A DNA stretch of 35,176 nt, taken from positions 136,174-171,349 of the forward strand of contig NW_005434667.1 of NCBI RefSeq assembly GCF_000315625.1, given 5' to 3'. This document shows positions 1 to 35,176 of this stretch, in pieces. The first letter of the stretch is position 1. Each line of letters begins with the position of its first letter. A model generated the notes under the pieces. The model saw only the letters and a program-made list of their open reading frames with translations, did no database searches and was not told where the DNA came from. A program made the translations under genes and the position numbers. The stretch comes from Guillardia theta CCMP2712 (Eukaryota > Protista > Cryptophyta).

Positions 1-912
1 CATCTCTTTCCTGCTTACCTACAATCGTAAGCCAGCCACCTCCCTCGGCCTCCCTTCCCCCTCCCCTCCCTCCCCTCCCTGCCCCTCCCCACCTTCTCCT
101 GACTTCGATTGCTCCCCAGCTCTCACACTGCCCTCGAATCCAACGTTGCTTCCTCCGACCAACGAGCGCAACATGTCGGACAAGGCACCAACACCACTAT
201 CTCCTCCTCCTCCTCGTCCTCCTTCGCTCGTCACCATCCCTCCGTTGCTCCGCAGGTCTCCCGCCAACCCCCTCCCCATGCTGATCGCCAACCGCTCCTT
301 CCTCCCTCCTCCGTCAGCTCGGGCGACCAACCCGAGGGGAGGAGTTTGCGTCATCCGACGAGGCAGAGCGGCTCCTTCCTGGGCTCTCCCCGTCAGTTCG
401 CGACCAACAACCTCCGTCCCATCCTTCACGCTTCTCCTTCTGTCAAGTCCGAAGTCGTCGCCAGACATCCCAACGCTTCCCCCTCTCTTCACTTCACCGA
501 AGGAGCCGCAGCCCAGTCAGCTCGGAATCAGGGCGCGAGCAGGCAGGAGGAGGGAGGAGGGAGGAGCACAGGCAAGGACAGTTCGAGCATGCGGCAGCAG
601 GAAGAGAGGGATAACGAGAGCATTGTCGCTCGTGACCTGTTCTCCTCCTTCCTCCACGACTCGCTCCTCGACAGCTCAGCTGACCTCCAACGCACCCCGT
701 CGGCTACAGACACGTCGGGGATGCTTCTATGGGCTTCTCTACACCTCGAGGAGGAGGAGCAGGGAAGGAGGAGAGGACGCAGGAGAGGTTCAGAAGCGCC
801 AACAACACCAGGGGTGCTCAGCGCGTTGGGGAGGAGAGGAGGGAGGAGGCAAGGGAGGAGGCCCGTGTACAGCCGTCGGAGCACCAAAGATTCAATGGAA
901 GCGGAGGAATAG
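1..912 (+). CDS. 3' end of a low-complexity, probably disordered hypothetical protein (5'-truncated by the window)
   Basis: Exon 1-26 (HLFPAYLQ), then a GTAAGC..CTGAC..CCCCAG intron at 27-119, joins in frame to ORF 109..912 (SHTALESNVASS...DSMEAEE*). Ser/Arg/Gln-rich with no recognisable domain. Confidence 0.55.
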
Positions 913-1492
913 AGGAGAGGAGATCTAGCGCTCGAGAGGAGGATAAGAGAGAAATGTGGGAGGGAGAGGAGGGGAGGAGATGATGAGCAAGTGTACGGAG
1001 GGAGGAGGGAGGAGGGAGGAGGGATGGAAACAAGAGCCGTTAGCCCTGATCACGTGATGCAGGTCGACCCACCATCCCGCCCTTCATCCGTTTCCGACCG
1101 AACTCAGAGGAGGAGAAAAGGAGAGCAGCAGCTGTCTCGAGGGACTCTCAGGTCCAGTCCCAGGTGGTTCCGTCGGGAGGCAGGAAGGAGGACGGGAGAA
1201 GGTTTGACGGGACTCGTTTCCTCAAGCGGGAAGACTCGCCACGGAGATTCAAAGTGCCAGGATGACGATCGAAGACAAAGCAACACTCCCTCCCTCCCTC
1301 TCGCCCCCCTCCTTCTCTCCCTTCCTTCTCCTTCCCTTCCTTCGTCGTCCTTCTCTCCCTTCTGATCTCTCTCCCACCTGGTCTCCCTTCCTCCCTCCAC
1401 TTCCCCCCCCTCCCCTTTTCGCTCTCGATCTTCCAACCTCAAGATACACATCATTCAACTTCTATTCGCCCCCTCCCTCTTCTGCTGGATTT

Positions 1493-4400
1493 TCACTTCT
1501 TCTCTACCCCTTCCGCCTTGTCCAGCTGCTTCCAGTACCTGCCATGACGTCAGCCCAGCTCGACTCCAGCTGAGAGGCTCACGAGTCAATGTCATTGCGG
1601 GCTCCTGAGGCGGACATCCCGACGTAAACGCCCTTTCCCTTCTGTGCCAGCTCGAAGTCAGCTGGGAAATCGCAAGAAGCAGCTGCCTCGCCTTGTAGAA
1701 CCTCTCCGGCTCGTGTGCAGCACGTGCGGCAACCTTAGAGCCGGCCTGCTGCTTGTTGGAGAAGAAGTTCTCCCAGTTCAGCTCCCCGTCCTTGCCCGTG
1801 TGGGTGGTGTTGCTGCTGGGGAGGTGAGAACGGGTTGCGCGAGGGAGGTCGAGCCGGGAAAGGGCACCTGTCAACGTTGACCTGGTCCATGCTGTCGATC
1901 GTCTCATCTCCAAGGGAATGGTTGCTTGCAAGGATCGGAGTATGGGTGGTGTGCATCTGCAGCATTGTGTTCAGCTCCTCTTCATCCCTACTCCTCCGGC
2001 CTAACCTTGGGCTCAGCCTGGGGAGAGAAGAACTTGTTCCAACGGGGGGTGTCTTGAGCGAAGTCTTCACTGACCTTGACGACCTGGGACGCATGTCAAA
2101 CTCTTACAACGGTCACTTGACACTTCACGTCGTCCAGCAGCCCGTCCACGTCCTTCTCAGGTCTCAGCTTGTCGCGGATGATCCCACTAGAAACCGCTTG
2201 CTGAAACTTGCTCTGCCCAGCAGCGCGTCAGCACAACGAAGCACGTCTGCAGTCAGCGTGCTGCTCACCTGAAGCTTCGCCTTCCCCTGCACCTTCTTGA
2301 GCTCCTTGGAAGTCCTCAGCTTCACTGCGCTCGCCAGGCGATTCTTGCCGTTGACGGCCTTCGCCCAGGAATTCTCCGAGGTCACCTTGGAGACCGAAAC
2401 TCTTTCATCGTCTCCAAACATCTCCTGCAGCCCTCTCAGTCTTCCGCTCTCCCTCCTTCACACCCCTCACCTCGTCACCGAGATTCTTCTGCGCCAACAT
2501 GGTCGTCGGCGCCTTAGCAACCTGAACGTAGGGAGCGTAGCGAGGCTGATAACCTCCGTACACGACGTTGCCCATCATGTTTCGCAGCTGGTATGTGTTG
2601 CCCCGGTACATGTAAGGGACGATCTGCTCAGAAGGGAATACCACGTCCCCCTGGTTCTCTCCGTAGATGCGGTCTGGCAGGTCGATCACTTCGTCCCCGC
2701 AGAGGGTCCCGTTGCCGAGGCATGTGGGCGCAGGGCTGAGCGACGTGAAGTGCTCCTTCTCTGACCTCAGCGCCTGCATGGCGCGCTGCCTCTGCATCAT
2801 GAGCCCTCTAGCTGCCTGGTACCTCCTCAGCGCCTGCCAGCTCGTCAGATCCGCTGATTCACGGCAGCTGGTGGCTCAACCTGAAGAGCAACTGGAGGAG
2901 CCAAAGATCCAAGTCCCGGAAGGGGACGAGCACTGAAGGAGCAGTGAGTCTCTACTGTCGAGCATCTCCCTCCTCATCACCTCGGCACCATTCGGCGCTG
3001 ATTCATCAGGGCACTTGGCCGGGCAGACAGGAACGTGCCTCCTCGCATCTGACGAAAGATGGAGTTGGTGTTGCCGCTCCAGGGATCGTAGGTGGTCGGG
3101 TGGCTGGGACGTTCGAGGTCGAAGTCACGGCCGATGGTCTCCTCGCAGTCTCCTTCGTTCAAGTCTGGATGGCCAGCGCAGCCGTTGGGATCCGAGCAAC
3201 GGAACTTGCAAGGCTTCTTGGCTGCTTGCGCGACACTCTGCTCTCCCTTGACTTTGACACCGTTGGCGTAGTCGAAGTTGCCGCCCACTCCTGCTCCTGA
3301 CATCTCACCAGCGACAGGAACGTTCGCCCAGGGACCCTCGCCAAGGAAGCCGTTGCTCCATTCGAGCTGTTGAGACTTTGAGATAAGTCAGAAACATCAC
3401 GTGCATCATTCAGTCGCTACATTGACGACAGGGCGGAGGCCGGAGGGCTTCGCCTGTCTGAACATGTATTGGTTCAGAGCGTTGCCGGGCACCAGCACGT
3501 CTCCATCGTCGAACCCGCCCTGCGAGCTGCAACAGTGGCATCAGCGCCTCGTCTTCTAACCAGGATCATGTGAATAAGATCAATGCTACCTCGTGGCCGG
3601 AACGTCGAAGATCTCATCGGCGGGGATAGCCATCTTGTGCGAGGAGAGGTGCACCATGGGTGAATCCACCTGCTCAGCTTTCTTGGTTCCGATCTTGATC
3701 TGAAGTCTCGCCTGAAGACAAGGCAGGATAATGAGCTATTCCGGTGGCATAACAACGAGATCGCCTTGGCAGAGGGGAGGAGGAATGATGAGGACCAAAA
3801 GGAGCTTCACCTTGTCATGGGTCGAGCTCTTGGGTGCACGAGAGAGCTTCGGGGAGGGATCCTTGCTGCTCTGTGGCTTGTGCTTGAACATGTACTGGTT
3901 CAGAGCATCCCCAGGCACATGTACATCGCCATCGTCGAAGTGAACGTTGCTAACCAGAGAAGTCAGGAACACTGATCATCAGCACGATGAGATCTCACTC
4001 GTGCGTTGGTACATCGATGACATCCGTTCCAAGGTTCTTGACAGCCTTTGTGTCCTTCAAGGCAGATTGCACAGGAGCAGTTGACTTCACGGTCTGTTGT
4101 TGAGATCAACGAACCAGACATGATCGTGAGAGGGTGGAGTCATGGCACCTGGAGGCTCTTGGCATGAGCATGAGCATGAGCATGAGCATGAGCATCCTTG
4201 CTTGAGCTGGAGGAGCGCAATCAGCTTCCCGGGGTTCATAGCACTAGTGAGCACCTGCTAGCTGCGAGCTTGGTACCGTCCTTCTTCAGTTCAGAATGCG
4301 CTTCAACTTTCTGTTCAGCAACCTTGGCCGCATGGGCATGAGCAGCATGGGCGGGTGAGGCATGCCCAGCCAGCGCCTTCTTGTGGGACACGAGCTTGTG

Positions 4401-4689
4401 CACATTGGCTTGAGCTTCTGATTTGTGCGGAGCAAACAGCTCCTGATTAAGCTTGGCAAAATGATCCAACTCCTGGTCTGCAATCTGCAAGAAGCGCTCA
4501 GGGCAGGAGCCTCGCGCAACGATCCCTCACCCGTCTTGATATCTGATGCTGAAGATGCTGCTCTCGTTCTACTTGCGCGACAGAGAGCATAGAAACTCGT
4601 CCGTGTGAGTAGTAAACTCCAGCAACGGCAAGCACGACAGCACAGGCGAGTACCGCCATCACGCGGGAAGTCCGAGAGCTTCCCAACAT
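1493..4689 (-). CDS. Multi-exon secreted or type II membrane protein with internal repeats (D-[VI]-x-D-x-P...GDVxxPx...YM[FY]); probably lineage-specific
   Basis: N-terminal hydrophobic segment (VMAVLACAVVLAVAGVYY) from ATG 4689. About 15 short GT/GC-AG introns link ORF fragments 4498..4689, 4236..4490, 3736..3972, 2977..3303, 2405..2800, 2164..2421 and 1455..1931 in frame. Ends GMSASGARNDIDSYWKQLDKAEGVEKK* at 1493. Confidence 0.75.
4157..4195. repeat. (GCATGA)n hexamer repeat encoding AHAHAH in the minus-strand gene
   Basis: Direct tandem repeat inside a predicted exon. Confidence 0.85.
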
Positions 4690-4984
4690 CCCCTTCCCTG
4701 CCCTAGCAGGAAGCAGCGGAGCCTGTCAACGTGCACAGTCAGGGAGCTGCGGTTAATTTAAAGATCGAGCTGAAACCAACGATAGGGAACGTTTTCGCAT
4801 TGCGACAACGAATCAAAGATGGCTCTTGCTCCATCTCATCCCCTTGTTCCCTCTCCTCGCTTCTTCACTTCACATCTACTGTTCTGCTCTCCTTCTGCCC
4901 CCCTCACTCGCTTGCTCGCCCTCCACAACGAGTCTCCCTCCACCTTACCGCCGCTCCCGGCATGTTGAGGCTCCGAAGGGACGG

Positions 4985-5390
4985 ACAACCCCTACCCCCT
5001 CCCGTCCCTTGTTCGGACCCCTGTCTCTCTGGGTACCCTCAGTATCTCCCCACCCCCTTTACTCCTTCAAAAGTACCCGTATCGTCCCCAAGAAACATGA
5101 TTACCCCCACCTAGTCTTGGTCAGTCTATATAACGGGTAGTACTCTCTCGTACCCTGAGGACCCTACCGTACACTTGTGGGCCATAAGTGGGGTCGTGGA
5201 AATATGTAGATAGGGGACTAGGACCCCACCCACAATGAACAGAATTCGGAACCCCACTCCTGCTTGTACTTGACGTGGTACTGACTACCCCCCTTTACTA
5301 AAGGTAATTTGATCTGATCAAGTGGGGTGTCTCGAGAAATTCGTGGACCCCCACCACTCAAAATTAGTACCCCACCCCAAAGTGTTCCAA
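4985..5390. promoter_or_regulatory. ACCCC/GGGGT-rich intergenic island between divergent genes (putative bidirectional promoter region)
   Basis: Many [TG]ACCC / ACCCCACCCC words. Pyrimidine tract to the left and purine (GGA) tract to the right, between ATG 4689(-) and ATG 5949(+). Confidence 0.35.
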
Positions 5391-5948
5391 GCGGAGGCTT
5401 GCTAATGCCTGCCAATGCCGATATAAAGGGGGCGAAGTAGGAGGAGGAAGGGGAGGAGGAGGAGGAGGAGGAGGAGGAGGAGGAGAAAGGAATGATGAGT
5501 AGTAGCCGAGGAGAAGACGAAACAGAAGAGTTGAAGGACAGAGATGCATAAAGATATCTGAGGGAGAATGGCGTCAGCTCTTTCGCAAAGTCATTGTAGA
5601 TTATCGCAAGCAAAGGAAGTATAGGAGGTGAGGCAGCGAGGGGACGGAGCTGAGTTTGCATCACTGCAATGAGAGGAAGAAGCTGGAGAGTACATATATG
5701 TGCAAAAGAACTTCTTACCAAAGTGTATATTGTGAGCGATAAGTTTTAACGCGAAGCTACGACATGTGTACAGAGCATGCGTGCCAGTGACCCATTGACG
5801 TGATTGTCCTCACAAATGGGTGTGAAGTGGTTTAGAAGCGATAAAAGATAGAATCGCAACGATATCAATAGCGAATGCTTTCAATTCTTGTCGTCCATCG
5901 AAGTTTCCTCTCCTTTTCACTGAAAGCTCCTCTTGTTTGCAGACAGGT

Positions 5949-8456
5949 ATGCGGAAGGCTCTGTGTCTCCTGCTCCTCTTCGCTGCTCCCGCCCACAGCT
6001 TCCTCAGCCCTGCGTTGGGCCGAGTGCTTCCTGGCTGCCGGTCATGCCCTGGGGCCTCTCTCCGTGCAGGGAGGATGACGAACAGGAGTCCAAGGTCGCA
6101 GGTGAAGAGGAGGGAAGGTGACGGGTGATGGTGATGGTGAGGGTGAGCTGCAGGGACCCAAGATGATCTCCATCGACAAGAGCATCAAGGATCACGACTG
6201 CACGCCAGAGTTCCACGTGGCTGTGCTGGGGGACCTGCATCTTGATCCCAGCGACATGGAGCTACACGACGAGGTATGCAACTGCCTGCTGGGCATGCTC
6301 CCTGCTCAGCTCAGCTCCAGGGGAGGAAGCACATCGTGGACCTCCTGCGAGACAAACCCAACACGCACATGATCTCACTCGGTGACCTCGGTATGGTCGT
6401 TCCTCCCCTGTAGTGACTGTGCTTCTCCCTCCCCTCCTCCCGTGCTCAAGCTTGCCTCCCTTGACCCGCACTTCTGAATCCCCTCCCCTCAGTTCCTTTC
6501 ATCTCACCTCTCCCTCTTCTCATCGTCTTCCTCCTCCCCCTCCCTCTCTCCCTGATCATCAGCACTTGCCACCCGCCCCCTGACGTCTGACACTGTCAGG
6601 CGCGTACGGGAGCGCTGGCACGTCGGAGAACTTCGACTTCACCAAGAAGTGGCTGGACAGCTTCAAGGTCGACCTTGACATCGTGACGGGGAACCATGAC
6701 CTGGAGGGTGTGGACGAGTTCTTCTCAGACCGAGAGAACCTGGAGGCCTGGATGAAGGCGTTCAAGAAGAGGACCCCCCACTTCTGCACTGAGATCGCGG
6801 AGAAAGTCCTCTGCGTCGGACTCTCCACAGTTCGTTTCCGCGACACCGCCTACTCTTCACACGAGGTCTACATCGACGAGGAGCAGATCGAGTGGTTCGA
6901 CAGAGTTCTGGAGCACCACAGCGCCAAGGACGGCTGGAAGGTGCTGGTGTTCACACACGCTCCCATCATGGGCAGCGGCCTGCGAACGCTCCAAGGAGTT
7001 CACATCAAGAATGGCTGCGCCTGGATCAACCACACAGAGGAGAAGACTCGGCTCAAGTTCTTCGAGCTGTGCAACAAGCATCCTTGCATCCGCGCGTGGT
7101 TCAGCGGTCACTTCCACCTGTCGCACGACTACGAGGAGAGCATCACCATCAACGGTGACCACGACGTCGCCTTCGTGCAAGTCGGGGTGATCGGAGAGAA
7201 GTCGATGAGGGACGGGAGGAGGCAGACGCGGCTGGTGCGAGGAGACAGCAAGAGCATCCGGATCTACACGGTCAACCACCACCAGGGAGGAAGCGAGCGG
7301 CTGGACATGGAGATGGTCTTCGGCGAAGCCGGCAAGCCCGACAAGATTCACTTCCCCAAGGAGCACGACGAGTGGATCGTCCCCAGCTCAGCTGGGTGGT
7401 TCAGTGCAAGGACTCCTAGCGCAGAGGACGGCTGCTTCCTCGACAGCTTCCTGTCCGAGAACCCTGACGCTGATCTCGTCCCTGTGAGCAGCGCGCTGGC
7501 GGAGAAGAAGGACGTGGTTTGCTGGTGGCATATGGCGGACGGCCGCGTGCTTGGTGTGCACGATGGGCTCCTGGTGGAGTACGACCCGACGACTCTTGCT
7601 CCTCTTGGAGTGGTGAGCCCTCCTCCCCTCCCATACTCTCCCTCCCTCCCTCCCCCCCACTGCTCCCTTCCTCCCTACACTCTCATCCCCCCCCTCACCT
7701 TTCCACTTCCCCTCCTCTCTTACTCCCCACCCTTGTCTTCCTCTTCGTCTTCATTGACCCCCCCCCCGCCTCTATCTCCCCCTCAGCCTCTGATCTTTCT
7801 CCTTCTCCCTGCAGGTGGTGGAGGAGAAGGCGATGGCGGGCAAGGAGCTGATGATTGTCGACAACGGCAACGTCGCCATGCTTGTCTCCGAGGTGAGAAA
7901 ATCCCAACACTCTGCAACATGTTCACATAGACAGTCCATGTTTGCTCTTCATCCCAGGGTCTTCTTGACGTTGGTCATGCTCTGTCTTGAAAACTTTCGT
8001 TACATCTCATCTTGTTGTTGTCTGCAAACCTTCATCACATCCCACGTTGTTGTGCTGGACATTCTCTCCTAGCTTTGCTCCCTCTCTGCCTCCCTCCCCA
8101 TCCCTGATGGGCTTGTCAGGGTCCGGAAGGGGTGAAAACGGAAGTCATTCACCCCAACGATGATGGGAGCTACTGGAGGAAATTCCAGCGCAACAAGATG
8201 GCGAGGATCCGACAGAAGCAGAGGGAGGAGCTTGCGAGGAAAGCAGCTGAAAGACTCTTCATGAACCGAAGTGCTGGAGAGAGGTAACACTGCCCCTGCT
8301 CCTGCCCCTGCCCCTGCCCCTGCTCCCTTATCCTCCTTCTTCCCTCCCTGGTCTCCTGCTGATCCATCAACTGCTCCTTCTCCTCCCTGCTCTTCCTCCT
8401 GATTTCCTTCGCTTTGCTGCCTTTTTCTTCCCTCTCGAATGACAGCTCCTACTGCC

Positions 8457-8516
<60 letters not shown>

Positions 8517-8702
8517 TCTGTCTATTATTCCCATCACAACTCCTCATCCGCTGAACCACGTTGCTTTCTCAGGTTGAAACTGTTGCTCAACGACAAGATC
8601 TCTGACGAGAGCTCGAGAGCTGAAGCTCTGAAGCTGCTGGACGAGGTGCTGAAGCAGTCTCAGTCTTCCTTGTCAAAACCCGTGTTGGAGAATGCCAAGT
8701 GA
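5949..8702 (+). CDS. Plastid-targeted calcineurin-like metallophosphoesterase (CpdA/Icc-like fold) with C-terminal extension
   Basis: Spliced motifs LGDLH (~6230), SLGDL|G, TGNHD (~6690), FTHAP and FSGHFH (~7105). N-terminus MRKALCLLLLFAAPAHS-FLSP is a signal peptide plus Phe transit peptide. Final exons are HPNDDGSYWRKFQRNK... and ...KPVLENAK* (8702). Confidence 0.88.
8457..8516. repeat. (CAT)n microsatellite in the last intron of the phosphoesterase gene
   Basis: About 20 CAT units; explains the poly-His in ORF 8439..8702. Confidence 0.9.
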
Positions 8703-8829
8703 AGAGACCAGTAGAGGCTACAAGGGACCCAGCCATGTAAGGCTGATAATGAATGAAACAATAACAACTCCTATGGCGAGTACAAGTCCAGGGGCCTTGG
8801 CCATGGAAACAAACAATAAACATCTGCTA

Positions 8830-9375
8830 TCAATCCCGCACTATCGACTTCATGTCTTGATGCAGATCTGCAATGCTGACAACACCTGCAAACCTATCAG
8901 ATCTCCAACAAGACACCTCCTCACCTCAACCTCGCTGCCTTGCTCCTGCATCTGCCAACAACCTTTCATCAGCACAAGAAACAACCGCTCCTATCTCTCA
9001 CTACCTTCTCCTTCCTCCTCATCGTCATCGTTGTGAGAATGCGCATGTCCGCAGGGTCCATGAGAGTGAGCCTGCTCGTGCAACTCTCTGCAAGCTTGCA
9101 TGACTCGCTGCTCCTTGATCTCCGCGACCGCGTCGAAGGTTCTTTGAACCCCCGGAAGCCTTCCGATCCGATCTAGCAGATCTGTCGTTCCGTTTCTCGC
9201 TTCCGCCATCCAATCGCCTGATTCGATCATCATCATCGTCGTCGTCGTCGTCGTCGTCGTCGTCATCATCATCATCATCATCATCATCATTTCCATCATC
9301 ATCGTCGTCGTCGTCGTCGTCGTCGTCATCATCATCATCATCATCATCACCACCACCACCACCACCACCACCACC

Positions 9376-9465
<90 letters not shown>

Positions 9466-9959
9466 GCTATCGTCTTCACCTTCCATGCTGTCGAGGCGAT
9501 ATCGAATCACGCTGGGACCACCAGCCAGCAGGAACTCTTCTTCTGCTTGTCTGCCCCCATACTTGGAGGAGGAAGGGTCCTGCCGCACCATGAGACGCGT
9601 CCCCTCCTACAGCATTCACCATGTCCTCACCAGCAGCTCCATCAACGCTGTGGCTGTTTCCTTCCTCTCGTCTGGTGTCTGCCTGAAGAAGAGGACAGTG
9701 AGGAAGAGTGGTAGGAAGTGGAGGACGATTAGTGGGACAGAAGGGGGTCAGAGGAAGGAGGGCAGAGAGGTAGGGAGGGAGGGAGGGAGAGGAGGGAGGG
9801 AGAGGAGGAGCAGGAGGAGCAGGAGGAGCAGGAGGAGCAGGAGGAGCAGGAGGAGCAGGAGGAGCAGGAGCAGCAGCAGGAGCAGCAGGAGCACGAAGGG
9901 AAGAGGAGGAGACGGGTATTCACTCACTTCATCTCAAGGCTTCGTACAAGCGCCTGCAT
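8830..9959 (-). CDS. Small hypothetical helical protein with a His/acidic C-terminus (start uncertain)
   Basis: Spliced reading MQALVRSLEMK|QTPDERKETATALMELL|DPSSSKYGGRQAEEEFLLAGGPSVIRYRLDSME|GDWMAEARNG...HEQAHSHGPCGHAHSHNDDDEEEGE|GVVSIADLHQDMKSIVRD* with canonical GT-AG introns. Confidence 0.55.
9227..9465. repeat. Compound trinucleotide microsatellite (CAT/CGT/CAC)n, intronic
   Basis: Direct reading; lies inside a predicted GT..AG intron and produces the spurious poly-D/M/V/T ORFs. Confidence 0.9.
9805..9893. repeat. (AGGAGGAGC)n 9-mer tandem repeat, intronic
   Basis: Direct reading. Confidence 0.85.
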
Positions 9960-10401
9960 TGCATGGAGGCGAGAGGGGGTGGAGGGGTGGGGGTCCAACT
10001 TTGTGGTAGTAGAGACAGGAGGAGGAGGGGGTCCCACTTATAAACGAGATCCGTCGGGATTGGACTTGCTGGGAGAGGCGAAGGGGGAGGAGGAGCGAGG
10101 GGGAGGAGGAGGAGGAGAAGGGGAAGAGGATGGAGGGAAGGAGCGATGATGGAAGGAGGGGAGAGGAGAGGAGAGGAGAGGGGCAGGGAGGAGAGGGGAT
10201 AGTTCGGAAGGGGTGGGATCGGATGAAGTTGATCGCTGTGGAGATTCTGAATGACGATGGGACTTTTTCAGGCTCGCCGAGACATGCGAGCGCATGGCTG
10301 CGTGTGAGAGAGTCGAGGAGGGTGTGAAGTTGATGAGACGAGGAGAGAACGTGCGCTGGCAGAAAGAAGAAGAAGCATCCTGAAGGCTGGTCGGGCTGAC
10401 C

Positions 10402-11320
10402 ATGTCCATGATAAGGTGGGTACCAGCATTGCTATTCGCTGTATTCCTTTTCGTAGACGACGCGTGCGAAGCGTTCATGACGAGGAACAAGAAGTTCCGT
10501 CTCGACTGCCTTCCTCTCTCAAGGATGCTCCGCATGCGGCATGGCAGGAAGATGCATAGGAGCTACGACGATGTCATCGAAAGCTGCATGGACCGGGCAA
10601 TGGATCGTGGGGAGAAGGAGCGGCGAGTGCGGGTAGATAGCAAGGACGTCCTTTCCTCTGTCTTGGACCGAGTCTCGAGGGACCTGGAGGACTCCACGGC
10701 GACAAGCTGCAAGATCGGGATGTCACGTTCAATGTCACTGCTGGCCGGGAGCAGGGAAAGGTGACGACTTTTCCTTGAGGGAGGGCGGGGGGTTGCCGGT
10801 TGTGACGAAGCTTGCAGTCTGATGGACTTGTGTCTCGAAGGCTACAATCTCTACAGGTTGAGAAGTTTCACGGAATGCTGGTGAGGAGGAGGAGGAGGAG
10901 GAGGAGGAGGAGGAGAAGGAGGAGGAGGGGGGGGAGAGGAGAAGGAGGAGTACTTTGGTGGGCGGGAGGCGGGGGTGACGGTAGTTGCTGCAGGAAAATC
11001 TTTGTTCGAGCGGAGGAGATTATTTTGATGCATCTTATCATTCCCGAATATCGAGACAGGTGAGAAACTTGTACTTCAGTGCAATCTTGACGTTATTATT
11101 GGATGTTTGCACTGACATACCTTTCCAGCTCTCTGAAGAACCTGTTGTCATATGCACAACTCGGAGTGGCGAACAGCAGTCTGATCCTGGGCAAGTACAC
11201 AACAAGTGCCGTCCGATGCTCAGACGTCTTGATGAGAAACAAACAAAATCACAAGGTGTGAAGAGATGCTGTGGAACTTAAAGAAGTGGTTGCGCGCCTG
11301 CTGCTGCTCCTGTCCCTGCG

Positions 11321-11392
<72 letters not shown>

Positions 11393-12713
11393 GCTCCTGC
11401 TGCTCCTGCTGCTGCTCCTGCTGCTGCTGCTGCTCCCGCTCCTGCCCCTGCTCCTGCTCCTGCTCCTGCTGTCCATGTTGACTTGTTCCAGGCTCATTTC
11501 GTGAGGGGGTTGTCGTGCCTGGCCATCTCAGCGAATGTGACAAACAGGCAGAGCAGGAAAACTCTACTGGAGTTTTCACAGCAGGTGGGAGGCAGAGGAA
11601 AGGAGGAGAGGAAAGGAGAAAGTGGGAGGCAGAGGAAATGGGGAGGGAGATAGTAGGAGCAGCTGGATGAAGGAAAGGAAAGTGCAAGAGTGGAGTTGAG
11701 AGTGATTCAACGGAGGAGGGAAGGGTTTACAAACATGAAGCAATGCGGAACAGGGAGGGCAGGAGCAGGAGCAGGGGCAGGGGCAGGGGCAGGAGCAGGG
11801 GCAGGGGCAGGGGCAGGGGCAGGGGCAGGGGCAGGGGCAGGAGCAGGGGCAGGGGCAGGGGCAGGAGCAGAGATAGGCATTTGGGTCTGAGAGTTGTCTC
11901 AGGATCTGTGGAGGGCCCATGCCGCTTGTCCTCGTCATGAGATTTTACAGCAAGCGATCGAGACAGTTCAGTCGCAAGCGATGGGGAGAAGGGAAGCAGA
12001 CGAGGTAGCTCCCTTCTCACCCCCTCCCTCCTCCTCCTCGTCCTCCTCCTCGTTCTCCTCCTCCTCCTCCTCCTCCTCCCTCTCCTCGTCCTCCTCCTCC
12101 TCCTCCTCCTCCTCCTCCTCCCTCTCCTTGTACTCCTCGTCCTCGTCCTCGGTCCTCCTTCCGTCCTCCCCATCTCTCATCCCACCACCCGCACTCGTTC
12201 TCTCCCTCACCTGATGCTTGCTGCAGCGACGCTTCCCTCCTCCTCTTCCGCTCTCCCTCCTCCAAGACTTGATCCTCCACGACGAGTGGGAGTCGCCGGA
12301 GATGCTTCTAGAGGATGTGAACCTGTCGCTGGTTGCTCCGCGGACAGACTCCTGCTTCCTCCTTGGTCCTTCCGACATCTCCTCTCCCGCCTTGCCCTTC
12401 GACATGCCGGACTCCAGCAAGGACTTGGACGAGGAAGAGGAGGAAGGGGGCATGCTGGCGATGGAGGGGCTGAGGGAAGAAGAGGAAGTGAGGGGCTGGA
12501 AGAGGAGATGGAGCAGATAAGAGAGGAGGAGGGAATAGAAGGACGGGAAGAAGGCGAGGACAGGAAATGGGAGAGTTTGACAGCAGGAGAGGAGGAGGAA
12601 GAGAAGGAGGAGGAGAGGACGACGAGGGTTGAAAACGTTTCATCCTTGAAGGAGCAAGAGAAAGTGCGGGTGCAGGATGACACGAAGGAGCCGGAGCCGG
12701 AGCCGGAGCAGGT

Positions 12714-12751
<38 letters not shown>

Positions 12752-12943
12752 GGGAGAAGGAGAGGCCGGAGCCGGAGCCGAAGCCGGAGCCGAAGCCGGA
12801 GCCGAAGCAGGAGCAGGAGCAGCCGGAGCCGGAGCAGGAGAAGCAGGAGCAGGAGCAGGAGCCGGAGCCGGAGCATGAGAAGCAGGAGCAGGAGCCAGAG
12901 CAGGAGCAGGAGCAGGTACAAGAGATGGAGCAGGAGCAGGAGC

Positions 12944-12979
<36 letters not shown>

Positions 12980-13466
12980 TGGAGGGGACAGTGAAGGAGG
13001 AAGAGGAAATACAAAAGGGGTCCGTGATCGTTTTGCAAGAGGACGCAGCAGAGGAGAAGGACTGGCAGGGGACGGTGGGAAAAAGGAACGATACCGTACC
13101 GGAGGGGGAGAAGGTTGACAGAGAGACAGCAGAGGAAGAAGGGGAGGGAAAGGTGGAGAAGGAGCAGGGAGAGACGGAACCCACGGAGAAAAATCGGAGG
13201 AGAATGGAGGAGGAGGGGAGGGAGGAGAAGGAGGAGAAAGAAGAGGAGAGGAGAAAGGAGGAGGGAGAAGAGAAGAGGGAGGAGAAGGAACAGGAGCGAG
13301 TTCATGGAAACGCGGAGGAGGAACCAACCAAGAGCAGGAAGGAGGCAGAGGAGGGGGTTCAGACGATCTCCTGCCTGCCCGTCATGAAGCTTCTCAACGG
13401 CGGATACTGGAGCGACGAGAGCAAACAGACAAGACCCTTGATGCGCCCGCAAAGCAACGGATATGG

Positions 13467-13512
<46 letters not shown>

Positions 13513-13851
13513 AGGGAGATCAGTAGCAACGGTGATTCTAAAGGAGGAGGATCGTTTGCCGTGAAAACGACGGCAAATACAGGAGAGGAGAGCGGCGAAA
13601 GTGGAAATGTGGGGGCCGGAGCAGCACCAGGAGCTGGAGCTGGAGCTGGAGCTGGAGCTGGAGCTGCAGAAGAAACAGGCGCAGCGGGTCTGGAGGAACG
13701 ACTGAAGGCTGCATGGAGGAGGATGGGACAGGTGACGTCGTGGAGCTACTGGACGAGGAGGAGGAAGCTGAGGAAGATGTGGAGCGGGATGTTGAACCTT
13801 CTACGGGGAGAGGAAACGTTCTGGGAAGATGCAATCAGCTCAATGATGTGA
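10402..13851 (+). CDS. Putative plastid-targeted TPR-containing protein with a long Glu/Gln/Pro-rich tail
   Basis: Signal peptide MSMIRWVPALLFAVFLFVDDACEA-F. Spliced TPR-like helices LGVANSSLILGKYTTSAVRCSDVLMRNKQNHK|AHFVRGLSCLAI...QQ|DLWRAHAACPRHEILQQAIE. Joining to the acidic ORF 12214..13851 needs a 29-nt intron (12488-12516) or an indel; otherwise the gene stops at 12520. Confidence 0.65.
11297..11470. repeat. (CTGCTC)n intronic repeat
   Basis: Direct reading; explains the poly-L, CS and RS ORFs. Confidence 0.9.
11759..11870. repeat. (GCAGGG/GCAGGA)n intronic repeat, reverse complement of the preceding intron repeat
   Basis: Direct reading. Confidence 0.9.
12686..12980 (+). repeat. (GAGCAG/GAGCCG)n repeats encoding EQ/EP/PK tracts
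   Basis: Within ORF 12214..13851. Confidence 0.8.
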
Positions 13852-14316
13852 GTGTGTATTATAGGCGAGATGAGGTATGAATGTAAGAGAGTAATAAAGT
13901 TGTTCGATGTGTTGAGAGCTGCAGGTGTTGGATTTGTTGGAGGTAGAGATGTTGAGAAGTGAGGTATGTGAGATGTAAGAAAGACAGAACAGGATGAATC
14001 AAGGATGAATGTGTTGTGGGGGGAGTGAAGAGTTCTGTGAGTTGTTGTGAGTTCTCGTTTGCATACTTTGTCATGCTCTTCATTAAAAGGTTGATTTCCG
14101 AAGCGAGGAGATGGTTCAGATACAAGGCGTTCACTTTCATAGGGAGAAAAGAATAAAATGTCTTCAAGGTCTTCTAACAGAAGGAACAGAAAATGTTGGC
14201 AGGAATATCGGCATCATCATCATCGTCGTCGTCGTCATAGTCGTCGTTGTCATTATCATCATTATCATTGTCTCCGCCATCGTCATGTTCTTTCTTCTTG
14301 ATAGAGAGGGACTGTC

Positions 14317-16963
14317 TCATCGCAACTTCTTGCTTGTTGACTGTCAAAATAACAAGACTGTCACGTAATACGTCAAGTAGATATAGATCGAAAAAGAAGG
14401 GAATAATGAAGATGATTCACCTTCTTGCCCTTTGCTATGTTGTCGCTCTTGATCTTTTCAAAGTCTTCCACCATGATGTTTCGAACTTTCTCCATCAGCG
14501 ACTGCAAGACATGTCAAGGCAGGTTAAAGGTGCATAACAAAATCCCTCTCCCATCACGCTGGACATCTCATAAAAACAAGCTTGCGTTCACTCTACACAA
14601 CAATCCCATCAATCCATTGACATGACATATCACATCTGATCCATCCACGATAACATCACACACAAACAGACATCTTCTCGGATAAAAAGTTTCTCAACCA
14701 TCCATCCTTACCTCAACAGAATTCCCAAATTTGTCTGGATAAATCGGCTCCAACGCCTGTTACTCTCAAGTCAAATTATCTCACACAGTTATAACTTGCA
14801 ACTTGAACCTTCAAGGTTATGTTCCAACCTCCCCCGTTGTAGATCGCAACTGTCATTCCCTGATTGCCATGGTCAGCCCTCTGCATCGTCGCGGGGTGAA
14901 AGACCTTTCCCGCAGTGAGGCAATCAGCAGACCCGTCGAGCACCTGGAGTTGATGACGTCAGCACAGTGCAACAAAGTAAGAGTTGTCATCATATGATCC
15001 TATCATCGCGAAACCAACCAGATGAAGAGAAGGAAGAGCAGGAAGAGGCAAGAGGAAGGAGAAGGGAAAGGGGAAGGGGAGGGAGAGGGAGAGGGAGAGG
15101 GAGAGGGAGAGGGCTGGCGAGAGGGAGAGCGAGAGGGAGAGGGAGCCGAGAGAGAGAGAGCAAGGGAAGGAATAGATTTGAAAGGAGGAGCTGGGGTTGT
15201 GAATGGGAGAGATGGAAGGGGTAGGGGTAACAAGCAGCGCAGAGGGAGATTGAGCAAGAAGCGAAGTTTGTGGTACCAAAGGAACAATCGGAACTTTTGC
15301 TTCCATAGCCAGGCTGTAAGACAACGGTCAATATCAAAAGACATTACAGAAGAAGAGGAGGAGGAAAAATTCAAAATCAACGAAAGAACAAGTTTGCACA
15401 CATAGAGCATCGATGAGTCTTACCTAAAAGCTCCGGGCTTGAAAGCTTTGATCTGTCCATCCGTACCTGAACAACAACAGAACAGAAGAAGAGGAGGAAG
15501 AAGGAGAGGAAGAGGAAGAAGAAGAGGATGTCAAGGACGAACAATATTGCCAATGATTTCTTTAGCATTACTTCTGGATCCTTCAGGGAAGAACACCAAC
15601 GAGTTTCCCGCCTTGAGATGTTTCTTGCAATGCTCAAACATTCTGCAGCATGTCTCAGTTCAGACAAGCGTTCATGCTCACTCTCCCTACTTGTGTACAC
15701 TGTCCTTGTCCCCTCGTTTCACAGGAACATAGTCGTTCATCCCTGCACACAACACGCGTTCAGGGCGGAGAAGCTGAGGGTCGATTGTAACTTACACATA
15801 TTCCATCCGATGAAGGGTATCATGAAGTTTGAGCTCTTGCTGCATGAGAGAAAACAAAACGAAATCAACAATGAAATCAACCTGCCTGTCTTCAGACGCG
15901 AGCAAGGTTCTCACCTTACCCACTTGAAATGTGTTTCTATCCCATACAACAACATTATGTCCGTTGTGCTCTGCAACCTCCGCTCAGAACCGCCTCCCAG
16001 TGAGCTTTCAACTTCACCTGATGGTTGCAAACAAAGATAACAGCGTTGTCTCTCACTTTCTTGATGTTTTCTCTCCCCAAGATCTTTACAGCACACTGTC
16101 AGCAACCATCGCAAGACTTGAGCAAAACAACACACCGTCGTCTGACAAAACGGATTCCAGTGATGGTAGTGGTACGCCCATTGTGTCGTCCACCAATGCT
16201 GCAAGTAGTCTTATAACATGTCTAAAGGATCTGAAGCAACAGCACCAGGAGGACCCTTCTCTCCCGATCATAGAACAGATGCAAGAGACTGCGAGCAGGA
16301 GAAAGGGTGAGTTGTGAAACAAGTTAACTCTCCCTCCATGTCACCGAATGAGGACTGCGATGGGAAAACCGATAAAGATAGTATGAAAGACAACGTAGCC
16401 CTGGCCGCTTGTGAAAAACGAAGACCATGGTGAAGGCGATGAAGAGGAGGAGAACGCAAGGAGGAGGAGGAGAAGAGGAGGAAGAGGAGGAAGAGGAGGA
16501 GGAGAGAAGGAGGAAGAGGAGGAGGAGGAGGAGAGGAGGAGGAGAGAAGGAGGGCGAGATTCAACTCTCACCCAGAACAAGATTGACATGAAAAGTGTCA
16601 GCGCCGTTCCAGGTTGGAAAACTGAAGAGTTTCCCTGATTTGCAATGTGAGTGGAGAAAGACACAGCCGAAAGATCATGAAGATGGAGGACACGTTCTCA
16701 TGTTGGTGATTGATATGATTACCATCCCGCTCTCGACTCGTCGACCGACAAAAATCTCCAAAAAAATCCCTTGAAAGGCACCGGGATATGTCACCCTATC
16801 TGTTGAGCAGACGTCAAGCAGAATCCAGAGGTCAAGAATGGATGAATGTTGTTGTTGCAGTGATAGAAGTTCTCTTCACTTGGACGAGGAGTTAAGAACG
16901 AAACATCACACGAGGGATCTGTTTGGTTTCATTCGACCTCGCTCTTTGCGCACTCTCCACCAT
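14317..16963 (-). CDS. plsC: 1-acyl-sn-glycerol-3-phosphate acyltransferase (PlsC/LPAAT family), multi-exon
   Basis: Spliced motifs VIFVCNHQ|STTD (HxxxxD), FKWVSKSSNFMIPFIGWNMW, YVPVKRGD, VFFPEGSRS, FKPGAFSLAMEAKVPIVPL. N-terminal TM-like segment ALTLFMSILFWGYVVFHTIFIGFPIAVLI. Confidence 0.92.
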
Positions 16964-17164
16964 GTAACTTCTTGCACCTGATCAGCATGCGAACCTCCCC
17001 TGAATATTTATCCTCCTCTTCTTGTATTCGTCCTCTATTCATCTTTCCTCCTGATCATGTTCTATCCTCTCGCACTTGCCCTCTCCTCTCCCTCCCATCC
17101 TCCTCCTCCTCCTCCCCCTCTGCTCTCTGCCACATCGCCATCGTCATACGACCGATTTCGTAAT

Positions 17165-17278
17165 TACCGTGACCCCCCTTCAAGCCCACCCCAAGAAATA
17201 TAATTTTCCGTTTCACTACCCCATATTTTCTCTTCTAAAGTACCCACCCTCTGGGTCAACAATGACACCCCACCCTGC
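17165..17278. promoter_or_regulatory. Second ACCCC-rich island between divergent LPAAT and NIPSNAP genes
   Basis: Clustered GACCCCC, CCCACCCC, TACCCC, TACCCACCC and CACCCCACCC words. Confidence 0.3.
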
Positions 17279-17656
17279 TTCACGAAAGGGTGTCCTCCTG
17301 GGCAGGAATGTACTGATCGTGATGCTTGTTCCCCTGCTTGTCGTGCATGCTGCCGATCGTGTGGTTGTAGCAGAGGTTTTCGCTGCCTCCTCCTTTGCCT
17401 AGTATTCTGTTGAGGCGAATTAGTTGGTATTTCCTTTCCTCTTGCGTCTGCTCCGGTTTGCCTCTTCCGTTTCAGTCTATAAAGATCCACAAAGATCTAC
17501 ATGGCTGCGAGAATGAGTATGAGGGCCAGGAGAAGGAGAAGGACGCGGAGGAAGAGAAAGGGGAGGAGGAAGAGGAGGAGGAAGAGGAGGATTGAATCCA
17601 GAGACAGGAGACATGTAGAAGAGGGAAGAAGTCGAGCGGAGAGAGAGGCAAGACAC

Positions 17657-19380
17657 ATGAGGATATTTACAGCGGCTTCGTATATCATGTTCCTTACAAA
17701 CTACCCGCAGGCATGTCTGTCGCCAGATCCATTGCTTCCTGCAGAGCAAGAAGCTCGTTGGGCTTGAAGTGCACAAAGAAATTCTTCTCCTCGGGCTCTG
17801 CAAAGGCAAGCAGCTTCGCTGCTCCTCTCATCTGACAGTCTTTGCCCCGTCAGAAAGGTTTCATCGAGTTGCGGCAGTATGACATAGCTCCATCGGGCCT
17901 CAAGGTTGAAACCACTGCTAGCTCAGCTCTTGCTCGCTGCTCCCTCATCTTCTCCTTTGATAGGATTACCTCCATGAGACGAGCCAGGCTTCAAAGTGAT
18001 CTTAACTGCGGCTCCTCTCATTTGACCTGAAAGCAATATCAGTGTTCGCAAGGAGCTGTTTGCCAGCAGCGGCTCGAAGTGGCTGGGATTTTTCACGACT
18101 GAGATTGGAGGTACAAGATGTGCAGCCACTGTCGTCCTCCTCACCTGCTTCTCCTCGTCTCCTGCCCTCTGCCTCCTCCTTTCCATCTAGCTCCCTCTCC
18201 TTCTCTACACCTCCCCTTCTCGCTCCTGCTCGTTCTTCACACCTCTCCTCCCCTACACTTCTCCTTCCCCACACCTCCCCTTGTCTGCTCCTCTCATTAT
18301 TTGCTCACTGTCAATACAAAGGAAACTTGAATCGGATGTTTCACATGTACTGGTATCAAGATTATGAGACAAGAGACCAGATTCGCGCGAAGGTCGCGTC
18401 AAAGTAAAGTCACTATGTACACCAGTGTTGTTCGGTTGAAGATCACGAGTGCAGTGATGCATGGAAAGCGTACCTCAACAAGGTGAAGCCTTTCATGATC
18501 GAGCAGAACAACATGGTGTTCCTCGAGGCCACGGACATACTGAAGGTCTGACGATTTCATCTCGTTCATGCGCTCGTTCTGAAGCAGCAGCGAAGGACGT
18601 TGGGTTGAAAGGAGCTGTGGACTATGAGAGCCCAGCATCCAAGGTGCATGCGCCTGAGGCCTGTCGGACCCTTCTGGCATCCTCACCTGTATTGTGCAGT
18701 CACTTGTGAGCTACGAACTTCGTCGATACCAGCTCAAGCTCGGATATCACATCGTTCCCCAGTTCCTCAAAAGCTACGGTGATGTGGCGCGCTAGCTTTG
18801 GAGTCACAACGCACATGACTGGGTTGTCAATCAGGTTGCGGGCTGCCTGACAAGCTGAGTGAGTTGAATCACCCGCCCTCTGTGTCCAAGACTCATTCAG
18901 CCATGCTTGTCAAGATGCGGATGATTCTGGGGCGAGCACGCTGGTGACGCTCCTCTACAGCGATTGTGGAACGCTCAACACTGTGAGGACGATTAGGAAA
19001 AGGACGTATCATATCCTGACTGAGTTGCTGTTGCGCTTGGCTGGTGCAGGTGCTGGAACTTTGGAGACATGAGTCGATCGAGCGCAGCCAAGATTCGAGG
19101 AAGGTGAGGAGAGGAAGAAAACGAGGAGGAGGAGCGGCATGGCAACAGAGCCAACTCAGAGTCCGCAGGCGTCAAGAAATGCCGAGGGATGGAAGAAATC
19201 CATAGCCGAGTAATTCTGATGACATGCTCGCCTTACTGTACAAGTGACATCGTGTAAGAATTGCAGAGATTGCGAACTCTTTCGACAATCAGGTAGAGAG
19301 AAACTTATGAGATGGCCATTGAACCACTCATCTTGTCTGAGCAGTTTCTCCGCCCGACAGCTTTCAGCCCATGGAAGTGA
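17657..19380 (+). CDS. NIPSNAP: NIPSNAP family protein (two NIPSNAP domains), mitochondrial-type presequence
   Basis: Spliced FIELRQYDIAP...WLGFFTTEIGGNLNRMFHMYWYQDYETRDQIR; second domain YELRRYQLKLG...VLELWRHES; C-terminus FLRPTAFSPWK*. Basic/hydroxyl N-terminus MRIFTAASARSSLGLKCTKKFFSS. Confidence 0.92.
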
Positions 19381-19389
19381 ATAAGAATC

Positions 19390-20486
19390 TCAGTTGCTAT
19401 CAGAGTCTGTTCCTGTCCCTGACGAATCATCATCTTCACTCTTTCTCCTACCTGAAATACTGTTGAGGAACAACACAGACAGACAACAACAAGTCAAACT
19501 ACCTTGCCTTGACTTCACCGACGCAGCAGGAATGTCACCTTGCATCAGCTCCCTTCTGGGCTCGTAACCTTTCGGTCGCAAACTGAAGGAAATGGAGAGG
19601 AGAGGAGATAAAAGAGATGAGAGAGATATGGAGTGAAAGGATCATGCAAGGGGGACGTGAGAGGAAAGAAGAAGTCAGAACAAGACCAGACAAGCATTTA
19701 GATCTCACCCTCCTCTCTCCTGCTCGAGTAGTTTCACAAGACCTCGGAACTCCGCATAACTGATCTGACCATCCCCTGCATGCCTCTCACTGGAATATGC
19801 GCATCTTTCATGGCCGTGCTCAGGCTCCGCACCATCAACGTCGACGCTCGACAGCATAGCGTCGACAAGTTCGTCGTCTCCTTCCTCCCCGATGCCTTTG
19901 AGCACCTTTACTAGGTCTGGTGCTCCTGGAGGGAGCGAGGAGACGGAGGTCACCGTCAGAGATAGTGGCGGGAAGGGGTCGACCAGGATTCGTCCCCTTC
20001 CAGAATTTCATCATCCTTACCGATGTATCCGTTGCCGTCAACGTCCAACTGATGCCAGGAGGTGAAAACGAGAAGTCTCAAGTGCACTTGAACCTGCTTG
20101 AAGACACTCCGAATGTCGTTCTCCAGTAAGAAATTCCCTCCCAGGCTGGCATGCAGTCAGGGTCCCCGACGATGCTGTCACAGCTCAACAAACCTCATCG
20201 CCTGAGCAATGTCATGATCTCTTTCATTGAATGCGAACCCGGGTGAGTCGTCCGAGCTTCGAGTATTGAAAACAAACCGTGTTAACAATCAACAGTGCAA
20301 TAGCTTGTGGGATAGCTTGTGGTCAAGAGAAGCAGGAGTGACGAGCAGAGGAAGCAGGAGGAGCCGAGCAGGAGGGCAGGAGGGCAGGAGGGCAGGAGGG
20401 CAGGAGCTATGTCTCGGTCACCTGGACCCGCTGCTGCTGCTCATTGTGTGCGTGCTGTGAAGGTCAACGGACGTCAAAGTTGTCAT
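19390..20486 (-). CDS. Calmodulin-like protein with one EF-hand pair
   Basis: Spliced IRSVFKQ|LDVDGNGYI|GAPDLVKVL...MLSSVDVD|GDGQISYAEF, giving two DxDGxGxI loops. 5' exon and start codon are less certain. Confidence 0.8.
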
Positions 20487-20931
20487 CTTTTAGTTGAGTA
20501 ATATAGTTGGTATGGGTTTCCCATAACGCCCTCAGCCTTTTACTTAAAGTTAAGTTAAAAATCAGTAAGAGGACAAGCAGGCTTGCCCCTGACAGTGACT
20601 CGAACCAACCCTCACATACTGCCCACTGCCGCAGTGTCCCCCAAACCTGCCAGCGATGTCGCCATGGGCCGCCGCTGAAGGAATGAGACGCACTGCGGCA
20701 TTCTGGAACGCACCCGCGATGATGGCAGCGAACGGAGTCGGAACTTGACTGACGAGTAAGTGGAGGACCGGATCATGGATCCTGCTCAGGAGATCGAGGT
20801 TATGGCATGACTGATTAGTCACGATGGGCCCCCGCCGGGTCGGGCCAGACGGCTGCAACTTGGCAACGGGTCTGTCCGGGCCCTCCAGCTAGCTTATCCG
20901 ACCAGCCGTCAGACCGTCGGGAGACTCAGAT

Positions 20932-21335
20932 CGTTTTGCTTTTGTACGAAGTTTGAAGTACGTGGTTCTGTGTGGTACAAAAGGGGTTGCATCTTTGTAT
21001 TAACAAATATACTTAATATAATCATGGTTCAAATTTCTCTAAATATTAGAGGATCCTCATACAGATTTTAGATTAAATTAATTGCGAGTACTATCAGAGT
21101 CTACAGAACGATGTAAAAGTTTTATAAACATCCCCGGAACCAAAAAACTTTTGTTTTAAAATCGAGGTCATCCTGGTAGTGCTGACAATTTATCTATTAT
21201 TTTTCATAAAGAAAGGCGGCTGTTTAAAACTTTTAGAATGCTTCTTGTATGGGGAAAGAGAAGCGCCCGTCTCAACTAGTACCAAAATCCTTTTAAATCA
21301 TTTTTAATCCCCTTATTAACCTTTTTTTTTGATAG
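20932..21335. other. AT-rich island, compositionally foreign to its flanks
   Basis: Abrupt switch to A/T-rich sequence ending in a T run (~21322-21330). The frames read on both strands are interrupted by stops. Confidence 0.5.
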
Positions 21336-21960
21336 TAAAGATCGCAGCAAACTCTACCATGCACCTCCCATTTTCCCTTGCGCCTTCATCTCCTCCTTTC
21401 CTCTCCTCTCTCCCTCCCTCTCTTCCTCGTTTCCTCCACCTTCGAATCTTCTTCCTCATGCTCCTCATGTCCTCTATTCACACCTCAAACACTTTCTGTC
21501 CGGTTCTGTCCTCTCCTTAAACACAGTTTTGTTTGTCTCATTGCTGGCAGAATTCTCGTTCCTCGGTCCTCTTGTTCCACATCCTTGGTGTCATCTGCTC
21601 CTGGTTCTGTTCTTATACCCGAGCTTGACTCCATGACTATGATGACCTGAGCAGTGCCTCTTTCTCATTCCACTGCTCACGCAAACACTTCTTGGAATGA
21701 CTCTTTTCGTGTGAATTCTTTCGAAGCTCCTCCCCCGCTGTTCTGCTCTTGTTTTGTGCTGCTCTGTTTTTCCATCTGCATCTTCAAACATTGTGCGCAC
21801 ATTGCTGCTCGAGTCCAAGTCTCTGATAGCACGCGATGCGTCTCTCTGCCAGCCTCTCGATCCTCTTTGAAACATTGACATTTCCTTTGCGCAGTTTTGA
21901 CACAGAGCTCAGACAAGCATTCAACAAACAATCTTTTCCGTGACAAACAAACATTGAGAC

Positions 21961-22421
21961 ATGCTCTCTCGTTTCGTTCAGAAAACTCTCTACACTGTCC
22001 CCAAGAGGACTATCTACAGTTCCGCCAGTGCCAACATTCGCGCATTGAATTCCATCCTAAAGAAGCTCGAGCTAGAAAATGCATCGCTGGAGAAGGGAGG
22101 CAAGGGACATTGGAAGATGTCCGAGGAGGGTGTCCCGTTCCGCTGCCCTGACAACAGGCTGGAGCAGGAGAACATCAAGAGGTGCCGCTGCTCCATGACC
22201 TCACTCCGCCCTGCCTCTGACCCAACTGCATGCCAGGTCGATCGAGAAGCTGCACAACGGAACGAGAATTCTCATGGCCGAGACGATCGCGGAGCTCAAC
22301 AACGGGGTGAAGCCTTCGGCCAAGGAGCTCGACGCCTGGGTCCACTCCCTTGATGCTGTGAGCCCTCGAGCTGCGCGGTAGCTAGAGCTGACAACTTGTT
22401 GGGCAGGGAACGGACTGGTGA
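21961..22421 (+). CDS. Small (~120 aa) hypothetical protein with a mitochondrial-type presequence
   Basis: MLSRFVQKTLYTVPKRTIYSSAS... with two short GT-AG introns gives ...ENIKR|SIEKLHNGTRILMAETIAELNNGVKPSAKELDAWVHSLDA|GTDW*. Confidence 0.7.
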
Positions 22422-22633
22422 GGAGGAGGAAGTGAAAGGCTTGCGATGTGTGCGAAGAGGATTGGACGCTGTGCCAGGACGGAAGAGGCAGAGCAATGAT
22501 ATCATCCTCTGTTTGTGTAAATACATTCCGACGATTGAGAGCTCCTGTACATCACTTTACATCGCTTCTCAAGTAGGCTACAGAATATACATCACATGGT
22601 ACTGATGTCGTACTGACGGTATCATGTTCAAAT

Positions 22634-22696
22634 CACATCACATCACATCACATCACATCATATCACATCACATCACATCACATCACATCACATCAC
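22634..22696. repeat. (CATCA)n pentanucleotide microsatellite between convergent genes
   Basis: Direct reading. Confidence 0.9.
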
Positions 22697-22731
22697 AGGA
22701 GTCTTTGCGAAGTCAAAGCGCAGTATCAAAG

Positions 22732-25700
22732 TCATCGTGCATAGTCAGCGATGGCTCGTATCAGCTTCCTCCTCCTCCCCTGGCCGAGGCTGAGCATCGA
22801 CCGGCGAACAGCCAGCCATTCTTTCTGCACTCCCGCTCGCACGCCCTCCACCACCTTGGCCCCTAGAAGAAGAGAGTCAGGAGAAACCGCTCACTGCTGC
22901 CAACTTGACCGCTGGGTAGAGACGGCAAGGACGCCTCGTCGTCGTCTTCGATGACTGCAGGGCAAGTGAGAGGAGGGAGAGGGAGGAGAGTCAGGAGGAG
23001 AGTCAGGAGGAGGAGTGGGAGGAAGGGGAGGAGGAGGAGGAGGAGGAGGAGGAGGAGGAGGAGGAGGAGGAGAAGGACAAGGACAAGGAAGAGGGAGGGA
23101 GAGAAGGTCTTACCGTCCTGCTCTGCGCATCCTGACTGGACGTACATGTTCAAGGCCAGCAAGGCGCTCTCTTCCTGCACACGGCCGAGCAGACCAAAGG
23201 CAGCTTGTGCTACTTCTAGAGCTAGGTCGACGTTGACCTTCATCTGATGAAGAAGCTCAGGTGAACTCATATGAAAGCAGGAGGAGAAGGAGAAGTGGTG
23301 GTGGAGGAGGAGCAGGAAGCGGAGGAAGACGAGGAGACAGTCGAGAGGGAGCAGGTCGAGGAGTTAGAGGAGGTCAAGTAGGAGGGAGGGAACAACCTTC
23401 TCTTCGTTGGATCGGAGGATCGCTGAATGATATTCCAACTCTAGGGAGGAGGCTTCCACTGCCCCCGCGAGTTTTCCAACCTCCGGGAGCCCGAGCTGGA
23501 GCTCGAGGGAGGTAGGGATCTTACAAGAGCAGAGTCAACAACCATCGCTTCCTCTTCCTCTCTGTTCCCATCCCTTTGCTCCTTTCCTCGTCCTCCTCTC
23601 CTTTCCAACGCCTTCTCCGCCTCCCCTCCCTCTGCCCCTCTCACCTTGATTCTCCAGTTCATCTTACAGGTGCTCTTGCTCGCAAGCTTTCTCTGCGAAT
23701 CGCGAGGAGGAGGCACCTGCAAGAACCTCTCGTCCGCATATGGCAAAGCACAGATCTGCCAAGGAGTTATGCCGAAGAATTCATTCCTCCTCTTTTCCCT
23801 CCTCCTTGTGCTCGTCCTCTTCCTCTTCTTCCTCTCCCTCTTTCCGCCACTCTCCAATGATCCCTTTGTCCTTCTATCCTTGTTCTTCTTTCCATTTTCT
23901 CCTCCTCGCTCCATCATGCCCATCTTTCAACTCCCAACTTCCTTCAGGTTCTTCGCTCTCTGACTTCATACGTACAATTCTCCCTTCCTCCTTCTTCCCC
24001 CCTTGTCCTCCTTCCTGCCTCTCCTCCTCCTCCTCTCTTCACCATCTCCTTCAATCCCCGTACCTTGTACAAGCAGCTCTGCTCGTGGAAGCTGAGCGGG
24101 TCATCGGCTCTCCTCCAGTCGCTCTTCCATGCTCCGCAGCAGAAGCAGCAGCAACGGTCGTACGCGTCCTCGTCGGGCGAGAAGAACCAGCCGGCCCAGG
24201 CGAGTAACTCCGGGGAGAGGAAGGAAGGAGCAGAGAGGGTCTCACTATCTTCCTTCTTCCCCTGCTCGAATGATGATCAGAGTAGAGAGAGAAGGCGAGA
24301 GGCGGAAATGACGTCGAGGAAGAGCAGGAGCAGGAGCAAGTGGAAAGGACAGCCCGATGTGGAAGAGGAGGAGCAGGCATGAAGAAGGAGCAGGAGGAGC
24401 AGGCAGAAGCAGGGTGGAGGAGGCAGGAGAGGGAGGAGGAGGGAGGGAGGAGGAGAGGGGAGGAAAAAAGGACCTTATTGAGTTGGAACTTGTGCGCGGG
24501 CCATGTGCAAGTCAATCTCGGGTTGGAAGACATGGTCCAATAGATGTCGAAAGTTCTCTGGCGAGCGATTTGCAAGTCGATGTTGTTGAACAGGAGATCT
24601 GAAGAGAGCTTCAGATGTGAAAGAACAACTACTTGCAGGAAGATAATTCCATCCTTTCCTCTCCCCACCCATTCGCAATTCCATCCCACTATCCCCACCC
24701 CTCTCGTCCTCACCCTAGTCCTAGTGATCCTCTACCTGTTCCCCCCCTCCTCCCTCTAAACCTCGTCCTCGTCCTCGTCCTCGTCCTCGCCCTCGCCCTC
24801 GTCCTCGTCTCACCTGAGAGGACGCTTGCCGCCTGGTGACGAGACAAGAGGGCGCCATGATGCGCTTCCTTGGCCCTCGCCGCCTGCTCGTTGAGATGGA
24901 CATCCTTGAAAGTTGAGAATCAGAAGAAAGTTGAAAGAGAGGAAAACATGGGAGAAGATGAGAAGAAACAGAGTGCATGATGATGAGATGAGAAGGATAA
25001 GACATGCAGGGAAGGAGTAGGAGGAGGAGGAGGAGGAGTGGGAGTAGGAGGAGGAGGAGAGAGTGAACGAAGGGAAGGAGGTGCAGGCAGGCAGGTGGTG
25101 GAGGAGGAAGAGGAGTAATCAGGAGGGTACGAAGGAGGACTAGGTGTCTTGAAGGATACCTCTTCGCCCGGGGAGATAGTGCTGGACAGCAGCTTCAAGA
25201 GCTGCTCGTGTAGAAAACCTTCCTTCTCTCTCTTGACTGCTCTCATGACAGCTGCTGCAACCTCTGCATTTCTTGATGGACCTGCGGGTAGAGGGAGTGT
25301 CAACTGTCTCCTGTTGTGGTCTGACAGCAGAACAGCAGGAAACAAAGAAGCAAGTAGCTGTGTTATCCCCCTCGTAACCCTCTCCTCCTCCTCCTCCTCC
25401 TCCTCCTCCTCCTCCTCCTCCTCCTCCTCCTCTCTGTTATCACGGACCCTGCCAACACTTCCTCCTCTTCCTCTTCCTCTTCCTCTTCCTCTTCCTCTTC
25501 CTCTCCCTAGAAGGATCAAGTACCTAGCATGGAAATGGCTTTCACGCAGCTTGCTCTGACGAGAGGGGAAGGGTCCTGACAGCAGACTGAGCAAGACAGG
25601 GGGAGAGAGAAAATTCTTTCTCCTCACCTGCAGGAGCAACTCGCAGAGGTGATGGAGGACAACGACACTTCCTCTGCTCCACCTCCCCTTGCCGCTCGGA

Positions 25701-28700
25701 TACTGCGATATGTTGCCCAGCGCCTGGCATGCGGTCGATCGGACCTGCTCGTGCGGATCTTGTAGAGCAGCGACGACCTGAGAGGAGTTTGAGAGAGCAG
25801 GAGGGATGGAAGAAGGAAAGGGTGGGAAGGGAGAGAGTGGAGGGAACGGAAGGGAGGGAGGGAGGGAGGGGGCAAGGAAGAAGGGGAGGGAGGGAGGAGG
25901 GAGGGAAGGAGGGAGTAGGAGAGGAGAGGGAGCATGACCGCATCGAAGATTTCGTCGTCACTCTCTAGGGAGGCAGACATCCACGCGTGGTCGAAGAAAT
26001 CCTCCGCCTGCCACCAGCGTCACCAGGCAGCAGCAGCAGCACGGCAGGTCGTTCCTCCTCCCGGCTGACGCAGAGGATGGGAATAGTCTCGGTGCTCTGC
26101 ACCACTGAGAACCTCCCCTGGAAGCTCTCCTCCTCCAGCGAGATCAGCACGACTCCTCTTGCCTTCTTCCTTTTGGCCTTCGTGACGATCTGGCTGACCA
26201 GCTCCGCATCCGCATCCCTTGTCCTCTGACACAGCCACTCGTCACCAGCCCAGCAGCCATCACGTCAGCCTCCACGTCCTCTGTCTTCATCCTGCTTATC
26301 CTCCTCCCTCCTCCTGCTTCATGCTCCCTCCTAGTTACTCTCCCTCCTGTCTCCTCCCTACTCCCACCCGCCCCTTCCTCCTCCCTCCCTCCCATCCCCG
26401 TACGCTCCCCCTCCTCTCCTCTCACCAAGGCGACCACCGCGATTTTCCCTTGAAGCTCTTGATCCTGAAATGTGAGCAGCTCTAGAGCAGCAGAGACCTC
26501 CCCCAGCTGGAACCCAGCACTGTTCCACATGAGGCTGCTATCCCAGACGTCCTTCCCGCCCTTCCACGGCCTCTCGAACGGAGGACACCACAGGCAGCAA
26601 GTCACCAGCTCCCCCTCCAGTACCTCCCCAGGTGCGAGAGACCCCGAGCTCCTGCCAGCTGCAGCTCAGCTAGAGGGGCAAGAGGGGTGGCAGAAGAGGT
26701 AGGGAGAGGAGGGAAGGGAAGAGGGAGGGGAGGGGAAGGGAAGTGCGAGAAGGGAAGGGAGAGGACGGAGGAGAGGGGAAGGGCAGGAAAAGTGCTGAGA
26801 GGGAGGGAGGGAGTGGAGGGTTTGCCGTACCCGAGCTGGATGCCAGGGAGCCACGTGGCGTTCCATGCGAAGCAGTGCGAGAAGTAGGAGAAGCTGGCCA
26901 GCCGAGTCTCCTCCTCCATCTGCTCCAACAACTGCAGCTGCTCCCACCTGTGGGGGAGGAGGAACTCGAAGCCGCAAAGATCCTCCAGCTCGGAGAGGAA
27001 GCGGAAGAAGAAGAGCGTCTTCCCCCTCGCTCGGGGAGGGCGGGGGAGCAGGAGGGGAGGATGCCAGTCCCTCGGCCACTCCAACTGATCCTCTGAGGAG
27101 GAGACGAGAAGTTGGTCAACATCGCTGCTGGGCCCGCCCGAGGCCTCGAGCTCTAGAGCTCTGGTGAGGAGGAAGAGCCGGTGGCGCTGGCGCCTGACAC
27201 CCTGCCACGTCCTCTCGAGGTCTGCTAGAAGCCAGGCGAGGGAGAGCTGGGAAGACTCAATCTCTCTCTCCGTGACAGCCTTCCTCTTCAGCAGCCTCTT
27301 CATCTTCCTCTCCCACTCCTCTCCTCTCTCCTTCGCCACGTGCCGCTCCAGCTCCTCGTTCACCTCCTCCAGCTCCCCCGTGAGCTGAGAAATCGCCATC
27401 TTCTCTTCCTTGGCCCTCCTCTCGATGGACAGCGCGCACTTCCTGCCCGAGCTGAGAAGGATGGAAACTTTCCCCCTGCTCGCATGGCGGGGGAGAGACA
27501 GGAGCGCACGTTCCCTCACCTTCCTCCATTCACGGTCCGCCAGCTCCAAGTTGTTCTTCTCCAGGTACTGACCGGACCGCACCTGTCGGATCAGCTCCTC
27601 GACGGCGTCCCTGTCAGCAGGGAACCGCCTCCTGCTGTAGCCCTCCACTGCAAGGGCGCGGACCTCGGCATCCTGATCCGCACACCCCGACAGCAGCCCA
27701 GCTGCAGTCGCCTCCTCCCCGGTGCTCGAGAGCTCCGACAGGACGCGAACAGCCGCTTGCCTTACCCTCCAGCTGGGGTCGGCAGAGTCGAAGGAGTTCC
27801 CGTCCCCCTCCACTCCCAGGACGTTGAGGACGCCGACCGGCGAGGCAGCTCGCTCGCTGCTGTAGAGCTCCCTTAGCCTCCGCTCCTCGTCCTCGCAGGG
27901 AGGGGCAGGGGAGGAGATGGGGGCAGGGGGATCGGAGGAGAAGGCGACTTGGTGGATGAAGAGCAGGCCGCCGTCTCTGTCCTTGTAGGGGGCGCGGGAG
28001 AGAGGAGCATGCCACTGCTCTGGGCACGTCAGCTCCACCTCGGCCACCTCACAGAGTCCGACAGTTTCCAGCTGGAAATTTCGAAGGGAGAAGTCAAGCT
28101 TCGGCTTCACAAACTCCTTGCTCCTCCTCTGCTCCATCGGAACGATCCCTCCCTCCCTCCCTCCTCTTCCGGTCTCCCTTGCCCTCCTCCTCTCCTCCTC
28201 CTCCATCGCCATCTTCTCCTCCTCCACCGCGCTCTCGTACGCCACCAGCTCCTGCGACAGCCTGTGAAGCTCGTCCAGAGGCATCTCGCAGCTCCCTAGG
28301 AAGCGATGCTGGCGACTGACGTCCCAGTCCCAGAGCTCGAGGAGGAGAGAAGACAAGTAATTCTCCGTCCATGGCCGCTTCAAGGAATCTGAAGGCGACA
28401 AGCGCTCCAACGACAGCGAGACTGGGCTGAACTCGACCTCCTCCTCCTTCCTCCGCACCTCCGACGCGTACAGCACGCACGATGCTGCGCCTCCTCGGAT
28501 CACGAAGAACAAGTTCGCGCTGCCCCACTCGCTCGCCATGGTGCTGGAGAGGATCTTTCGGCATTGCACGAGTAGGCTGATCCTGGCTCCCCTCGCCTCT
28601 ATCCTGTGCTTGTCTACCCGCAGAAGCGCATGCGCAGGCACGTTCGCCTCCCCCACCAGCTCGGGAGGAAGCCGCTGGTTCGGCTGCTCCCAGCATCGGA

Positions 28701-31700
28701 CCCACAGCCTGTCTTCGAGCCCGTGGAGGAGGAGGGAGGAGTAGGAGACGTCGAGGGCATGTTCTGCTCTCACTCCTTCCTCCTCAACGTGGAGGTTGAC
28801 AAAGTTCTTGCGCTCGTGCCCCCTCTCAGCGATCCATCCAGTCCTGCCGACCTCCTCCCACGTCCAGATGAGAGGAGGATGCCACTGGTGCAGGTCCACC
28901 TGGAGGGGAGGGAGGCGGTTGAGTCGGCTAAGGGTAACGAACATGCGGGACAGGCAAGCCTGACCCCTGAACGAGGTCAAACTCTCTACTCCGATCCTGA
29001 TCCCTACCTGCAGGCGCCCCTCCTCCCTCGCCAGGAACTTGTGCAGCCTGTTGCTGGGGCAGAGGGAGGCGAGGCAATGCAGGGCCGCCGTTCGGACATG
29101 CTCGCTCTTGTCCTGGATAAGAGCTTGCAGGTCGGAGAGCAGCCACGAGGGAGAAAACTGAAACTTCTTGTGAAGGAGCTGGCATTGATGGACCGCGTCC
29201 TGTTTCACCGAAGATGATCTGTCGCGCAAGGCCCTCCTGAGGATCTGAAAGCTCGTTCGGAACTTGCACTGAAGACGATGGTGCGAGGAGACACTTGAGT
29301 CCGCCTCCTCCTCCTCCTCCTCCTCCTCCAAGTCCTTGTCAATGTCCATGTCGTTCCTCCGGACGCTGCAGAAAAATCTGTCGATGCTCCCGCTGCGGAA
29401 GAGAAACTCTAGCAGCCTGCCGTTGATCCTTAGCGCCATGATTCTCACAGACTCGTCGGAGCAACGGAAGCTCTGCAGGAGGGAGGATACAAGGCCCTTC
29501 CATACCAGCTGCACGCCAACAGTCCCTTCCTTCCCGTCGTACATCCGATCCCTGTTGTAGACGCACAGGTCGTTGAGCCCGGCAAGGCATGCTGCTTTCA
29601 CCACCTTCCACGGCAAGCTTTCACTCACCCTCCCCTCCTTCTCCACGTGCTGAAGGTAACGATCAACGACGTGCCGGAGGACGTGATGGTTCGGATTCAT
29701 GATCTTGATCAGCAACCTTGCTACCAGCCTCCTCATCTTAGCGCTGCAGCGCTTGAACTGACTGTACTCAAACTCCGCTGCTCCTCTTATCGCCGCCCGG
29801 ATGCACCCCTCTTCCACGCTGCTGCAGGGCAGCTGGAACAGGATCCCCCTGCTCTTCCCCGGGTCGACCCTCCCCCTCGGCTGGACGATACAGCTCTCCG
29901 CCCTCCACGTAGCCCGCATGTGCTCCACGTTTTCCTCCTCCATCTTCCCCTCCTGCTGCCTGCTCTGAAGGTCCCGGAGGAAGCGGTCGAGCCCCTTTTG
30001 CAGCAGGGAGTTCTCTGCGATGAGGAAGAAACTCTGTCCGAGGTCAGGAGGAGGTTGGAGAGGAGCGTTAAGAAACAGCCTCTTTCCTCTCGTCACCCGC
30101 AGACCCACCAGCGTGACTTTACAGCTCGACCCCCTCTTCCAACCCGCGGAGTCCATCTTAGAATACTCTATCGCAGCTTCGTCCTTCCTCCCGCCCCCCC
30201 CGTCCCTATCCTCCTCTCTCCCCTCGTGTATCTCCCTCCTCCTCCCTCCCTCCTCCTCTTCCTCCCTTCTCTTCTCCTCCCTCACGCTCTGATGCTGCTG
30301 CGATCTCCAGTCTCGGAAGACACGGTGCCGATGCTCCCAAGTCAGCTCCACGTCGTTCTCCAGCACCAGCACCACCTCCTCCTCCTTCCGCTCTCGCAGC
30401 AGAAACTCGGTGCTCAGCACGACGCCTCCCACGGGCTCCCAGCGCAAGGAGAGAGGAGGGTGCCAGGAGGAGCGATAGACGCGGTTCTTGACGTCGTACA
30501 TGGCTTCTCCGAGCTCAGCGCCTCCCCACGTGTAGAGCTGCATCAGGACGGGCGATTGGAGGCCCTGTGGTATTTCAGGGAAGGGGAGAAGGAGGAAGGA
30601 GATGAGAGGACGGCGTTGTAGGGGTCGTGAAGAGAGAGGTACAAGATGACAAGAACAAGGGGCACGAGCATGATAGGATGACGTAGAGGGAGAGGAGGAA
30701 GAGGGACAGACCTTCTCGTCACTCATCAGCTCTTGCAGCGGGAGGACAAGGTTGGAGAAGCGAGGGTGATACACGGCCCGTCCGATCGCCTCCTCCACCA
30801 CTCCTGTCTCGCTAGAGATGGTCAACTTAAACCCACGAGGGGCCCCTGCATGAAGATCCCGTCAAGACGCGGAAACGTCAAGTCCACAAACCGTTAAACA
30901 TGAGCCCCCTCCCTTCCTCCCCTCCCCTCCCCTCCCCTCCCCTCCCCCATCTTCACTCAGTCGAAGTCCAACTGACCTGTCTGCATCGGGTCATAATCCA
31001 TGACCTCGTCCTCCACCTTGACATCACAGCACAGGCTCTCCAAAGGCACATCGTCGACAATCTCCCGTGCTTGCGAGAAGACAGAGTTTGCCTTGGCGCA
31101 AGGCCCGAAATAATGTAGACCATCCCGCATCAACGCCGCTTCCTCCTCCTCGAGCGGGTTGGACAACAAGAGCATACAGTCCTTGCAGCTGTGCAGCTCC
31201 ACCCCCTCCACCTCGATGAACTCTTTCCTCAGCCTCCTCACAATTCTCCCTGCTCCGCATCATCACCCGCCCTCTCAGAACCTCCTCCTCCCTCCTTGCC
31301 TGTAGAAAGCTTCACGTCCACCTTGAGAAGCTCTCGGGTAAGTGCAGGAGGAACTTCATTTCCGCTCCCCTCATCTCGCAGGCAGGACCTGAGCAGGTCT
31401 ACCCTGTCTGCTATCCACATCTGCCCGCCAGTCAGGAGACGCTGCCAGCCAGCATCGCGCCCTCGACCTCCTCGCAACAGGAGCCTACGCGCAGGAGGAC
31501 TGAGAGGCGGAAGAGGACGTGGACGTCGGACCAGTCGCAGATGCTTGTGAGCACCTGCGATGAGGAACCGTCACCAGGAGCGAGAGGGGGGAGGGGGATT
31601 GGAATCAAGCAGAGGGAGGAAGGAAAGAGGGAGACCGGGAGAGGATGAGAGGAAGGGAGGGAATGAGCTGCAGAGGAGGAGGAGGAGGGAGAGAGGAGGA

Positions 31701-32015
31701 AGACGATGAGGACGAGAACGAGGTAAGAGGTGGAGCAAGAATTTGTGGAGCGAGCACCTCCAGGGCCTTCTCCGCCAGGCTGTGCTTTGCCTCGATCTTG
31801 TGGCCGAAGAAGTTTCGCTTCTCACCGAAGAAAGAGAGCAGAGCTTCCTTGGCCGTCTCATCGCCCCTCGGTCTCAGCCTGGCGAGAGCGAGTGAGGGAG
31901 CGTCAGCAGCTGCTCCTCCTACCTGCGGAGGGCCTCCAGCGCCGCGAACTTCACGGTGAAAGATTCCTCGTTTGTGAACAGACTGACACGACATGAGAAT
32001 AGCCGCAGGAAGAGA

Positions 32016-32090
<75 letters not shown>

Positions 32091-32101
32091 AGCAGGAGCA
32101 T

Positions 32102-32138
<37 letters not shown>

Positions 32139-32565
32139 GGCAGACTCACTCGCAGACGACGCGCACAACATCATGCAGGAGCCATGCATCGCGCTGCCAC
32201 TGGCGCAGCATGCCAGCTTCGCTCTCGACCATGCCATACCTGGAGGAGGAAGTCAGGTCGGCGTGGGAGCCATGGCGCTGCTCACTTGGCCCTGAAGTAT
32301 GTACCGCCTGCAGGGATGGAAGATGAGAGCTGCTCGATGACGAGCGTCTGCAGGATGAGGGGGTCAGCGGAGGAAGAGGAGGAGGAGGAGGAGGAGGAGG
32401 AGGAGGAGGAGGAGGAGGAGGAGGAGGAGGAGGAGGTGGTGGTGGTGGTGGTGGTGGTGGTGGTGATGATGATGATGAGGAGGAGGATGAGGAGGACGTA
32501 GTGGTGGTTGTGGTTGTTGAGGTAGTGTTGGATAGCTCTTGCCTTCTTGTCCGACGTCGTGGCAT
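22732..32565 (-). CDS. Very large multi-exon protein: HEAT repeats + copine-type C2 + coiled coil + PA-like domain + BIR zinc finger
   Basis: In-frame splice path from ATG 32565 (MPRRRTRR) through the 1407-aa ORF to about 22732. HEAT: DKSEHVRTAALHCL, DPSWRVRQAAVRVL, DPHEQVRSTACQALG, DPSPLVRASCVKAI. C2: LELWDWDVSRQHRFLGSCEMPLDEL. PA-like: LEGELV...LQGKIAVVAL..KARGVVLI..IPILC. BIR: RQRTF..WP..LSPELLAWAGWFF..DRCCCFCC-x16-H-x3-C. Start and last exon are uncertain. Confidence 0.75.
24064..24570 (-). other. BIR (baculovirus IAP repeat) domain split over two exons (24474-24631 and 24064-24261)
   Basis: ARQRTFDIYWTMSSNPRLTCTWPAHKFQLNK|GKKEDSETLSAPSFLSPELLAWAGWFFSPDEDAYDRCCCFCCGAWKSDWRRADDPLSFHEQSCLYK; both junctions of the second exon are phase-0 GT-AG. 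Confidence 0.85.
32017..32137. repeat. (GCAGGA)n intronic repeat
   Basis: Direct reading. Confidence 0.9.
32375..32495. repeat. (GGA)n(GGT)n(GAT)n compound repeat (poly-Pro/Ser in the N-terminus of the large gene, or intronic)
   Basis: Direct reading. Confidence 0.85.
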
Positions 32566-32627
32566 GCTCGAGCTGCGAGAGAAGCGAAGGAATGTTCATG
32601 GAGAAGAGACTGAGAGCATGAGAGAGA

Positions 32628-32895
32628 AGGGGGGGGAGAGTTGGAGGGGGGGGCGGGGAGGGGGAGAGAAAGGCGGGGGGCAGGGAAGACTGAAATTGAA
32701 GTCGGGGAGGCAGCAGTTGGAATATATATAAGAGGAATGGAGGAGGGGACAGGGGGAGGGAGGCGGGCGGGCGGGGAGGGGGAGCTGGGGAGGGGGAGAA
32801 GGGGAATGTAGTGGGAGGTCCACTGGGAGGAAGAAGAGAAGGCAAGGGAGCGAGGGGAGCGAGGGGGGGGGCGGGGGGCGGGGGGTTGGAGGAGG
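32628..32895 (+). other. G-run tract with G-quadruplex potential between divergent genes
   Basis: Many runs of 3 or more G separated by short loops, e.g. GGGGGAGGGAGGCGGGCGGGCGGGGAGGGGG. Confidence 0.5.
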
Positions 32896-32987
32896 AAGGG
32901 AGGAGGAACGACTGTACTGTGAGAGCGAAGGATTCGAAGTACTCACTTCAAGTCTTGCAGTTGAACAAGTGTTTACATGCTTGAAGC

Positions 32988-35176
32988 ATGTCGATGATGG
33001 AAGGGGTTCGCAGCAACACAGCATTGCTGCTGCTTCTCGCATGCCTCCCACTGACCTGCTCCTTCGCCCCTCCCTCCTCGCTCGGGATCCGCAAGGGAAA
33101 GTTGTTCAAGCATGAGGTGAGATTCAAGGTATGTTCATGAGAGTATCAACGTGTCTACAGGTATCAAGAAGGAAGAACCTTGCGTTGTCTTGCTCCTCCG
33201 TGGCTCAAGATCATGATTCCGTCATAGCCTCCGAGAGGGCGTACATAACAGGAGTGTTCCAACCGGCCTTGCTCAGCATCAAGAACGGGCGCATCGAGTC
33301 CATCAACAAGACTTCATGCTTGGAGATCGAGCGGCTGCGCAAGGCTGGTGCATCGGAGGGAACCCTCGTCCTCCAGCCCAACCAACTTCTTCTTCCCGCC
33401 ATGGTCAACGGGCACACTCACCTTGCCATGGGCGCCTTCCGCGGCATCACCGACGCTGAGTCGTTCAAGGGCAACGTGGTCGAGGATCTCTTCTTCAAGC
33501 TTGAGGGGTGAAGGAGGAAGAGGAGGAGAAGAAGGAGAAGGGGGAGAAGGAGGAGGAGGAGGAGGAGGAGGAGGAGGAGGAGGAGGAGGAGGAGGGCGTT
33601 GAAGCAAGAGCAGAAGGAGAGGACGAGGAAGAGGTGGTGGCGGTGGATGGGACTGAATCGTCCGCAGAGCTCTCACGGAGGACGACGTCCGAGCCTTCAC
33701 TCGCATGGGCTGCTGGGAAAGCATGCTGGCGGGTGTGGGAGCAGCGTGGGAGCACTACTACTTCGGGGAGGCGCTTGCTTCGTACGCCTGCTCTCCCTCC
33801 CTCCTTCCTCCTTACATGCTTGCAGAGCCTTTGCAGACACAGGGTTCAGTGGTGTGATAGCGCCGACAATACAGGCAAGCGTGAAGGAAAGGACGAGCAT
33901 GCAGCTGACTGTCCTGAAGGATCTCAGTGGTCCAGGGACTGTCTTGAAGGGATGCGACTGGGAGGCAGCCATCGAAACAACGATCAGAATGCACAGGGTA
34001 TGTCTGTCCTACATGTGCCCTTGCCCCCTGTCCTGCCTGTTGGTGTGCGTGCGAGGAGTTGTCGTTGCTGTGCGCTGGAAACCCTTGGGATGACCGGAAG
34101 GGGCAGGACGAGAGCTTACAGAGGAAGGGAATCTTCGCAGCCCTCGGTCCGCATGCTACCGATACCATCAGCCCGTCACTGTGGAGGAAGGTCTTTATGC
34201 TGCCAAATCCTCACCTGCCGACTTCTGACGCTGCGCAAGATCGCAAGCACCGCTCAGCAGGAGCAGCTCCCTATGCACTCGCACGTCGCACAGTCCATCG
34301 AGGTTGCCCTGCCACCTCCATGCTCCTGCTCCCTCCTTCAGCTCCCCTCCTCTTCTACCTCCCCTCCTCCTCCCAACTCCTCATCCTCCTTTTGATCCTC
34401 CTCCTCTTGCTCCTCCTCCTCCTCACCTCCTCCTCCTCCTCCTCACCTCCTCCTCCTCCTCCTCACCTCCTCCTCCTCCTCACCTCCTCCTCCTCCCTCC
34501 TCCTCATTCCCCATTACCACCTCTCCCCGAGCTCCCAGCTCCCAGCTCGACATTCCCTCGCGCTCTTCTTCGCTCACAGCCCCTCGTGCTCCAGGAGTAC
34601 AGGAGGTGCATCGATCGCCACGGGTGCTCCCCGTCAAGTTTCTGCAGCAGCAGGGGTCCTCGACGCAGATGTCTCCATGCTCCTCGTCCACAGCATGTTT
34701 GTCTCCTCCCGTGACCTCGCGTTCCTGGACCCAGGGAGGCACATGCTGGTGATGCGATCGTTAGCTCACGTCTGCCTGCTGCTTCTGAGCTCCTCCTCAG
34801 GGGCTCTGCCCTGCCTCTGCCGTACAGTTCGGCTTCCCCTGCAACTTTCAGGTCATAAGACGACAGGAGGAGTAGAAATGTGGAGGAGGTGGTGGAGAAA
34901 TATGAGGAGGAGGTGGTGGTGGTGGTAGAGGCGTGAAGTTGGGCCAGGCGTGGGATGCTGCTGGCTTCAAGATCGCCCTGGGGACAGACGCTGCCTGCTC
35001 CAACGACGGCATGAACGTGCAGCAGGAGATGAGGCTGCTAGCAGGAGGGGGCGTCTTCGGCGTCATGTCGTCCCCTGAGATGCAGAAGTTCGAGAAGAGG
35101 GAGGGAGGCGAGGAAAGCTGTCCAGCAGGCGCGTCAGCGGCTCTTCGATGGGAGCTCGATGAGCAGGTTGAACTCC
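32988..35176 (+). CDS. Plastid-targeted metal-dependent amidohydrolase (MTA/SAH deaminase / SsnA / ATZ-TRZ-like, COG0402), 3'-truncated, with apparent frameshifts near 34630-34656
   Basis: MSMMEGVRSNTALLLLLACLPLTCS-FAPP bipartite presequence. Motifs LLPAMVNGHTH, LGPHATDT, MHSHVAQS, LLVHSMFV, GLCPAS and IALGTDAACSNDGMNVQQEMR. Confidence 0.85.

What the first reader, a model, noticed from the sequence alone, without database searches (positions are those of the whole stretch)
22732..32565. BIR zinc finger inside a giant HEAT + C2 + PA scaffold: an IAP-like architecture I do not recognise, in an alga
Seen: a continuous in-frame splice path links several HEAT repeats, a C2 domain, a coiled coil, a PA-like domain, more HEAT repeats and a BIR (RxxTF..WP..LSPELLAxAGWFF..D.C.CxxC-x16-H-x3-C). 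The BIR core exon (24064-24261) is absent from the ORF track in this frame. Established: BIR domains occur in IAPs, survivin/Bir1 and BRUCE, usually alone or with RING, CARD, UBC or NACHT domains, and bind free N-terminal peptides (IBMs, histone H3pT3). Inference: a membrane-recruited (C2) solenoid scaffold that senses proteolytic neo-N-termini or acts in cytokinesis. It has no RING or UBC, so it may represent an undescribed algal BIR system. Its BIR is atypical, with an insertion after the WP motif and a short H-x3-C spacing.
Basis: partly seen in the sequence, partly recalled or inferred. Interest (0 to 1): 0.85.

Follow-up and report, generated by a model that had tools for sequence, protein, structure and literature searches.

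The report
Giant cryptophyte HEAT–C2–PA–BIR scaffold protein
This is a real 24-exon gene of the alga Guillardia theta for a 2,169-residue non-enzymatic scaffold that joins HEAT repeats, a C2 domain, a PA-like module and an unusual BIR zinc finger; relatives exist in unnamed, probably cryptophyte, microbes, its function is untested, and it is not a classical IAP.

Summary
The stretch is the annotated Guillardia theta gene GUITHDRAFT_101266 (XP_005839795.1, UniProt L1JXA1, "HEAT repeat-containing protein", 2,169 aa). It has 24 GT-AG exons on the minus strand, 32599..22732.

- **Domains:** HEAT and BIR pass Pfam thresholds. C2 and the PA-like core are sub-threshold in Pfam, but profile-profile comparison with G. 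theta's own C2 and PA domains supports both (about 94%, E about 1e-7; controls below 1%).
- **One gene:** One MMETSP transcript and uninterrupted ORFs on metagenome and Logan contigs are colinear with residues about 330-2169.
- **Likely taxon:** One relative's contig shares a linked GNL2 gene that is 89% identical to G. theta's, which points to a cryptophyte.
- **BIR:** It has the survivin-length GF..C loop and two insertions. It also has a family-wide 3-residue deletion giving H-x3-C, which removes part of the classical peptide pocket.
- **C2:** It keeps 2 of 5 calcium-binding Asp.
- **Absent:** No RING, UBC or CARD.
- **Unexplained:** A WH[PA]PL motif recurs five times.

The function (a membrane-associated adaptor) is inferred only. 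I rate it a new variant of a known kind, of moderate interest.

The parts
22732..32599 (-). Whole CDS of GUITHDRAFT_101266: 24 exons, 2,169 aa
   Evidence: The exon map reproduces P0001 exactly and every intron is GT-AG. Identity of the record.
26831..30564 (-). Giant exon 10 (aa 350-1594): beta-rich region, HEAT block 1, C2, HEAT block 2, helical segment
   Evidence: Colinear with the 1307-aa ORF of L017.
29041..29250 (-). HEAT block 1 (aa 788-857)
   Evidence: Pfam HEAT, Cnd1 and Adaptin_N hits. Translation checked.
28015..28572 (-). C2 domain (aa 1014-1199) with a charged inserted loop. It keeps 2 of the 5 Asp that are invariant in canonical C2 domains.
   Evidence: The ortholog passes Pfam C2. 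All 21 weak PDB profile hits are C2 domains. hhalign 94.2%, E 1.1e-7.
27628..27780 (-). HEAT block 2 (aa 1278-1328)
   Evidence: Pfam HEAT_2.
27142..27459 (-). Charged helical segment, a possible coiled coil (aa 1385-1490)
   Evidence: Crude heptad count only. Conserved in P0095, P0008 and P0063.
26070..26651 (-). Exons 11-12: PA-like module. The core is aa 1653-1721, split by an intron.
   Evidence: hhalign against G. theta PA domains: 94.6%, E 6.6e-8, with controls below 1%. Language-model lead. Pfam, PDB sequence search, AF2 and Foldseek gave nothing significant.
25160..26007 (-). Exons 13-16: HEAT block 3 (aa about 1735-1850)
   Evidence: Pfam HEAT and HEAT_2; best stretches 1741-1769 and 1738-1808.
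24474..24598 (-). Exon 18: N-terminal half of the BIR (AR.RTF .. W .. WP..KF)
   Evidence: Conserved in all homologs.
24064..24261 (-). Exon 19: BIR core, C-x2-C-x16-H-x3-C
   Evidence: Pfam BIR 34.6 bits. PDB profile hits.
22732..23755 (-). Exons 20-24: conserved C-terminal helical tail (VPPP, WR[IV][KR], terminal RR..IRAI)
   Evidence: Alignment A1. No Pfam family found.
30451..30465 (-). WHPPL motif 1
28870..28884 (-). WHPPL motif 2
28000..28014 (-). WHAPL motif 3, directly after the C2
27052..27066 (-). WHPPL motif 4
26839..26853 (-). Degenerate motif 5: WLPGI here, WRPPL in orthologs

Best explanation
Shown: this is one real gene. It encodes a large protein with no recognisable catalytic domain, no signal peptide evident by eye at the N-terminus, and a domain order conserved in relatives. 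The order is: beta-rich region, HEAT, C2, HEAT, charged helical segment, PA-like module, HEAT, BIR, conserved helical tail. Five WH[PA]PL motifs lie at conserved positions. The family occurs in G. theta and in unnamed relatives, at least one of them probably a cryptophyte.

Inferred: the protein works as a non-enzymatic adaptor. The HEAT solenoids form a platform. The C2 has an incomplete calcium site and would give calcium-independent membrane or protein docking. The C-terminal BIR plus helical tail would hold a partner. The BIR keeps its four zinc ligands, the groove Trp and the DDP acid that anchors a free amino terminus in other BIRs. It has lost half of the classical pocket, so its ligand is probably not a canonical IBM or H3T3ph peptide. 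It is not an E3-type IAP.
For: Gene and exon structure.

Domains: HEAT and BIR by Pfam; C2; PA-like.

One gene: the MMETSP transcript P0095 (1228 aa) runs from the end of the C2 to the C-terminus. The 1307-aa ORF of L017 covers HEAT1 to PA. The 698-aa ORF of L029 covers the C2 end to HEAT3. L020 is colinear and carries C2 and BIR Pfam hits. P0124 and P0123 cover residues 327-1020.

BIR traits are family-wide.

Cryptophyte origin of L017: its GNL2 fragment is 89% identical to a G. theta gene on the window's own contig, about 34 kb from this gene. By eye from the printed alignments, it is about 75% identical to human and yeast GNL2 (251.9 and 248.7 bits, against 304.8 bits for G. theta).

No paralog of the non-BIR parts in G. 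theta. No RING or UBC hit.
Against:
- Residues 1-326 have no homolog support.
- Both AlphaFold runs were poor (pLDDT 38-40), so no fold was verified.
- The PA support covers only about 68 core columns, and P0095 appears to lack the second half of that module.
- There are no binding, lipid, zinc or localisation data.
- The pocket-residue reasoning rests on alignments to cIAP1 and NAIP plus remembered structural roles.
Confidence: 0.55

Rival explanations
1. One reading: an IAP-like sensor whose BIR binds proteolytic neo-N-termini (IBM-like), recruited to membranes by the C2.
For: The BIR passes Pfam. The DDP acid and the groove Trp are invariant in the family. A C2 is present.
Against: The 3-residue H..C deletion falls on the 'KWF' of cIAP1 BIR3, which includes the pocket Trp (the role of that Trp is from memory). 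A conserved Lys/Arg replaces the pocket Leu. There is no RING, UBC or CARD. The C2 keeps 2 of 5 calcium ligands.
Confidence: 0.15
2. A Survivin- or Bir1-like mitotic protein: the BIR reads a chromatin or kinetochore mark and the C-terminal helices join a CPC-like complex.
For: The GF..C loop has the survivin length: the alignment to survivin is gapless over 47 residues. The BIR is followed by conserved helices.
Against: Komaki et al. 2022 (PMC9680938) found that Cryptista Survivin-type proteins are short and helix-only, without a BIR. This protein is 2,169 aa with a C2 and a PA-like module. The H..C loop is shortened. G. theta has at least 14 other BIR loci, five of them read here with canonical spacing.
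Confidence: 0.08
3. The BIR is a degenerate structural zinc knuckle that no longer binds peptides. The working parts are the HEAT, C2 and WH[PA]PL elements.
For: Two insertions and one deletion lie in the BIR. Its Pfam score is among the lowest of the G. theta BIR loci.
Against: The BIR core and its flanks are the best conserved part of the family: 18 invariant columns out of 72 across five lineages, including surface DDP and W.
Confidence: 0.15
4. The gene model is a chimera of two genes: a HEAT/C2 gene and a separate BIR gene.
For: No read evidence in G. theta. There are many short exons between 26.6 and 22.7 kb.
Against: A single MMETSP transcript and single ORFs in relatives bridge every junction from HEAT1 to the C-terminus. 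All introns are GT-AG and in phase.
Confidence: 0.04

Closest known systems
Survivin (BIRC5) / yeast Bir1
   Same: Single BIR of the survivin type with the same GF..C loop length, followed by C-terminal helices.
   Different: About 15 times larger than survivin. It adds HEAT, C2 and PA-like parts. The H..C loop is 3 residues shorter and the N-terminal half of the BIR carries two insertions. The reported Cryptista CPC Survivin-type proteins lack a BIR.
BIRC6 / BRUCE / Apollon
   Same: Giant protein built mainly of helical repeats and beta domains, with one BIR. The family BIR profile hits BIRC6 at E about 1e-6.
   Different: No UBC domain. The BIR is near the C-terminus, not the N-terminus. No sequence similarity outside the BIR in PDB searches. 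H-x3-C instead of H-x6-C.
Classical IAPs (XIAP, cIAP1/2, NAIP)
   Same: The BIR zinc-finger core is recognisably homologous.
   Different: No RING, CARD, UBA or NACHT. Three extra residues in the GF..C loop. Three residues are missing in the H..C loop, which forms part of the IBM pocket.
Other Guillardia theta BIR proteins
   Same: It belongs to an expanded BIR repertoire of at least 14 loci. At least one other ORF has a BIR next to a C2 (contig C275).
   Different: The five other G. theta BIRs read here have canonical H-x6-C. No paralog shares the non-BIR parts.

Membership tests
BIR domain (Pfam PF00653) | HMM score above the gathering threshold | tested here: met
   34.6 bits for the exon and 27.8 bits for the whole protein, against a cut-off of 22.9. 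Orthologs also pass.
BIR domain (Pfam PF00653) | Zinc ligands C-x2-C-x16-H-x6-C | tested here: inconclusive
   All four ligands are present and invariant, but the last spacing is x3 in every family member. Zinc binding was not tested.
BIR domain (Pfam PF00653) | N-terminal R-x-x-T/S-F .. W-P element and the BIR fold | tested here: inconclusive
   AR.RTF and WP are conserved but separated by insertions. The Pfam match covers only profile positions 18-61 of 70. The AlphaFold model was poor.
IAP (E3-type inhibitor of apoptosis) | BIR combined with RING, UBC, CARD or NACHT | tested here: not met
   No such Pfam hit in P0001 or its homologs.
BIRC6/BRUCE | C-terminal UBC domain, and homology outside the BIR | tested here: not met
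   No UBC hit. PDB searches of residues 1-1890 find no BIRC6 match.
Survivin/BORI (CPC subunit) | C-terminal helix that bundles with Borealin and INCENP | not testable with these tools
   No helix HMM was available. The literature reports helix-only homologs in Cryptista.
C2 domain (PF00168) | HMM or profile match to the C2 beta-sandwich | tested here: met
   P0001 E 0.03. Ortholog 25.5 bits against a cut-off of 22. hhalign 94.2%, E 1.1e-7, 87 columns.
C2 domain (PF00168) | Five Asp calcium ligands (calcium-dependent subclass) | tested here: not met
   Only the two loop-3 Asp (W-D-W-D) are kept, out of the five Asp that are invariant in G. theta C2 domains.
PA domain (PF02225) | HMM or profile match | tested here: inconclusive
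   No Pfam or PDB sequence hit. hhalign 94.6%, E 6.6e-8, but only over 68 core columns. The RG.C.F motif is absent. Foldseek found nothing significant.
HEAT repeats (PF02985/PF13646) | HMM score above the threshold | tested here: met
   75.6 and 73.4 bits.

The most novel reading that the evidence does not exclude
Cryptophytes have a BIR-based scaffolding or signalling toolkit separate from that of animals and fungi. In this family a re-tooled BIR recognises a new class of ligand: the pocket loop is shortened and a basic residue replaces the hydrophobic pocket residue. The five WH[PA]PL motifs would act as docking sites that assemble a membrane-associated complex.
Probability: 0.12. Interest if true: 0.75.

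Novelty: new variant of a known kind. Interest (0 to 1): 0.45.

Why it matters
BIR domains have been studied almost only in animals, fungi and their viruses. This is a conserved algal family in which a BIR sits at the end of a giant HEAT/C2/PA-like scaffold with no ubiquitin-ligase part, and its zinc-site spacing and peptide pocket are altered in every member. G. theta carries at least 14 BIR loci, so this gives a concrete case for asking what BIR domains do outside apoptosis and the chromosomal passenger complex. The shortened H-x3-C variant also tests how much of the BIR fold and groove is needed. It does not change current views until a ligand or a localisation is found.

Tried and rejected
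- **Run index:** probable RNA runs hold 0.2-0.67 of the sampled words, and the exonic fraction of that stretch is 0.605. This is a hint of expression, not proof.
- **AlphaFold, residues 1560-2169, single sequence:** pLDDT 39.6.
- **AlphaFold, residues 1512-1740, 5-sequence alignment:** pLDDT 37.9.
- **Foldseek on the second model:** nothing at E <= 1e-3. The weak rows include proteins I recall as carrying PA or PA-like domains: C5a peptidase, ZNRF3, an M28 peptidase and a TfR1 mimic. I do not count this as evidence.
- **Word-index searches:** no fragments of 181-577 aa for the BIR end and no named full-length relatives.
- **Atlas search on P0003:** uninformative, scores at or below 0.80.
- **PDB profile of the PA region:** nothing.
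- **Internal domain duplication around the WHPPL motifs:** rejected, since hhalign aligns only the 10-residue motif.
- **N-terminal 326 residues:** no homolog found. The upstream L017 ORF is mostly microsatellite translation.
- **L020 neighbour gene:** no match in G. theta, so the taxon of L020 and L029 is unresolved.
- **Joined exons:** I searched no exon model that I had joined myself. The only spliced sequence used in tools is the public record P0001, which a search returned. The script only checked that the exon coordinates reproduce that record.
Full report
**What the stretch is**

A word-index search with the 1407-aa minus-strand ORF returned one protein at 100% identity. This is GUITHDRAFT_101266 of Guillardia theta CCMP2712 (P0001, 2,169 aa; EKX52815.1 / XP_005839795.1; UniProt L1JXA1, "HEAT repeat-containing protein"). 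HEAT and BIR Pfam families were already precomputed for it.

A script mapped P0001 back onto the window. It found 24 exons, all with GT-AG introns, and a CDS from 32599 to 22732 on the minus strand.

I did not search any exon model that I had joined myself. The only spliced sequence given to tools is this public record.

**Domains**

- **HEAT:** 75.6 bits in three blocks, at residues about 788-857, 1278-1328 and 1735-1850.
- **BIR:** 34.6 bits for exon 19 alone and 27.8 bits in the whole protein, against a cut-off of 22.9.
- **C2:** only E 0.03 in G. theta. The orthologous segment on contig L020 passes Pfam (25.5 against 22 bits). A family profile finds only C2 domains among its 21 weak PDB hits. 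hhalign against seven canonical G. theta C2 domains gives 94.2%, E 1.1e-7 over 87 columns. In that alignment only two of the five Asp that are invariant in canonical C2 domains are kept, so a calcium switch is unlikely.
- **PA-like:**
  - Nothing came from Pfam, from a Pfam scan of the genome, or from PDB sequences.
  - A language-model search gave PA clusters for all 30 nearest named hits, at a score of 0.90.
  - hhalign against eight G. theta PA domains gives 94.6%, E 6.6e-8 over 68 core columns, with two controls at 0.4% and 0.04%.
  - The support covers the beta-alpha-beta core only, and the MMETSP homolog seems to lack the second half.
- **Coiled coil:** this rests on a crude heptad count.
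- **Not found:** RING, UBC, CARD or NACHT.

**One gene or two**

I sent those letters to no search tool afterwards, and I have no read evidence.

The comparative evidence is strong. An exhaustive HMMER search of 1.84 billion representatives found a small family: P0002-P0005, P0008, P0024 and P0063.

- One cluster contains an MMETSP transcript of 1228 aa (P0095). It is colinear with P0001 from the last strands of the C2 to the C-terminus.
- On contig L017 a single 1307-aa ORF covers HEAT1 to the PA region, and the next ORF carries HEAT3 and the BIR.
- On L029 a 698-aa ORF runs from the C2 into HEAT3.
- L020 shows the same order, with C2 and BIR Pfam hits.
- P0123 and P0124 cover residues 327-1020.

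Every junction from residue about 330 to the end is therefore bridged by an uninterrupted ORF or a transcript in a relative. Residues 1-326 have no such support.

**Who has it**

No named organism other than G. theta appeared.

The GNL2 GTPase fragment next to the gene on L017 is 89% identical to a G. theta gene on the window's own contig, about 34 kb away. By eye from the printed alignments, it is about 75% identical to human and yeast GNL2, with 251.9 and 248.7 bits against 304.8 bits for G. theta. This points to a cryptophyte relative with conserved linkage.

The scaffold itself is only 26-38% identical between lineages, so it evolves fast. G. theta has no paralog of the non-BIR parts.

**The BIR**

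- **Conserved across five lineages:** LAWAG, C-F-x-C, the groove W, DDP, H and C.
- **Relative to IAP-type BIRs** (NAIP, cIAP1 BIR3): the family has three extra residues in the GF..C loop and lacks three in the H..C loop, giving H-x3-C.
- **Relative to survivin:** the alignment is gapless through the His, so the loop length is survivin-type.
- **The missing residues:** they align to "KWF" of cIAP1 BIR3. From memory, that Trp lines the IBM pocket in XIAP and cIAP BIR3. A conserved Lys/Arg also replaces the pocket Leu.
- **The N-terminal half:** AR.RTF and WP..KF are conserved but separated by an 11-16 residue insertion. A variable acidic or Ser-rich insertion follows.
- **Other G. theta BIRs:** five others read here have canonical H-x6-C. 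The genome has at least 14 BIR loci.

**Other features**

A WH[PA]PL motif occurs four times, plus one degenerate copy, against 0.0008 expected from composition. It sits at positions conserved in orthologs. Only the motif aligns between copies, not its surroundings.

The tail after the BIR is conserved (VPPP, WR[IV][KR], a terminal basic helix) but matches no family.

**Interpretation**

The anatomy shows a conserved multi-domain protein with no recognisable catalytic domain. I infer an adaptor role. The C2 would dock, independently of calcium, on a membrane or a partner. The HEAT solenoids would form a platform. The BIR and tail would hold a ligand that is probably not a canonical IBM or H3T3ph peptide.

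It is not an E3-type IAP and not BRUCE-like outside the BIR. A CPC role is not favoured, because reported Cryptista Survivin-type proteins lack a BIR (PMC9680938). I found no paper on this gene. An earlier survey only lists another G. theta BIR protein (PMC5982838).

**Verdict**

This is a new variant of a known kind, of moderate interest.

Noticed in passing
G000 genome-wide; for example L001 = G000:C275:2728-5931: G. theta has at least 14 BIR-encoding loci. On contig C275 one 650-aa open frame carries a BIR (4228-4431) directly upstream of a C2 (3469-3738), so BIR and C2 are combined more than once in this genome.
   Followed up: partly
L017:12782-13701 and G000:C7:202674-203117: On the L017 metagenome contig a GNL2 (NGP1NT + MMR_HSR1) gene lies next to the scaffold gene. 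Its G. theta counterpart, 89% identical, lies on the same contig as the window, about 34 kb from this gene but in a different relative orientation.
   Followed up: partly
window 31919-32565 and 22863-23270, both strands: The introns and flanks are microsatellite-like. They give long open frames of poly-Leu, poly-Pro, poly-Ser, Arg/Ser and Glu runs in the mechanical ORF list. These are not genes.
   Followed up: no
window 33131-33511 (+): The neighbouring ORF carries an amidohydrolase-like N-terminal motif (..NGHTHLAMG..). It is probably the first exon of a separate gene upstream of the scaffold gene.
   Followed up: no
window 24425-24470: This intronic stretch tripped the read laying filter. 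The tool says this is no evidence of anything. I left it alone afterwards.
   Followed up: no
window 28100-28270 (aa about 1115-1170) and the equivalent in P0122: The C2 domain carries a charged helical insertion of about 60 residues between its late strands. It is present in G. theta and in the L017 lineage but absent in L020 and L029.
   Followed up: partly
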